Assembly (NCBI GenBank): GCA_034189385.1
Contig: JAXHVD010000008.1
Location: 98,396-162,395, forward strand
Reading direction: 5' to 3'
Source: Thermodesulfobacteriota bacterium
Lineage (GTDB): Bacteria > Desulfobacterota > Desulfobacteria > Desulfobacterales > C00003060
Length of the DNA stretch: 64,000 bases
Part shown: positions 1 to 64,000 of the stretch, piece after piece
Layout of the letters: each line of letters opens with the position of its first letter
Position numbering within the stretch: position 1 is the first letter of the stretch
The notes under the pieces: generated by a model
What the model saw: only the letters and a program-made list of their open reading frames with translations
What the model was told of the DNA's origin: nothing
The model's database searches: none
Translations under genes and position numbers: made by a program

Positions 1-503
1 AGCGTCACGCCCGTGTGCATGTGCATCTTCATGACCGGAACGGAGACGACAAGATCGTATTCAAAGACTTCCGGGCAAACCTTCAGAGAATCGATGGCAA
101 GACCATTAGGGACCGCCACCTTGACAAAGGGTCGGGCATTCATGTCTATGAGGGGACAATGACGCTTTTCTGCGATGGCTGTAATACCAGAGGTGTCAAA
201 GGCCTCAAGGGCCTTCACCCCCACGATGGGGCTTTCTCCAATAGCGACCTGTGCCCCGGCCTTTCTAAAGCAATCAATGGCAGCGGCCACGACCTGGGGG
301 TCTGTCACGATGCCTTCCCCAGGAGGGGCCACCCTGCCGGCATTGGGCTTCAGCAGGACCCGTTTCCCCCGGGCAGGCGAAAGATCCACTTGGGCCAAGG
401 CCGCGCAGGTGTTGGCATAGGGACCTTTTCCGGCAGCTACAAGGACTGACGGCCGTCCTCCCACGGGAAGAAAGGGGCTGTCAGTGAGAGACTTGGATGT
501 CAT
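1..503 (-). CDS. DUF362-family (iron-sulfur-associated) protein, 5' part; runs off the left edge of the window
   Basis: Not in the ORF track because no stop lies in the window. Hand translation from ATG 503: MTSKSLTDSPFLPVGG...RGKRVLLKPNAG...TDPQVVAAAIDCFRKAGAQVAIGESP...YDLVVSVPVMKMHMHTGVT. The VLLKPN, IGESP and PxMKxH..GVT motifs are typical of DUF362. Confidence 0.8.
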   Translation of the reverse strand, partial: MTSKSLTDSPFLPVGGRPSVLVAAGKGPYANTCAALAQVDLSPARGKRVLLKPNAGRVAPPGEGIVTDPQVVAAAIDCFRKAGAQVAIGESPIVGVKALEAFDTSGITAIAEKRHCPLIDMNARPFVKVAVPNGLAIDSLKVCPEVFEYDLVVSVPVMKMHMHTGVT

Positions 504-517
504 TCATCGCACCTGTT

Positions 518-549
518 GAAACAAAGGACCATCCCGATAGGGGATGGTC
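518..549 (-). terminator. Intrinsic terminator-like hairpin just upstream of the DUF362 start
   Basis: Perfect 9-bp stem GACCATCCC/GGGATGGTC (527-549) followed on the minus strand by CTTTGTTTC. Confidence 0.55.
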
Positions 550-705
550 TCGTTATGCGGCCACGGCCCACCGAAATGGGGTCTTAAATAGGGAGACCTT
601 TGCATATCAGAAACAATCCTTCACTGTAAAGGGTTGTGGTGAGGGGGGATAATTTCGCACCATGGATGTTGGAGAGAGAGGTCGCAAGGAACAAAGAATA
701 AGGTT

Positions 706-3700
706 TCAGCGCTTGGCAGCCCTCTTCTTTGAACGAGACTTCTTGTTCGCTTTCAGGAGTGGGCAATCAGAACCGAGACAATCTTTGTTCGTCTTTCGCT
801 GGCGACAGACAACGGAAGCCTCTGCCAGTAACGTAATGGGGAGAATTGTTTTGGACAATTCTGCCGCCTTTTTCAGGGCAATCCAGGAGTCTCTCTGGCA
901 GCATCGAGCGGCTTTCAGTTTAGCGATTTCAGTAAGCACAGCCTGGGTCACGGTTTGCACGGTCTTTCGCTCAGATGGTTTTAACGGATTGGCGTCAAGT
1001 ATGAGGCTGAAGGAAATCCCCACGCCGACTGCGGCCCCGCACACGCCCATGAAGGCGCAGTGCCCCCCTGCAATGGTGCTGCCCCGTTTGATCCCTTCTG
1101 AAATCGTAGCATGGGAAATATCCCCACCAAGATTTCGAAAAGTAGAGAGAACAATCCCCGGCACCATGGCGTGGTGTTCTGGACCGTGGACAGGGATAGC
1201 AGGATGTCTTCTGATATCTTCTAAGAGGGAAAGCATATCCGTCTCTCTTGTCTCCAGACAGATGTGCTCGATGGCCTTCAGGCCATCCTTCAGATGGCAT
1301 GTGTCGCATACGAAATGTCCGTGTTCACAAAGGGCATTTGCAGAAAATGTCTTCTGACAGTAGGCGCAGGCCACCTCTTTGGGCTTTGAAAGATAGATAA
1401 TGGGTGCGCCGCAGACCATGCACCCCGATGCCATTTTAGTCGAGACGAGGGGCTGAAGGACCTCACCCGGATCAGCGATGACAAAAGGGGGGCTTTTTAC
1501 TTCCGGAGCCTGAAAACAGGCACAGGTGTTTTCTGCTGCCACGTTGGTAACGGCACCCTCTTCGTCAAGGATGAAGACGTCCTCCCCCAGAAGCTCAGCT
1601 TCTGCCTTAGGCAAATGGCAGACAATCCCTGGCATCAGCACCGTGCCTTTGGCAGAGACGATGCTCGGCAAGGGGCCGCGATACATGACCCTGACCTGTT
1701 CCGAAGAAAGTGGTTTTCGGGCCAGATAGGTAAGGGAAAAAAAGGGGTGTCCCTGGACCTCGCGATAGGGAAATCGTTTGATAAGCTGAATGGATTGAAA
1801 ACCAGATTCCTCCAGGATGCCGATCAGATCCTTTTGCGTCATGGCCCCTGCAATACATTCGCCTCGTAGTATCTCGTCATTACGAATGACAGGATCTGGT
1901 TCTGAATCACAGACCACATCAGAGATGACCAGTCTGCCTCCTTGACGCAGGACTCTGTAGATCTCCGAGTATGACCGTCGCTTGTTCGCCGAAAGGTTCA
2001 TGACGCAGTTAGACAAAATCACGTCCACGGATTCGTCTTCCAGGGGAAGTGCTTCAAGGTAGCCCTTTTTGAAGACGATATTCTTGTAACCTAGATTCTT
2101 GGACACCCCTTTTAGGCCTTCGTTGGCAAGATGAAGCATGGGGTCCAGCATGTCCACGCCTATGACCATTCCTGTTGGTCCGGTCAACCGCGCGGCCACA
2201 AAGCATTCCACGCCGCTTCCACACCCCAGATCAACGACTTGTTCTCCTAGCTGGATTTCGGCATCTATGACAGGGCTGCCGCACCCATAGCCGCGAAATC
2301 GAAATCTCTCCGGGATGTGAGAGATCAATTCCTCAGGATAGCAAACTGGGTTTAAGATCTCTTTTTTCTTATCGCCCACGGCTTCGGTATAAAAGGACTT
2401 CACGACGGCCAGGCTCTTCTCCTGTGCTGTGGCCAGTAGACAGTTTGAATGGACCAATGCCACACGACCATGGGCCCCGCAGCTTTCAAGGACATCGCCC
2501 ATCTTCAAGCGCAGTTGAGGGGCCTGGGTTTCTTTTTGCCGACGGGCTTCTTCTGAGATGAGCCACAGCGCCATCTTTTCATACAAGGGCGTGTAGGGAT
2601 CCTTGCCCATGAAGGCATGGCCGTGAATGTAACTGTGATCCGTATCACCGCCGCCCAAAAGGAAGCGCAGGGAAGAAGAGAGCCCGGCTACTGTTGCTTC
2701 GCGAATCTGGCTGAGCACAGGACTCTGCCGCCAGGCCCTGTCAAGGCCGTCACCGAGCCCCGTTGCCAGCTCGGGGATATTGACTAGTGCTGCAGAAGGA
2801 TACAACCTGCCATCGGGACCCACGGCAAGGGATTCCCAAGCTGTCGTGGTCCCGTCATGGATGGTGTTGGCGGGGGCAAAGACCTGTGTCTTTAGGGCCT
2901 CTATGTTATCGATTTCAATGCCTCGCTCCTTTGCCCGTCGTGATGCGCGAATGAGACCTTGAAAGATCTCCTCTGGTAGGGCAAACTGTTCTGCTTTGCC
3001 CCGTCCCCGGATGAAATACCACATGAAATGGACATTTCCCGCCCCCACGTCAGCTGCAAAATCAACGATTTCAGGCATGTCACCCGTATTGCTCATGTTA
3101 ACGCACATGGAGATGGTGTAGGGGATGTGTTTTGAGTGAAGCCCTTTCAGGTTCTTGACGAGTCTTTCAAATGTCCCCTTGCCGCGAATCTGGTCATGCC
3201 GCTCCTGAAGGCCGTCTACGCTGATCTGGAGATGAAAACGATCTAAGGGCCATCTGCTCTGTGCCAACACAGAGGAAAGCTGCATACCGTTGGTGAGCAC
3301 CACCACGTGGGTGGCCTCATAGGCAAGTATGGCACGGACTATCTCTTCAAAGTCCCTATAGATGAAGGGCTCTCCACCGGTGAACACATATACGCGACAC
3401 CCCAGTTCATGGGCCTCATGGGCCAGTTTTAGTACCAGACCGCTTGAGATTTCTGCCTTATCCTCAGGTGAAGAGACAAAAAGACAGTGGTTGCACTTCA
3501 GGTTGCAGCGGTTTGTCACATGAAACCAGAGCTCTTTGAGGCGGTCGAGCTTGAGAATCGCGGCCCTGCCTGGATACGGTAACGGAGTCGTGTCTGGCAA
3601 GCGTTCGATGAACCTATGAACGGAAAGATCTCCATGGAGCCTGCCCGTTTGGCCTATTTGACGCAGTAGGGCATCGCCGGCCTTGTTGGGAACAAACCAT

Positions 3701-3777
3701 GCAGATGCTCCTTTTTGAACATAGACAGCGGTGTCCTCGTACTCGATCCGGGTCCAACCTTGAATGTCAAAGCTCAT
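706..3777 (-). CDS. Multidomain fusion: radical SAM domain + ArsM/AS3MT-like SAM methyltransferase + C-terminal Cys-rich DUF5714-like domain
   Basis: CNLKCNHC radical SAM motif and FTGGEP; ArsM-type motifs GYGCGSP, DLGCGSG, DVILSNCVMNL and GECIAGA; C-terminal CMVC/CAYC/CEHGHFVCDTC, PVHGPEHH, GHCAFMGVCGAA and RCCQR. Confidence 0.85.
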   Translation of the reverse strand: MSFDIQGWTRIEYEDTAVYVQKGASAWFVPNKAGDALLRQIGQTGRLHGDLSVHRFIERLPDTTPLPYPGRAAILKLDRLKELWFHVTNRCNLKCNHCLFVSSPEDKAEISSGLVLKLAHEAHELGCRVYVFTGGEPFIYRDFEEIVRAILAYEATHVVVLTNGMQLSSVLAQSRWPLDRFHLQISVDGLQERHDQIRGKGTFERLVKNLKGLHSKHIPYTISMCVNMSNTGDMPEIVDFAADVGAGNVHFMWYFIRGRGKAEQFALPEEIFQGLIRASRRAKERGIEIDNIEALKTQVFAPANTIHDGTTTAWESLAVGPDGRLYPSAALVNIPELATGLGDGLDRAWRQSPVLSQIREATVAGLSSSLRFLLGGGDTDHSYIHGHAFMGKDPYTPLYEKMALWLISEEARRQKETQAPQLRLKMGDVLESCGAHGRVALVHSNCLLATAQEKSLAVVKSFYTEAVGDKKKEILNPVCYPEELISHIPERFRFRGYGCGSPVIDAEIQLGEQVVDLGCGSGVECFVAARLTGPTGMVIGVDMLDPMLHLANEGLKGVSKNLGYKNIVFKKGYLEALPLEDESVDVILSNCVMNLSANKRRSYSEIYRVLRQGGRLVISDVVCDSEPDPVIRNDEILRGECIAGAMTQKDLIGILEESGFQSIQLIKRFPYREVQGHPFFSLTYLARKPLSSEQVRVMYRGPLPSIVSAKGTVLMPGIVCHLPKAEAELLGEDVFILDEEGAVTNVAAENTCACFQAPEVKSPPFVIADPGEVLQPLVSTKMASGCMVCGAPIIYLSKPKEVACAYCQKTFSANALCEHGHFVCDTCHLKDGLKAIEHICLETRETDMLSLLEDIRRHPAIPVHGPEHHAMVPGIVLSTFRNLGGDISHATISEGIKRGSTIAGGHCAFMGVCGAAVGVGISFSLILDANPLKPSERKTVQTVTQAVLTEIAKLKAARCCQRDSWIALKKAAELSKTILPITLLAEASVVCRQRKTNKDCLGSDCPLLKANKKSRSKKRAAKR

Positions 3778-4172
3778 GCTTGAGGCCTAAAGATGAACTA
3801 GAAGGAATTTGGGAAATAGCCCGCTAAGATCCATGTCCCTTTTTTAGATCGCCCGTGGTGCTCTTGTCAAGACGGCGAAAAGAAGGGCCTGCGGGTCCAA
3901 GCCTTGCGTGTCTCGCCTTGTCCCATGGGACCAGGCCTGATGGCACAGGAGCTGTCATGGGATCTCAATCTGCCTGGTGGCCCATGGTTGAGATGGCTCC
4001 GGTGCTGGCCAATTTGGGATGACTATCTGATGAGATTACGCTTTAGGATATGGGTCTTAGAATGATATGGTCGCCTCATTGAGACGGTTCCGGCAAGAAA
4101 TGCTATTGGCCTTCCCTGACGGTAGGTCTTGATCCACCCTCGCAGCACTGGGTACGGGCGGAAAAAACGAGC

Positions 4173-5258
4173 ATGAAAAGAACAGGCATTGCAGATAGCC
4201 CCCTTCACGGGGGCAAGGCCCCCAGATGGCTTTTTAAGCGCATGACCGCCTTGGCACGTCAGCTGGTCCTGGTGATGGTGGAGGAGTTTGGAAGCAGGGA
4301 GCTTCTATTGAGGCTTTCTGACCCCCACTGGTTTCAAGCCTTTGGCTCGGTGCTCGGTTTTGACTGGCACAGTAGCGGGCTTACGACAACGTCCTGCGGG
4401 GCCATCAAGGAAGGGGTCAGGGGGCTGGAAAAAGACCTGGGGTTTTTCGTGACTGGCGGAAAAGGCAAAGCTGCCTTAAAGACACCGGAGAGTATCCTCG
4501 CTTTCGGTTCATCCCTTTCCACTGATCCCGAGTCCCTTGTCTATGCCAGCAGAATCTCCGCCAAGGTAGACAACGCCGGCCTTCAGGACGGATACAGGCT
4601 CTATCATCACACCTTCTTCTTCACTTCTAATGGGAACTGGACGGTGGTGCAACAGGGGATGAACGAGACAAATAGATACGCCAGGCGGTATCACTGGCTG
4701 GGAGAAGCCGTCTCCAGCTTCACTTGTGAACCCCATGCGGCAATCTGCACGGGCAAAGTAAAAAAGGATGTCTTAAACATGGTGGCCCAGGAAGGCGAAG
4801 ATGCCCGCAAGGCAAGCGCCCTTATTGGGCAGGAACACCCAGAGACCCTGGTCAAAGAGTTGAAGCGGATTCAAGCCTTAAAGCTTCCTGCCCGCCACGA
4901 GATCCTGGCCCAGGACCTCCATCCCGACCGACTCTATAAAGTATTCATTAAAACCTACGAGGCCCAGCCCAAGGATTTTGAGACGCTGATCGGCCTTCGG
5001 GGGGTGGGTCCAAAAGGAATCCGGGCCCTGGCCCTCTTGTCGGAGCTCATATACGGGGCCAGTGTGAGCTTCCGGGATCCTGCCCGGTTCAGCTTTGCCC
5101 ACGGCGGCAAAGATGGGCACCCCTACCCAGTGGACAGGCAATCCTATGACCACTCCATTGAGATCCTAAGGCAAGCGGTTGAAGGGGCAAAGATCGGTGA
5201 CCGGCAGAAGATGGACGCCATCAGGAAACTCAAGGGGATCCAAAGGCGCACAAGATAA
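4173..5258 (+). CDS. DUF763 family protein
   Basis: Typical motifs LHGGKAPRWLF, FDWHSSGLTT, WTVVQQGMN, HhH-like GLRGVGPK and FAHGGKDGHPYPV. Confidence 0.85.
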   Translation: MKRTGIADSPLHGGKAPRWLFKRMTALARQLVLVMVEEFGSRELLLRLSDPHWFQAFGSVLGFDWHSSGLTTTSCGAIKEGVRGLEKDLGFFVTGGKGKAALKTPESILAFGSSLSTDPESLVYASRISAKVDNAGLQDGYRLYHHTFFFTSNGNWTVVQQGMNETNRYARRYHWLGEAVSSFTCEPHAAICTGKVKKDVLNMVAQEGEDARKASALIGQEHPETLVKELKRIQALKLPARHEILAQDLHPDRLYKVFIKTYEAQPKDFETLIGLRGVGPKGIRALALLSELIYGASVSFRDPARFSFAHGGKDGHPYPVDRQSYDHSIEILRQAVEGAKIGDRQKMDAIRKLKGIQRRTR

Positions 5259-5324
5259 ACCCTCTGCGTTTTTGCTGTGAATAAGCAGGGCTTGGTGCAG
5301 TCCTTGTGCAAGCAAAAAGGGGTT

Positions 5325-5424
5325 TTGAACCGAATAATCGAGCGCATTCTCCACAGGAGAGCTACCGCAGCCCCCGTGGCTTGACTTCGGCGAGCTCAGT
5401 CGAGTCGCCACGGGGAGGGTCCAA
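5325..5424 (-). repeat. TTGAACC-ended short palindromic element (family A), copy 1, with a 24-bp nested insert at 5383-5406
   Basis: Its reverse complement aligns with 20249-20324 and 31861-31913; terminal IR TTGAACC/GGTCCAA; core palindrome CCCCGTGGC..GCCACGGGG. Confidence 0.85.
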
Positions 5425-5461
5425 TCCGGCCAGGCGACAGGGTTTCCTGCCGTGGTTGAAC

Positions 5462-7048
5462 TCAGGCGTGTTCGCGGGTCTTGTGGAAGGCGATGTCCGG
5501 TGACTGCTCCATCACGTAGCCCAGTTCCCAGTTGCTGGGCGCAAGATAGGCGAGCTGCCCCTCCCCGTCATTGGCCAGGTTGGGGCGATTCTTCTTTTCA
5601 AAGGCTTCCAGCTTCTTTTTGTCGTCACAGGTGATCCAGCGGGCCGTGGTGTAGCTGATGGGCTCGTATTCGGCATCAACCCAGTATTCTGCCTTGAGAC
5701 GGGCTATGGTGACATCGAACTGCAATACCCCCACGGCCCCCAAGATATAGTCGTTTCCTCCCAAGGGCCGGAAGACCTGCACTGCCCCTTCTTCGGCCAT
5801 CTGGGCCAATCCCTTTTGGAGCTGCTTTACCTTCAAGGGGTTCTTGAGTCGCACCCGTCGAAAGTGCTCAGGGGCGAAGTTGGGGATGCCGCTGAAACGG
5901 AGGCACTCCTTGTCTGTAAAGGTATCGCCGATCTTGATCGTACCGTGGTTGTGGATACCGATGATGTCGCCGGCAAAGGCCTCGTTCACATGGGCACGAT
6001 CCTGGGCCATGAAGATGATGGCATTATTCCACGTCACTTCCTTGCCGATGCGGTGATGGATCACCTTCATGCCCCTGGTGAATTTCCCTGAACAGATGCG
6101 GACAAAGGCGATGCGGTCGCGGTGGGCGGGATCCATGTTCGCCTGGATCTTAAAGGCAAAGGCGGAAAAGGGGGCCTCGTATGGCGAGACCTTCCTGGGA
6201 ACGGCCGCCCTGGGGCCGGGAGGAGGAGCCATTTCTAAAAAGGCCTCCAGCAGCTCCTTCACGCCGAAATTGTTGACCGCACTTCCAAAGAAGACAGGTG
6301 TCTGACTTCCCTGAAGGTAATGCTCAATGGAAAAGGGGTCGGCAGCCCCTTCGATGAGTGCGATATCCTCACGAAGCTCTTCAGCTTGGCTGCCCAGGAA
6401 CTGATCCAGCTTGGGATCGGAGAGGTCGGTGATGACAATGCCATTGTCATGTCTCCCGTCTTCGCCCGGGGTGAAGAGATGGAGTTCTTTTCGGTAGATA
6501 TTGTAGACGCCTTTGAAACCTTTCCCCATGCCGATGGGCCAAGACAGAGGGGCACACTCCACCTGGAGCTTGTCCTCAATCTCTGAGAGGACGTCTAGGG
6601 GGGGCATGCCTTCGCGGTCCAGTTTGTTGATGAAGGTGATGATGGGGGTGTTGCGCATCCTGCAAACCTCCATGAGCTTTTCGGTCTGGGGTTCCACCCC
6701 CTTGGCGCTGTCTATGACCATGAGTGCACTGTCTACGGCCGTGAGGACCCGGTAGGTATCCTCAGAAAAATCCTGGTGGCCCGGGGTATCTAGCAGGTTG
6801 ATCTCATAGTCCTGGTAGTTAAACTTCATGACCGACGTCGTCACAGAGATACCCCGTTCCTTTTCTATGGACATCCAGTCGCTGGTGGCATGCCGCGCCG
6901 CCTTCCGGGCCTTTACGGCCCCTGCCAACTGAATGGCCCCTCCAAATAGAAGGAGTTTCTCGGTGAGTGTGGTTTTACCGGCATCTGGATGGCTGATGAT
7001 ACCGAAGGTCCGGCGTCTTTGTATCTCTTTTTCGTATGCCTTTGTCAT
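5462..7048 (-). CDS. prfC: Peptide chain release factor 3
   Basis: [38 protein letters not shown] and [14 protein letters not shown]. The start may instead be GTG 7063. Confidence 0.97.
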
Positions 7049-7190
7049 GGTCTCTTTTCTCACTTGATGATGTCGTAAAAAGCTCTCTTTCTTCTCAAAT
7101 TCCGCAGGGACACACGGTCTGGGGGCCGCACTCCTTACGTTTCACGTTTTTACTACCTGGGAGAGATGATTTAGGTGTCAAAGGGAATGG

Positions 7191-8708
7191 TCAAGTGTAG
7201 TAACCTAAAATAGCTTGGCAGAGGCCGGGGATGGTGTATTCCGTGGCTTCCATGTCTACATTGAATCCAAGTTCTCTTGCCGTATCCGATGTAATAGGGC
7301 CGATGCTTGCTGTTTTGATATCCCCGATAAGGGGCTCAAACCGCTCAGGAGGTAGGCACGCCTTGAAGTTGCGAACCGTTGAAGAGCTGGTAAAGGTGAC
7401 AATATCGACAGCTCCTTTTTCCAAAAGGCCAACGAGTTCATCTACATTATCGCAGACCTCCTCGGTCTGGTACGCAGGGATTTCATCCACTGTGGCTCCC
7501 ATTTTACGAACTTCTATGGGCAGAATAGGTCGGGCCTCCTTGGCGCGGGGAAGGAGCACCCTTTTGCCCTCCATCTCTTTGTCCTTAAAGGCCTCTATAA
7601 TGGACTCTGCCCGAAAGGTCTTGGGCACAACGTCACTGTTGAGGCCAAAATCCCGCAGCCGCCTTGCCGTGGCAGGGCCGATGGTGGCCGTGCGGATATC
7701 TTTGAGGGCCCGCACGTCTTGGCCGCTTTTATAGAGGCGATCAAAGAAAAAAGAGACCCCGTTTACGCTGGTAAGAACGAGCCAGTCGTAGGTGTCAAGG
7801 CGACCGATGGCGCTGTCTAATGGGGCCCAGTCTTGTGGAGGTACCACGCGGATAGTGGGAAATTCCAGGCACTCTGCTCCCAGGGCCGAGAGGTGCGACA
7901 CCAAATCACTGGCCTGTTCGCGGGTCCTGGTCACAACCACGGTCTTGCCAAAGAGAGGTTTCTTTTCAAACCAGTTCAAGGTGTCCCTAAGCCTTACGAC
8001 GTCGCCTACCACGATGGCCACAGGCGGTGTAAGGTTGGCGGCCTGGGCCTTTGCTACAATGGTTTCAAGGGTCCCGACTATTGTGGTCTGCTTGGGTGTG
8101 GTGCCCCACCTTACCAGGGCCACGGGAGTTTCGGGGGGGCGGCCAGCTGCGATCAGTTTTTCTGCAATCTTTGGAAGGTTTTTCATGCCCATCAAGATGA
8201 CAAGGGTACCCACACCTGTAGCGAGCTTGGACCAGTCCACTGTAGAATGGGGCTTTGTGGGGTCTTCATGGCCGGTAACAATCCCCACGCTAGCCGTGTA
8301 CCTGCGATCCGTAAGAGGGATGCCTGCATAGGAGGGTGCAGCAATGGCCGACGTAATACCAGGGACAATCTCAAAAGGGACACCTGCCTTTGCCAGGGCT
8401 TCTGCCTCTTCGCCGCCTCTACCGAAGATGAAGGGGTGGCCGCCTTTAAGACGAACCACAGTATGGCCCTCCATTGCCTTTTGAACAAGAAGCTTGTTCA
8501 TCTGGTCTTGAGGCAGGGTGTGGGCCCCTTGCTCCTTTCCCACATACAGGGTCTCGGCATCTTCTCTTGCATGTTTCAAGAGCTTGGATGAGGCCAGGTG
8601 GTCATATATGATGACATCGGCCTTTTTGAGGCACTCCATCCCCTTGACGGTAATAAGATCTGGATCGCCTGGCCCCGCACCGACGAGATAGGCTTTGCCC
8701 TCCTTCAC
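7191..8708 (-). CDS. cobA: Uroporphyrinogen-III C-methyltransferase / uroporphyrinogen-III synthase fusion (CobA/HemD)
   Basis: YLVGAGPGDPDLIT and RLKGGHPFIFGRGGEE N-terminal domain; VVVTRTREQA, LTSVNGV and FTSSSTV HemD domain. Confidence 0.95.
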   Translation of the reverse strand: MKEGKAYLVGAGPGDPDLITVKGMECLKKADVIIYDHLASSKLLKHAREDAETLYVGKEQGAHTLPQDQMNKLLVQKAMEGHTVVRLKGGHPFIFGRGGEEAEALAKAGVPFEIVPGITSAIAAPSYAGIPLTDRRYTASVGIVTGHEDPTKPHSTVDWSKLATGVGTLVILMGMKNLPKIAEKLIAAGRPPETPVALVRWGTTPKQTTIVGTLETIVAKAQAANLTPPVAIVVGDVVRLRDTLNWFEKKPLFGKTVVVTRTREQASDLVSHLSALGAECLEFPTIRVVPPQDWAPLDSAIGRLDTYDWLVLTSVNGVSFFFDRLYKSGQDVRALKDIRTATIGPATARRLRDFGLNSDVVPKTFRAESIIEAFKDKEMEGKRVLLPRAKEARPILPIEVRKMGATVDEIPAYQTEEVCDNVDELVGLLEKGAVDIVTFTSSSTVRNFKACLPPERFEPLIGDIKTASIGPITSDTARELGFNVDMEATEYTIPGLCQAILGYYT

Positions 8709-9646
8709 GTTTTCAAGTCCTTCACCGCTCGGCCCAAGATACTTCTTAAGATCTCTGCCCCTCCTTTTTCAAGAAGCATGTTGGCTAATTCTACCCCAAG
8801 CTCTTCATGTTTTCGCACCGGACCGGTGATCTCATCGCGGAGAAGAACGGTGCCGTCCACCTCGGCCACCAGTCCTGTCAAAAAGATGCGGTCTCCGTCT
8901 ACATTGGCCTTGGCGGCAATGGGGACCTGGCAACCACCCTCAAGGCGCCCCAGAAAAGCCCGTTCGCTTTCCACTGCCAGGCGCGTTTCCCGATGATCTA
9001 TGGCAGAGACCAGCTGCAGGGAGTCTTTGTCTTCTCGCGTTTCAATGGATAGGGCCCCTTGTCCGATGGCAGGAAGCATGGTGGATTCAGGGATATACTC
9101 TGTAATGTGGGCCTCCAAGCCCAGCCTTCTCACGCCAGCGGCTGCTACAATAATGGCATCTAAAGACCCTGTCTTCAGTTTTCGTATGCGGGTGTCAAGG
9201 TTCCCTCTTAAGGGGTGGATCTTGATGTCCGGTCTTTGATGTCGAACCTGGGCACCACGTCTGAGGCTGCTGCTGCCAACCTGGGCGCCCTTTGGAAGGT
9301 CGTTGAAGCAATGGCCGTTTCTGGAGATCAGCACATCTGACGGATTTTCCCGTTTTGGAATGGCTCCTATACAAAGGCCTGGCGGGATCTCAGCAGGCAT
9401 ATCCTTCATGCTGTGGACTGCCAAGTCCACTCTTCCTTCCAGCAGGGCCGTTTCAATCTCCTTGACAAAGAGCCCCTTTCCACCTACCTGGGCCAGGGGC
9501 ACATCTGTGATCTTGTCTCCCGTGGTCTTTATCCTGACCACTTCGACTTCCTGTTCAGGGTAAAGGGCAAGGAGTTGGGATCGGACCCATTCGGCCTGCC
9601 AAACCGCAAGAGCACTTCCCCGTGTGCCGATCCTAATGACACCCAT
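8705..9646 (-). CDS. hemC: Hydroxymethylbilane synthase (porphobilinogen deaminase)
   Basis: IGTRGSALAVWQ, GGKGLFVKE, AVHSMKD, GSSSLRR and LEGGCQVP. Confidence 0.97.
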   Translation of the reverse strand: MGVIRIGTRGSALAVWQAEWVRSQLLALYPEQEVEVVRIKTTGDKITDVPLAQVGGKGLFVKEIETALLEGRVDLAVHSMKDMPAEIPPGLCIGAIPKRENPSDVLISRNGHCFNDLPKGAQVGSSSLRRGAQVRHQRPDIKIHPLRGNLDTRIRKLKTGSLDAIIVAAAGVRRLGLEAHITEYIPESTMLPAIGQGALSIETREDKDSLQLVSAIDHRETRLAVESERAFLGRLEGGCQVPIAAKANVDGDRIFLTGLVAEVDGTVLLRDEITGPVRKHEELGVELANMLLEKGGAEILRSILGRAVKDLKT

Positions 9647-9648
9647 GG

Positions 9649-9888
9649 TTAGTGTCCGCAGGTCTTGCAGCTTGTGGCGCTACAAGATGCACAAGCTGAC
9701 CCCTTTGAACTGGAAAACCCGCTTTCCCCTGAGCCGGAGGAGGCACCTGCGGTCTTGAAGCTGCAACATGAAAGGAGTTTTTCCACCTTCTTGCCGTTGC
9801 AATGGGGACACTCGACCTTCTGGCTTCCCAGGACCAGGGCCTCAAAATCTTTGTCGCACTTGGTGCAGTGGTACTCAAAGATGGGCAT
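9649..9888 (-). CDS. FmdB-family zinc-ribbon protein
   Basis: MPIFEYHCTKC...FE...CPHC signature with a Cys-rich tail; GGAG RBS. Confidence 0.9.
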   Translation of the reverse strand: MPIFEYHCTKCDKDFEALVLGSQKVECPHCNGKKVEKLLSCCSFKTAGASSGSGESGFSSSKGSACASCSATSCKTCGH

Positions 9889-10133
9889 ATATGGTCTCCT
9901 CGTTGATATGGTCGCTGAAAGTAGTGATGCAAAGCCCTAACTACTTGTCAATGTTGACAACCTTGAGCAAAGAAAACCGCCTCCCTCCGGCCTCCAATCC
10001 TTACCAACAGCACGCCCTCATGATTGGCGGAAAGCGCCTGAAGCCGACGTTCAGCGGTCTTTACCCCGTGAACTTTTAATACTTAACAATAGAATATAAG
10101 ACGATCTTTCCCATTTGTCCAGCCCCACCTTTG

Positions 10134-11090
10134 TCAGCAGACACACTCAATTTCTTCAAGGACCGCTGCGGCCAGTAGGGGAAACATGATCTCATGATGG
10201 CCGATGAGGCTGTAACCTCTTCCACCCCTGCTCGTGGGGCGGTGGACGACATTGGTCGTGGGCCGATAGTGCCGGATAAAATCCATGTTGACGGCGGTAA
10301 ATCGGTCTACCTTGCTCCCCCTGTTGCGAACCAAGGTAAGGGCCTTTAAGAAGACTTCAGGCAGCACCACTGCTGAGCCGACGTTCATGTAAACGCCCTC
10401 CTCCAGTGCAGCGACTACAGAGGCAAAGAGCCTGAAATCCAGATGGGTCGCCTTGCCCGTGGCCTCAGGGTCGAATCCTGGATGGATGTGAATAATGTCG
10501 GTTCCCACGGCTACATGGACAGTGGCAGGGATCTCGTACCGTGCGGCTGTGGCAAGGATACTCTCCTGGCCAAAGGGCAAATCTTCTTCAATGATGGCCC
10601 GTCCCACGGCCTCACCAAGGCCCAATCCTCTATCAGCGGCTGTTCCAATGGCGCGGTTCAAAAAATGTGCAGTCTCCTCTGCCATGCCAAAAGCACCCCT
10701 GTCCAAGCCTTCCATGACGTCTTCCGAGGTCCTCCCAATCATGGCCACCTCAAGGTCATGTATGATGCCTGCCCCGTTCATGGCAATGGCGGTGATCACG
10801 CCACGGCCCATCAAATCCACCACCACAGGGTTCAGGCCCACCTTGATGACGTGAGCACCCATGGCCATGACGACGACTTTGCCCCCGTTATGGGCCTCTG
10901 CAATAGCCGAGACGATCTCCTTAAAATCCTTGGCTGCCAGAATATCGGGCAGGCCCCCCAAAAAATCTCTAAACGTTCCTTCCCCTTTCCAGGGGCGGCC
11001 GAAATGGGCGCGATCCACCTTGCTTTTTCGCGATGCCAGGGGATAGGTCTTTAGAGGTGCCTGATCTATAGGTTTGAACCGTTTTTCCAT
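10134..11090 (-). CDS. Conserved hypothetical protein (GSU2086-like, probable deoxyhypusine-synthase-like fold)
   Basis: GAHVIKVGL, AMNGAGIIHD, TVHVAVGTDI, GSAVVLPEVFLK and GHHEIMFPLL; sits directly downstream of gmhA. Confidence 0.7.
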   Translation of the reverse strand: MEKRFKPIDQAPLKTYPLASRKSKVDRAHFGRPWKGEGTFRDFLGGLPDILAAKDFKEIVSAIAEAHNGGKVVVMAMGAHVIKVGLNPVVVDLMGRGVITAIAMNGAGIIHDLEVAMIGRTSEDVMEGLDRGAFGMAEETAHFLNRAIGTAADRGLGLGEAVGRAIIEEDLPFGQESILATAARYEIPATVHVAVGTDIIHIHPGFDPEATGKATHLDFRLFASVVAALEEGVYMNVGSAVVLPEVFLKALTLVRNRGSKVDRFTAVNMDFIRHYRPTTNVVHRPTSRGGRGYSLIGHHEIMFPLLAAAVLEEIECVC

Positions 11091-11098
11091 CTGCTTCT

Positions 11099-11689
11099 TT
11101 ATGACCCCCCCATAAAGCTCTCTGGGAAGAGGATTCGTTCGACAAGCTCACATAAAAGGTGCTCTGCCGCAAGGTGAACTTCCTGAATACGGGGAGTGGC
11201 CTGGGAATCCACAATCAAACAGAGGTCACATCTCTGGACCAGTTCACCGCCCCCGCATCCTGTCAAACCTATGGTGCAAAGGCCCATCTCCCGGGCCGTT
11301 TCCATGGCCACAAGGACGTTTTTGGAGCCCCCGCTCGTACTGATGCCAAAGGCAATATCATCTCTTTTGCCGAGGGCCTTGATCTGCTTGGAAAAGACCT
11401 CGTCAAAGGAATAATCATTGGAGATACTGGTCAAGACAGAGGTGTCTGTAGACAGCGCCAGGGCGGGCAGGGGCCTGCGTTCCACGGCAAAACGGTTTAC
11501 GAATTCTGCCGCAATGTGTTGGGCATCAGCGGCACTTCCACCGTTACCAAAGATCAGAAGCTTGTGGCCAGAAGCAAAACAGGTTGCCACCCTTTGGGCT
11601 GCCTTAAGAAGCCCCTCCGTATTTTCTTTGACAAAGCGTTCCGTCACGCGGACGTTTTCTTCCAATGCCTTCAGGATGATCTCTTTCAT
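11099..11689 (-). CDS. gmhA: Phosphoheptose isomerase
   Basis: FGNGGSAADAQHIAAE, SNDYSFDEVF, ISTSG and PRIQEVH. Confidence 0.95.
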   Translation of the reverse strand: MKEIILKALEENVRVTERFVKENTEGLLKAAQRVATCFASGHKLLIFGNGGSAADAQHIAAEFVNRFAVERRPLPALALSTDTSVLTSISNDYSFDEVFSKQIKALGKRDDIAFGISTSGGSKNVLVAMETAREMGLCTIGLTGCGGGELVQRCDLCLIVDSQATPRIQEVHLAAEHLLCELVERILFPESFMGGS

Positions 11690-11886
11690 GGGAAATTCCC
11701 AGTCAAAAAAAGTGCGTTGACAGAAATTCGAGTGGCCTAGATTACAGTGCCTGCCCCGGACCCTGATCCGGGGTTCACCGCAGTGACGACTTCTTACGAT
11801 GATATCGTACTCATTTCATCTCTAAGGCCTAGTCTTCATGAAACAATGGTTCAGTACCCAGACAAAGGGCCCGCCGTGGTCACCAA

Positions 11887-13134
11887 CTACCTGGCCTCAC
11901 CCACTGCGCTTTCCGCTTCCAGAAGGAGTTCGGTGCAATCCTCTCCCATCTTTAGTGCCATCTTGAGCTCCTTTGCTGCCTTTTTGTGGTCTTGGTTTTG
12001 CAAATAGAGCTTTCCAAGTCGGTACCGATACAGGCCGTTGTTCGGCTCGAGGGCGGTGCTCTCTTTGGCCAGGACAATGGCAATTTCGATGTTTTCGCCT
12101 AGGGTACCGTACAGATGTCCCAGGGCACTCAGGCTTTTTGCATCTGCGGGATTTGCCTTGACAGCCTTTTCGTAGGCCTTGGTTGCCTCATGGAGCATCT
12201 CACGCTCCAGGTAACAATCTGCCAGTACCCGAAATACGTGCCCCCCTTTCTGGGTATTTCGAGCAGCCTTCTCCAGATATTCAAGGGCGGCCTCAGCCTC
12301 ACCCTTGTCCCGATAATACATGCCGATTTGGCAGCAAACCTCGGGGTTGTTGCCATCAAGGCGGTGGGCTTCGAGGAAAAGTTCCAAGGCCTTTTCCTCG
12401 TCGCCTTGCCTGAGGTGAGCAAGGCCAAGATTATAGGTGGCCATCACATCCTTTGGCTCCAGGTGTATGGCTGCTTCAAAGGCCTCAACGGCAAGGTCCA
12501 GTTTGCCCTGAACACCGTAACACACGCCCAGGCTGTTAAAAACATTCACATTTTGAGGGTCTACGGCAAGGGCCTTTTTGAATTCATCAATGGCCCCGTC
12601 AATGTCTCCATATTGATAGAGCTTGTCAGCGCTGATATTCAGGCTCACAGCATCAAATGTCGTAATCGTGCCAGGCCCAAAAAAGGAGGCGTGATCTAGG
12701 GCCTTTTGAGCATTTGCCAGGATGGCCGCCTTTTCAAAGGGCCAGAAAGGATAGACTGCTATGCCGATGGAGACGGTCTGTTTGCCAGAAGGCGTAAAGC
12801 TGTTTTGGATCTTTTTCGCCAACTCCACGGCGGCCCCTTCGTCCATGTCCGGACAGAAGCAGACAAACTGATCGTCATCCATCCGGCCCCATTCCATGGG
12901 GTGGGTCTTTCTCAGGCCCTCTATAACCCCCGCCAGACTGACCGCTATGCCTGAAGCCGTGCCTTCTCCGATGCCGTCTAGAAGCTTATCAAAATCGTCA
13001 ATACGGTTCACCAGGACAGCAAATCTATCGCTCTTTTCAGCATAGGACTCAAAAAGATCCCGGACCTGTTTACCTGCCGGCATCTCGGCAAAGACCTCTT
13101 TCAAAATGCTTCCTCCCACAAAAGGCCGTTCCAT
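11887..13134 (-). CDS. Degenerate GGDEF-like domain + TPR-repeat protein
   Basis: IDDF...GRMDDDQF...TVSIGIAVYP GGDEF-like fold without the GGDEF motif, then multiple TPRs. ATG 13134 lies 2 nt after the selA stop, so the longer ORF-track start overlapping selA is unlikely. Confidence 0.75.
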   Translation of the reverse strand: MERPFVGGSILKEVFAEMPAGKQVRDLFESYAEKSDRFAVLVNRIDDFDKLLDGIGEGTASGIAVSLAGVIEGLRKTHPMEWGRMDDDQFVCFCPDMDEGAAVELAKKIQNSFTPSGKQTVSIGIAVYPFWPFEKAAILANAQKALDHASFFGPGTITTFDAVSLNISADKLYQYGDIDGAIDEFKKALAVDPQNVNVFNSLGVCYGVQGKLDLAVEAFEAAIHLEPKDVMATYNLGLAHLRQGDEEKALELFLEAHRLDGNNPEVCCQIGMYYRDKGEAEAALEYLEKAARNTQKGGHVFRVLADCYLEREMLHEATKAYEKAVKANPADAKSLSALGHLYGTLGENIEIAIVLAKESTALEPNNGLYRYRLGKLYLQNQDHKKAAKELKMALKMGEDCTELLLEAESAVGEAR

Positions 13135-13136
13135 CT

Positions 13137-14552
13137 TTACTGCTCCGAAAGGATTTTTTTCAAGATGGAGGAAATGATGGGAATCTCTTCGTCTTGAATG
13201 GTCCGCGCGTCCATGACAAAGAGATCGTCTTCGATCCGTCCAACAACGGGTGGATTTGTGTGGCGCAGGGCAAGGTCCAGACGATTGGCTGCCATACCCT
13301 CTATCTTTATGCCCACGCATTTGGTGGGGAGTTCCTGAAGGGGCAGGGCCCCTCCACCCACACGGGAGGAACTCGTCACAATTGTGGCCTCCAGGCGGTG
13401 GTCCCCAAGCTTCTTCAGTCTGTTTTTCAGCCGTCTGGCCTTGGACGAGATGAGCTTGGTCGGCATGGTCAGCATCTGTAGGGTGGGGATGGTAGATACT
13501 GCCTTGGCCTCATCTCGATAGAGGTGCAATGTGGCTTCAAGGGCCGCAAGGGTCATCTTGTCTATCCTGAGGGCCCTGTTAATCGGGTTTTTCTTGATGC
13601 CCTGGACGGCCTCTTCTTTACCCACAATGATCCCTGCCTGGGGCCCCCCCAGCATCTTGTCCCCGCTGAAAGTGATCACATCAGCGCCAGATGCCACGGT
13701 TTCCTGGACCGTGGGCTCCCTGAGAAGGCCGTATTTTGAAAAGTCGATAAAATTGCCACTGCCAAGGTCCTTCATCACAGGGAGGTGGTACTTGGCCCCG
13801 AGGACGACCAGATCCTTTAGGGAAACATCGGCTGTAAAGCCTACCATGCTGTAGTTACTCGTATGGACCTTTAGGAGCAAGGCCGTGTCGTCCCCAATGG
13901 CCCCCTCATAGTCTGGCAGATGGGTTCGGTTGGTTGTTCCAACCTCCTTCAGTTTGGCACCGCTTCGGGCCATGACGTCCGGTATGCGGAAGGCCCCCCC
14001 AATTTCTACCAGCTCACCTCTTGAGACAATCACCTCTTTGCCCTTTGCCAGGGTCTCAAGAGACAAGAAGACCGCTCCTGCATTATTATTTACCACCATG
14101 GCGGCTTCAGCGCCGCTCAACTCACACAAGATCTCTTCAACGTTGCTATACCGAGATCCCCTTGTCCCCTTGTCAAGGTCGAACTCAAGGTTTGAATAGA
14201 GACTCGATATCTCGGCCACATGCCTTGCCACTGTTTCTGGTAAAAGGGATCGGCCTAGGTTGGTGTGAACCACCACTCCCGTAGCATTGATGACGCGTTT
14301 TAATTTAAAGCCCATGGTTTTGTTTACCAGCTGTTCCGTGAGGCGCAAGAGCTCGCTGTCGGAAAAGACCATTTCGTCCATGGGGTCACCTGGACCAAGA
14401 ATGGCGGTGCGCAGTTGTCCCAAGGCGCTTCTTATAGCGTCCACCAACACAGTCCGGGGTATCTGGTCTACAGGAGGCCTCTCCTCCCATAGCTCAAGCA
14501 CGTGATCCACACCAGGAAGCTTGCGCAACAGAGCCTGCTGTTCTGGGTTCAA
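13137..14552 (-). CDS. selA: L-seryl-tRNA(Sec) selenium transferase
   Basis: VINATGVVVHTNLGRS, VVNNNAGA, SRGELVEIGGAFRIPD, EVGTTNRT and FSGDKMLGGPQAG (PLP lysine). Confidence 0.97.
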   Translation of the reverse strand: MNPEQQALLRKLPGVDHVLELWEERPPVDQIPRTVLVDAIRSALGQLRTAILGPGDPMDEMVFSDSELLRLTEQLVNKTMGFKLKRVINATGVVVHTNLGRSLLPETVARHVAEISSLYSNLEFDLDKGTRGSRYSNVEEILCELSGAEAAMVVNNNAGAVFLSLETLAKGKEVIVSRGELVEIGGAFRIPDVMARSGAKLKEVGTTNRTHLPDYEGAIGDDTALLLKVHTSNYSMVGFTADVSLKDLVVLGAKYHLPVMKDLGSGNFIDFSKYGLLREPTVQETVASGADVITFSGDKMLGGPQAGIIVGKEEAVQGIKKNPINRALRIDKMTLAALEATLHLYRDEAKAVSTIPTLQMLTMPTKLISSKARRLKNRLKKLGDHRLEATIVTSSSRVGGGALPLQELPTKCVGIKIEGMAANRLDLALRHTNPPVVGRIEDDLFVMDARTIQDEEIPIISSILKKILSEQ

Positions 14553-14803
14553 CTTTTTCCTCCTTCAGAAAAGAGTCTAAGAGTCTTTGTTTTCTCCATT
14601 TATACCACATTTGAGCCAAACTTGCCATGTAAAAGGCCCGGGCGCTAACCGGGGCCGGGTTTGGCGATATGCTTTGGGTTGTGGTAATGACTGGGGCTGG
14701 CAGGCAGGAAAAGGAGGCGACACATTGGTTGGGTTGCCATTCCCATGGAGGCATTTGCATATGTGGAGCCCGAGGCTGAGATAGGAAGAGGCTACAGTAG
14801 AAA

Positions 14804-16225
14804 ATGATCGATCTTGTGGTCATTGTGATATATTTTTCCGTCGTGCTCTTTGTGGGGTGGCGAAGCAGAGGCCAATCAGCGGACTCTTACTGGGTAGCGG
14901 AGCGCAAATACGATACGGGCAGGGTCACGGCCTCCTTGGTGGCAACTATCTTTGGGGCATCTTCTACCTTGGGTATCATTGGCCTGGGCTATTCACGGGG
15001 TCTAACCGGTGCCTGGTGGTCCTTGATCGGAGGCATGGCCCTGGTGCCTTTTGCCTTGCTTTTGGCAGGACGCGTTCGAACCCTCAATGTCTATACCCTT
15101 CCTGACATCCTGAAAAGGGCCTATGGCGTGAAGGTGGCAGTGGCGGCAGGCATCATGATTGCCACTGCCTGGTGCGGCATTATCGCAGCGCAACTCATTG
15201 CAGGGGCAAGGCTGTTGAGTGGCGTTTTTTCTCTTGATTTCCAGCTAGGCTTGGCCATTATCGCCGTGGTCTTTGTCATGTATACCTTTTGGGGGGGGCA
15301 GCTTTCGGTCGTCAGGACCGACTCCTGGCAACTCGTCCTTTTTGTGGGAGGCCTTTTGGTGTCCCTTGGTTTTCTCCTTTGGTCTCAGGGCGGTGGCGCT
15401 TCTTTATGGGAAAACGTTCCCACAGAGCACCTCCGCTTCCCGGTCTCCGCTCGTTTTGGCTGGTATGAGGTGGTGGTCTTTTATCCCCTTGTTGTGGGGC
15501 TTCCTTACCTGGTGGGGCCGGATATCTATACCCGGGTGCTGTGCGCAAAAAACAATGGAGTGGCCAAAAGGTCTGCCTTGCTTGCGGCCGCAGGGGTCAT
15601 TCCCCTTTCTTTCCTCTTGGCCTTATTTGGACTTCTAGCCCTTTCCAGGTTTCCAGGCATTATCCCTGAGGCGGCACTGCCAAAGACCCTGAGCGTCCTC
15701 GTACCGGTGGGACTCAAGGGGGTGATTGTGGCCGGATTCCTGGGAGCCGTGATGTCCTCTGCCGACACCTGTCTCATTTCTGCTTCCACCATCCTTTGCC
15801 TGAATGTGGTGGGTCCGATCTGGCAGATTTCGAAGGACCAGCATCTGAAATGCACCAGAGCGGTGCTCGTGGCGGTGGGCGGTGCTGCGTGGCTCATTGC
15901 CAGTCAGGAGCAAGGGATCATTTCTTCGCTCCTTTTGGGATATACGGTCTTTGTGGGTGGCGTTGTGATTCCCACCTTGGCAAGCTTTTGCAGACACACC
16001 ATAAAGGTGACACCGGGTGGGGCATTCTGGGCCATGGCCGTGGGAGGCGGCACAGCCATACTGGGAAAGATCCAAGGCGGCGCTGCCATGAAGGCCATCC
16101 TTTCCCATGGCGGAGACGCCTTCCTTCAGGCCGCCCTGGGTCCTCAATATCTGAGCATCCTGCCGATTATTCTGTCTCTGGTGATCATGGTGGCGGTGAG
16201 CCGGATCGGACATTCAAGAGGCTGA
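14804..16225 (+). CDS. Sodium:solute symporter family protein
   Basis: Many hydrophobic helices; SSS motifs YTFWGGQLSVVRTD and AVMSSADT. Confidence 0.9.
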   Translation: MIDLVVIVIYFSVVLFVGWRSRGQSADSYWVAERKYDTGRVTASLVATIFGASSTLGIIGLGYSRGLTGAWWSLIGGMALVPFALLLAGRVRTLNVYTLPDILKRAYGVKVAVAAGIMIATAWCGIIAAQLIAGARLLSGVFSLDFQLGLAIIAVVFVMYTFWGGQLSVVRTDSWQLVLFVGGLLVSLGFLLWSQGGGASLWENVPTEHLRFPVSARFGWYEVVVFYPLVVGLPYLVGPDIYTRVLCAKNNGVAKRSALLAAAGVIPLSFLLALFGLLALSRFPGIIPEAALPKTLSVLVPVGLKGVIVAGFLGAVMSSADTCLISASTILCLNVVGPIWQISKDQHLKCTRAVLVAVGGAAWLIASQEQGIISSLLLGYTVFVGGVVIPTLASFCRHTIKVTPGGAFWAMAVGGGTAILGKIQGGAAMKAILSHGGDAFLQAALGPQYLSILPIILSLVIMVAVSRIGHSRG

Positions 16226-19084
16226 AACGAGTTTCTGAACGGCTTCCAGCAGCTCTTTTTGGTCCAAAGGCTTGGCCAGGGCGTAGTGTGCCCCAGTCTG
16301 TTTGGCCAGGCTAAGATACTCGTCCGCCGGCCGACGCCCCCCTCCGGAGATGGCAATGATGTTGACTTCTGGAAAGTCCCTGCAAAGCTCGCTAATGGTT
16401 TCAATGCCTTCCTTTTCCGGCATGATGATATCTGTGATAATCACGTCGCAAGGTTCTTCCCGAAAGAGTCTGATCCCCTGCTTGCCGTCAGCGGCATCTA
16501 TCACCGCGTATCCAGCCCCCTCCAAGAGTTGGCGCAGCATTGCTCGGACTTGAAAATCATCATCGATGACAAGAATGCGTGCCGTAGGGTGCTCTGCCTT
16601 TTTGTCTCGCGAATCCAACACCTGACGGATGGCCTTGGCAATATCTCGCCTTAGAACAGGCTTATAGACAAAGGCCCGAATGCCCATGGCCATTGACCGT
16701 TTCTTGTTGATCCTTGCGCTGAATCCCGTACAGAGAATAACCGGAATATCCGGCCGTATTCGCATCAGTTCTGCGGCCAAATCTTCACCCGTCACATTCG
16801 GCATGGTCATGTCGGTGATGACAAGATCGAATATGTCTGGCTGTGCTTTAAACAACTCCAACGCCTCGATCCCATCGGTTTTGGTTGTCACCTCATAGCC
16901 TAATGATTCAAGCATCTGTTTTTCTATATTTACCAAAACCTGCTCGTCATCAATGAAAAGGATGTGTTCTGTGCCTTTAGGGACAGGTTCATCGGGCCCG
17001 ATCTCCGCTTCTGCTTCCCTTTCGATGACCGGTAAATATACATTAAAGGTAGAGCCTTTTTCTGGCTCGCTGTGGGCAGTGATGGTACCGTCACAACTCT
17101 TTACAATCCCATGGACAAGCGAAAGCCCCAGGCCAGTGCCTTCGCCTGGTTCTTTTGTTGAAAAATAGGGGTCAAAGATCTTCCCTAGCACATCAGGTGC
17201 CATGCCGTGTCCTGTGTCGCTCACAGTCAGCCTCACGTAAGGTCCAGGCATGATGCCCGGATGCTGGGCCGTGAAGTCCGAGTCAAGTGCTACATCAACC
17301 AGGCTCACATCCAGTGTGCCACCCTTTTCGTCCATGGCTTGACCGGCATTGGCGCAAAGGTTCATTAACACTTGATGTAGTTGAGTCGGATCTGCGAGGA
17401 CCGCAGAATCAGTCTGGATGTCTTCGTGCATCCCAATGGTTGTGGGAAGGGATGCCCTCAACAACTTGAGGGCCTCTTTTACAATGAGTCCCACCTTAAC
17501 GGGGCTTGATTTATGTTCAGCTTGGCGGCTGAAGGCAAGGATCTGCCGCACCAAGTCTTTGGCGCGATTTCCGGCAACGAGGATCTCCTTCAGGTTCTCA
17601 TGTAGCGAAGATCCCTCTTCAGCCTCGTCTAAGGACAGTTCTGTATAGCCGATCAAGGCAGCCAGGATATTGTTGAAATCATGGGCAATGCCCCCTGCCA
17701 GGGTGCCGATAGCCTCCATTTTCTGTGCCTGCTGGAGCTGCGCTACGAGTTTTTCCCGTTCTTCATCTGCCCGCTTGCGATCTGAGATATCGCGCATGGT
17801 GGCCAGAAGAAGAGGCTTGCTAGCCACAGTAATGGATTTCAGTGAATTTCTTGTATCAATAAGCTTTCCGTCTTTCCGTTTGTGTTTCCAATAAAAAAAC
17901 TGCGGATTGCCTGCAAGGGCTACTTCAATGTAATTGCGGGCTGCTTCACTCGAGCGCCTTCCATCTGGTTGAAAGGCTGGTGAAAACTCAACAGGAGAAT
18001 GCCCAATGATATCCTCGCGATCGCAAGCCCAGATTCGGCAAGCCTGTTCGTTGCAGTCCTCAAAAACATCTGTCATGAGGAAGAAGCCTTCAGTTGAGCT
18101 CTCGAAGAGGGTTCGATATTTTTGCTCGCTCTCGCGCAGCGCCTCCTCGGTCCGCTTGCGCCCGGTGATATTCTTTACATGTTCAATAACGCCTACTACA
18201 TTATCATTCTCATCCCTGAGTGGATGAGCTGAAAGCTCAGCCCAGCAGAAAGAGCCATCATCAGCGGGGATTCGGACATCTTCCACATGAGTATTTCCTG
18301 TTGATAAAGCCTTGACAGACGGGCACCAAGGACAAATGCTCTCTCTCTTTTGATACACTTGATAGCATTTCTTGCCGACCAGAGGCATCTCTTCATGATG
18401 CATGGTCTCCATCCAATTGTTGACCCGAGTGATGGTGAGGTTTCGATCCAGGACACTGATGCCGTCCCGAATCCCATCAAAAACATCCTGAAGAAACTTT
18501 TTACTCTCCTGCAACGCGTCGGTTTTCTCACGGCTTCGGACCTCGGTCAGCCCCTGCTCGGCGAGCATGACGGCCATCTCGCTCAAGAAGCTCAGCCCTT
18601 GCCTGAATGCCTCTTTCGTCACGACAGGAACCTTCTGGAGTGCTTCGAGATAGGAGTTCACGTCGTAGCCATAGGCTTGAGCCTGTCTCACGAAGAAGTC
18701 CATGTCAGGTTCTTTGAAGAGCACCTGTCCTGTGAACAGGCTGGCTACATGGACGCCTTTGATAGTAATCGGGGCCGCCCCGTGCACCAGCCCGCTCTCA
18801 CAGTGGCCAATGTTGAGCGCCTCTTGTTCCTTCAGATGTGATGTGAGTTCCAAGTTACTTTTCTTGCATTGGACCTCTGAGGCAGGAAAAGCGCGGTGGA
18901 ACTTGGTGCAGATATCCCGCCAGCCCGTGCCGATGAGTAGCTCCTGATGGGGATAGGAGCAGAGCCCTGTGGCAAACCCAGTAGCCTGAGAGAAGCCTTC
19001 GAATAATTCGTGCAGCTGTTCTATATCGATTAGATCCTGAAACGAGTATTTTCCGTCAACCAAGTATTTATGTTCTGGATTCAT
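16214..19084 (-). CDS. Hybrid sensor histidine kinase (PocR + 2 PAS + HisKA/HATPase + 2 receiver domains)
   Basis: PocR-like ICTKFHR..C..S and CESGL...GQV; H-box LAGGIAHDFNNIL; GTGLGLS; receivers with DMTMP and DIIMP. Probable start is MNPEH at 19084. Confidence 0.92.
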   Translation of the reverse strand: MNPEHKYLVDGKYSFQDLIDIEQLHELFEGFSQATGFATGLCSYPHQELLIGTGWRDICTKFHRAFPASEVQCKKSNLELTSHLKEQEALNIGHCESGLVHGAAPITIKGVHVASLFTGQVLFKEPDMDFFVRQAQAYGYDVNSYLEALQKVPVVTKEAFRQGLSFLSEMAVMLAEQGLTEVRSREKTDALQESKKFLQDVFDGIRDGISVLDRNLTITRVNNWMETMHHEEMPLVGKKCYQVYQKRESICPWCPSVKALSTGNTHVEDVRIPADDGSFCWAELSAHPLRDENDNVVGVIEHVKNITGRKRTEEALRESEQKYRTLFESSTEGFFLMTDVFEDCNEQACRIWACDREDIIGHSPVEFSPAFQPDGRRSSEAARNYIEVALAGNPQFFYWKHKRKDGKLIDTRNSLKSITVASKPLLLATMRDISDRKRADEEREKLVAQLQQAQKMEAIGTLAGGIAHDFNNILAALIGYTELSLDEAEEGSSLHENLKEILVAGNRAKDLVRQILAFSRQAEHKSSPVKVGLIVKEALKLLRASLPTTIGMHEDIQTDSAVLADPTQLHQVLMNLCANAGQAMDEKGGTLDVSLVDVALDSDFTAQHPGIMPGPYVRLTVSDTGHGMAPDVLGKIFDPYFSTKEPGEGTGLGLSLVHGIVKSCDGTITAHSEPEKGSTFNVYLPVIEREAEAEIGPDEPVPKGTEHILFIDDEQVLVNIEKQMLESLGYEVTTKTDGIEALELFKAQPDIFDLVITDMTMPNVTGEDLAAELMRIRPDIPVILCTGFSARINKKRSMAMGIRAFVYKPVLRRDIAKAIRQVLDSRDKKAEHPTARILVIDDDFQVRAMLRQLLEGAGYAVIDAADGKQGIRLFREEPCDVIITDIIMPEKEGIETISELCRDFPEVNIIAISGGGRRPADEYLSLAKQTGAHYALAKPLDQKELLEAVQKLVSAS

Positions 19085-19358
19085 GTCCAAGCTTCGATTG
19101 CACAGGCAACGGCACGGCCCCACGGCCCGATCTTCATTTTAGTGTCCAGCTGCACGACCTGGGCGATGGTTTTATAAGTTCCAGGTTATGGTCTGTGGGC
19201 TTGCCGGTTTCGTCAAGAGGGTAAGGTAGAAACAAATAAAGCCCCACGCACGCTCACCATCAATACGATGCATGAAGCCTTAGGGTATCCCATAAGGTGC
19301 TTCCCTGACGGTTGGCTATTCTTTCAACTTCTATGTCCCCATCTAAGGTCTCAATCTT

Positions 19359-19386
19359 ATTATATCAGTCCACGTGACGCTGTCAA
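19359..19386 (-). promoter_or_regulatory. Consensus sigma70 promoter
   Basis: Minus-strand TTGACA-16 nt-TATAAT with an extended -10 TG. Confidence 0.7.
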
Positions 19387-19457
19387 GGAAGGGGACAGTC
19401 ACAGCAGCAGCAAACTCAAACCAGGAGGCACTCTGTATCCCAAGGGTTCCGCTTTAA

Positions 19458-20234
19458 TTACTTTGCTTTCCAGATGGGTTTTCTCTTTTCCAGAAAGGCA
19501 GTGAGGCCTTCTTGGGCGTCTTCTGCAAAGAGGTTGGCCACCATTTCCTGCTTTGCATAGTCGTATGCCTGGGTGTCGGCCAGATGGACCTGGGTGTAAA
19601 AGGCCTCCTTGCCCATGCGCACCGTAAGGGGGCTGGCCTGGGCAATCGTCTCGGCCAGGGCTCTTGTCACTTTTTCAAGTTCTTCTGCCGGAACCACTTT
19701 GTTTATGAGCCCATATTGTGCTGCCTCTTCGGCCGAGATCATACGCCCGGTGAGAAGCATCTCTAGTGCCCGCTTTCTTCCAATGGCCCTGACCAGGGGA
19801 ACCCCTGGTGTGGTGCAAAAGAGCCCGATCTTCACCCCTGGTGTCCCAAAAAGCGCACCCTCTTCTGCCACGGCCAAGTCGCAGGCAGCCACAAGCTGAC
19901 AGCCCGCTGCCGTAGCAACCCCGTGGACCTGGGCGATCACCGGCTGGGGGAGGCGCTGGATCTTCTTCATGACGATAATGCAGGTGTGAAAAATTGCTTG
20001 GAAGTAAGTCATGTCACGACCTACCAGTTGGGAGATGTCGTGGCCGGCACAAAAGACCTTTCCCTCACCCCTCACGATGACAGTCCTCACATCTTTGTTC
20101 TCACCTGTAGCTGTGAGTAATGTATTTAACTCCTCGAGGAGTTCCAGAGAAAGAGCGTTTCTTTTTTCCGGGCGGTTGAGCGTGATGGTTCCGATGGCCC
20201 CTTTCAAATCAAATTTCAGATACTTGTAATCCAT
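19458..20234 (-). CDS. Enoyl-CoA hydratase/isomerase family protein
   Basis: ITLNRPEKRNALS, FCAGHD, ATAAGCQLVAACDL and AFLEKRKP. Start MDYKY follows a GGAG RBS; the longer ORF-track start lies inside a repeat element. Confidence 0.93.
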   Translation of the reverse strand: MDYKYLKFDLKGAIGTITLNRPEKRNALSLELLEELNTLLTATGENKDVRTVIVRGEGKVFCAGHDISQLVGRDMTYFQAIFHTCIIVMKKIQRLPQPVIAQVHGVATAAGCQLVAACDLAVAEEGALFGTPGVKIGLFCTTPGVPLVRAIGRKRALEMLLTGRMISAEEAAQYGLINKVVPAEELEKVTRALAETIAQASPLTVRMGKEAFYTQVHLADTQAYDYAKQEMVANLFAEDAQEGLTAFLEKRKPIWKAK

Positions 20235-20248
20235 GCTCTCTCCCTTCT

Positions 20249-20324
20249 TTGAACCCTCCCCGCAGCGAGCTACGGGGGCTGCGGTAGCTCTCCTGTGGAG
20301 AATGCGCTCGCTTATTCGGTTCAA
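20249..20324 (+). repeat. TTGAACC-ended palindromic element (family A), copy 2
   Basis: TTGAACC...GGTTCAA termini; its right end contains the glgX stop codon. Confidence 0.85.
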
Positions 20325-22423
20325 GGTTCTTTGGATATGAACACTACAGCAGTGGCAGGAGGCACCCGATACTTTCCTGCAATGGAAACTGGCTCCGCCT
20401 TGTCTTCGTCCAGGATGTCTTCAGGCGATTCCTTGCTGGTATCTATGACACGACACCACCGCTGGCCTATTGGGGGCGTTGGTATCTCAAAGTCGTGTTT
20501 CACCTCATCTCCATTTATGATAACAAAGAAATCATCGTCCATTTCCCCTTCGTCCACTTCTTTCCCATCAAGGGCAAAGGCAAGGACCCTGGCATCTTGA
20601 GACCAGTCTGGGCTGTTGACCTCAAGGCCGTGCCAGCCAAGATCAGGGTAATCATTTCCGTTTTCGTCCCGTCCCGTCAAGAATGAAGACCTGCGAAATA
20701 CGGGATGGACCTTTCTCAAGTGGATCATGTGGCGAAAAAACCTGAGTAGGCCGGCGTTTTTTTCTGTCATGTTCCAGTTGACCCAACTGATATCATTGTC
20801 CTGGCAATAGGGATTGTTGTTGCCGTGCTGGGTGCGACCGAACTCATCTCCGGCCAATACCATGGGAACCCCTTGTGAGACCATGAGGATGGTAAAAGCG
20901 GTCTTCATCCGCCGGCGTCTCAGGTCATTTGTCTCGGCATCCTCTGCGGGCCCCTCAACACCACTGTTTGAGCTAAAGCTGTCATTGCTACCGTCTTTGT
21001 TATCTTCACCGTTATCTTCATTGTGCTTCTCTTTGTATGAAAACAGGTCATAGAGGGTGAAGCCATCGTGGCAGGTGACGTAGTTGATGCTATTATAGGG
21101 GCGCCTGCCAGTTGATTGGTAAAGGTCTGAGCTTCCTGCGATGCGGGTTCCAAGGGCCTGCACCATGCCTCTGTCTCCCCGCAAGAAGCGCCTGATGTCA
21201 TCTCTATAACAGGAGTTCCACTCGGCCCACCGTCCCGGAAACTCTCCCACCTGCTTGATGCCCAGGTCCCAGGCCTCTGCAATGATCTTAGTGTGAGCAA
21301 GGACTGGGTCCTGTTCTATGGTGTCAATGAGTGAAGGACCGGAAAGAAGGCTCCCCTTGTGATCCCTACCCAGGATGGATGCCAAGTCAAAACGAAACCC
21401 ATCCACGTGCATCTCCGTGACCCAGTATCGCAGGCAATCCAGGATAAAGATCTGCACCACCGGATGGTTGCAGCTTACTGTGTTGCCGCACCCTGAAATA
21501 TTCGCATACTCTTTTGACTCAGGATCCAGGGCATAATAGATGACATTGTCCAACCCCCTGAAGCTGATGACCGGTCCTTTGGCGTCCATTTCTGCCGTGT
21601 GGTTAAAGACCACGTCCAAAATAACCTCGAGGCCTGCTTTGTGAAAGGCCTTGACCATCTTCTTGAATTCTCTCACCTGATTGCCGTTCCAGCCGTTTGA
21701 TGCATAGGATGCCTTAGGCGCAAAAAAGGCCATGGTACTATAGCCCCAGAAGTTTTTCAGCCCTTCTCCGGTTCTGGGGTTGATACGCTTATTCTCCAAT
21801 TCATTGAATTCAAAAACAGGAAGCAATTCTACGGCTGTGACCCCCAGGGATTTGATGTGTGGGATCTTCTCAATCAGTCCTTTGTAGGTACCAGGGCTTG
21901 TGACTTGCGAAGATTCATGGACCGTATATCCACGGACATGGAGTTCATAGATGATGCTGTCTTTAATGGGCACAGTAAGAGGCCTGTCACCCTCCCAGTC
22001 GAAATCGTCTGCTATGATACAACAGCAACGGCCATGAACCTCCTTTCCCCAGACCGCTCCTCCCTCCAATGCCCGGGCATAGGGGTCCAGGAGGATATTG
22101 TCTTCACTGTACCAGTGGCCCTTTCCTTTTGGGTCATAGGGGCCCTTGGCACGATAGGCATAGCGCAGGGATGTATCCATGGCACCGAGGAGAACGTGCC
22201 ATATGTCTCCGGTCCTGTTGATCTTGGGATCAAGGACGATTTCAGCAGCCGGTGTAGGGGAGGCCTTTTCAAAAAGGAGAAGGGAAAGGGATGTGGCATG
22301 TCGAGAGAAGATGGAAAAGTTTACTCCCTCCGGCGTGATAGTAGCGCCCAGCGGAAGAGGCTTTCCAGGTTTCAAGTCAAAGGCTTTCAAATCCCTACAA
22401 GGCTCCCTATCCTTTTCGACCAA
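20321..22423 (-). CDS. glgX: Glycogen debranching enzyme (isoamylase)
   Basis: PLGAT, IYELHVRG, NFWGY, DVVFNHT, DGFRFDLA, IAEAWD, TCHDGFTL and NNNPYCQDN. Start codon uncertain. Confidence 0.95.
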   Translation of the reverse strand: MVEKDREPCRDLKAFDLKPGKPLPLGATITPEGVNFSIFSRHATSLSLLLFEKASPTPAAEIVLDPKINRTGDIWHVLLGAMDTSLRYAYRAKGPYDPKGKGHWYSEDNILLDPYARALEGGAVWGKEVHGRCCCIIADDFDWEGDRPLTVPIKDSIIYELHVRGYTVHESSQVTSPGTYKGLIEKIPHIKSLGVTAVELLPVFEFNELENKRINPRTGEGLKNFWGYSTMAFFAPKASYASNGWNGNQVREFKKMVKAFHKAGLEVILDVVFNHTAEMDAKGPVISFRGLDNVIYYALDPESKEYANISGCGNTVSCNHPVVQIFILDCLRYWVTEMHVDGFRFDLASILGRDHKGSLLSGPSLIDTIEQDPVLAHTKIIAEAWDLGIKQVGEFPGRWAEWNSCYRDDIRRFLRGDRGMVQALGTRIAGSSDLYQSTGRRPYNSINYVTCHDGFTLYDLFSYKEKHNEDNGEDNKDGSNDSFSSNSGVEGPAEDAETNDLRRRRMKTAFTILMVSQGVPMVLAGDEFGRTQHGNNNPYCQDNDISWVNWNMTEKNAGLLRFFRHMIHLRKVHPVFRRSSFLTGRDENGNDYPDLGWHGLEVNSPDWSQDARVLAFALDGKEVDEGEMDDDFFVIINGDEVKHDFEIPTPPIGQRWCRVIDTSKESPEDILDEDKAEPVSIAGKYRVPPATAVVFISKEP

Positions 22424-25400
22424 ATGCCTTCTTTAAGGAAGTAAAGGCATCCAGGACCAGGCTCAAAAGGGCCGGTACGAGAAAGACCGTGAAGATAGTA
22501 GAAATCAGAAGCCCCCCCACGACGACGCTTCCGAGGCCTCGATAAAACTCCGATCCTGCCCCTGGAGTAAGGACCAAAGGCATCATCCCGAATACGCTGG
22601 TCACGGAACTCATGTAGATGGGACGGATACGGGACCGGACCGATTCCCTAATCGCTTCCCGAGGGGCCATGTTGCTGTCCCTCATGTTGTTGAGGGCCTG
22701 GTGGACGATAAGGATGGCGTTGTTGACAACGATGCCCACAAGGATCACAAACCCCAGCATGGTGACGATATCTAAGGCCTGATAGGTAATGAAGAGATTC
22801 ACCAGAAGCAGGCCTATGAACCCCCCGGCCGCGGCCAGAGGCACGCTGAACATGATCACGAGTGGATAGAAGAAGTTTTCAAAAAGGGCAGACATCAAAA
22901 GGTAGCTGATGACAAGGGCCAAGATGATGTTCCACTGAAGGGCTTTCCTGGTCCGCGTGAGATCGTCGGCTGTCCCGCTCAGGTCGATTCGGTACAACGA
23001 ACCGAGACTACTACTTGCTCTGAGGGGTTCTACGATCTTGTTTCGAACGGTGTCCATGGCCGTCTCAAGAGGGACTTCTGCCGGTGGGATGACCTGAATG
23101 GTGATGGCCCGTTCTGAACCGATATGGTTGATCTGCGTGGGTCCTTCTTCCAAACGGATGTCGGCTACCGATCCGAGGGTGACCCTCTCCCCCTTTGGTG
23201 TCTGTATAAGAAGACCGGCTAGATCCTGGGTCCGTTCGAGCCTTGTCTCTTCTCCCTTTACGACCAACTCAATCTCGTCACCAAGGAGGCGATAGTCACT
23301 GGTGATAGCCCCGTCCACGAGGGCATCCACTGTTTTCCCAAGGTCCTCAGTGGTCATTTCCAGTCTGGTGAGTCGATCCCGGTTCGGGATGACACGCATT
23401 TCCGGGTTGCCCAAATCAAGGCTGGGGATGGGCCGTATCTGTGCTCCGGGAATCAGTCGGGCCGCTTGGCCAAAGATCTGTCGCCCCAAATCGATGAGTC
23501 TTTCCAAGTCAGGCCCCTTGATCTCTATCTCAATGGATCTCCCCTCGCCAATGCCGCTCTCAAAAAGGCTTGGCTGCTGGACAATAGCGATCATGCCCGG
23601 GATCTTTCCCAAGACTTTGTAAATGTAAGGAAGTAATTCTCGAGTCCTTTCCTGGATTTTCGAGACGATCCCCATAAACACCTGTTGTCCCCAGGCCACA
23701 TAGAAAAAATTCTTTACAGGGGGAAGTTTCAGCTCCTTGGCCGCGGCACTCTCCTGGTCGTGTTCAATGAGGGGCAAGACGTCTGCTTCAACGGTCTCTG
23801 CAATGTCCTGGAGTTCTTCCAGGTTGTATCCAGGCGGGGGGAGAAGGATGCCGAAGAGGATTTCCCGATTTCCTTCGGGAAGATACTCTGTCTTTGGCAT
23901 GAGAAACCAGGCCATCCCAACGGCCAGGCCGGTCATGACAAGGACTACTGCAAACCTTGCTGAAATGCGGCCGCATGTCCAGTATATGAATCTCGCAATG
24001 GCATCGGTCAATGCCGATGCCAGGCCATAGACAGACCAGGTGGGTCTGCGCGACCTTTCAGGGGCCTTTACCCTGCCAAGGATCTTAGAAGAAAGGCTTG
24101 GGATGACCGTCATAGACACGAGGAGACTGAGCCCTACGGCGCTGCTAATGGCAATGGCAATGTCTCTAAACAGTTGCCCTGCCTCTTCCTGGACAAAGAG
24201 AATAGGAACAAACACCGCTATGGTGGTAAGGGTACTGGCCAGCACGGCCCCCCAGACCTCTACCGTGCCGTCGTAAGCGGCCTGAATGCGTGTTTTTCCC
24301 ATCTCACGATGTCGAAAGATATTTTCAAATACGACGATGGAATTGTCTACCACCATACCGATAGCAAAACTCATCCCCGCCAGGCTCACGACGTTGATAT
24401 TGCGCCCAAAGAGGGTCATGAGGAGGAAGGTCCCCACGATACTGATGGGAATAGCTAGTGACACAATCAGGGTGCTCGTCACATTGCGAAGAAAGATCAG
24501 CAGTACGATAATAGCCAATGTCCCGCCGATAAAAATATTTTGTTTCACCAGGGCGATGGCGCTGTAGATATAGCTGGTCTCATCATAGACCCGTTCGAGC
24601 TTGAGTCCCCGGTTTTTGAGGATACCGTTGTTGAGCTCTTCTAAGGCCTCGGTGAGTTTCTTCATGACCACCAGAACGTTGGAGCCTGTCTCTCGAACAG
24701 CGTTCATGACAATGGTGGGAATCCCTTCATGACGGACCACGAGCTCGATGTCCTCGTGGCCAAGGGAGACCCGGGCAATGTCGCCAACCTTGATGGGCAC
24801 GCCGTTGATCCGTTTGACAATGACTTGGGCAACGTCTTCTGGGCTCTCATACTCCCCAACGGTCCGCGCAATGTATCTGCGTTTTCCCTCGTCAAAGTCA
24901 CCGGCACTGATGTTTTTGTTCTCTACGTCCAAGGCCCGCATGAGCTCAGGGATAGTAATGTGTCGCGCCGCCATGGCATCTGAATCAACGATGACCTGAA
25001 GCTCTCGCTCCTGTCCGCCATATATATTGGAAGACGCCACGCCAGAGATCCTTTCCAGGCGCGGTTTTACGTAGTCATCGCAGAAATCATATTCATGGCT
25101 CAAGACGCCGGTGTATCCCTCACGGGCCCCTAGAATCATCCAGGCAATAGCCTTTTCCCGTCGGCCTCCTGACTTGATGATTGGCTTTTCCATGTCGTCG
25201 GGGTATTCTTTCACCTGGTCCAGGTTGTTAGAAACCTTCAGGAGGGCCGAATCCGTGTCTGTGCCTACCTCGAAGAGGAGATTGATGTACGCCTTGCCAT
25301 CAAGGCTCTCACTCTTCATCTTGTCTAGGCCTTCAACGTTTTTGAGCTCGTCTTCCTGCACGTCCACGATCTCCCGTTCTACCTCCAAAGGACTAGCCCC

Positions 25401-25556
25401 TCGCCAGACAGTCTCAACGGAGATCTCCGGCTTGTCCACGTTAGGCGTAAGCTGAATGGGGATTCTAAACAGGGAGATGAGGCCAAAGAGGACCAGGAGA
25501 ATCACCCCCACCGTGACGGTGACAGGTTTTTTTATTGAGATGTCAACAAGTTTCAT
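22407..25556 (-). CDS. RND efflux transporter permease (AcrB/D/F family)
   Basis: 1049 aa, two-repeat RND topology, GMVVDNSIVVFENI and RIRPIYMS. Confidence 0.95.
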   Translation of the reverse strand: MKLVDISIKKPVTVTVGVILLVLFGLISLFRIPIQLTPNVDKPEISVETVWRGASPLEVEREIVDVQEDELKNVEGLDKMKSESLDGKAYINLLFEVGTDTDSALLKVSNNLDQVKEYPDDMEKPIIKSGGRREKAIAWMILGAREGYTGVLSHEYDFCDDYVKPRLERISGVASSNIYGGQERELQVIVDSDAMAARHITIPELMRALDVENKNISAGDFDEGKRRYIARTVGEYESPEDVAQVIVKRINGVPIKVGDIARVSLGHEDIELVVRHEGIPTIVMNAVRETGSNVLVVMKKLTEALEELNNGILKNRGLKLERVYDETSYIYSAIALVKQNIFIGGTLAIIVLLIFLRNVTSTLIVSLAIPISIVGTFLLMTLFGRNINVVSLAGMSFAIGMVVDNSIVVFENIFRHREMGKTRIQAAYDGTVEVWGAVLASTLTTIAVFVPILFVQEEAGQLFRDIAIAISSAVGLSLLVSMTVIPSLSSKILGRVKAPERSRRPTWSVYGLASALTDAIARFIYWTCGRISARFAVVLVMTGLAVGMAWFLMPKTEYLPEGNREILFGILLPPPGYNLEELQDIAETVEADVLPLIEHDQESAAAKELKLPPVKNFFYVAWGQQVFMGIVSKIQERTRELLPYIYKVLGKIPGMIAIVQQPSLFESGIGEGRSIEIEIKGPDLERLIDLGRQIFGQAARLIPGAQIRPIPSLDLGNPEMRVIPNRDRLTRLEMTTEDLGKTVDALVDGAITSDYRLLGDEIELVVKGEETRLERTQDLAGLLIQTPKGERVTLGSVADIRLEEGPTQINHIGSERAITIQVIPPAEVPLETAMDTVRNKIVEPLRASSSLGSLYRIDLSGTADDLTRTRKALQWNIILALVISYLLMSALFENFFYPLVIMFSVPLAAAGGFIGLLLVNLFITYQALDIVTMLGFVILVGIVVNNAILIVHQALNNMRDSNMAPREAIRESVRSRIRPIYMSSVTSVFGMMPLVLTPGAGSEFYRGLGSVVVGGLLISTIFTVFLVPALLSLVLDAFTSLKKAFGRKG

Positions 25557-25576
25557 GGATAAGATTTTGTTCTTTT

Positions 25577-26080
25577 GCCACTAAGCCACTAAGACACAAA
25601 GGTTACATGGGGTATATTCTGTTCCTTAGCCACAAAGACACGGAGGCACGAACACTATGAGACGATTCGCTTGATGCCGTTCCTTATCAGAGGAACATTG
25701 AAGTTTATGAGAAAACCAAGGCGTTTGCCGGTCAATTTCAGATGGCTCAGTACCTGTGCTTGCCACACCGGATTCATCTCGTCTACAGCTTTCAATTCGC
25801 AGATAACCAGATCCTCCACTAAAACGTCTAGACGCAGCCCCTCGTCAAAGACGATACCGTCGTATACAATTGGAAGGGCCACTTGCCTTTCACATCTTAG
25901 GCCTCGTTTTGACAACTCATGGCAAAGGCAAACCTCGTAGACCTTTTCAAGCAAGCCGGGTCCCAGTTCCTTGTGCACCGTATAGGCTGCGTCAACGACC
26001 TGTTTTGCTATTCCTTCTTCCCGCTTAGATAAAGGGGCGAAGCCCATATCTGCCTCTTTGTGGCTTCGTGTCTTGGTGGC
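25577..26080. mobile_element. Putative inverted-repeat-bounded GxxExxY insertion cassette
   Basis: Arms 25577-25602 and 25629-25652 (GCCACAAAGACACGGAGGCACGAA) are imperfect reverse complements of 26056-26080 (CTTTGTGGCTTCGTGTCTTGGTGGC). The cassette separates the adaptor and permease genes. Confidence 0.55.
25655..26047 (-). CDS. GxxExxY protein (PD-(D/E)XK nuclease-like)
   Basis: VHKELGPGLLEKVYE (GxxExxY), RLDVLVEDLVICELKAV, QVLSHLK and GFLINFN. Confidence 0.92.
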   Translation of the reverse strand: MGFAPLSKREEGIAKQVVDAAYTVHKELGPGLLEKVYEVCLCHELSKRGLRCERQVALPIVYDGIVFDEGLRLDVLVEDLVICELKAVDEMNPVWQAQVLSHLKLTGKRLGFLINFNVPLIRNGIKRIVS

Positions 26081-26095
26081 GATCCATATTCCAGC

Positions 26096-27202
26096 TTACT
26101 TGATGACCTCCACCACCTGCCCTGGGCGGAGGCGCTCGTTGCCGCGGATGACCACCGAGTCTCCCACCTTAAGGGGGCCCTCAACGGCTACGTTGCCGTC
26201 GTGGTAGCCCATGACTTGGACAGTCACCGGTTGGGCCACGGTGCTGGCTATCACATAGACTAACCGATTAGCCCCAGCTGTGACAATGGCGTCTTTGGGT
26301 ACCAGAAGAGCGTCCTTGGTGGTCCCCAGGCTAAAGGTCGCCTTGGCCTCCATACCGCTCTTGATTTTCAGACCCGGATTCGCCAGGATGACGCGCACTG
26401 GAAAGGTCCGGGCGTTGGCGTCTCCTTCAGGCAGGATGGCCGAAATCTTGCCCGCAAAGGGCTCGTTGGACAGGCTTGCCACCAGGACCCGAACCGGACT
26501 TTGCGGAAGCAGGTTTACTGCATAGCGTTCTGGCACGTCCACTGTGATCCGCATATGGCCCATATCAAGTAAGGTCACCACTTCCCTAGGCCCACCCATG
26601 GGCAGCCACTCGCCTATCTGGGTGTGCTCTAGGGCCACATAACCGGAAAAGGGGGCCACGACTGTCATCTTCCTGATGTCGTCCTTGAGAAGGTCGATCT
26701 CTGCCTCTGTGCGCAACAGTTCCTGCTTTAGGGACTGATCTTGATAGAGGGCTTCGTCATACTTCCTGGCTGCAATGCTGTCTGCGTCCTTGAGTTTGCC
26801 ATAGCGGGCCAGCTCTTTTTCGGCAAAAAGCAAGTTGGCCCGGACTTTTTCCCTGAGGGCTTCTGCTGCCTTGAGGCGAAGTGTTAGATCCTTTGATCTG
26901 AGTCTGACAAGGACCTGTCCCTTTTCAACAAAGTCCCCTTCGCGGACTGGATATTCCTCCACAAGGCCGGATATTTCAGCAGCGACCTTGCTCCGGGCAA
27001 TCGGTTCCGTGGTTCCCACTAGGCCGATCTGTTCTGAAACAGTTTCCTGAATGACGGGCGCCACCTTCACCGGCACAGGTGGGGGGCCTTGAGGTCCCTT
27101 TTCCTTGTCTTCTCCATGGGAAATGCTCACCGCCAGCAGAAGGTAGAGCCATGCGACCCCAACTGCCGAAATAATCGCTTTCCCAGAGTATAGTCGCTCC
27201 AT
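26096..27202 (-). CDS. RND efflux periplasmic adaptor (membrane fusion protein)
   Basis: N-terminal hydrophobic anchor, VREGDFVEKGQVL, APFSG, ARTFPVRV and LVPKDAI. Start is 27202 or 27211. Confidence 0.92.
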   Translation of the reverse strand: MERLYSGKAIISAVGVAWLYLLLAVSISHGEDKEKGPQGPPPVPVKVAPVIQETVSEQIGLVGTTEPIARSKVAAEISGLVEEYPVREGDFVEKGQVLVRLRSKDLTLRLKAAEALREKVRANLLFAEKELARYGKLKDADSIAARKYDEALYQDQSLKQELLRTEAEIDLLKDDIRKMTVVAPFSGYVALEHTQIGEWLPMGGPREVVTLLDMGHMRITVDVPERYAVNLLPQSPVRVLVASLSNEPFAGKISAILPEGDANARTFPVRVILANPGLKIKSGMEAKATFSLGTTKDALLVPKDAIVTAGANRLVYVIASTVAQPVTVQVMGYHDGNVAVEGPLKVGDSVVIRGNERLRPGQVVEVIK

Positions 27203-27496
27203 TCTTCTCATCCTCTGTTCATTGTCGCTTCGTAACAAGTCGTCATGCCAGCACAAACCAGGTTTTGGAAGAACTCCTATTCTCTAAAACCACAAAGGCA
27301 ATGCCCTCACCCTGAAGGCTGGGCAGAGTTTGCCGGACTGACGTGAAATACCTGTTGGATCTTCTGCGAAACCACGGTACGTGTACAAGAAAAATGCGAA
27401 TCCTTGCAGATTCTCATGACCGAAGGCGCTCCGTCACCCTTGGGACCAAAGACACACCTATTTGGGCCCAGCGACCGAAAAGCAGCTGGGTTGTCC

Positions 27497-28660
27497 TTAG
27501 CGAAGTGTCCCCACGTAGCGGTCTTTTAGCAGGTGATTGGCTATAACGATTCGCTGAATCTCTGAAGTGCCTTCATAAATCGTAAATACCCGAGCATCTC
27601 TGTAAAAACGCTCCACAGGATATTCCTTAATATAACCATATCCCCCATGAATTTGCAAGGCACTGGCTGTAACGCGGTTGACCATCTCCGATGCAAAAAG
27701 CTTGGCCATGGAGGCCTCCATCGTGTGTTTTTCACCCCGATCTTTCTTTGCAGCAGCGAAGAACGCAAGTTGCCGAGCGGCTTCCAAATCCGTAGCCATA
27801 TCGGCCAGCATCCATCGAAGGCCTTGGAATTTTGCAATCGGTTGCCCAAACTGTTCCCGCTCCCTGGCATAGGAAACGGCTGCATCCAGGGCAGCCTGCG
27901 CCACCCCTATGGACTGGGCAGCGATGCCTATGCGGCCGCCGTCCAGGGCCGTCATGGCAATCTTAAAGCCGTCTCCTTCTTGCCCCAGGAGATTATCGGC
28001 GGGGATCGGACAGTCTTCAAAGACAAGATCGGTGGTGTCAGAGGCGCAAAGCCCCATCTTGTTCTCAGTTCTTCCGGCTGAAAACCCTGGCCTGTCCCCT
28101 TCTACAATAAATGCACTGATCCCCTTATGGCGCTTTGTCTCGTCGGTCTTGGCCGTGATGACCGTTATGCCCGCATTTCTTCCTGAGGTGATGAACCGTT
28201 TGGAACCGTTCACGATGTAGTGGTCGCCATGACGTTCAGCCCGCGTCGACTGACTCAAAGGGTCTGACCCTGCATGGGGTTCGGTCAAGGCAAAGGCCCC
28301 TATGACGTGACCTGCGGCCAAGGGCTTTAAGAAGGTTTGTTTCTGGGCCTTTGTTCCGAACCGATTAATGGTTTCGCAAACGATAGAGTTATGCACGGAC
28401 ATCACCACGGCTGTGGATGCGCATGCGTACGCTACCTCCTGAAGGGCCAGGACATAGCTCACGGTATCGGCACCAGCCCCGTTGAATTCAGGCGGCACCA
28501 TCATTCCCATGAGGCCCAATGCTCCCATCTTCTGAAGATTCTCAGCCGGAAACTCCTTGGTCTGGTCCCGTTCCATGGCTGTGGGCAGAAGGACCTTTCG
28601 GGCAAAATCCCTGACCATAGTTTGAATCATCACTTGTTCGTCATTGAGTTGGAAAGACAT
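27497..28660 (-). CDS. Acyl-CoA dehydrogenase (short/branched chain type)
   Basis: FALTEPHAGSD, NGSKRFITSG, GGRIGIAAQ, QIHGGYGY and IYEGTSEIQR. Confidence 0.96.
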   Translation of the reverse strand: MSFQLNDEQVMIQTMVRDFARKVLLPTAMERDQTKEFPAENLQKMGALGLMGMMVPPEFNGAGADTVSYVLALQEVAYACASTAVVMSVHNSIVCETINRFGTKAQKQTFLKPLAAGHVIGAFALTEPHAGSDPLSQSTRAERHGDHYIVNGSKRFITSGRNAGITVITAKTDETKRHKGISAFIVEGDRPGFSAGRTENKMGLCASDTTDLVFEDCPIPADNLLGQEGDGFKIAMTALDGGRIGIAAQSIGVAQAALDAAVSYAREREQFGQPIAKFQGLRWMLADMATDLEAARQLAFFAAAKKDRGEKHTMEASMAKLFASEMVNRVTASALQIHGGYGYIKEYPVERFYRDARVFTIYEGTSEIQRIVIANHLLKDRYVGTLR

Positions 28661-28776
28661 AATCTGCTCCCAGCAAGTGAGTGATAAAGTGAACTAGAGT
28701 GAACGGAAGTGAGCTCATGGGCCTAAAATTAGTTAACAACTCTCGTTCACTTTAGACAATAGTGCCCTTTAGGCAC

Positions 28777-29325
28777 TTAAGGAGTATAAATGACGACCAA
28801 GAGCTCTGCCTTCTTGTCGCCGATATTTGTGATTTTGTGCCTTATCCCCGAGTCAAAATGGATAGAATCACCTTTCTTGAGTTTGTTTACCTGATCACCA
28901 ACGGTTACCTCAATGGCGCCTGTCAGGAGATAGATGAACTCTTCTCCTTCGTGCTGGTAGCCTACGCCCTTGTGATCCCTGTGGGGCGCCACGGCAACGC
29001 GAAAGGCCTTTAAGTGCTTGTTCTCCGCACCTGGTGTCAAGGTCGTGTAAGCATAGTTCTCTGTGCGCTTCTTGTATGCCTTGACACGGCTTGCGGCTGT
29101 TGCCTCCTGTTCTTTCAGCAAAAGCCCTGAGTCGATCCCCAGAGCGCGAGATATCTGTAACAAGGTGCCGACAGGGGGCATGGATTTTCCCGATTCGATC
29201 TCCTTTAGGTAGTCCACACTGCACCCCGTATGATTGGCCACATGACTCAAGCTGAATTTCTTTGCCTGCCTGGCCTTCTTGATCCTCTCCCCCAGGGGTA
29301 GAAAATCGGATTTCTTCTTAGGCAT
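28777..29325 (-). CDS. XRE-family HTH regulator with cupin domain
   Basis: LGERIKKAR...IESGKSMP HTH and HEGEEFIY...GDSIHFDSGIRH cupin. Confidence 0.92.
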   Translation of the reverse strand: MPKKKSDFLPLGERIKKARQAKKFSLSHVANHTGCSVDYLKEIESGKSMPPVGTLLQISRALGIDSGLLLKEQEATAASRVKAYKKRTENYAYTTLTPGAENKHLKAFRVAVAPHRDHKGVGYQHEGEEFIYLLTGAIEVTVGDQVNKLKKGDSIHFDSGIRHKITNIGDKKAELLVVIYTP

Positions 29326-30316
29326 GGGAGCTCTCCTTGGGTTTCTTCATCCTTTCTGCCATGATCTGCTCGCACAAGGTGAAAGGGTCCGTCCTTTTTT
29401 CTGCAATGTCGTCAAGCATTTTCTCGAATGTTTCAGAGGCCTCCAGGTCTTCCATGATTTCGGTTACGACGCTCTCCTTTATGGTGTCTACGAGTTCCCT
29501 CAAGGCCCTTTTTCTCATGCGCCCCTTGAGGTGTTTTCGGTCTTGGGCAAATAGAAAGGCCCTGTGGGCCTCTATGTGGGAAAGCAGCTCCTCTACGCCC
29601 CGGTTTCGCATTGCCTCGGTGGCCACTATGGGCGGTCGCCAGTGTTGCTGCGTGCCTCCTTGGGTATTCATGTCCAGCATGGCCTGAAGTTCCTTCATGG
29701 TTTTCTCAAGACCTTCCTGATCCGCCTTGTTGATGACGAAAATGTCAGCAACCTCTAAGATACCTGCCTTGATCGCCTGAATATCATCACCCATTCCAGG
29801 AATGAGGACGATGATGGTCGTGTGCGCTGTTGTAACGATATCTACTTCGTCCTGGCCGACTCCAACAGTCTCCACCAGTATCATGTCTTTGCCCATGGCA
29901 TCCAAGACGTCTATCACGTTGTGCGTGGAGCGCGTGAGGCCTCCAAATTGGCCTCGGGTGGCGAGACTCCGGATGAATACTCCAGGGTCCGTGCCGTGGC
30001 GCTGCATTCTAACCCGATCTCCAAGGATGGCACCGCCAGAGAAGGGGCTCGTTGGGTCAACGGCCAGGATACCAAGGGTCTTTCCCGCGGTTCTGTATGC
30101 CTGAATCATCTGATCCACCAAGGTACTTTTCCCAACGCCAGGAAAGCCGCTGATGCCTATGACATAGGCCTCGCCCGTGTGAGGATAGAGGGCCTTTAAG
30201 ACCTGCCTCGAAGAGACAACCCCATCATCAATGTCTCTGATCAACCTAGCGGCTGTCCGCACATTGCCCTCGAGGATTTTGTCCACCGTGGCCCTGACGT
30301 CCTTGTTCATATTCAT
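29318..30316 (-). CDS. meaB: Methylmalonyl-CoA mutase-associated GTPase
   Basis: GFPGVGKST, AVDPTSPFSGGAILGDRVRM, ETVGVGQDE, GDDIQAIKAG and NKAD. Confidence 0.93.
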   Translation of the reverse strand: MNMNKDVRATVDKILEGNVRTAARLIRDIDDGVVSSRQVLKALYPHTGEAYVIGISGFPGVGKSTLVDQMIQAYRTAGKTLGILAVDPTSPFSGGAILGDRVRMQRHGTDPGVFIRSLATRGQFGGLTRSTHNVIDVLDAMGKDMILVETVGVGQDEVDIVTTAHTTIIVLIPGMGDDIQAIKAGILEVADIFVINKADQEGLEKTMKELQAMLDMNTQGGTQQHWRPPIVATEAMRNRGVEELLSHIEAHRAFLFAQDRKHLKGRMRKRALRELVDTIKESVVTEIMEDLEASETFEKMLDDIAEKRTDPFTLCEQIMAERMKKPKESSHA

Positions 30317-30387
30317 CCCTACATCCTTCAAACGGAGCACTTCAGGCCCTCACGGACCAAGGAGGGGACAAGTTTGACACCCCTGCC

Positions 30388-31842
30388 TCAAGTCCGGGTA
30401 CCCTCGCGGTCCAAGAATTCTCTTGTTCTATAATCGGACAATGCGCCTTTTTGAATCCCACAGCCGCAGATGGCATCTCTCAAGAAAAGACGCTGTTCAT
30501 AAAAAGGCCACCAAACCAGATCCAGTTTGCTAATTGCCGTATGGGCGTGCTTGACAAAATCTTGTCGCTTTTGATTGCTGGCAGGCGTCAAAGAGCATAA
30601 CAAGACATCGGCCATATCAGCGGCGGCCTCTGGACCCAGGAAGACGCCCATAAACCTGCAATCCTTAAGCCTGTCTTTGGGCATGGGATCAAAGGAGGGC
30701 TGGTTCTGGGTTACGCGGGTGGCCAGTTTGTTCGCTGCTGAGCTGTTCCGAATGGCCACTGCCGGCACATAGAACCTGATGGGGCGCGGCTTTGTGCCTT
30801 CTTGGGCCTTTGAAGGATACAAGGGGGAGAACGCGCGCAGATCAGCCGTTGTTTTCAAGGATTGTCCATTGGAGGTCATCTCGGCATGAAACACCCAAAA
30901 GGGCAAATAGACGAGGCTTTGGTTGAGGCCTTCCGGTGGTGCGGCTGCCTCAAAACGCACGGCCTTCAAGCGACCCCCTTTTTCCATCCATGCCCGGTGG
31001 CATGTGCCGCAAAGATGTATCATGTCGAAACGATTCAAGGGGAGGTCCCACCCGCAGTTAGGACACTTAAATGGGATAAAGAAGACGCGGCTGAAACTCA
31101 CTGTGGCAGGTTGTCTCCGTGTCTTCTCTTCCATATCTCTCCATTGCTCATCTGTAAGTACCCGCGTGACCTTGTTGGCCACCGCATCCAGGATCAAGAC
31201 AAAAGACCCCTTTGCCCCCAAGGACAGCTTCATCATCCAGAATGGGAAATAGATGATGCCATATCGTTCACCAACCAAACGGGTCCGTCCAAGATGGAGG
31301 CGAAGACCGGTTTCATCTAGGCCTACATCGCTCACGGAGGCCCCATGAATAACGGCTGTGTCAAAGGTGGTGGCGACATTCATGATGGCCCCTGTTTTGG
31401 ACATTTTGCTACGATCAAAAAAAAGAAGCTTCAGGGCCGCCGGTCGCACCCCCAAGGAGCGGAGTCCCAAATAGATCCCCTCATAGGCTGGGAAGGTGTA
31501 ATCGAGTGGTTTTGTCTTTAACTCCTTTAGGATTTCGCCGTTGAGTTTCTTGCCAAAGATCCATCTGAAAACCATTCCCTTAATGCGCCAATAGGGGGCA
31601 AAAAACAGGCGCTTCTCAGTCACAAGGGCCTTTTTCGCTTTAGCGTGCCTTAGGGCCTTTCGAATGATTTTTTTGATGCTTCTAATGTCTTCTCGGGGCG
31701 CCACATAGGTACGTATCACCCCTGAGCGACCGGCAACGCGAAGGGCACCGCCGCAGTATTCACAATACAAAACAGTGCTCTCTTCTTCAAATGAGACGTC
31801 AGCCCCGCATTGCGGGCAACTGGTGGAGAGAAAGAGGTCCAT
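30388..31842 (-). CDS. Hypothetical protein with two zinc-ribbon pairs
   Basis: CPQCG/CEYCG and CPNCG/CGTC, plus repeated PYW/PFW motifs; follows the SPFH gene. Confidence 0.75.
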   Translation of the reverse strand: MDLFLSTSCPQCGADVSFEEESTVLYCEYCGGALRVAGRSGVIRTYVAPREDIRSIKKIIRKALRHAKAKKALVTEKRLFFAPYWRIKGMVFRWIFGKKLNGEILKELKTKPLDYTFPAYEGIYLGLRSLGVRPAALKLLFFDRSKMSKTGAIMNVATTFDTAVIHGASVSDVGLDETGLRLHLGRTRLVGERYGIIYFPFWMMKLSLGAKGSFVLILDAVANKVTRVLTDEQWRDMEEKTRRQPATVSFSRVFFIPFKCPNCGWDLPLNRFDMIHLCGTCHRAWMEKGGRLKAVRFEAAAPPEGLNQSLVYLPFWVFHAEMTSNGQSLKTTADLRAFSPLYPSKAQEGTKPRPIRFYVPAVAIRNSSAANKLATRVTQNQPSFDPMPKDRLKDCRFMGVFLGPEAAADMADVLLCSLTPASNQKRQDFVKHAHTAISKLDLVWWPFYEQRLFLRDAICGCGIQKGALSDYRTREFLDREGTRT

Positions 31843-31860
31843 AAAAAACACGTGTCTCGA

Positions 31861-31913
31861 TTGAACCCTCCCCGTGGCAAGCCACGGGGGCTGCGCTCGC
31901 TTATTTGGTCCAA
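31861..31913 (+). repeat. TTGAACC-ended palindromic element (family A), copy 3, minimal 53-bp form
   Basis: TTGAACCCTCCCCGTGGCAAGCCACGGGGGCTGCGCTCGCTTATTTGGTCCAA. Confidence 0.85.
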
Positions 31914-31929
31914 TACTGCTTGAGATGCC

Positions 31930-33054
31930 CTAACGTATCTTCTCTCCGCAACTGTTGCAGAAGTTCGCCTCTGGCAGCACCTCTGCATGACACCTGGGAC
32001 ATGTTGCCGTAGGTTTTTCAACTGGTGTCCCGCAAACCATGCAGAAACGAGCCTCAGGTGGCAAATCTTTGTTACATACATGGCATCGGTTCACGACTAC
32101 CAGCTGATGACCACAGTTGGGGCAGAATCGGGCCTCCCTGCTGATGGCGGCATGACACTTCTGGCAGCTCTGGGTTGGGTCTTGCGTCTCAGCGCCAGCC
32201 ATGGATTTTTGCAGGATGCCCGGTAGCATCATGCCCAGCCCTGCGCCAACACCGAGCCCCAGACCTTGTGAGGCGGTGCCGCCGGTGTCACCTGCTCCTG
32301 TCCCGGCAGCATCCCCCATGGCCTTTGCTGCCTTAAACTTTAGGAATTCGTCAAGGTTTTGTATCGCCTCCATCCCGCTTCGTTCGTCTATCATCCGCTG
32401 TACTTCCTCTGGCGGTGTGATGGAGTTGACGTAGAGATCCCCCAAGCCGATACCGTAACGCTCAAAATCTTCTTGGACGCGGCTTTTGAGGGCCACGGCA
32501 AATTCATCATATTGTCTGGGAAGGTCAAATATGGTGTCCAGGGTCTCGCCCAAGAGGTCATTCAGACGAGAGACAATAACGTCTCGAAGATAGTCAGAGA
32601 TGGCATCGGTTTCAAAGATGCCTCGTGTCCCCACAAGGGTATTTATAAAAAGGAGTGGCTGGATAACGCGCATGGTGTAGTTGCCGAATCCCCGAAGACG
32701 CACCAGCCCGAGTTGCGAGTCCTTGAATGCCACCGGTTCCTTAGTGCCCCATTTCAAGGAAGTATAGACCTTTAAGTTCACGAAATAGACTTCCGCACGA
32801 AAAGGGCTCTTGAAGCCAAAGGGAAGGCTAAGGGCCTTGGTGAGAAGGGGGATATTGAGGGTGGACAGGGTGTGGCGGCCTGGCCCTAAGAGGTCGTATG
32901 CCTTGCCGTCACGGAAAAAAACAGCCGCCTGGTTCTCCCTCACGATGAGTTGCGCCCCCAGTTTGATGTCTGCTGAGCCCTTTTCCGGGATGCGGTGGAC
33001 CATGGTCTCACCGGTTTCATCAAACCATTCTAGTATTTCCAGAAGTACAGCCAT
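31930..33054 (-). CDS. SPFH/band-7 (YdjI-like) domain protein with C-terminal double zinc ribbons
   Basis: [29 protein letters not shown] and KWGT, then six CxxC pairs; start MAVLLE follows GGAGG. Confidence 0.88.
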
Positions 33055-33837
33055 GATGCCCTCCTGTTTGGAGAAGATGCCTATGGTGTTGACGGTCTCG
33101 CTAAATCGTTTTGCGAACGAGATTGAGCGTTTTGGGAGAAAAGCCCTTGGGCTGTTCAGCGCCAAGAAATGCGCCCTTCAAGCCCAGAGGATATGGCGGC
33201 CAACCACTAAATATAACTTATGAAGATATCAATATTTATCATCATTGTAAATTCCCTTTTTGCGGCTTCCTTAAAGAAAGACCTCATCATCTTCTCTGCG
33301 TCTACCGTCCAGCCCGTTTCAGTGGTCCATTTCAATGAGGGCTTTGATGGTTGTCCAGGCAACGCGTTTGTAGAGGGACTTCTCTTTTCCTTTGACGGTC
33401 CTTGGCGGCAAAACAGGTGCAAAACCCATGGGTGTCATCCCTTATTCCACTTTTTCAGGCTCAGGTCCTTTCCGTTTCCTATGCCGCTGTTCCCTCCATG
33501 GTTGGGTGCTGAAAAGGCCCAGGTCTCATGAAGACTCGTCGCACCCACTCAAACGGCAAGATTTTGTAATCAATGAAAGAGTCAAGGATGGACAAGGCAA
33601 CTGGTCTTCGTGCTGGGCCTGCTGTAAGTGGCCCATTGAGTGCCTGCCCAGGCCTGCCCAGTCGGTTCCCGCAAAAGCTTTGGGAGAAATCAGTTGATGG
33701 TTTTTCTTGACTTCACCATCCTTGATTGCTAAAGGTCTAATAGACAGGATACTCTGTCTGTCGGTGTCTCATTCTAAGCCTCTGGGGGCTGTGGAGACTG
33801 CGAAAGATCCCTTCCCTCGGAGGCTTTGTCTTTCTTC

Positions 33838-34137
33838 GGGCTGTTGCCCAAGCCGCCCCCCTCTGAGCAGTTCATTGAGGCCTTTTTTGGCCATCAACCT
33901 TGACAACATGTTGAGGATTTTTTTGTGAACGATATGGTGCATTTTTGCTGAAAAGCCCTTGAGATGTTCAGCGTGAAAAAATGATTGCTGGTTGATCCGC
34001 CGCCGCGGAGAGTCTGGACAGGCAGGACCTCTTTTCAAGCGACTGCGCGCAACTGGCAGGGCTAATCACCTGGAGCAAGCCTTAGATTTAATAAAAAACG
34101 GTTCAGAACAAGCGAAAGGCGGTTTGGGCAACAGCCC
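33838..34137. mobile_element. MITE-like non-autonomous element, 300 bp
   Basis: 20-bp terminal inverted repeats matching 19/20 (GGGCTGTTGCCCAAGCCGCC / GGCGGTTTGGGCAACAGCCC), flanked on both sides by TTC; no transposase ORF. Confidence 0.7.
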
Positions 34138-34140
34138 TTC

Positions 34141-34169
34141 TTGACCTGGCCGTCTTTCGTGCTTATTTT
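34141..34169 (+). promoter_or_regulatory. Sigma70-like promoter
   Basis: TTGACC-17 nt-TATTTT, 6 nt before a closed stem-loop. Confidence 0.45.
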
Positions 34170-34175
34170 ATTAAT

Positions 34176-34250
34176 GCGGTAGGTCTCTGGAGCCGGTGGC
34201 ACCATCAAGTCTCTAAAATGAGGCACCGACCCCGGCCCCGGAACTACCGC
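34176..34250 (+). ncRNA. Candidate 75-nt structured small RNA, family unknown
   Basis: Terminal stem GCGGTAG/CTACCGC extended by GCCGG/CCGGC, an upstream promoter and a downstream pyrimidine tract. Confidence 0.4.
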
Positions 34251-34439
34251 CCTTTCCTTTAGAGCTCTTCTTTTCTTCAGTCTGCCAATGCCTTTTCAGC
34301 CCCTGGCGCCCACGGTTGCGCTTCCCATCCCTTTGGAATCGTGCCAGGGATCCTCATCGTCTTGTCCCACCAGAGGATGGATATTGAAGGCCCACGAGGG
34401 GTTCTCAAGCCAAACAAGCCACAGGCCTTGGGGATCCCT

Positions 34440-34724
34440 TTACGAATACGGTTTCAACTCGTCGAGCCACATCTTTAGAAGGTCCAATCTCACCGCGTTG
34501 TTGGTTTCGGGCAGCTTTTTTGTGCCCATTGCGTCGAGCAACCACTCCAGGGCGATCCTTACATCTTCAACGGTGACGATGATACCAAGTTCATCTTTGA
34601 GAAGGTCCCTGTAGCGAAGGGTGGAGGAAACCAAGATCCCGAAAACGCGTCTGGCGTCCTCAGAAGTCTCGGCAGTGCTTCCAGCGGCTTTGATGAAGAG
34701 TTTATCGATGGCCGACTCATCCAT
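34440..34724 (-). CDS. Hypothetical protein
   Basis: Helical 94-aa ORF after a GAGG RBS, directly downstream of the HTH/Zn-ribbon gene. Confidence 0.7.
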   Translation of the reverse strand: MDESAIDKLFIKAAGSTAETSEDARRVFGILVSSTLRYRDLLKDELGIIVTVEDVRIALEWLLDAMGTKKLPETNNAVRLDLLKMWLDELKPYS

Positions 34725-34735
34725 GGCTAAGGTCC

Positions 34736-35017
34736 TCACAGAATGTGATATTTAGGTGCCCTAATGCGTTCGCCCTTGCAGCGCGGGCACCGGCCAGGCC
34801 TGGTGAACCGTTTTCGGGTATCAAAAATGTATCCACAGGAAAGGCAGCTCGAGGGTACCACATGGAGCCTCTTGTGTTGCCGCGCCACAGACCGGGCAAT
34901 GTGGGAAAGATGGGAAGATACCTCCTTTTCCGGAATACTCAGAGTCTGTGAAAGATCTCTTGCCGTCCATTCCCCTTCAGACAACAGCAGGATCATTTGC
35001 TGGCGAGTTGTTGGCAC
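34736..35017 (-). CDS. HTH + Zn-ribbon transcriptional regulator (COG3357-like)
   Basis: TRQQMILLL...EKEV..HL.HIARS followed by CLSCGY and CPRCKGE. Confidence 0.85.
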   Translation of the reverse strand: MPTTRQQMILLLSEGEWTARDLSQTLSIPEKEVSSHLSHIARSVARQHKRLHVVPSSCLSCGYIFDTRKRFTRPGRCPRCKGERIRAPKYHIL

Positions 35018-35067
35018 CTAGAGCATCCGAATGAAGGGGTTGTGGTCCACCCCTCTTTTCTTTGGTT

Positions 35068-35580
35068 CTAAAGGATTTTCTTGTCCGGCAGACGAACTGT
35101 CCCCATTTCAAGCAAATCATCCCAGTCCATGTATTCAAAGGTGCGGCTCAGCACGTGGTCGTCGTCAACTACGTTGAAGACCAAGTTTGCAAAGACCCTT
35201 TCGGCAATGTCGTGAACAGGTCTCATGGGCACAACATCATCCTTTTTACCATGATAAACGAAGGCAGGGGGCTCTATGGTGTGCCCTAGGTAAGGCCGAA
35301 ACTCTAACAAAGAGAGGGCCGGCGCCAGGAGGATGAGCTTTTTCACGATGTTTGGGTGCTTGCATGCAAATATGGAAGCCATGAGCCCCCCAAAGCTTGA
35401 GCCAACCATGATCAAAAAGCTCTGGTCAGAAACCAGGCCGGTGAGCTTTTCCATCCGCTGTTCAAGGTTCCCGTGAAAGTCTTCGATTATCATATCAGGG
35501 CATCTTTTGCTGAAGAAGACCCCTTTGGTCCCGTGACTGCTCCCCTCAAGACCGTGAATAAAGACTCTGGTAGGGCTCAT
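35068..35580 (-). CDS. Alpha/beta hydrolase (YqiA-like esterase)
   Basis: FIHGLE, GSSFGG nucleophile elbow, HGKKDDVVP and DDDH. Confidence 0.88.
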   Translation of the reverse strand: MSPTRVFIHGLEGSSHGTKGVFFSKRCPDMIIEDFHGNLEQRMEKLTGLVSDQSFLIMVGSSFGGLMASIFACKHPNIVKKLILLAPALSLLEFRPYLGHTIEPPAFVYHGKKDDVVPMRPVHDIAERVFANLVFNVVDDDHVLSRTFEYMDWDDLLEMGTVRLPDKKIL

Positions 35581-35616
35581 AAAGGATAATACCGTATAAG
35601 TGGTTTGATCTGTGCC

Positions 35617-36147
35617 TTACGACCCTGGCATTTCGTACAACTGTCCCAAGGGGCCAGCAAGGAGAGCAAGTGTGACCACCCAGAGGGCTGAGACAGAAAG
35701 GAGGACACTGCTGGTCGCCTTTGCCCTGGTCAACTCGTAGACTTGTTCCACCGCCACAATAGCTACGACGACACTCCATATAATAGCCAAAAGACCGGCT
35801 AGGGGTAGGAGGGCCAACCAGTCGATAATCCCGGTGAGGGCGAAGATCCGCACAAAGGCCAAAAATTCTTCCTTCCCTTTTGATCGGCCGGCAATCAGGT
35901 GCAGAAAACCCGCAAACAAAAATAGGGAGCCTACAGAACAAAAGCCAGCAACCAAAGGACCCACAGGGCCTGTGTGAGGCACCACGGGAATGGCCCCGCC
36001 TATGGCCGTCACGCCAATGCCAAACCTCATGGCGCTGGCGTTGCCAGCCACTTCGGCCATGGCCAATCTGTTTAATTTTACCACCTCCACCGACAGTTTG
36101 AAATAGTGGAATGGCCCTTGTGGCTCAAACGGAGAAGGATTTTCCAT
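35617..36147 (-). CDS. Yip1-like membrane protein
   Basis: About five hydrophobic segments and VVAIVAVEQVYELTRAKA; start MENPS. Confidence 0.65.
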   Translation of the reverse strand: MENPSPFEPQGPFHYFKLSVEVVKLNRLAMAEVAGNASAMRFGIGVTAIGGAIPVVPHTGPVGPLVAGFCSVGSLFLFAGFLHLIAGRSKGKEEFLAFVRIFALTGIIDWLALLPLAGLLAIIWSVVVAIVAVEQVYELTRAKATSSVLLSVSALWVVTLALLAGPLGQLYEMPGS

Positions 36148-36669
36148 GACTGGCCTCTCGGTTGATTCGCAGACTCGAGACACCACCTTGAAGGGCACAA
36201 AGCCGCCCCAAATCCGGCTATTGTACCAGATGGCATCTCATTGTTGAAGCTCAGGTGCATTCTTCCCGTTGGGGGGGGGGCTGTGTCAATCGAAAAGCCC
36301 ATGGTGCCCTGTTGCCAACGGTCTGGACAAGGAGCAGATATGCCAGAAGGCTGTTGGAGGGACAATCCGGGTCTTTAGGTTGACCGGTGGCATCCAATCT
36401 GTTAGTAACGTCCGCTGTGGCATTGTGTCTTTCTAAATAGACATTCGGGATAGGGACAAGCTTCTCTTCGGCATCTAGTGCCTTTAAATAGCGATGCCAT
36501 TCGCTATGTATATGCTCAGCGATCCTCCCCGTCCCCTTCACTGTCTTAGCCGGTCGGGGTGGCCACTTTCCGATGTCCCCCCGGTGGCGAAGGCCGCGGG
36601 CCTAAAGACCAGATTCTGCCTGCCAATTGCCCGCAATCCAGTTTAGAAGTCAAATGAAAGGATGCTTTT

Positions 36670-39600
36670 ATGCCGAGACGTGATGACATCAAGAAAGTAA
36701 TGATTATCAGTTCTGGTCCCATTATTATAGGTCAGGCGTGCGAGTTTGACTATTCTGGGACACAGGCGTGCAAGGCCCTGCGCAAGCTGGGCTACGAGAT
36801 CGTGTTGGTGAACTCCAATCCTGCAACCATCATGACCGATCCCGGCATGGCCGACTTCACCTATATTGAACCGCTGAATCTCCAGACGATGAAAGAGATC
36901 ATTGAGAAAGAGAGGCCAGACGCCCTGCTGCCCAATCTGGGCGGGCAATCCGGGCTGAACCTGTCCTCGCAGTTGCACCGTGAAGGGGTGTTGGACAAAT
37001 TCGGGGTTCAGATTATCGGCGTCCAGGCCGACGCCATAAAGCGCGGTGAGGACAGAAGCGCCTTTAAAGAGACCATGAACAAGATTGGCCTAGAGATGCC
37101 GAAGAGCGCCCTGGCATACAGCGTTGAGGGGGCAGAGAAGATTGCTGACGAACTCGGCTACCCGGTGGTGATTCGTCCGGCCTACACCATGGGTGGGACC
37201 GGTGGTGGCCATGTCTACAATGTGGAAGAGTTGCGCATCGTGGCCAGCCGTGGGCTTTCCGCAAGCCTTGTGGGCCAAATACTGGTTGAGGAATCGGTTA
37301 TCGGATGGGAAGAGCTGGAATTGGAAGTGGTCCGAGATGCCAAGAATCAGATGATCACCGTCTGTTTTATAGAGAATGTAGATGCCATGGGCGTTCATAC
37401 CGGGGATTCCTATTGCACTGCCCCCATGCTCACCATTGATCCTGAACTCCAAAAACGCCTGCAAAAGTGGTCCTACGACATCGTGGAGGCCATCCGGGTG
37501 ATCGGCGGCACCAACATACAGTTTGCCCATGATCCCAAGACGGGCCGTGTGGTCGTGATCGAAATCAACCCCAGGACCTCCCGTTCCTCAGCTCTGGCGT
37601 CCAAGGCCACTGGTTTTCCCATTGCCTTGATCTCGGCCATGCTGGCCGGCGGCATGACCCTGGACGAGATCCCTTACTGGAGAGAGGGCACCTTGGATAG
37701 ATACACGCCATGGGGCGATTATGTGGTGGTCAAGTTTGCGCGATGGGCCTTTGAGAAGTTTGAGGGGGCTGAAGACAAATTGGGGACCCAGATGCGTGCC
37801 GTGGGCGAAGTGATGAGTATTGGCAAGACCTACAAGGAGGCCTTCTTAAAGGCCATCCGATCCCTGGAAAATGGCCGCTACGGCCTCGGTTTTGCCAAGG
37901 ACTTCCATGAAAGACCATTGGACGAATTGATGGAGTTGTTGGCGGAGCCCACGAGCGAGCGGCAGTTTGTCATGTACGAGGCCTTGCGAAAGGGCGTGTC
38001 CGTAGACACGCTTTACGAGAGGACCCACATCAAATCCTGGTTCATTGAGCAGATGAAAGAACTGGTAGAGCTAGAGGAGAGGATCCTTAGATACAAGGGG
38101 CAGGTCGCGCCTGAGGAGCTTCTGGTACAGGCCAAAAAGGACGGATTCTCTGACCGCTACCTCTCTCAAATTCTGGCTGTACCCGAAGGGGACATCCGGC
38201 AGCAACGCACGTCTTTAGGCATTGTCGAAGCATGGGCGCCTGTGCCGGTAAGCGGTGTGGAAGATGCCGCCTATTACTTCTCCACCTATAACGCCCCTGA
38301 CAAAGTCCCGACCAGTGACAGACGAAAGATCATGGTCCTGGGGGGAGGCCCCAATCGTATCGGCCAGGGGATCGAATTTGACTACTGCTGTGTTCACGCA
38401 GCATTTGCCCTCCGTGATGAGGGTTATGAGTCGATCATGGTCAACTGCAACCCAGAGACCGTGTCAACTGATTACGACACCTCAGACAAGCTGTATTTTG
38501 AGCCCCTCACCGTAGAGGATGTGTTGAGTATTTACGAAAAGGAAAAGCCTGAAGGGGTCGTTGTCCAGTTTGGAGGACAGACCCCCTTGAACATCGCCAA
38601 TGAACTGGCTGAAGCAGGGGTCAAGATCATTGGGACATCACCAGAAATCATCGACCTGGCCGAAGACCGGGATCGCTTTCGCCAAATGATGGGCAGATTG
38701 GGAATTCCTCAACCTGAGTCCGGCATGGCAAGCACCCTGAAAGAAGCCCTTGATGTAGCTGAAAGGATAGGCTATCCCCTGATGGTCAGACCGTCCTATG
38801 TCCTTGGGGGACGGGCCATGGAAGTCGTCCATGACGAGGAAATGCTCAAGCATTACGTAGCCGCTGCCGTGGATGTAACGCCCGAAAGGCCCATATTGAT
38901 CGACAAATTTCTGGAAAACGCCATTGAGGCTGAGGCAGATGCCATCGCAGACGGCATGGATGCCTTTGTGCCTGCTGTCATGGAACACATTGAGCTGGCC
39001 GGTGTCCATTCCGGAGATTCGGCATGCGTGATTCCGCCCATCAGTATCCCTGCAAGACACATTGACACCATTTGTGAGTACACCAAAAGGATCGCAGAGC
39101 AACTCGGCGTCGTTGGGCTCATGAACATCCAATATGCCATCGCAGACGACATCGTCTATGTGCTGGAGGCCAATCCACGGGCCTCCAGGACCGTTCCTTT
39201 GGTGTCAAAGGTCTGCAACATCTCTATGGCTCGCCTTGCTACGCAGCTGATGCTGGGCAAAAAGCTTCAGGATCTTGGCATCAAGCCCAAATCGATTCCC
39301 CACTTTGGCGTGAAAGAAGCCGTTTTCCCCTTTAACATGTTCCCTGAGGTCGACCCGATTCTGGGGCCGGAGATGCGATCAACTGGAGAGGTTCTGGGCC
39401 TTGCAGACTCCTTTGGCTTGGCCTTTTACAAAGCCCAAGAGGGAACCCAACAAGTGCTTCCCTCTGAAGGGGCTGTGTTGATCACGGTGTCTGGGAGGGA
39501 TAAGCAAGCAAGCCTGGAAGTGGCCAAAAAGTTTGAGAAGCTTGGTTTTAGGATTAAGGCGACTGAGGGGACCCAGCAGTTTTTTTCTGACCGCGGCATT

Positions 39601-39873
39601 GAATCGGAAGCTATACGGAAACTGCACGAAGGCCGTCCTAACATTATTGATGGGATAAAGAATAACGAGATTCAGCTCATTATCAATACGCCAAGTGGCA
39701 GACTGAGCAAGCACGACGATTCTTACATTCGCAAGTCTGCCATCAAATACAAGATTCCTTACATTACTACCACGGCCGCGGCGATTGCAGCAGCGAGAGG
39801 GATTGCAGCTTTTCGCAAGGGGCACGGGCGGGCAAAGTCTCTTCAGCAGTACCATGGGGATATTGGACACTGA
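36670..39873 (+). CDS. carB: Carbamoyl-phosphate synthase large subunit
   Basis: GPIIIGQACEFDYSG, NSNPATIMTD, GVHTGDS, GPNRIGQGIEFDY, NCNPETVSTD and a C-terminal MGS domain. Confidence 0.98.
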   Translation: MPRRDDIKKVMIISSGPIIIGQACEFDYSGTQACKALRKLGYEIVLVNSNPATIMTDPGMADFTYIEPLNLQTMKEIIEKERPDALLPNLGGQSGLNLSSQLHREGVLDKFGVQIIGVQADAIKRGEDRSAFKETMNKIGLEMPKSALAYSVEGAEKIADELGYPVVIRPAYTMGGTGGGHVYNVEELRIVASRGLSASLVGQILVEESVIGWEELELEVVRDAKNQMITVCFIENVDAMGVHTGDSYCTAPMLTIDPELQKRLQKWSYDIVEAIRVIGGTNIQFAHDPKTGRVVVIEINPRTSRSSALASKATGFPIALISAMLAGGMTLDEIPYWREGTLDRYTPWGDYVVVKFARWAFEKFEGAEDKLGTQMRAVGEVMSIGKTYKEAFLKAIRSLENGRYGLGFAKDFHERPLDELMELLAEPTSERQFVMYEALRKGVSVDTLYERTHIKSWFIEQMKELVELEERILRYKGQVAPEELLVQAKKDGFSDRYLSQILAVPEGDIRQQRTSLGIVEAWAPVPVSGVEDAAYYFSTYNAPDKVPTSDRRKIMVLGGGPNRIGQGIEFDYCCVHAAFALRDEGYESIMVNCNPETVSTDYDTSDKLYFEPLTVEDVLSIYEKEKPEGVVVQFGGQTPLNIANELAEAGVKIIGTSPEIIDLAEDRDRFRQMMGRLGIPQPESGMASTLKEALDVAERIGYPLMVRPSYVLGGRAMEVVHDEEMLKHYVAAAVDVTPERPILIDKFLENAIEAEADAIADGMDAFVPAVMEHIELAGVHSGDSACVIPPISIPARHIDTICEYTKRIAEQLGVVGLMNIQYAIADDIVYVLEANPRASRTVPLVSKVCNISMARLATQLMLGKKLQDLGIKPKSIPHFGVKEAVFPFNMFPEVDPILGPEMRSTGEVLGLADSFGLAFYKAQEGTQQVLPSEGAVLITVSGRDKQASLEVAKKFEKLGFRIKATEGTQQFFSDRGIESEAIRKLHEGRPNIIDGIKNNEIQLIINTPSGRLSKHDDSYIRKSAIKYKIPYITTTAAAIAAARGIAAFRKGHGRAKSLQQYHGDIGH

Positions 39874-39910
39874 GACTGCCGGCCAGGGAAGAGCCTTAAG
39901 AAGGGATCAC

Positions 39911-40283
39911 TTACTAATGAGATCATTGACATTTAGATATAAGGTCACCGCCCGCTCGTATTCACTCGCTCGAGACGCGAAGGGCGCGAAGGAATCGGTT
40001 TTTTTGCTTTTCGCTGAGACGCCGAAAAGCAAAAAGCAACTTGCCCTTCGGGCAGGGCTAATGAACGTCGCCGATCTTTCAAAGTAACCATATGTAAATA
40101 CAGGCAAACTGCCTGCGCTTGATCCGTTTCTGTTCGCCATAGGCGATCGCTTTTTTTATGTTTTCCGGCGTCTCAGCGGAAAACATAGAGAAAAATAGAC
40201 TCTGCGCTCTTTGCGCCTTTGCGGTGAATATTTGTTTCTACAACTAAGAGACTATGTCTAAATACTTTTTGCCGCATTAGTAA
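39911..40283. repeat. Long nested-palindrome intergenic element (family B), copy 1, 373 bp
   Basis: Collinear with 55160-55571; outer IR TTACTAATG/CATTAGTAA; two inner hairpins with complementary loops. Confidence 0.9.
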
Positions 40284-40293
40284 AAGGGGACCA

Positions 40294-41667
40294 ATGGAAT
40301 CAATTCAAGACAATTGCGGTGTCTTTGGTCTGTATTCTGACAGGGAATGCGCCCATGACATTGTTCAGGGTATCGATTTCCTGCAACATCGCGGACAGGA
40401 GTACTGTGGCATTGCCACCTTTAACGGTGTCATACACCAAGTCACACACCACGGCAAAGTGGCCCAAACCTTTAGGTACAAAGATCTGGAACACCTGAAA
40501 GGGAGATGGGGAATCGGGCACGTGAGTCTTTGGGAGCGCCAGCCCGTTAGATGGCAGTCCCAGCTAGGGGAGATTTCCATGGCCTTTAGTGGTAACGTCC
40601 TCAATGGCGAAGACCTCATTGCAGACATGAAGATGCGCGGCAAGGCCTTCTATCAAGGGTACAACATTGAGCTTATTTCCAAGATCATCATGGAGGAGAC
40701 CGATGTGGTCGCCGGTATTAAGGCTCTTTCCAAGAAGATCGAGGGTGCCTACTCCCTGGTGGTTCTGACTGGGGAAGGTATTTATGCTGCCAGAGACATC
40801 TACGGATTCCGACCTCTCATCTTGGGCCAAAGCCCCGGCAAATATGCTGTTGCCTCCGAGTCACGGGCTATTCAAGACTTAGAGATGGACATCGGCAGAG
40901 ATGTGCGCCCTGGCGAGGTGTTGCTGATTAATGATAAGGGATGTCGCACGGTGGCGCAGCTTAACTCTCCTCGGACGGCCCACTGTGCCTTTGAGTGGGC
41001 CTACACGGCAAGCCTCGACTCTGTCATTGACGGTGTATACGTTCAACATGCTCGGAACCGGTTGGGAGAGCGGCTGGCACAAAGGGATATGGATGAAGGA
41101 GGCCTTGACGTAGACATTGTGGCTGCAGTTCCCATGTCCGGGATTGGTCATGCTATTGGGTACCACAGACGATCGAAGATCAACTACCAGGAAGTGTTTC
41201 TTTACAATCGGTATGCGGACAGGAGCTATACGCAGTCTAGCCAACTGGCTCGAGAGAAGATGGCTAAACGTAAACTTTCCGTTTTACACCATGCAGTCAA
41301 GGGAAAGCGGATTGTTCTGTGCGATGATTCCATTGTGAGGGGCACCCAGATCCTTCACAAGGTAAGGGATCTAAAAAAGGCAGGGGCCAAAGAGGTCCAC
41401 GTGCGCATTGCCTGCCCTCCGCTCATGTATCCTTGCGACTTTGGCATTTCCACACGCAGTTATAAAGAGTTGGCAGCCAGACGGTATTGTGAGGACGGAG
41501 GTATTACTTCTAAAGATCAGCTCAAAGGCCTGGAGGCCTGGGTTGCCGAGCAGACTGGTGCAGACACTGTGGCCTACAACAGCCTTGATGCCTTTGTTGC
41601 AGCCCTAGGTGTTCCCAGAACAGATCTTTGCCTAATGTGTTTTGATGGCATTCGCCCGACAGAATGA
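40294..41667 (+). CDS. purF: Amidophosphoribosyltransferase (atypical glutaminase domain)
   Basis: N-terminal CGVFG, QHRGQE, RDIYGFRPL, PRPP motif DDSIVRGT, and Fe-S cysteines (CAFEW, PCDFG, CLMC). Confidence 0.88.
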   Translation: MESIQDNCGVFGLYSDRECAHDIVQGIDFLQHRGQEYCGIATFNGVIHQVTHHGKVAQTFRYKDLEHLKGRWGIGHVSLWERQPVRWQSQLGEISMAFSGNVLNGEDLIADMKMRGKAFYQGYNIELISKIIMEETDVVAGIKALSKKIEGAYSLVVLTGEGIYAARDIYGFRPLILGQSPGKYAVASESRAIQDLEMDIGRDVRPGEVLLINDKGCRTVAQLNSPRTAHCAFEWAYTASLDSVIDGVYVQHARNRLGERLAQRDMDEGGLDVDIVAAVPMSGIGHAIGYHRRSKINYQEVFLYNRYADRSYTQSSQLAREKMAKRKLSVLHHAVKGKRIVLCDDSIVRGTQILHKVRDLKKAGAKEVHVRIACPPLMYPCDFGISTRSYKELAARRYCEDGGITSKDQLKGLEAWVAEQTGADTVAYNSLDAFVAALGVPRTDLCLMCFDGIRPTE

Positions 41668-41685
41668 AACTGAAAAAAGTGCGAG

Positions 41686-43611
41686 TTACCTTAAGAGATC
41701 CATGACACCCAGCGTCAGCCAGGGCACGTAGGTAATGAGGAGCACCACTGCCGCCATTAAGAAAAGGAAGATCAAGGCATCTCTGGAGACTCGGGTAAGG
41801 GGCTTTTCAAAACGGAAAGAAGCAAGAAAGAGATTCATACCCACTGGCGGGGTAAGATACCCTAGTTGCAGATTGGCCAGGAAAATGATCCCGAGATGGG
41901 CGGGATGGACACCAAAGGATTCGGCCATAGGCAGTATCAAAGGCACGACCACGACCAGTGCCGAGTAAATATCCATCAAGCACCCCACCAAGATCAGTCC
42001 CCCATTCAAGGCCAAGAGGAACACCCACCTTGTGTGAAGGTGTTGTATGGCCCATGCGGCGGCATGCATGGGGACCTGGGCGTCCACAAGGTAGCTTGTG
42101 AGGCCCATGGCGACGCCCACAATAATCAGTACGCCCCCCACTAGAGTGGCACATTTAACAAGCATGTCCATGAGCCCCTTAGGGCCGAAATCACGGTATA
42201 GAAAGGTCTCGGCTATCAAGGCATAGACAACGAGGACGGCCGCTGTTTCTACCAAGGTGCAGAAGCCGCCAAAAATGAGGACCAGCACAAAGACCGGCAT
42301 GATGACTTCCCATTTTGCATTCCAAAGGGCTGCGGCGGCTTCCTGGAGGCGAAAAGGGGCCCTGCCGGCACCCGTCTTAACGCCATGCCAGACGCACAGA
42401 AGACAAATGGGAGCAATGAGCAGCCCCCCGGGTACGAGGCCGGCCTTAAAGAGGTCAATAATCGGCACGTGGGCGATGACTCCGTAGACAATCACCACCA
42501 GGCTGGGGGGGAGGAGCAATCCCAGGCTGCCTGTTGCCGTGAGAAGCCCGACAGAGAAATTTTCTTTGAAGCCTCCTTTTAGGAGTACAGGCAAGAGGAG
42601 CCCGCCCAGGGCAAGGATGGTCACTCCAGAGGCCCCTGTAAAGGTCGTAAAGAAGGCACACAATAGTGTAGCGGCTACTGCCAGTCCACCTGGGATCCAT
42701 CCGAAAAGGGCTTTAAAGACGCGAACCAGGCGCTCACTGGCGCGGCCTTCGGAGAGGATGAACCCGGCCAGCGTAAAAAGCGGTATGGTTGGGAAAATGG
42801 GCGATGCCACGATACGATAGGTCTCGGCAGATATAGAGGCTATGGTGACGTCATGACCCCAGAAGAGCAAGAGGGCCGCGCCACCTAGCAAGATGAAGAT
42901 GGGGGTCCCCATGAATGCCAGCCCGATGAGCAAGGTGAGCCCAGGCGCCAAGAATTGAGAAGGGGCATGGGAGAAGAACATCGGAAGCAAAAGCGCCGCC
43001 GGAAGGCTCAGCCCCACCAGCCCTCTCACCCAAGGGCTTTTTGATGCGCAAAGAATGAAGCGAAGGGCCATGACAGCAAAGCCAAGGGGCATGATGGCTT
43101 CTGCAACCCAGATGGGTATCCATCCTGCAACGGTGCTCAGGCCTCCGCTTTCAAAGAGCCCAAAGGGCTCAAGCCAACGCTCCACAAAATCGGGGATGAT
43201 ATGCTTGGTCCACAACGGCAAGCTTGGCGCCTCTGCTACAACCAACTCCAGGCTGGCCAGAAACAATCCGGCACACACGGCGGCTGATACAAAGGCTACG
43301 AGGCAATCAACGATGCGGCTTAGGGGCTTTGGGAGTCGGTTGGCGGCTGCAGCGATCTTGATGTGTTTTCCTTCCCGTGTGGCCACCATGGCACCGAGAA
43401 ACCCGATCCATAGTGTAAGATGCTGGACATATTCCGTTGCACCGGGAATACCGTTATTAAACCAGGTGCGCCCCACCAACTCCGCCACCGGGATGAGCGC
43501 CATGACAAGAAGGGCTGCTGCCAGGACAGCATTTTCGATTCGGTCTGCCCACCAGGACAGGCGTCCGAGGATACTTGCAGTGGCAACAGGGCTTTGGGGA
43601 CGATGTTTCAT
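41686..43611 (-). CDS. TRAP transporter fused small+large permease (DctQM)
   Basis: N-terminal DctQ-like region (GAMVATREGKHI) and DctM motifs IPLFTLAG, LLLPPS and YLTPPVGMNL. Confidence 0.93.
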   Translation of the reverse strand: MKHRPQSPVATASILGRLSWWADRIENAVLAAALLVMALIPVAELVGRTWFNNGIPGATEYVQHLTLWIGFLGAMVATREGKHIKIAAAANRLPKPLSRIVDCLVAFVSAAVCAGLFLASLELVVAEAPSLPLWTKHIIPDFVERWLEPFGLFESGGLSTVAGWIPIWVAEAIMPLGFAVMALRFILCASKSPWVRGLVGLSLPAALLLPMFFSHAPSQFLAPGLTLLIGLAFMGTPIFILLGGAALLLFWGHDVTIASISAETYRIVASPIFPTIPLFTLAGFILSEGRASERLVRVFKALFGWIPGGLAVAATLLCAFFTTFTGASGVTILALGGLLLPVLLKGGFKENFSVGLLTATGSLGLLLPPSLVVIVYGVIAHVPIIDLFKAGLVPGGLLIAPICLLCVWHGVKTGAGRAPFRLQEAAAALWNAKWEVIMPVFVLVLIFGGFCTLVETAAVLVVYALIAETFLYRDFGPKGLMDMLVKCATLVGGVLIIVGVAMGLTSYLVDAQVPMHAAAWAIQHLHTRWVFLLALNGGLILVGCLMDIYSALVVVVPLILPMAESFGVHPAHLGIIFLANLQLGYLTPPVGMNLFLASFRFEKPLTRVSRDALIFLFLMAAVVLLITYVPWLTLGVMDLLR

Positions 43612-43754
43612 ATAAGATCACGGAAGCATTGAAAATTGACAGCTCAAAGGAAAAAGAAGACCGCCTTTGGGCTCTGAGCACAAGATGGACACCTATGGCA
43701 CAGTTTCATCAATTTGGCTAGATCATTTCTTCGGCCATTGACTACCCCAATGTT

Positions 43755-43905
43755 GTCATTCCGGCCCCGTATCAAGTACGGGGTAGACTACAGCCGGGCA
43801 CGTAGGGACTCTGTTCAAGCGGCCACGCGCAACCGTTAGCGCTAGCCAGACAGTCACTGGATGCCGGATCCGTCATCCCGGACCCCGATCCTGGACCGGC
43901 ATGAC
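43755..43905. repeat. GTCATTCCGG...CCGGCATGAC REP-like doublet (family C) with nested inserts
   Basis: Terminal IR GTCAT(T)CCGG/CCGG(C)ATGAC; contains the CCCCGTATCAAGTACGGGG hairpin and a 48-nt module also present at 61357 and 34016. Confidence 0.75.
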
Positions 43906-43930
43906 GGGTTTCGTATAACTTGTTGCCAGG

Positions 43931-44953
43931 CTAATATTTTTTTGGGGGACGCTGACGGGAACGCGATCGGCATTCGTCCAGTATGACGCGGACATTATCG
44001 TACATGGCTTTTGAGAAGCGGGGTCCCACGAAGACCGGGTAGGCCTTTTCCCGAACAAGGGCTTCCCATTCTTGCTGAGCCTGGACAGGCACTGCATGAA
44101 CAGTGAGCCCGTGCTTCTTCATGGCAGTAATGGCCTCCTGTTCTAACTGGCGAATGCGTTTCTGCAACTTGGCCCCGGCCTTGCGGGCCGCCTCTTCAAG
44201 CATGGGGCGAAGATCAGCCGGGATACTGTTCCATTTTTTTATGGAGACAACAGTTGTTCCGGGAAGGGGTTGCCAGCGAAGATCTGTCATATGGGATGCG
44301 AGGGCAAACCATTGGAAAGACAAGGCCGCAGCCGGGGGTGCGGCAAAAGAGTCGATCAGGCCCGTTTGCAGCGATGGGAGCAGATCGGTGATGGCAAGAC
44401 CCACAGGATTGAAACCAGAGTCTTTGAGCAGTTCCATGTAGGTGGTGTCGGAGCCCCAGAAAAAGAGTTTTCGCTTCTTCATGTCTTCCGGTCCTATGAC
44501 CGGTTCTTTCGTGAAGAAGTGAGCCCAACCGGTGGTGCTCCATGTGAGCACTTTAAATCCCTTTTTCGCCAAGCGTACTTCGAATTCCGGCCCCAGCTTG
44601 CCCATGACATAGTCGAGTTCTTCATCTGTTCGGATAAAGAGGGGAAACGTAAGGGCTTCGATGTCCGGAATGATATCGATAAGCGTCACACTCGTGAGGG
44701 CCGTGGCGTGCAATTGCCCAATGCGGATCTTACGCAACATGTCCTTTTCATCGCCGGCCACGCCTCCTGCATAGATCCTTGCGGTGACGCTGCCATTGCT
44801 CAGTTTCTTCCACTGCTGAGCTACTTCCAGCAGCGTATCATGCCAGGGCGAACCCTCGGGGGCCACCGTGCCAAGTTTGATGACTTGGGAAAATGCGGGC
44901 GTAACGCCCAGGGCAAAGAGATAGATAGATATCCAAAGGATAATTGCTTTCAC
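43931..44953 (-). CDS. dctP: TRAP transporter substrate-binding protein (DctP/TatP type)
   Basis: Signal peptide, IKLGTVAPEGSPW, GGVAGDEKDMLRKIRIGQL and LQTGLID. Confidence 0.9.
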   Translation of the reverse strand: MKAIILWISIYLFALGVTPAFSQVIKLGTVAPEGSPWHDTLLEVAQQWKKLSNGSVTARIYAGGVAGDEKDMLRKIRIGQLHATALTSVTLIDIIPDIEALTFPLFIRTDEELDYVMGKLGPEFEVRLAKKGFKVLTWSTTGWAHFFTKEPVIGPEDMKKRKLFFWGSDTTYMELLKDSGFNPVGLAITDLLPSLQTGLIDSFAAPPAAALSFQWFALASHMTDLRWQPLPGTTVVSIKKWNSIPADLRPMLEEAARKAGAKLQKRIRQLEQEAITAMKKHGLTVHAVPVQAQQEWEALVREKAYPVFVGPRFSKAMYDNVRVILDECRSRSRQRPPKKY

Positions 44954-45918
44954 TACTTGTTCTCCTCAACATCCAGAAAAAGCGCTGCACTGCGATTGAG
45001 CAACCACTGGGCTTTTTCCTGGGCCAGTGTATTGGAAAGGCGCCATCGCGGGACAGCGTCCACGTCTACGGCTAGGGCTTTGTTCAAGAGATTTTCAAAC
45101 ATGCTATAATCCTGTTTGCGCACTGCCACCGATGATGCGAGAGCTACAAACGGCCAGGCCTTCGCCCCGCCGGTGATCTCAAGGGTGCTGTGGAAGTGTT
45201 CCATGGCCCTTTCTGCGCTTGCCCCCATAGCCTCTGAGCGGCTTCCCTCATAGGTGATGAAGAACTCATGGATGACACCGTCTTCAAAATCTTCGTCCAG
45301 TGCAAGGGCACGGCGCATCATGGCCTCCACCATAGGAAGCTCCGCCACAAGGCTCATGTTGTCTACGCCCGTGGAGATAGCTCCTGCCCATCCTGCGGCA
45401 GCCCAGAAGAGCAGCGGTACATCCTTAGGTGACAAGGCATGGAGGGCCTTGCAAGGATCAGCTCTGAGTTTTCCTTCAAAGTCAGTGTAATGGAGGGTAA
45501 GCCCTGCCAGGGCATAGTCCCTCCCGCGAAGATACAGCTTGGTGGCCCGCTTTTCAAGATACTGGGCGCGTTTGAAATCGAGCTCCTCTAGTCTCTGCGC
45601 CTCCTCGTGAACAAACAAATTGGCGTACGTCACAAAGGCCTCGGCAGCGTTAAGGTGAAGATCCCAATTCTGGGCGTCGGCAGCCAGCAATGCTTCGTAG
45701 GTTTTAAGCGCAAAAGGAAGGGCGTCGCGAATCAGCTCTGGATCATTGTCTTCTACAAAGACATTAGACCCGCCGCAGGGGCCACAGAACACACCGGCAA
45801 CATTGCGCACAGCCACCCGACGTAGTGGCCCGCAACCGCTTCCGAGGGCCAATAGAAGAACCAATGAAATACGAAAGCCTCTCGGTGAGCACAGATCCTT
45901 GATCATTGTAAGGGTCAT
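44953..45918 (-). CDS. TatT-family lipoprotein of a TPAT-type TRAP system
   Basis: Lipobox LALGSGC, DNDPELIRDALPFALK.YE.LL, A.KLYLRGRDYAL and RALALDE; its stop overlaps the DctP start. Start uncertain (45906-45975). Confidence 0.82.
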   Translation of the reverse strand: MTLTMIKDLCSPRGFRISLVLLLALGSGCGPLRRVAVRNVAGVFCGPCGGSNVFVEDNDPELIRDALPFALKTYEALLAADAQNWDLHLNAAEAFVTYANLFVHEEAQRLEELDFKRAQYLEKRATKLYLRGRDYALAGLTLHYTDFEGKLRADPCKALHALSPKDVPLLFWAAAGWAGAISTGVDNMSLVAELPMVEAMMRRALALDEDFEDGVIHEFFITYEGSRSEAMGASAERAMEHFHSTLEITGGAKAWPFVALASSVAVRKQDYSMFENLLNKALAVDVDAVPRWRLSNTLAQEKAQWLLNRSAALFLDVEENK

Positions 45919-46040
45919 GGCATATATGCTTGCATGAAAAGGAGCCAGATGCAAGGCTCCAATTTTAGTACACATACTGCAATGATGTTAAAAAACGACA
46001 AGGTTTCCGTTATGATCCCATCAAGATTGTGCCCGGCTTC

Positions 46041-47075
46041 TCAGGTTCGGCCAATTCTAAGCACCTTGGCCCCCCGAATCTTCCTGGTCTTGAGCTCAAC
46101 CAAGGCCCTATTGGCTTCTTCCAATTGAAACTCCTGAACCTCAGGCTTGATCCCCATCTCTGCCGCCAGCGTTAGAAACTCGCTCAAATCCCGCCTGCTC
46201 ACATTGGCGACGCTCTTGATCTCCTTCTCCAGCCAGAGATGGGTGGGATAGTCCAGGTTCAAAAGATATTGCTTATCCACTTCTTCTTTGCGAATCGCAT
46301 TGATAACAAGCCGTCCGCCGGCTTCCAAGTTCTTCAAGGCTTCCACGATCGGCTTCCAGACCGGCGTCGTGTCAATGATGCAATCCAGTTTCTCGGGCGT
46401 TTCCTCAGCAGTGTCTCCTGCCCAGACGACTCCAAGTTCTTTTGCAAAGACCTGTTGCTTTTCAGTCCTGGCGAAGACATAGACTCTGGAATGGGGAAAC
46501 CGGTGTCTGGCCATTTGAAGCACAAGGTGTGCCGAGGCCCCGAAACCGGTGAGGCCCAGGCTCTGGCCATCTTTCATGTCCGTTAATCTAAGGGATCGAT
46601 AGCCCACGGCGCCGGCGCACAAAAGAGGGGCTGCCTCGGAATCGGAAAAGACGTGGGGAACAGGAAAGGCAAAAGCTTCCGGCACGGTCATGAACTCTGC
46701 ATACCCGCCATGGGCATCCCTGCCCGTGGCCCGGAACTGATGACACAGATTCTCGTTGCCCGCCCGGCAGAATTTGCAAGTGCCGCAAGCGGAATAGATC
46801 CAGCCAATGCCAACCCTGTCTCCAATGGCATACTTTTTTGCCTTGCTGCCGGTCTGTTCTACCTGACCTACCACCTCGTGACCCAGGATCACAGGAAGCT
46901 GAGGCGGCGGCGTTCTCCCCTCAATCTCGTCCAATTCCGTGTGACAGACGCCGCATGCCGAGACTCTGACCAGGATCTCGGTCTCACCGGGCACAGGGTG
47001 CGGCATGTCCGCCAATTCTAAAGGGGTCTCGTTTTCTTTTAGACTGCACAGATTCTTTAACACCATGGCCTTCAT
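46041..47075 (-). CDS. Zinc-dependent alcohol dehydrogenase family protein
   Basis: CGVCHTE, GHE, structural Zn motif CGTCKFC...C, PLLCAG and GFGASAH. Confidence 0.95.
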   Translation of the reverse strand: MKAMVLKNLCSLKENETPLELADMPHPVPGETEILVRVSACGVCHTELDEIEGRTPPPQLPVILGHEVVGQVEQTGSKAKKYAIGDRVGIGWIYSACGTCKFCRAGNENLCHQFRATGRDAHGGYAEFMTVPEAFAFPVPHVFSDSEAAPLLCAGAVGYRSLRLTDMKDGQSLGLTGFGASAHLVLQMARHRFPHSRVYVFARTEKQQVFAKELGVVWAGDTAEETPEKLDCIIDTTPVWKPIVEALKNLEAGGRLVINAIRKEEVDKQYLLNLDYPTHLWLEKEIKSVANVSRRDLSEFLTLAAEMGIKPEVQEFQLEEANRALVELKTRKIRGAKVLRIGRT

Positions 47076-47458
47076 AAGAACCTCCGTTTCTCATCCCTTG
47101 GATGCTGCCCCGCGGCACCTCTGGCGGCCATAGAGGTCGGCCTGGGTCTCATAGACCAGGACCGCCTGCGTCCATCCGTCTTGGACGGTTGCACCAATGT
47201 CACAATGGCGTCAGTTAGGGTCGTTTCCAAGGGTGTCGACAAACCCAGCATAAGGAGGTGGTTGAAGTGCTCACCACTTCAAGAAGGATGCACCAGAGGA
47301 CGGAACACTCCAAAAGGCCCACGATGATCTGTTTTACTACCTCTTTTATGGGTGCCTATCTAAGTAAGAATAGGGCCTGGGAAGCGTGACGCCTTTTTCG
47401 TCAATTCTTTGACGGCCTGCTTTGGAAACGGACGTTCCGGTGAGCAATCATTGAAACC

Positions 47459-47953
47459 CTAGTCCAGATCCAAGTTCACCTTGCATCTGTTGCATCGGAC
47501 AACGCCTCTAAAGACCCTGTTGCCGCATTCAGGGCAGACATAGCGGGCCTCTTCGTCCCTCACCCATTTTTCCGTTCCCACCTCCCGCCAATAAGGGATG
47601 GCCCTTAAGATGACCCTCTTTCCCACGGTCATGGGAAAGTTGTCCACATGATGACAGGGAAAGTCATCACATTGGTGACAGCCGAGATAACCCTTTTCTC
47701 TTGCGCATTCTTTGATATCGCATTGTCGACAGTGTATGAAGGGCTCATCAGACAGGCACCCACGGCAATGAATGTCTGCTATTGTAAGACCATCAGCATT
47801 GGGAAGCTTGCCCTTGCCATGGACCTTGCCCTGGTAGACGTGGAGCAATCTCTCCTTGAATTTCTCATTATTGTCGCGATGGGCCATGTAGACGGCGCAG
47901 ACGCCACAATAGAGGCCACAAGGAGCAATAAGGTCCGGATTGATGGTCATCAT
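47459..47953 (-). CDS. DUF3795-family Cys-rich protein
   Basis: APCGLYCGVC, CRGC, C..CDIKEC and CHQCDDFPC, plus C-terminal CPECG...CNRC. Confidence 0.85.
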   Translation of the reverse strand: MMTINPDLIAPCGLYCGVCAVYMAHRDNNEKFKERLLHVYQGKVHGKGKLPNADGLTIADIHCRGCLSDEPFIHCRQCDIKECAREKGYLGCHQCDDFPCHHVDNFPMTVGKRVILRAIPYWREVGTEKWVRDEEARYVCPECGNRVFRGVVRCNRCKVNLDLD

Positions 47954-48038
47954 TTTCCTCTACAATGGTCATGCCACTGTAAGTAAAAAAGCACCCGCTG
48001 TAGCGGCTCCAGTCTCTCCCTTGCAAAGGGAAATCCAC

Positions 48039-50033
48039 CTACCGTCGAGCCTGGAGGGTACTTTCTAGGTACTCTTTGGCGTCTCGGTTATCCAGGGCAG
48101 CGGCTGCCTTGAAGTCCTCCATGGCTGAAGCCTCATCGCCTGACAAGAGGTACACCCTGCCTCGGCCGTAGAGATAGAGCCCTTTTCTGTTCCCCATGTC
48201 CATGGCCTTGTCAATAGAAGCGATGGCCTCTTTGTACCGGCCCAGTTCCCCAAGGGATATCCCTTGTTGAAAATAGGCGTTGCTATTTTTCGGGTCCATT
48301 TCGATGGCCCTTTTATAATAGGCGATGGCAGCCTTGTCGTTTCCGTAAGTGGCGCACAATGCCCCTTTATGGAGCTGTTGGGTGGCAGGGTCTACTTCAG
48401 GGGGCTCAGGGAGCTTTTCCTCTACCTCCGCTCTTTCACGAGGGGACTCAGCTGGTGCTGGGGCTTCTTCAGGGGCTGGAGCCAGTTGCCCCATGTCCTT
48501 GAATTGGGCGATCATGGTCTTGATGTCTTTCGTCATGACTGCAAAGCTTCCACTGGCCCGGCCAGCCTTGATGTCAAATTCAGAGACCATTCTGCCCAGC
48601 TTCGGCAAGGGGGGGGCGTCTTGGGGCATCATCTGGGCGAGGAAGTCCAGATAGTCGCCCATATCCATATCCATGGTCATCAACGGCCCCTCGGCAGGTT
48701 GCTCCTTCACGGTCTTGGCCACATCAATGAGCCTGGCGATGGCCTCGTCCGTATCAGCTGCGAGAAGTAGATTGCCCACAGTGGTCATGCGCATTTCATA
48801 TGCTGTCCAGGCCAAGGTCTGGTCAGCACCTGGCGCCCCCGGTCCCTGAGGGTAGGGAAACTGCGTCTTCATGCCGATAACCTTGTATCCTGCCACGGTG
48901 CTCTCAGGGGTCCTGGCGAAAAAGGGATCCATTTTAGTGCCTGTCTGCTGTTGAATCATGGCGGCCACATCTTGGCTGTATTCTGCCATCCAGGGGACAT
49001 AGACTGTTTCCAAGAAATCAGGCGCAGCAGTGGCCTCCGTGTCTTTCAGTACGCTGATGACTTCCATGGCCATGCCTTCTTTTCCAAAGGAGATCCCGCC
49101 TGCCATCTCTCCGGTGAAACTCTCACAGATGGCCGCTAACTCGGAAAAATCGATCCCCATCTTCTTGTAGAGATCGCCAAAGCAATCATCGATGACTCCC
49201 ATCACCGCTGCCATATCGAAACTGCGATACCTGAAGTTGATCTGATGATCTGGCTTGAAGGAATGAAGGAGGCTCGTCTGGCCACTTTCCACAAAGAGCT
49301 CGGCCAGCTTGGTTTCAGGTGCTGCTTGAACTTCAAAAGAGGTGGCAAACCGGTCTTTGTCAAGGTCCAGCCCCATGGCAAGCACTTCCACCTGACCTGC
49401 TGTGTCCAGCATCTTCATGGCAGCCTCCTTGATGTCTTGAGGCGTTGGGCCGAACTGCTTCGTTGCTTCTGGGGGCGGTATCTTATCCAGGTTGCTGAGG
49501 CCCGCTTGGATCTGGGCATCGGCCGCGTTTATCAGCCTGCTCAGGGCCATCTCCATGGTTAAGACGCCCTTTGATTCAGATGTGGCCGCAGCGATGAGGG
49601 CCTCTTTGGTGGCTTGGGAAATATCTTGCCCAGGGCCGGGCGGAAGGCTCATGAGATAGTAGTCGGGCCCAGGCAGGGCGTTAAAAGTCGACCGAAAGCC
49701 CTCATTGGCCTCTCTAAAAGGCACGAGGAGGCTCGCCTTGGGCTGGCTCTGGCCAGCGATGAACTCAAGACCAATGACGATGGAGCGGGTAGGATCCATC
49801 CAATCGGTGCCCTGGAGCATACCCTTGAGTTGGGCTGACGGAGATTGGCCTGGTTCCATACCTGCCAGGTCGTCAATGAGGTCCAGGGTCTCCTGGATCC
49901 TGGTGATTTTCACCACGAGATCCAGGGGTGAGGCCGCCTCTTGTTGTGCCCACAGCAGAAAAGGGCATCCAAGAAGCAGTGCCAGACAAAGCAGAATCTT
50001 GAAAAGCTGAGGCTGAATAGCTTTTGTGTTCAT
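48039..50033 (-). CDS. Exported protein with C-terminal TPR repeats
   Basis: Signal peptide, Pro/Glu-rich linker and three TPRs. Confidence 0.8.
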   Translation of the reverse strand: MNTKAIQPQLFKILLCLALLLGCPFLLWAQQEAASPLDLVVKITRIQETLDLIDDLAGMEPGQSPSAQLKGMLQGTDWMDPTRSIVIGLEFIAGQSQPKASLLVPFREANEGFRSTFNALPGPDYYLMSLPPGPGQDISQATKEALIAAATSESKGVLTMEMALSRLINAADAQIQAGLSNLDKIPPPEATKQFGPTPQDIKEAAMKMLDTAGQVEVLAMGLDLDKDRFATSFEVQAAPETKLAELFVESGQTSLLHSFKPDHQINFRYRSFDMAAVMGVIDDCFGDLYKKMGIDFSELAAICESFTGEMAGGISFGKEGMAMEVISVLKDTEATAAPDFLETVYVPWMAEYSQDVAAMIQQQTGTKMDPFFARTPESTVAGYKVIGMKTQFPYPQGPGAPGADQTLAWTAYEMRMTTVGNLLLAADTDEAIARLIDVAKTVKEQPAEGPLMTMDMDMGDYLDFLAQMMPQDAPPLPKLGRMVSEFDIKAGRASGSFAVMTKDIKTMIAQFKDMGQLAPAPEEAPAPAESPRERAEVEEKLPEPPEVDPATQQLHKGALCATYGNDKAAIAYYKRAIEMDPKNSNAYFQQGISLGELGRYKEAIASIDKAMDMGNRKGLYLYGRGRVYLLSGDEASAMEDFKAAAALDNRDAKEYLESTLQARR

Positions 50034-50173
50034 CTCATGCTCCCTCTAAGAAGGTTTCAAAAGATGTCGATGAGAACCCCGTTGGTCTCAGATCTGTGTA
50101 ACATTCAAAATCCCTTCAGAATCCCTGATCAAAGGGGTTGCTTCTGCCCTTGAACGTTACCCCGATCTCTAAA

Positions 50174-50189
50174 AGCAAGAATCATGCCT
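50174..50189 (-). promoter_or_regulatory. Sigma54-type promoter candidate upstream of the TPR gene
   Basis: Minus-strand AGGCATGATTCTTGCT has the GG-N10-GC (-24/-12) spacing with TTGC. Confidence 0.45.
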
Positions 50190-50301
50190 TAAGGGTTTCT
50201 TGCCCTTGTGACAAATGGAGCAAAGGGGGACATGGGGGACCCTCACCCTGGCCTCAGCATTCTGCCTGCAAGACAAGAACAGATGTGTGGGTGGGAACGT
50301 G

Positions 50302-50430
50302 CTAGGCCTTTTTCTCTTTCTTCTCTTCTTCGGCGAGCAAGCCCTTGGCTCTCATTTTTTTTCTTTTTTTTCTACGCCTGCGGCGGCGGTCTATCTCTCG
50401 GTGTCTTTCGATTTTTTTATGACGTGCCAT
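50302..50430 (-). CDS. 42-aa highly basic small protein (resembles DUF6800-type proteins)
   Basis: Hand translation MARHKKIERHREIDRRRRRRKKRKKMRAKGLLAEEEKKEKKA*; GGAGG/GAGG RBS upstream; follows tkt on the same strand; below the ORF-track size cutoff. Confidence 0.7.
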   Translation of the reverse strand: MARHKKIERHREIDRRRRRRKKRKKMRAKGLLAEEEKKEKKA

Positions 50431-50478
50431 ATCCCGTTACCTCTTTTCCTCCATTCATGGTCTATCGTGCCCAAGTTG

Positions 50479-52506
50479 TTAAGATTTTCCAAGGATCTCC
50501 TTGGCGGTGCCAACAACAGCCTCAGTCGTAAAACCGAGTTTTTCCAACACAACGCCTCCAGGTGCAGAGGCCCCGAAGCGTCCCATACCGATGACCTTGC
50601 CCAGAGACCCCACGTAGCGCTCCCAGCCCATGGGCACACCAGCCTCTATGGCCAGGCGGGCAGGAACGTCCGGCGGAATCACGTCATGGCGATATTGCTT
50701 ATCCTGTGCCTCAAAGATTTCCCAACTCGGCATGCTGATAACGCGGGCGCCAACGCCTTGACGGGCCAGGTCCTCATGGGCAGCCAAGGCCAGATGGACC
50801 TCTGAGCCGGTGGCCAACAGGCAAATATCAGGCGCGCCCTGTGGCGCTTCGGCAAGGACATAGGCCCCCTTTAAAAGACCCTCGGCCGAGGCGTACTGGG
50901 TTCGGTCGATGATCGGGAGTTTCTGTCTGCTCAGGATCAAGGCAGTGGGGCCTTGCCTGCGGTTCAAGGCCAACTCCCAGGCGAATACCGTCTCGTTGGC
51001 ATCGGCGGGCCTCAAGACAACCAGATTGGGGATGGCTCGTAAGGCTGCCATGTGTTCCACTGGTTGGTGGGTAGGACCGTCTTCTCCAACGGCCACAGAA
51101 TCATGGGTGAACACATAGATCACCTGCAATTCCATGAGGGCTGCCAGCCGGATGGCGGGCCGCATGTAATCGGAAAAGACGAGAAATGTGGCCCCGTAGG
51201 GGACCAGGGCCTGGCTTAAGGCCATGCCATTGAGTATCCCTCCCATGGCGTGTTCCCGAATGCCAAAATGGATGTTCCTTCCGCAAGGATCTGTCTTGAG
51301 AACGCCCAGGCCTTTCACGAAGGTCTTTGTGGAAGGGGCAAGATCGGCAGAGCCCCCCAACAGGGCGCCAAGCCTTGGTGCGATGCCATCAAGGACTTTG
51401 CCTGAAGCACTGCGGGTGGCGATGGGGCCGTCGGCAGGTGCAAAGTTCGGGAGGGCCTCTTCCCATGCCTCCGGCCAATTTCTTTCATCAAAGGCCTTCC
51501 ATTGCTCGGCCAGATCGGGGTGTTCTTTGCCGTAACGGGCAAGGAGGCTCGCCCATTCCTTTTCCTGATCTTGGCCCCTTTGAACAGATTCTCTAAAACG
51601 CGCCAAGGCCTCTTTGGGAACATGGAACAGAGTCTCAGGCCAGTTCAGTCTCTCTCTTACAAGGGCGGCCTCTTCGGCTCCCAAGGGTTCGCCGTGGGCT
51701 GAGGCCTTGTCTTGTTTGTTCGGGCTTCCATAACCCAGATGGGTCCTGGCAATAATGAGAGAGGGTTTTCCGGTCTCTTTTTGGCCCCCGTCAATGGCCG
51801 AGGCAATTTGCGTCAAGTCGTAGCCGTCTACCTTCTGCACGTGCCATCCGTAAGCTTCAAAGCGTTTGCCAACATCTTCTGTGAAGGTGAGGGCGGTGTC
51901 CCCTTCGATGGTCACCTCGTTGTCTAGGTAGATGTAGATCAATCGGCCCAGACCGAGGTGCCCTGCCAGCGAAGCCGACTCTGATGTGATCCCCTCCATC
52001 ATGTCTCCATCGCTTACGAGAACATAAATAAAATAGTCACTTATGGGGTATCCCGGGCGGTTAAAGTACTGGGCCAGATACTCCTGGGCCATGGCCATGC
52101 CCACGGCATTGGAAAACCCCTGCCCCAAAGGGCCTGCCGTGGTCTCTACACCAGGGGTTGGACCGAATTCAGGGTGGCCTGGCGTCTTGCTCTCCCATTG
52201 GCGGAATTGGCGAATCTCTTCAAGGGAGAGATCGTATCCTGTGAGGTGGAGGAGGGCATAGAGGAGCATGGAACCGTGGCCTGCCGACAGGACGAACCGA
52301 TCACGGTTGGGCCAGCGCGGGTTGCTGGGATTGTGTTTCAGAAACTGGGTCCAAAGCACATAGCCTATATCTGCCGCTTCCATGGGCATTCCAGGGTGCC
52401 CGGAGCGGGCCTTTTCCACAGCATCCACAGCAAGCATGCGTATGGTGTTGATGCAGAGTTGGTCCAGCCTGTCTCCTCCCTTTCTTTTTTCAGCGTTCGT
52501 TGACAT
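50479..52506 (-). CDS. tkt: Transketolase
   Basis: [38 protein letters not shown] and GEDGPTHQP; probable start MSTNA. Confidence 0.97.
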
Positions 52507-52892
52507 CCCTTGAGTAGATCCCACCGCTATCCTCCGTTTCTCATAGCTAGGTTGCGTTTCCTTTGACAGACGATAACCCACAAAATCGCCTTGGTCCATT
52601 GCGACACCGCTCAGGGGCCCAGAAACCGCTTGGCCCGGGGGCAGAGCCTCCTACATATGGCACAATCTTGTCTGGTTTTAAAGGCCTTGAGAAGGTTTTT
52701 TTCTGGTCCATACTTTTTCAATGAGGCTTGTCTAAACACAAGGTTGGCGGTTTCGTAAAAGGTCTTTTCTGCGCCTGAAATGCGCACGGAGCGAACAGAG
52801 AAGACTTGTTAGGATTTCATCAAGATCGAGATGCCGCAAAATTGACAATGTCTGGGGCGTCATATAGGTAGTAGGTTCTAAGGAGGCCAGCC

Positions 52893-53636
52893 ATGACATC
52901 ATATAAAGACGGGATCGCATTCCAGTATATGAAAGAGACCAAATACGATCGGGCTTCGATTCTTCGAAGAGGTGATTTTGGCCCGGTGCCCAGGGTTCCG
53001 GTGTACAAGCGCTATCCAGATGCCCGTAAGATCGTCTTGCCAAAGCCTACCTTTCCAGAGACAGGAACCCTATGGAGCATCTTAAACGAAAGGCGTTCAA
53101 GGCGGCGCTATACCCCTGAGCCGATCAGTACACAGACCCTGTCTACGCTGCTTTGGGCCACCCAGGGCATTACCCTCCATGCCTCTGGCTATCAATTCAG
53201 GACAGCCCCTTCGGCCGGAGCTCTCTATCCTGTGGAGACCTATTTGAGTGTCCACAATGTCGAGGGTGTGGAAAAGGGGGTCTATCATTTCAATGTGGCC
53301 GATTTCGCCCTGGAAGAAATAAGTTCTCAAGACTATGCTGGTTTTCTCACAGGGGCTGCCCTGGATCAGGGGATGGTTGCCAGAGGGGCCGTGCTTTTCA
53401 TATGGACCGCCGTCTTCCTTCGGTCCCTTTGGAAGTACCGTGACCGATGCGTGCGTTATGTCTGCATGGATGCGGGGCACATCGCACAGAATCTGCAGCT
53501 TGTGGCCACGGCCCTAGGTCTTGGTTGCTGTCCTATTGGGGCCTTTTATGACGACGAGGTCAATGGCGTCATCGGAGTGGATGGGGAGGAGGAAACGGCT
53601 CTCTACCTGGCAGCAGTCGGAAAGGTTGCTGCTTAG
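52893..53636 (+). CDS. SagB/ThcOx-type nitroreductase family protein
   Basis: RRSRRRY, RTAPSAGALYP, DAGHIAQN and IGAFYDD. Confidence 0.9.
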   Translation: MTSYKDGIAFQYMKETKYDRASILRRGDFGPVPRVPVYKRYPDARKIVLPKPTFPETGTLWSILNERRSRRRYTPEPISTQTLSTLLWATQGITLHASGYQFRTAPSAGALYPVETYLSVHNVEGVEKGVYHFNVADFALEEISSQDYAGFLTGAALDQGMVARGAVLFIWTAVFLRSLWKYRDRCVRYVCMDAGHIAQNLQLVATALGLGCCPIGAFYDDEVNGVIGVDGEEETALYLAAVGKVAA

Positions 53637-53798
53637 GCCATCGGGCTTGGAGTCATGGGGTACTTGATTTCATTTGACATTTTGAGGCTTTATAAGATAT
53701 GAGCGAGAATCATCTGGAACGAAAAGAGGGTGATGGTTCCTCAAGATAGGGGGTCATTCACCCCACGCTCGGCACCTAGGTGTGGATGAGAGGGTTCC

Positions 53799-55148
53799 AT
53801 GGATACCAGATCAAAACAGACTGATCAAATGAGACAAGATGCGCAGGAGATCTTTCTGGCAGGGCTCAAGGCTGTAGACGGAAAAGCTGCCATAGGGCGC
53901 CATTGCAGGGTCCACGACGACAGGTTTGAGGTGGATACCAGGGCCTATGACCTCCGGCAGTTTGAGAACATATACGTCATCGGAGCTGGCAAAGCTGGGG
54001 CCTCCATGGCCAAGGCCCTGGAAGAGATGTTGGGAGAAAGAATCACTGAAGGCCTTGTCAATGTGAAGTACGGCCACGTTGTTCCCCTCAGCCAGGTAAA
54101 GATCGTGGAAGCGGGACATCCTGTGCCTGACGAGGCTGGCCGTCAAGGGGCAGAGGCGATCATAGAACTGGTGAGCAGGGCCGGTAAGAAGGATCTGATT
54201 CTTTGTCTGATATCTGGTGGGGGGTCTGCCTTGCTTCCTTTACCCGTTGAGGGGGTGACCCTTTCTGACAAACAGGACACCACAAAGATCCTCCTTGCCT
54301 GTGGGGCCACCATCCATGAAATAAACGCCATTCGCAAACACATCTCAGTGGTCAAAGGGGGCGGCTTGGCCCGGGCGGCACATCCTGGAACCCTGATTTC
54401 CTTGATCCTGTCAGACGTTGTAGGAGACGACCTGGATGTCATTGCCTCAGGGCCAACAGTGCCGGATTCCAGTAGCTTCGATGCCTGCATGAAGATCTTT
54501 GACAAATATGGCATTGGTGGAAAGGTGCCCGCCGGTGTCTTGCATCATATCCAGAAAGGCGTGGAAGGGAAGGTGGCTGAGAACCCAAAAGAGGGAGATC
54601 CCATTTTTTCGGCCACGCAGAATGCCATCGTGGGGAGCAACATGGAGTGCGTGTTAGCGGCTGAAAACAAGGCCCGCGAGTTGGGGTATGGGACGCTGAT
54701 TCTCTCCACCATGCTCGAGGGGGAGACCAAAGAGGTGGCGCAGGTCCATGCCGGCATAGCAAAGGAAATCTTGAAGACAGGCCAGCCCTTGTCACTCCCG
54801 GCTTGCGTGCTCTCAGGTGGTGAGACGACCGTGACGATCAAGGGAGAGGGTTTGGGGGGACGAAATCAGGAGTTCGCACTGGCTGCGGCCATAGGCCTTG
54901 CGGGCTTAAAAGGGGTGGTCGTCATGAGTGGCGGGACAGATGGTACAGACGGGCCCACGGACGCTGCCGGGGCTGTGGCCGATGGACTGACCGTTGAACG
55001 GGCTCAAAGCCTGGGCTTGAACCCGGCTGCTTCTTTGTCCAACAATGATGCCTATCCCTTCTTTGATACACTCGGAGACCTCGTCAAGACTGGACCTACC
55101 AATACAAATGTCATGGATTTGCGCATCATGCTCATGGTGAAAGCTTGA
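53799..55148 (+). CDS. MOFRL-family glycerate 2-kinase
   Basis: GAGKA, AGHPVPD, ISGGGSAL, SDVVGD, GGETTV, GGRNQE, TDGTDG and TGPTNTNV. Confidence 0.93.
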   Translation: MDTRSKQTDQMRQDAQEIFLAGLKAVDGKAAIGRHCRVHDDRFEVDTRAYDLRQFENIYVIGAGKAGASMAKALEEMLGERITEGLVNVKYGHVVPLSQVKIVEAGHPVPDEAGRQGAEAIIELVSRAGKKDLILCLISGGGSALLPLPVEGVTLSDKQDTTKILLACGATIHEINAIRKHISVVKGGGLARAAHPGTLISLILSDVVGDDLDVIASGPTVPDSSSFDACMKIFDKYGIGGKVPAGVLHHIQKGVEGKVAENPKEGDPIFSATQNAIVGSNMECVLAAENKARELGYGTLILSTMLEGETKEVAQVHAGIAKEILKTGQPLSLPACVLSGGETTVTIKGEGLGGRNQEFALAAAIGLAGLKGVVVMSGGTDGTDGPTDAAGAVADGLTVERAQSLGLNPAASLSNNDAYPFFDTLGDLVKTGPTNTNVMDLRIMLMVKA

Positions 55149-55159
55149 TGAAGTCCGAC

Positions 55160-55571
55160 TTACTAGTGAGGTCATGGGTTATTTAGACAGAAGCTTACCG
55201 GCCGCTCCCCTTCGACATTGCTACATTCGGCCTGAGCTCATGTCGAAGGCAGGGTCGCTCAAGACGCAGAGGACGCAAAGAGATTCATTTTTTTGCTTTT
55301 CGCTGAGACGCCGAAAAGCAAAAAGCAACTTGCCCTTCGGACAGAACTAATCAGCACCAGTGATCTTTCAGTTTAAGTATTTTGAAATAGTCATAAACCC
55401 TAGACTTGCTATCCCTTTCTGTTGGCCATAGGCGATAGGTTCTTATGTTTTCCGGCGTCTCAGCGGAAAACATAAAGAAAAAATGGACTCTGCGCTCTTC
55501 GCGTCTTTGCGGTGAATATTTATTTCTACAATTGAGAGACTATGTCTGAATATTTCTTGGCGCGTTAGGAA
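55160..55571. repeat. Long nested-palindrome intergenic element (family B), copy 2, 412 bp, with a 47-bp nested hairpin at 55208-55254
   Basis: Shares identical 53-nt (55288-55340) and 32-nt (55443-55474) blocks with copy 1. Confidence 0.9.
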
Positions 55572-55589
55572 CATGGTGGAGGTACTGTC

Positions 55590-56852
55590 ATGAGTGAATT
55601 TCATCAAGAAGGCGAGATCACCACCATCCATGGGTTTTATGATCTTTTTGATCCTGAGGAACACCTCCACAGGCTGGAAAGAAAGCTGGAGAGGTTTTCC
55701 AGGCAGATGTGCATTAGCCTGCTTTTGCCGTGCCTCTATGATGAAATCCACGTGCCCGGGGTCCTGGACAATATTATAGCCCAGATCAACCGGGTGCAGT
55801 ATCTCTGTTCCGTTGTGGTGGCCCTAGGGGGTGCCAGGGAAGAGAGGGAGTTTGAGGAGGTAAAAGACTATTTCCGCAGCCTGAAAAGGGATGGCCGTGA
55901 CGTCAAAATCGTCTGGGTGGAAGGGGCTAGGATAGGCAGGATCTTCAAAAAACTAGAAGAGCAGAAGATCCCCATTGGGGTGCCAGGGAAAGGTCAGTCG
56001 GTGTGGATTACGCTGGGGTATCTTTTTGCAAGTGATGTCTGCGATATTATTGCCCTGCATGACAGCGATATCGTTACCTATGACCGCTTGCTCTTGGGTC
56101 GTCTGATCGAGCCCACGGCCAACCCGAACAATGACTTTGAATTCTGCAAGGGCTACTATGCCCGCATTTCTCCCACGGACAGAGAGATGAAGGGCAGGGC
56201 CAAGAGGCTTTTTGTGGCGCCCTTTGTGGAGGCCCTGGTCAGCATCATGCACGACGGGGGACACACGACGCTGGAGGAGTTCTTCCGTTATCATCGGGCC
56301 TTCCGTTATCCATTGGCCGGAGAGTTTAGTTTCTTAACGCGCCTTGCCCGGGCCATCAACATCGCCTACGACTGGGGCCTGGAGGTGAGCACGCTGTCGG
56401 AGGTATACAACCGTCTCACGCCAAAAAAGATCGCCCAGATTGACCTCTGCAGAAACTACGAACACAAGCACCAGGATCTGTCGGAACAGGATGCTAAGAC
56501 TGGTCTCCATCGGATGGTGGTGGATATTACCAAGTTCTATCTCAACTACATCCGTTCCCATGGCATGCCCATTGACGCCAGTTTTGTGGATATGCTGCAG
56601 CACACCTATTACAGTACTGCACTGAGCTTTGTGAAGAGTTACAGTGACGATGCAGAATCAAACGACCTGGTCTATGACCGACACCAAGAAGAGTTGACCG
56701 TGCGCTACTTCAGGGACTTCATTGTCACGGCCTGGGATCAGGCGAGGGAAGAGAAGGAGGGCACCCAGATTCCGTCGTGGAACCGGGTCATCTACTCTGT
56801 ACCGGACATCTATGATGATCTCTTGGAGGCTGTGGAAAGAGACAATGGATAG
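55590..56852 (+). CDS. Glucosyl-3-phosphoglycerate synthase-like glycosyltransferase
   Basis: FHQEG.ITT.H, GKGQSVW, LHDSDI, FCKGYYAR, FRYPLAGEF, DWGLEV and YEHKHQ. Confidence 0.78.
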   Translation: MSEFHQEGEITTIHGFYDLFDPEEHLHRLERKLERFSRQMCISLLLPCLYDEIHVPGVLDNIIAQINRVQYLCSVVVALGGAREEREFEEVKDYFRSLKRDGRDVKIVWVEGARIGRIFKKLEEQKIPIGVPGKGQSVWITLGYLFASDVCDIIALHDSDIVTYDRLLLGRLIEPTANPNNDFEFCKGYYARISPTDREMKGRAKRLFVAPFVEALVSIMHDGGHTTLEEFFRYHRAFRYPLAGEFSFLTRLARAINIAYDWGLEVSTLSEVYNRLTPKKIAQIDLCRNYEHKHQDLSEQDAKTGLHRMVVDITKFYLNYIRSHGMPIDASFVDMLQHTYYSTALSFVKSYSDDAESNDLVYDRHQEELTVRYFRDFIVTAWDQAREEKEGTQIPSWNRVIYSVPDIYDDLLEAVERDNG

Positions 56853-58352
56853 GTGGCTCGCTCCATGAAGGAGTCTTTAAAGGTCTGGTTTCTCTCACCA
56901 GAGGTGGCGCCCTTTGCCAAGACAGGGGGCCTGGCAGACATGGCGGGCTCATTGCCTGGAACCCTCAGGAAGTTGGGCGTGGATGTGAGGGTAGGACTTC
57001 CTTATTATCGGATGGTGCAGGAAGGACCTTTCTCCATCCGAAAGGCCTTAAGCGGGTTGGCGGTCCCCTCTGAAGGAGGGGAGTTAGAGGGGGAGGTGAT
57101 GGAGACAGAAACGCAAGACGGCGTCCCTGTCTACCTCTTTGGCAGGAAAGGCTTCTTTGACAGGGCGCACCTCTATGGCACCCCAGAAGGGGACTATCGT
57201 GACAACCTGAAACGATTTGCCTACTTCAGCCGTGGAGCCCTTGTTTTTGCCAGGGCCGTGGGATTTTCTTTTGATGTGGTCCATTGTCACGACTGGCAAA
57301 CCGGATTGGTTCCCGCCTATCTCAAGACCCTTTACCGGCAAGATCCTTTTTTCTCGCTGGCTGCCTCGGTTTTCACCGTTCACAACATGGGGTATCAGGG
57401 GCTTTTCCCTGCCGAGGAGTTGTCGGCCTCTGGGCTGCCAGCTTCTGAATTCCATCCAGAGGGCATTGAATATTGGGGAAATATCAGTCTGTTGAAGGCA
57501 GGTATCGTGTATGGGGATGTCATTACCACGGTAAGCCCCAGATACAGTAAGGAAATACAAACGCCGGAATTCGGACTCGGCATGGAGGCGCTGCTGGCAA
57601 ACAGATCGGCCGATCTATACGGCATCTTAAATGGGGCAGACGACAGTACCTGGAACCCGGCCACGGATTCCCATATCAAGGCCAATTACAGCGTGGGCCA
57701 TACAAGGGGCAAGGAGAGCTGCAAGGCGGCCCTGGTCCATGAGATGGGTCTTGATGAGCGCTTCCTGGATCGACCGGTCCTTGCCATGGTGTCTCGGCTT
57801 ACAGCGCACAAGGGCTATGATTTGCTCCTTGAGATCATAGAAGAGGTGGTGGCGCTCGATGCCGCGTTGGTGGTCTTGGCTACCGGTGAAGAGGCCTATG
57901 AACGGGCCTTGGGCCAGGTGGGACAGCGGTATCCTGAAAGCGTGGCAGTAAAGATAGGATTTGATGAGCCCCTTGCCCACCGCATTATGGCCGGGGCTGA
58001 TATGTTCTTGGCGCCTTCCCGTTATGAGCCCTGTGGACTGACGCAGATCTACGCCCTGAAATATGGGACAGTCCCCGTGGTCCGGGCCACAGGGGGCCTT
58101 GACGACACCATCGAGCCATTCCAGCCCAGGTCGGGGCAGGGAAACGGCTTCAAGTTTTCTGAGTACGAGGCAAAAGACTTTTTGGCCCAGATTAAGGAGG
58201 CCTTGCACGTTTACGGCGACAAGGCTCTTTGGCAGGTCCTGGTGGAAAATGGGATGGGGGCCGACTTTTCTTGGGAAGAGTCGGCACGGAGATATGTTGA
58301 GCTCTATGAAAAGGTAAAAGAGAAATCGTGGCGGCACATGAAGGCCCTTTGA
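56853..58352 (+). CDS. glgA: Glycogen synthase
   Basis: PFAKTGGLAD, HCHDWQ, TVHNMGYQG, TTVSPRY and PSRYEPCGLTQ. Confidence 0.95.
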   Translation: MARSMKESLKVWFLSPEVAPFAKTGGLADMAGSLPGTLRKLGVDVRVGLPYYRMVQEGPFSIRKALSGLAVPSEGGELEGEVMETETQDGVPVYLFGRKGFFDRAHLYGTPEGDYRDNLKRFAYFSRGALVFARAVGFSFDVVHCHDWQTGLVPAYLKTLYRQDPFFSLAASVFTVHNMGYQGLFPAEELSASGLPASEFHPEGIEYWGNISLLKAGIVYGDVITTVSPRYSKEIQTPEFGLGMEALLANRSADLYGILNGADDSTWNPATDSHIKANYSVGHTRGKESCKAALVHEMGLDERFLDRPVLAMVSRLTAHKGYDLLLEIIEEVVALDAALVVLATGEEAYERALGQVGQRYPESVAVKIGFDEPLAHRIMAGADMFLAPSRYEPCGLTQIYALKYGTVPVVRATGGLDDTIEPFQPRSGQGNGFKFSEYEAKDFLAQIKEALHVYGDKALWQVLVENGMGADFSWEESARRYVELYEKVKEKSWRHMKAL

Positions 58353-58396
58353 CCAAGGAGAAGGGATGGACGGACTTTTTCTGAAGGGAGTGTAAC

Positions 58397-60802
58397 ATGA
58401 CTAAGAAATTCAAGGAATTGTCTCCAAAAGACCTCCGGCTGCACATTGATCCCATGAGCATTGACATCGACTCAACCAGGAAGGTTCGTACTTCTGCCCA
58501 TAGGCTGGTGGGCCAGGACCGGGCCCTTGAGGCCATCAGGTTCGGCATGGGGATGAGTGATCCGGAATACAACATCTACGTGGCAGGCGCCACAGATACG
58601 GGGGCCACCTATATCGCCCGGTCGCTTTTGGAAGAGGCGGCCAAAGATGAACCCCCACCCCCTGATTGGTGCTACGTGCACAACTTCAGCGAACCGGACA
58701 AGCCCAAGGCCTTGAGCCTTGCCAGGGGGCAAGGCAAGGTCCTTGGGAAGGCCATGGACGACCTCGTTGGGACGCTCAAAACCAGTGTTCCCGCTGCCTT
58801 TTCAACAGATGACTACCAGTACAACGAACAGGTCCTTAAAAAGGAGTTTGAACACCAGCGCCGCCAGGTCATTGATGGCCTGAGGAATAAGGTGGAGAAA
58901 GCAGGCTTCCTTTTGCGAGTGGACCCGCAAGGCATTTCGATCATACCGGGCAAGGACGGCAAGGTCATTCCTCCAGAAGAGTTGGCTGATTATTCGGCCG
59001 AGGAGAAGAAGGCGTTGCGGAACAGGGGAGACAAGCTCTCTGTGAAGATGAATCAGGCGATGGTCGATATCGGCAGGCTCGAGTCCGACTACTTGGCGAA
59101 ACGAGAGAAACTGCATGAAAAAGTCGCCCGCACGGTCGTGGGAAAGGGGATGAAGCCTATTTTTCAGGAGTTTAAGAAAGACGAGGGGGTGACGCAGTAC
59201 CTTAAAAACGTAGAAGAGGACATCCTCCAGAACATTCAGGACTTTCGGAAAGGCACTGAGGAACAGGCAGCCCAGGGACCTTTGGCCGCAAAGGGCGCCT
59301 CCAATAACAAGTATAAGGTGAACGTCTTGATCAGCAGTCCTGAGGCAACAGGGGCCCCAGTGGTCTACGCGTCCAATCCCACCTACCCGGCGCTTTTTGG
59401 GAGCATTGAAAAAGAGGCGGTTTTCGGGGCCTTGGTGACTGATTTTACGATGATCAAACCGGGCGCTTTGCACGAGGCCAATGGAGGATACCTTGTGTTA
59501 AAGGCCGGTGAAATCTTGAAATGGTATTTCGCCTGGGAGGCCCTTAAACGGGCCGTTCGGCACAAAGAGGTGAAGATTGAGGATCTGGGTGAGATGTTCG
59601 GATTCATGACCACGAAGACCTTGAAGCCTGAACCCATCCCCCTTGATGTGAAGCTTGTGGTCACCGGTGATCCCTATCTGTATGAGCTTCTCTACATCTA
59701 TGACGACCGTTTCAAGCAGATGTTTAAGATCAAGGCCCACCTGGACGACCGGGCCGATCGGAGCAAGGCCAATATTCGTCAATGCGTTCGCTGTATGGCA
59801 AGGTTTTGTGAAGAGCAGAAGCTGAAGCATGTGGATCGGACGGGGATCGCCAGACTCATGGAGTATAGCCTGGAGCTCACGGGCAACAAGGACAAGATGA
59901 CCCTTCGGCTGGGGATGGTCGCCGACATCATGAAAGAGGCCAATTACTGGGCCGAGCAGGGAAAGGCAGAGTATGTTGGTGCTGCCCACGTGGAAAAGGC
60001 CTTGGAAAAGAAACGGTACCGCGCCAGCCTCGTAGAAGAGCGGGTCCAGGAGCTGGTCAAAAAAGACATCTTCTGGGTGGAGACCAAGGGGCACAAGGTG
60101 GGCCAGATCAATGGACTGAGCATCCTTCAGACTGGTGACCACTTTTTCGGTAAGCCCGGCCGCATCACGGCCAACGTCTCCATGGGCAAAGAAGGGGTCA
60201 TCACCATCGATCGACAGTCCCGACTGAGCGGCAAGTTTCATACCAAGGGCGTCATTATCCTGAGCAGTTACCTGCGGGAACACTTTGCCGAAGACAAGCC
60301 CCTGGCCTTGACGGCCAGTCTCTGCTTTGAGCAGACCTACGGTATGGTAGACGGCGACAGCGCGTCGAGCACAGAGCTCTTTGCCCTGCTCTCTGCCATC
60401 GCCCATGTTCCCATCTTCCAAAGCATTGCCGTCACAGGGTCGGTGAGCCAAAAGGGGGAAATCCAACCGGTAGGCGGCGTCACGCGGAAGATCGAAGGCT
60501 TTTTTGACGTCTGCGAACACAAGGGCCTTACGGGCGAGCAAGGGGTCATCATCCCCCAGAAATGCGTGAAGGACCTCATGCTAAAGCGGGAAGTGGTAGA
60601 CGCTGTGAAGGATGGCCGTTTCCATGTCTATCCGATCAAGACCATTGAGCAGGGTATTGAGATCTTGACGGGGATGAAGGCGGGCAAGCGGCGAAAAAGT
60701 GGCACCTATCCCAAGGGGACCCTTTTTCGGCTCGTCGATGACCGGCTAAGAGAGATGGCTGAAAAGGCCAGAGACTTTGCCAAAGAAAAACAGGAGAAGT
60801 AG
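58397..60802 (+). CDS. Lon-like (LonB/LonC type) protease
   Basis: VGQDRA, DWCYVHNF, GALHEANGGYL, GQINGLS and the Ser-Lys dyad motifs DGDSASS and GGVTRKIEGFF. Confidence 0.92.
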   Translation: MTKKFKELSPKDLRLHIDPMSIDIDSTRKVRTSAHRLVGQDRALEAIRFGMGMSDPEYNIYVAGATDTGATYIARSLLEEAAKDEPPPPDWCYVHNFSEPDKPKALSLARGQGKVLGKAMDDLVGTLKTSVPAAFSTDDYQYNEQVLKKEFEHQRRQVIDGLRNKVEKAGFLLRVDPQGISIIPGKDGKVIPPEELADYSAEEKKALRNRGDKLSVKMNQAMVDIGRLESDYLAKREKLHEKVARTVVGKGMKPIFQEFKKDEGVTQYLKNVEEDILQNIQDFRKGTEEQAAQGPLAAKGASNNKYKVNVLISSPEATGAPVVYASNPTYPALFGSIEKEAVFGALVTDFTMIKPGALHEANGGYLVLKAGEILKWYFAWEALKRAVRHKEVKIEDLGEMFGFMTTKTLKPEPIPLDVKLVVTGDPYLYELLYIYDDRFKQMFKIKAHLDDRADRSKANIRQCVRCMARFCEEQKLKHVDRTGIARLMEYSLELTGNKDKMTLRLGMVADIMKEANYWAEQGKAEYVGAAHVEKALEKKRYRASLVEERVQELVKKDIFWVETKGHKVGQINGLSILQTGDHFFGKPGRITANVSMGKEGVITIDRQSRLSGKFHTKGVIILSSYLREHFAEDKPLALTASLCFEQTYGMVDGDSASSTELFALLSAIAHVPIFQSIAVTGSVSQKGEIQPVGGVTRKIEGFFDVCEHKGLTGEQGVIIPQKCVKDLMLKREVVDAVKDGRFHVYPIKTIEQGIEILTGMKAGKRRKSGTYPKGTLFRLVDDRLREMAEKARDFAKEKQEK

Positions 60803-60843
60803 ACGGGGCAGATTCGCCAGAGTTGATGGATCCGTGAGAAGTT

Positions 60844-60872
60844 GTCACCCCGGTGGAAACCGGGGTCCAGGA
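60844..60872 (+). repeat. REP-like palindrome (family C), inverted relative to 61433-61461
   Basis: GTCACCCCGGTGGAAACCGGGGTCCAGGA matches the reverse complement of TCCTGGACCCCGGTTTTCACCGGGGTGAC at 28/29 positions. Confidence 0.8.
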
Positions 60873-60937
60873 GCATTTCAACTGGCTGGGAGTTCTGGAT
60901 TCTGGATCAGGCAACATCCCGTTGAACGGAGGGGATA

Positions 60938-61297
60938 ATGGCAGGCAGCATGTGGGTTTTTGCAGTGTGCGGCGTGGTCGTGGGCGTCGGTGCGGCCTTC
61001 TCTGGATTGGGAGGGGGCTTTCTCATGGTGCCCCTGCTGCTTTTTCTGGGCTACTCGGCCCAGAAGGCCGTGGGGACGTCCTTTCTGGCCATCTTTGTCA
61101 TCTCCATTTCTGCCCTTATCGCCCACAATAGACTGGCCAATGTGGACTACAAGGCCGGGATTCTGCTCGGCCTGGGTGGGATCATTGGGGCGCAGATCGG
61201 CGCCCACCTGGTGGAACACATTTCAACAGCCAATTTCCGCAAGGTCTTTTCTTTCATCCTCTTGGGCCTGGCAGCCTATCTCTTTTTGAAAAAGTGA
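60938..61297 (+). CDS. Half-size TauE/SafE (TSUP) family membrane protein
   Basis: GLGGGFLMVPLL, AVGTS and GAQIGA in 119 aa. Confidence 0.85.
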   Translation: MAGSMWVFAVCGVVVGVGAAFSGLGGGFLMVPLLLFLGYSAQKAVGTSFLAIFVISISALIAHNRLANVDYKAGILLGLGGIIGAQIGAHLVEHISTANFRKVFSFILLGLAAYLFLKK

Positions 61298-61301
61298 GAA
61301 G

Positions 61302-61482
61302 TGATGATCTCGTAAAAAGTCGAAAAACACCTGTTTTTGTCATTCCGGCGAACGCCGGGCACGCAGTGCTTCTGTTCAAGCGGCTACGCGCAACCCTAAG
61401 CGCTATCCAGTGTTTTAAAATAGTTGAAATCCTCCTGGACCCCGGTTTTCACCGGGGTGACGATTTTTTTACCATTCCATCA
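61302..61482. repeat. Composite REP-like element (family C doublet inside TGATGA..CGTAAAAAGTC-type ends)
   Basis: GTCATTCCGGCGAACGCCGG + 48-nt module + ATCCAG ... CTGGACCCCGGTTTTCACCGGGGTGAC; a similar left end occurs near 7065-7082. Confidence 0.75.
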
Positions 61483-61505
61483 GAAGTAACCTTAGGAGTC
61501 GTGTT

Positions 61506-62609
61506 ATGACGACCACTGTGCGTGATGTTATTCAAACCATGGAGGCCATGGCCCCTGTGTGGATGCGCTACCCGGACGACCCCATCGGCCTCCATGCAGG
61601 CCATCCAGACTGGAAGGTGAAAAGGGTACTTTTGGCCCTCGATGCCACCTTGGCTGTGGTGCGGGAGGCAAAGAAGCGCAAATGCCAGATGCTCATCACC
61701 CATCACCCGCGCTTTTACAGGCCGCTCAAGAACCTGGACGAATCCCAACCCATGGGTGCCTTGGCAGGCGAGATTGTACGGGCCAAGCTTGCGGTGTACT
61801 GTGCCCACACCAACCTGGACGTGGTCCCAGGCGGCGTCAACGATGTCCTGGCCGACTTGACGGGGATGGGAAAGGAGAGAGCGCCCATGGTCTCCGTGGC
61901 CAAGGACCCCTTTCTGAAACTGGTCACCTTTGTTCCCGATAGCCACGTGGAAATGGTGCGGGAGGCCCTTTGCAGCAAAGGAGCAGGCGTGATCGGCCAA
62001 TACCGGGATTGCTCCTTTCGAACGGCAGGCACCGGCACCTTCCGGGGCGCTTCCGGCACAAGGCCCTATGTGGGAAAGGCGGGCCGCCTAGAAGAGGCCA
62101 AGGAGTGGCGGCTGGAAGTGCTTTTAAAAGAAAGTGAATGTGATGCCGTGTTACATGCCTTGCGAGAGAAACACCCCTATGAAGAACCAGCCTATGACTT
62201 GTATGTACTCCACAAGAAGGAATCTTTTGGACAGGGACGCATGGGACTGCTCAAGAGGCCTACCAAGCTGGGGCTCTTGGCGCGCAAGATGAAAAAGGCC
62301 ACGGGTTCTCCTGGCACGCTCGTCCTCGGCGATGCCGCAAGGCCCGTCCAACGCGTAGGCGTTTGGAGTGGGAGCGGATTCCGGGGAGAGGGGGTAGCGG
62401 AGATGGCCCTTGATGCGATCATCTTAGGAGAAATTGACTACCACACCTCTGAGATCCTGGAGCAAGTCAATATTGCCTGCATTGCCCTGGGCCACGGCCC
62501 CTGCGAACAGGTGGTCCTGCCATGGGTAGCCGAGAACCTGCGCCGTGCCCTGCCTGAGCTTTCCGTGGAGGTGGCTGAAGAAGGCGTCATCAAAATGTGG
62601 AGCGCATAG
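61506..62609 (+). CDS. Nif3-like dinuclear metal centre protein (DUF34)
   Basis: LALDAT, ITHHP, AHTNLD, PII-like insert KLVTFVP...HPYEEPAYD. Confidence 0.93.
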   Translation: MTTTVRDVIQTMEAMAPVWMRYPDDPIGLHAGHPDWKVKRVLLALDATLAVVREAKKRKCQMLITHHPRFYRPLKNLDESQPMGALAGEIVRAKLAVYCAHTNLDVVPGGVNDVLADLTGMGKERAPMVSVAKDPFLKLVTFVPDSHVEMVREALCSKGAGVIGQYRDCSFRTAGTGTFRGASGTRPYVGKAGRLEEAKEWRLEVLLKESECDAVLHALREKHPYEEPAYDLYVLHKKESFGQGRMGLLKRPTKLGLLARKMKKATGSPGTLVLGDAARPVQRVGVWSGSGFRGEGVAEMALDAIILGEIDYHTSEILEQVNIACIALGHGPCEQVVLPWVAENLRRALPELSVEVAEEGVIKMWSA

Positions 62610-62630
62610 CTCCGGCTTTGTCCTGCCGTC
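62595..62630 (+). repeat. 36-bp direct repeat, left copy (includes the last 15 nt of the Nif3 gene)
   Basis: ATGTGGAGCGCATAGCTCCGGCTTTGTCCTGCCGTC, identical at 63854-63889. Confidence 0.95.
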
Positions 62631-62806
62631 ATCCGTCCTCTGCCCTCTATCCTCCGTCCTCTCTTCCCCGTTATCCCCCTGCCCCTGGCCTGTTCACAAA
62701 CTTCAACGCAAGGATGAATGCGACAATCGAGCAACAGGCCAAATGTAGAAAGCTGAAGGGCTGGCTCGTTTACGACTGCGGTGCTTGGCCCATGGGAAAG
62801 GGGCGC

Positions 62807-62845
62807 TTGATTTTTAATTGACCATATGGTATTAAAAACCATATG
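62807..62845 (+). promoter_or_regulatory. Promoter/operator of the putative TA pair
   Basis: TTGATT-17-TATTAA with extended TG, overlapped by the IR CATATGGT-N7-ACCATATG that includes the ATG. Confidence 0.6.
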
Positions 62846-63148
62846 AAAGCGCGGTTGGTTTACCGAGAGAAATACATTTACAGCGATCATTCCATGAGGG
62901 AAATGGTTCTTTGGCAACTTCCGCAAAAGACGACCGACAAACCACACGGGCTGAAATACAGGCTTTATTATGGCCTTGCAGACGGGACTTGCCTGGTGCG
63001 CTATGATAACGAAACCGGCAAAGGAGATCACAGGCATTTCTTCGACAAAGAAGAACCTTACCGGTTTAAAGACGTCGAGACCCTGGTTGCAGATTTTTTG
63101 TCGGACATTGAATACGCAAGGAGCTTGGAACATGAAAAAGCAGATTAA
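62843..63148 (+). CDS. DUF6516-like putative toxin
   Basis: HGLKYRLYY...LVRYDNETGKGDHRH...LVADF. Confidence 0.75.
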   Translation: MKARLVYREKYIYSDHSMREMVLWQLPQKTTDKPHGLKYRLYYGLADGTCLVRYDNETGKGDHRHFFDKEEPYRFKDVETLVADFLSDIEYARSLEHEKAD

Positions 63149-63491
63149 GATCGGTGTTTCCGATGCCGTAACAACAGCCAAAGATTTCATCGAAGCATGG
63201 AAAAGGGCTGAACGTGGGAAAATCACGAAGACCCTGTATAAGCTTCATTTTGAAAGTCTTGAGATTCTGCTCAAGACCCTTACCAGCGGACGTTGGATAT
63301 TGCTTAAGAGGCTCCATAGAAGCGGGCCCATGAGCATTCGCGCTTTGGCAAAGGAGCTGGGTAGAGATTATAAAAATGTTCACACTGATGTGCGCCTGTT
63401 GGAAAAAGCCGGTCTGATCGACCGTACAGAAGATGACAGGGTCATCGTCCCCTGGGACATTGTTGAAGCCCGACTGCAACTGGCAGCCTAG
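63132..63491 (+). CDS. HTH DNA-binding protein, putative antitoxin (HVO_A0114-like)
   Basis: Start MKKQIK overlaps the upstream gene; LT..RW.LL...SIRALAKELGRDYKNVHTDVRLLE..GLI. Confidence 0.8.
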   Translation: MKKQIKIGVSDAVTTAKDFIEAWKRAERGKITKTLYKLHFESLEILLKTLTSGRWILLKRLHRSGPMSIRALAKELGRDYKNVHTDVRLLEKAGLIDRTEDDRVIVPWDIVEARLQLAA

Positions 63492-63853
63492 CCAGTCCCA
63501 ATCCACTCAACAACTCAGCGCCTGGACTCTGCCTGCCCCGTAGGTGGAACCATCGTACTGGGGTGAGAGATCCCTTCCCTCCTTGTCAGGTTCCGTGCCG
63601 ATCATCCACACAGGAATCTTCAACTATGGACAGAGTCCTTCCACGTCCAAATGTCAAAGCATCCGGTGACGCGTAGCGTCGGCAGGTTTAGGCCAAATCG
63701 TCCTCTCAGCGATTTTGCCTAAGAAACTCTGTGCCTCCGTGCCCTCTGCGAGAGCCCTTTCTGTGCCTGTCTGCGCCTGCCCCGCCTTGCCCTGTAGGTA
63801 GGGCCTATCGTACTGGGGTGAAATCCTAAGGCCATTTCATTGGGGTCCTCGCC

Positions 63854-63889
63854 ATGTGGAGCGCATAGCTCCGGCTTTGTCCTGCCGTC
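63854..63889 (+). repeat. 36-bp direct repeat, right copy
   Basis: Identical to 62595-62630. Confidence 0.95.
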
Positions 63890-64000
63890 CTCTGTCATTC
63901 CTTTACCCTTGCCCCCCTTTCTCCGGCTCGCCGTTTTCCTCCGTCCTCTGTCCTCTGTCTTAGGTCGCCTCTCTTCCTCTTCATCCGCCGTCGTCTGGCC

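Follow-up and report, generated by a model that had tools for sequence, protein, structure and literature searches.

Which reaction is catalyzed by a single protein that joins a radical SAM domain, an ArsM-type methyltransferase and a cysteine-rich DUF5714 region? The question is raised by a gene in a 64,000-nucleotide stretch of contig JAXHVD010000008.1 from a Thermodesulfobacteriota bacterium (hereafter the window), for which an earlier note, made from the letters alone, had proposed that an anaerobe couples the methylation of arsenic or another metalloid to the formation of C-As bonds by radical chemistry. The ORF is uninterrupted, starts with ATG and does unite the three domains, as judged by Pfam matches and motifs (Table 1), and the DUF362 gene described as its neighbor lies 202 bp downstream in the same orientation. 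The fusion is not a chance product, since 964 homologues were found at E <= 0.001, all three Pfam domains are kept in 120/120 of those listed (identity 55-97%) and 23 cysteines are invariant in an alignment of 121 sequences. The radical SAM domain was rightly called intact, C91, C95 and C98 being invariant in 121/121. The three-domain description overlooked an RRE-like N terminus, a cysteine-free SPASM-like region and the C433/C446 tail, and it was wrong in ending the protein on RCC: this motif (residues 958-960) is followed by the invariant C991, C1000 and C1005 and lies 63 residues from the end. The enzyme is conserved in several anaerobic phyla, with Maridesulfovibrio, Desulfuromonas sp. 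AOP6 and Syntrophotalea acetylenivorans as cultured hosts among the homologues. Its distribution is patchy (present in 0/12 congeners). Two wetland metatranscriptomes contain short contigs that cover the gene in part (share 0.08); DNA carry-over being possible, we do not count them as expression.

Table 1. Features of the fusion gene, its product and the adjacent gene (window coordinates).
Feature	Position	Strand	Residues	Remarks
Fusion gene	706..3777	-	1-1023 (1023 aa)	RRE-like / radical SAM / Cys-less SPASM / Cys tail / ArsM-type / AS3MT-like extension / DUF5714
N-terminal domain	3553..3777	-	1-75	three strands, two helices (AF2 model secondary structure)
Radical SAM core	2878..3552	-	76-300	CxxxCxxC and GGEP invariant
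CxxxCxxC motif	3484-3507	-	C91, C95, C98	within radical SAM core
SPASM-like region	2518..2877	-	301-420	zero cysteines
Radical-domain tail	2428..2517	-	421-450	invariant C433 and C446; candidate As(III)-binding site
ArsM-type methyltransferase	1708..2427	-	451-690	
AS3MT/CmArsM-type C-terminal extension	1534..1707	-	691-748	NF040538 match and 4fr0/8xt7 alignments
Seven-Cys zinc-finger-like module and helical DUF5714	709..1437	-	781-1023	
Pfam matches			87-241; 511-656; 836-1007	Radical_SAM; Methyltransf_31; DUF5714
Motifs			C91/95/98; 134; 496; 516; 589; 640; 958	CNLKCNHC; GGEP; GYGCG; DLGCGSG; SNCV; ECIAGA; RCC
DUF362 gene, 5' part	1..503	-	411 aa	downstream of fusion gene

Fold comparisons were made with an AF2 model built on a 132-row alignment (pLDDT 90.2, pTM 0.74), the single-sequence model (pLDDT 37) being unusable. 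ArsM/AS3MT proteins are the best sequence and Foldseek matches of the methyltransferase domain, which has the SAM motif and C-terminal extension in common with CmArsM (4fr0), CrArsM (5evj) and human AS3MT (8xt7). The AS3MT-like extension is borne out by an NF040538 match over residues 579-752 and by alignment of CmArsM to residues 477-740 (Z 27.8, rmsd 6.0, 255 aligned) and of human AS3MT up to residue 740, while whole-protein ArsM models all score below their cut-offs (PRK11873, 206/263; NF040538, 159/500; NF038099, 120/400 bits). The claim that the ArsM cysteine motifs are kept holds for three of four cysteines: C499, C591 and C641, invariant in the 121 sequences, align to CmArsM Cys72, Cys174 and Cys224. 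The N-terminal CC pair (Cys44 region) is replaced by LN, and this pair is absent in 20/20 DUF5714-bearing representatives; a shifted C479 is present in 102/121 close homologues and absent from distant ones, so that the Cys44 counterpart is missing or displaced and has no clear match. In CmArsM, Cys44 is needed for the first methylation, that of As(III), and not for that of MAs(III) (PMC6138428). As the earlier note had anticipated, the domain falls among ArsMs in a phylogeny (a quick tree with two long outgroups), in which the fusion domains group with four ArsS-linked ArsMs (SH-aLRT 92) and are separated from the stand-alone ArsMs (94).

The radical domain, compared with ArsS and ArsL through their family models as the earlier note had suggested, turned out to be neither. 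It scores 49.2 bits with TIGR04167 (ArsS; cut-off 300), over model positions 3-145 only, and the locus is absent from the 10 matches to NF040542 (ArsL type; cut-off 450) at E <= 0.001 in the genome. Residues 6-414 match the RiPP maturase CteB (5wgg) best (Z 28.6, rmsd 3.5, 388 aligned) and share the fold, SPASM region included, with TigE (8vpo; alignment over residues 1-419) and anSME (4k36); residues 1-75 align with the RRE region of CteB and TigE, and RRE/SPASM proteins are the closest sequences outside the family. Based on family models and fold, we conclude that the radical domain is an RRE/radical-SAM/SPASM scaffold outside ArsS and ArsL. ArsS, by comparison, is a protein of ~320 aa with an HCxGCxAGxGSSC/U tail; in both a cysteine tail ends the radical domain, but that of the fusion differs in sequence (ESCG...HSNC), and DUF5714 is extra. 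In a tree of radical domains ArsS sits on its own long branch and monophyly of the wider family has a support of only 51 (4 motif-less rows left out), while a clade of the family plus ArsS is not rejected (p-AU 0.68), so that a distant sister relation to ArsS remains compatible with the tree test.

Such a scaffold might indicate a radical SAM maturase whose RRE binds a peptide or protein that is also methylated or arsenylated. We regard this as very improbable, in spite of CteB and the RRE/SPASM proteins being the nearest structure and sequences: on the strand of the gene, no conserved small ORF that could encode a precursor peptide lies within 900 bp of 79 loci, the small ORFs there being only alternative frames of shared neighbor genes in close kin, although such a peptide might be encoded elsewhere in the genome; the RRE is shortened, and the neighbors are ArsS-type genes. 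Unlike the maturases, the fusion has also lost all SPASM cysteines, YPS standing in place of YPC and GGGD in place of GGGC, and has gained a cysteine tail and ArsM; in basal members of the family the SPASM cysteines are still present. In unfused members a C433/C446-type tail forms the C terminus, for which reason this tail is likely the arsenic-binding analogue of the tail that has been shown to hold arsenic in ArsL. The earlier idea of a cysteine-rich binding tail thus fits these two residues better than RCC, which we rejected as an ArsL-like tail because ARCCQRD lies inside DUF5714 and the locus has no NF040542 match.

We then considered the genes around the fusion. ArsS-type neighbors occur in 25/79 fusion loci, ArsS itself in 0/79, and DUF2064/TIGR04282-like or TIGR04283-like genes lie in the fetched flank of 13/79, from four phyla; the 54/79 loci with no marker neighbor include many short ones. 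Among further fusion loci, 6/12 have adjacent TIGR04282/04283-like genes. The same neighbor set (TIGR04282, TIGR04283, VTT, MerA-like, DUF547, DUF3047) surrounds 38 ArsS loci, and several operons place the fusion in the ArsS slot; operon linkage with the TIGR04283/TIGR04282 and partner genes is seen at L145, L146 and L150-L153. Unfused family members sit between a TIGR04169-like AhpD gene, another neighbor shared with ArsS, and TIGR04283/DUF2064 genes, while the fused form occurs with TIGR04169 in 0/15; one relative (P0126) carries a TIGR04283-like part fused to its radical SAM and ArsM domains. True ArsS-ArsM fusions also exist, so that the joining of radical SAM and ArsM in one polypeptide is not unique. 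In the source genome (90% complete) the fusion is unlinked to TIGR04283 (contig C30), VTT/DUF547/MerA-like genes (C19) and DUF3047 (C56), and TIGR04282 and TIGR04169 were not found. The suggested survey for ars genes gave no match to acr3, arsC or arsR near any of 91 loci (single queries). DUF362 and the downstream methyltransferase were likewise rejected as conserved partners, having no match near the 91 loci.

These neighborhoods bear on whether the protein might be an arsenic-detoxifying ArsM with passenger domains, a reading to which we give almost no credence. The fusion is the sole ArsM-like gene found in its genome and is patchily distributed, as such a function would have it, but the radical core motifs are invariant in 121 sequences, unfused radical members take the same operon slot, the methyltransferase falls outside the stand-alone ArsM group and ars genes are not nearby. 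From ArsM/AS3MT proteins generally it differs in the loss of the CC pair, in being embedded in 1023 aa and in lying outside a resistance operon.

Co-occurrence points in the same direction as the operons. When 201 genomes of the phylum were screened for the fusion radical domain, ArsS and TIGR04283, the radical domain was found in 15 (12 families), ArsS in 72 and both in 1, G077, which has two TIGR04283 copies, one per contig; the wider family occurs in 19/201, 18 of them without ArsS. TIGR04283, present in 95/201 overall, accompanies 15/15 fusion genomes and 67/72 ArsS genomes as against 14/115 with neither. Five of these 14 encode a divergent family member (G014, G018, G058, G094) or another radical-SAM-ArsM fusion (G055), and their removal leaves 9/110; the control, genomes with stand-alone ArsM only, gave 3/35, and among congeners TIGR04283 without either enzyme was seen in 3/12. 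We also screened 50 of the 78 genomes from which loci L002-L080 derive (one apparently shared with the phylum sample) and found ArsS in 6/50 and TIGR04283 in 43/50 at E <= 1e-45, 36 of them over the cut-off. Fisher p-values for these associations overstate their significance, since the genomes are related.

Near-exclusion of ArsS, co-occurrence and operon linkage with ArsS-associated genes, and the grouping of the methyltransferase with ArsS-linked ArsMs together support the proposed coupling of arsenic methylation to radical C-As bond formation. As in the ArsS and ArsM pair of Synechocystis PCC 6803, a CxxxCxxC radical SAM enzyme is combined with an ArsM-type methyltransferase. The arsinothricin pair, ArsM with ArsL (of the NF040542 RCCLKC-tail family), likewise joins methylation to radical C-As formation, as predicted for the fusion, but the latter has no terminal RCCLKC and no arsQ/ars operon context was seen. 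The pathway can be narrowed, as far as gene content tells, to the arsenosugar-type gene set in preference to that of arsinothricin. ArsS is a proven DMAs(III) adenosylase with DDMAA as product (PMC13598754), and its one-for-one exchange with the fusion in operons suggests the same product. We therefore think it probable, though well short of assured, that the fusion methylates As(III) to DMAs(III) and then adenosylates DMAs(III) to DDMAA, performing the work of ArsM and ArsS in one protein. That no other ArsM-like gene was found in the source genome fits this reading too. Against it count the lack of linkage to the supposed partner genes in that genome, the 54/79 loci with no marker neighbor, TIGR04283 in genomes with neither enzyme, ArsS in 6/50 fusion genomes, an "arsenosugar" label that is an NCBIfam name, the missing or displaced Cys44 counterpart and the absence of acr3, arsC or arsR matches near the 91 loci.

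It is unlikely, but worth weighing, that the enzyme serves the same downstream genes by making a C-As bond, but in a product other than DDMAA, by starting from MAs(III), adenosylating first, yielding a mono- or trimethylated nucleoside or using another SAM fragment. A radical scaffold unlike ArsS, the CC pair missing where CmArsM needs Cys44 for As(III), and retention of both enzymes in the 6/50 genomes all speak for it, as does ArsL, a CxxxCxxC enzyme that cleaves SAM non-canonically, transferring ACP with release of MTA; the exchange with ArsS and the lack of an ArsL-type match at the locus speak against it. We consider it less probable still that the fusion and the ArsS-associated gene set of anaerobes act on Sb, Se or Bi, or on a thiol or cofactor, and owe their link to arsenic to inherited names only: the "arsenosugar" label of TIGR04282, TIGR04283 and TIGR04169 is the NCBIfam name, TIGR04283 is very common in the phylum, ars resistance genes are absent near the 91 loci and DUF5714 has relatives in the selenoprotein MbdU and beside CobW-like/RACo-like genes. 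The three invariant arsenic-binding cysteines, the invariant AS3MT extension and the proven activity of ArsS argue against it, as does one stand-alone DUF5714 gene directly behind an ArsR/SmtB regulator.

The DUF5714 region (PF18978) has the motifs GPEHH, CxxxGxCG, RCC and C-x8-C-x4-C, and residues 782-1017, zinc-finger-like module included, correspond to the same region of MbdU. The fusion scores 140.6 bits with the MbdU model NF045648 (cut-off 600) and, in contrast to MbdU with its two selenocysteines, has none and no in-frame TGA. Profile searches gave no solved relative (best E 0.13), an Atlas search with the region returned DUF5714 clusters only, and fold searches with the full model were dominated by the radical and methyltransferase domains, barely covering DUF5714. 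Comparison with C_GCAxxG_C_C (PF09719), with shallow profiles, gave an hhalign probability of 1.1% (E 0.049).

For the synthesis of DDMAA we propose that As(III) would be bound at C591 and C641, with C499, methylated twice and handed as DMAs(III) to the C433/C446 tail, by analogy to ArsL. The single [4Fe-4S] cluster would cleave SAM, and the 5'-dAdo radical would add to arsenic. Adenosyl addition by ArsS is redox-neutral (PMC13598754), which would explain the loss of the SPASM auxiliary clusters. DUF5714 may supply metal-bound or redox cysteines, possibly in place of ArsM Cys44 and the AhpD-like partner, which is the weakest step, and TIGR04283, TIGR04282 and other ArsS-associated proteins would process the product onward. 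More tentatively, a maturase-type RRE/SPASM enzyme could have been re-used for C-As bonds separately from ArsS and ArsL, gaining a cysteine tail, stepwise shedding both auxiliary clusters and fusing to ArsM and then to DUF5714 as a built-in reductant replacing the ArsM cysteine and the AhpD-like partner, to become a self-contained arsenite-to-DDMAA synthase; we find this history possible but doubtful.

In the literature searched (few subscription journals, no supplements; earlier mention is possible) we found only ArsS and ArsL as C-As-forming radical SAM enzymes, and nothing on DUF5714, TIGR04283 or the fusion. If the synthase reading is true, a third such family, on another scaffold, would widen this chemistry, illustrate how auxiliary clusters can disappear from a SPASM enzyme and give DUF5714 a first testable role. 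The predicted arsenosugar pathway would reach anaerobes missed by annotation for want of ArsS (18/201 phylum genomes), and the synthase would enable sulfate reducers, planctomycetes and green sulfur bacteria to produce arsenosugars or arsenolipids where sediments are anoxic.

Radical SAM, ArsM-type methyltransferase and DUF5714 domains occurred together in 120 of the 120 listed homologues of the fusion (964 in all), and 79 fusion loci are distributed over Thermodesulfobacteriota (47), Planctomycetota (9), Chlorobiota (6), Myxococcota (6) and other taxa. The fusion protein is a genuine family, patchily spread: none of 12 congeners carries it and four carry ArsS, the radical SAM enzyme of the arsenosugar pathway. 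One member of 1410 residues (L025:9980-14209) has an added C-terminal URO-D-like domain. The top NCBIfam matches of the fusion are ArsM-type models and MbdU (listed as a predicted selenoprotein in PMC13188914), all under cut-off, and none of the NCBIfam models passes its cut-off on the family. The fusion is not described in the literature searched, most subscription journals lying outside that search. The motifs listed in the earlier note were found in the protein; the RCC, which it placed at the end of the Cys-rich domain, sits inside the DUF5714 region.

Features of the fusion gene and its surroundings
Feature	Position	Strand	Remark
Fusion gene	706-3777	-	Single open frame, 1023 codons
Radical_SAM	residues 87-241 of fusion		Pfam
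Methyltransf_31	residues 511-656 of fusion		Pfam
DUF5714	residues 836-1007 of fusion		Pfam
Divergent DUF763 gene	window 4173-5258	+	Upstream of fusion
DUF362 gene (411 aa, cysteine-rich C-terminal extension) and generic class I methyltransferase gene	G000:C63 96683-98898	-	Downstream of fusion
Peptide chain release factor 3, cobA/hemD, hemC, gmhA	window 5462-11689	-	Presumably a housekeeping run, by resemblance

In a confident AF2 model built on a 132-row alignment (pLDDT 90.2, pTM 0.74), the best alignment of residues 6-414 is to the RiPP maturase CteB (Z 28.6, rmsd 3.5, 388 residues), so the first half is built on an RRE/radical-SAM/SPASM scaffold; that the fusion is itself a peptide-modifying enzyme we nevertheless consider very improbable. 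SPASM cysteines form a gradient, from a full set in the radical-SAM-ArsM protein of genome G014 through three in unfused members to none in the fusion and its clade. A tail with C433 and C446 directly follows the SPASM region, and since unfused members terminate just past it, the tail is part of the radical enzyme; among the 59 representative rows reaching it, C446 is present in all, a cysteine near 433 in 56 and a third at 444 in 26. Three unfused members of ~520 residues (L142, L143 and L144, from G058, G018 and G094) end in GYCICF and are flanked by a TIGR04169-like AhpD gene on one side and TIGR04283 or DUF2064 genes on the other. Three further members (P0172, P0174 and P0189) combine an N-terminal ArsM with intact SPASM cysteines, and the position of their methyltransferase domains outside the C-terminally fused group hints at a second fusion event.

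Residues 477-740 of the model align best with CmArsM (Z 27.8, rmsd 6.0, 255 residues), ArsM/AS3MT structures take the top Foldseek ranks, and C499, C591 and C641 are the alignment counterparts of CmArsM Cys72, Cys174 and Cys224. The ArsM affinity proposed earlier was borne out in a quick tree of the methyltransferase domains, which group with ArsS-linked ArsMs (SH-aLRT 92), apart from stand-alone ArsMs (94); a detoxifying ArsM with passenger domains is hardly credible. The N-terminal CC pair is absent from all 20 DUF5714-bearing representatives, probably one evolutionary event rather than 20; 13 representatives lacking DUF5714 keep it, and it is missing from 10 others, some of them truncated. 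Cys44 and Cys72 of CmArsM are required for the first methylation only (PMC6138428). The DUF5714 region holds 15 cysteines, 14 of them invariant; the domain occurs in 19 of 201 phylum genomes, 15 of which are fusion genomes, and in G188 it is a separate gene behind a radical-SAM-ArsM gene. In G118, a stand-alone DUF5714 gene (L219:888-2877) lies right behind an ArsR/SmtB regulator bearing a C-terminal CC and is followed by a small cysteine-rich gene.

Neither the DUF362 gene, pointed out in the earlier note, nor the DUF763 and class I methyltransferase genes are conserved next to the fusion. Genes found repeatedly beside it in distant taxa are DUF2064/TIGR04282, TIGR04283, VTT, MerA-like oxidoreductase, DUF547 and DUF3047, the identical set around 38 ArsS loci, and NCBIfam labels TIGR04282, TIGR04283 and TIGR04169 as 'arsenosugar biosynthesis' proteins. 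TIGR04282/04283-like genes were found at 13 of the 79 fusion loci, any marker at 25 and ArsS at none; of 12 phylum fusion loci (of 14), six have an adjacent TIGR04282/04283-like gene, three VTT or MerA-like only and three none. Several results count against reading the fusion as an ArsS replacement: the ars-gene survey suggested in the earlier note found no ars resistance gene near 91 loci, TIGR04283 is present in some genomes with neither enzyme, and the source genome has its partner genes spread over several contigs (TIGR04283 on C30; VTT, DUF547 and MerA-like on C19; DUF3047 on C56), with TIGR04282 and TIGR04169 not found and acr3/arsC on a contig other than the fusion's. Action on some other substrate appears rather unlikely.

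Across the phylum sample (n=201), the fusion occurs in 15 genomes, ArsS in 72 and both in one, and TIGR04283 accompanies them in 15/15 and 67/72, against 14/115 genomes with neither; these genomes are related, hence not independent. Divergent family members occur in four of the 14, three of them next to a TIGR04169-like gene and either TIGR04283 or DUF2064, and a fifth genome has another radical-SAM-ArsM fusion, leaving TIGR04283 unexplained by ArsS or any such enzyme in 9/110. These nine (G036, G041, G054, G084, G113, G179, G187, G194 and G197) yielded neither ArsS nor a family member, which may reflect gaps in the assembly, loss or a further enzyme; in most of them DUF2064 is adjacent or fused to TIGR04283. 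TIGR04283 is present in 3/35 genomes with stand-alone ArsM only and, with neither enzyme, in 3/12 congeners. In a second set (50 of the 78 genomes from which the fusion loci come, of unknown completeness, one seemingly shared with the phylum set), ArsS occurs in 6/50 and TIGR04283 in 43/50. TIGR04169 occurs in 0/15 fusion, 37/72 ArsS and 3/4 divergent-member genomes. Synthesis of another organoarsenical by the fusion is possible, if unlikely.

The fusion scores 49 bits against the ArsS model (TIGR04167, cut-off 300), and the model of the arsinothricin counterpart ArsL (NF040542) gives no match at its locus. When 85 radical cores were placed on a quick tree, ArsS formed its own long branch and the fusion's family fell among RRE/SPASM enzymes; a constraint joining that family with ArsS was not rejected (p-AU 0.68), so it is the architecture that suggests a separate origin of the radical domain. 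Other proteins also join a radical enzyme to ArsM: three of the sampled genomes encode true ArsS-ArsM fusions, with either domain first (L196:3796-5802 in G150, L197:3556-5544 in G156, L198:3246-5315 in G126), adjoining TIGR04283/DUF2064/VTT or MerA-like genes, and L196 scores above the TIGR04167 cut-off. In G055, TIGR04283-positive and without ArsS, a third radical SAM type of ~295 residues ending CYTC...SCSNTSCC, which matches none of the NCBIfam radical models at E<=1e-30, is joined to a same-group ArsM (L199:3899-5746), and in P0126 a TIGR04283-like part shares a single chain with radical SAM and ArsM. A single in-frame TGA lies close to the end of many ArsS genes, those of the four congeners among them, in keeping with a selenocysteine form.

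ArsS converts DMAs(III) to DDMAA by a redox-neutral adenosylation (PMC13598754; 10.64898/2026.04.29.721666) and acts together with ArsM in Synechocystis (PMC8552651; PMC12159101), and the C-terminal cysteine tail of ArsL binds arsenic (10.1101/2024.02.01.577332). By analogy, the C433/C446 tail would hold DMAs(III) made by the methyltransferase domain at the single cluster, the 5'-dAdo radical would add to it, and DUF5714 may contribute reducing or metal-binding cysteines. The fusion is likely a functional counterpart of ArsS plus ArsM, yet outside ArsS and ArsL by membership, in which, we think on balance, the methyltransferase would yield DMAs(III) and the radical domain would adenosylate it, as ArsS does.
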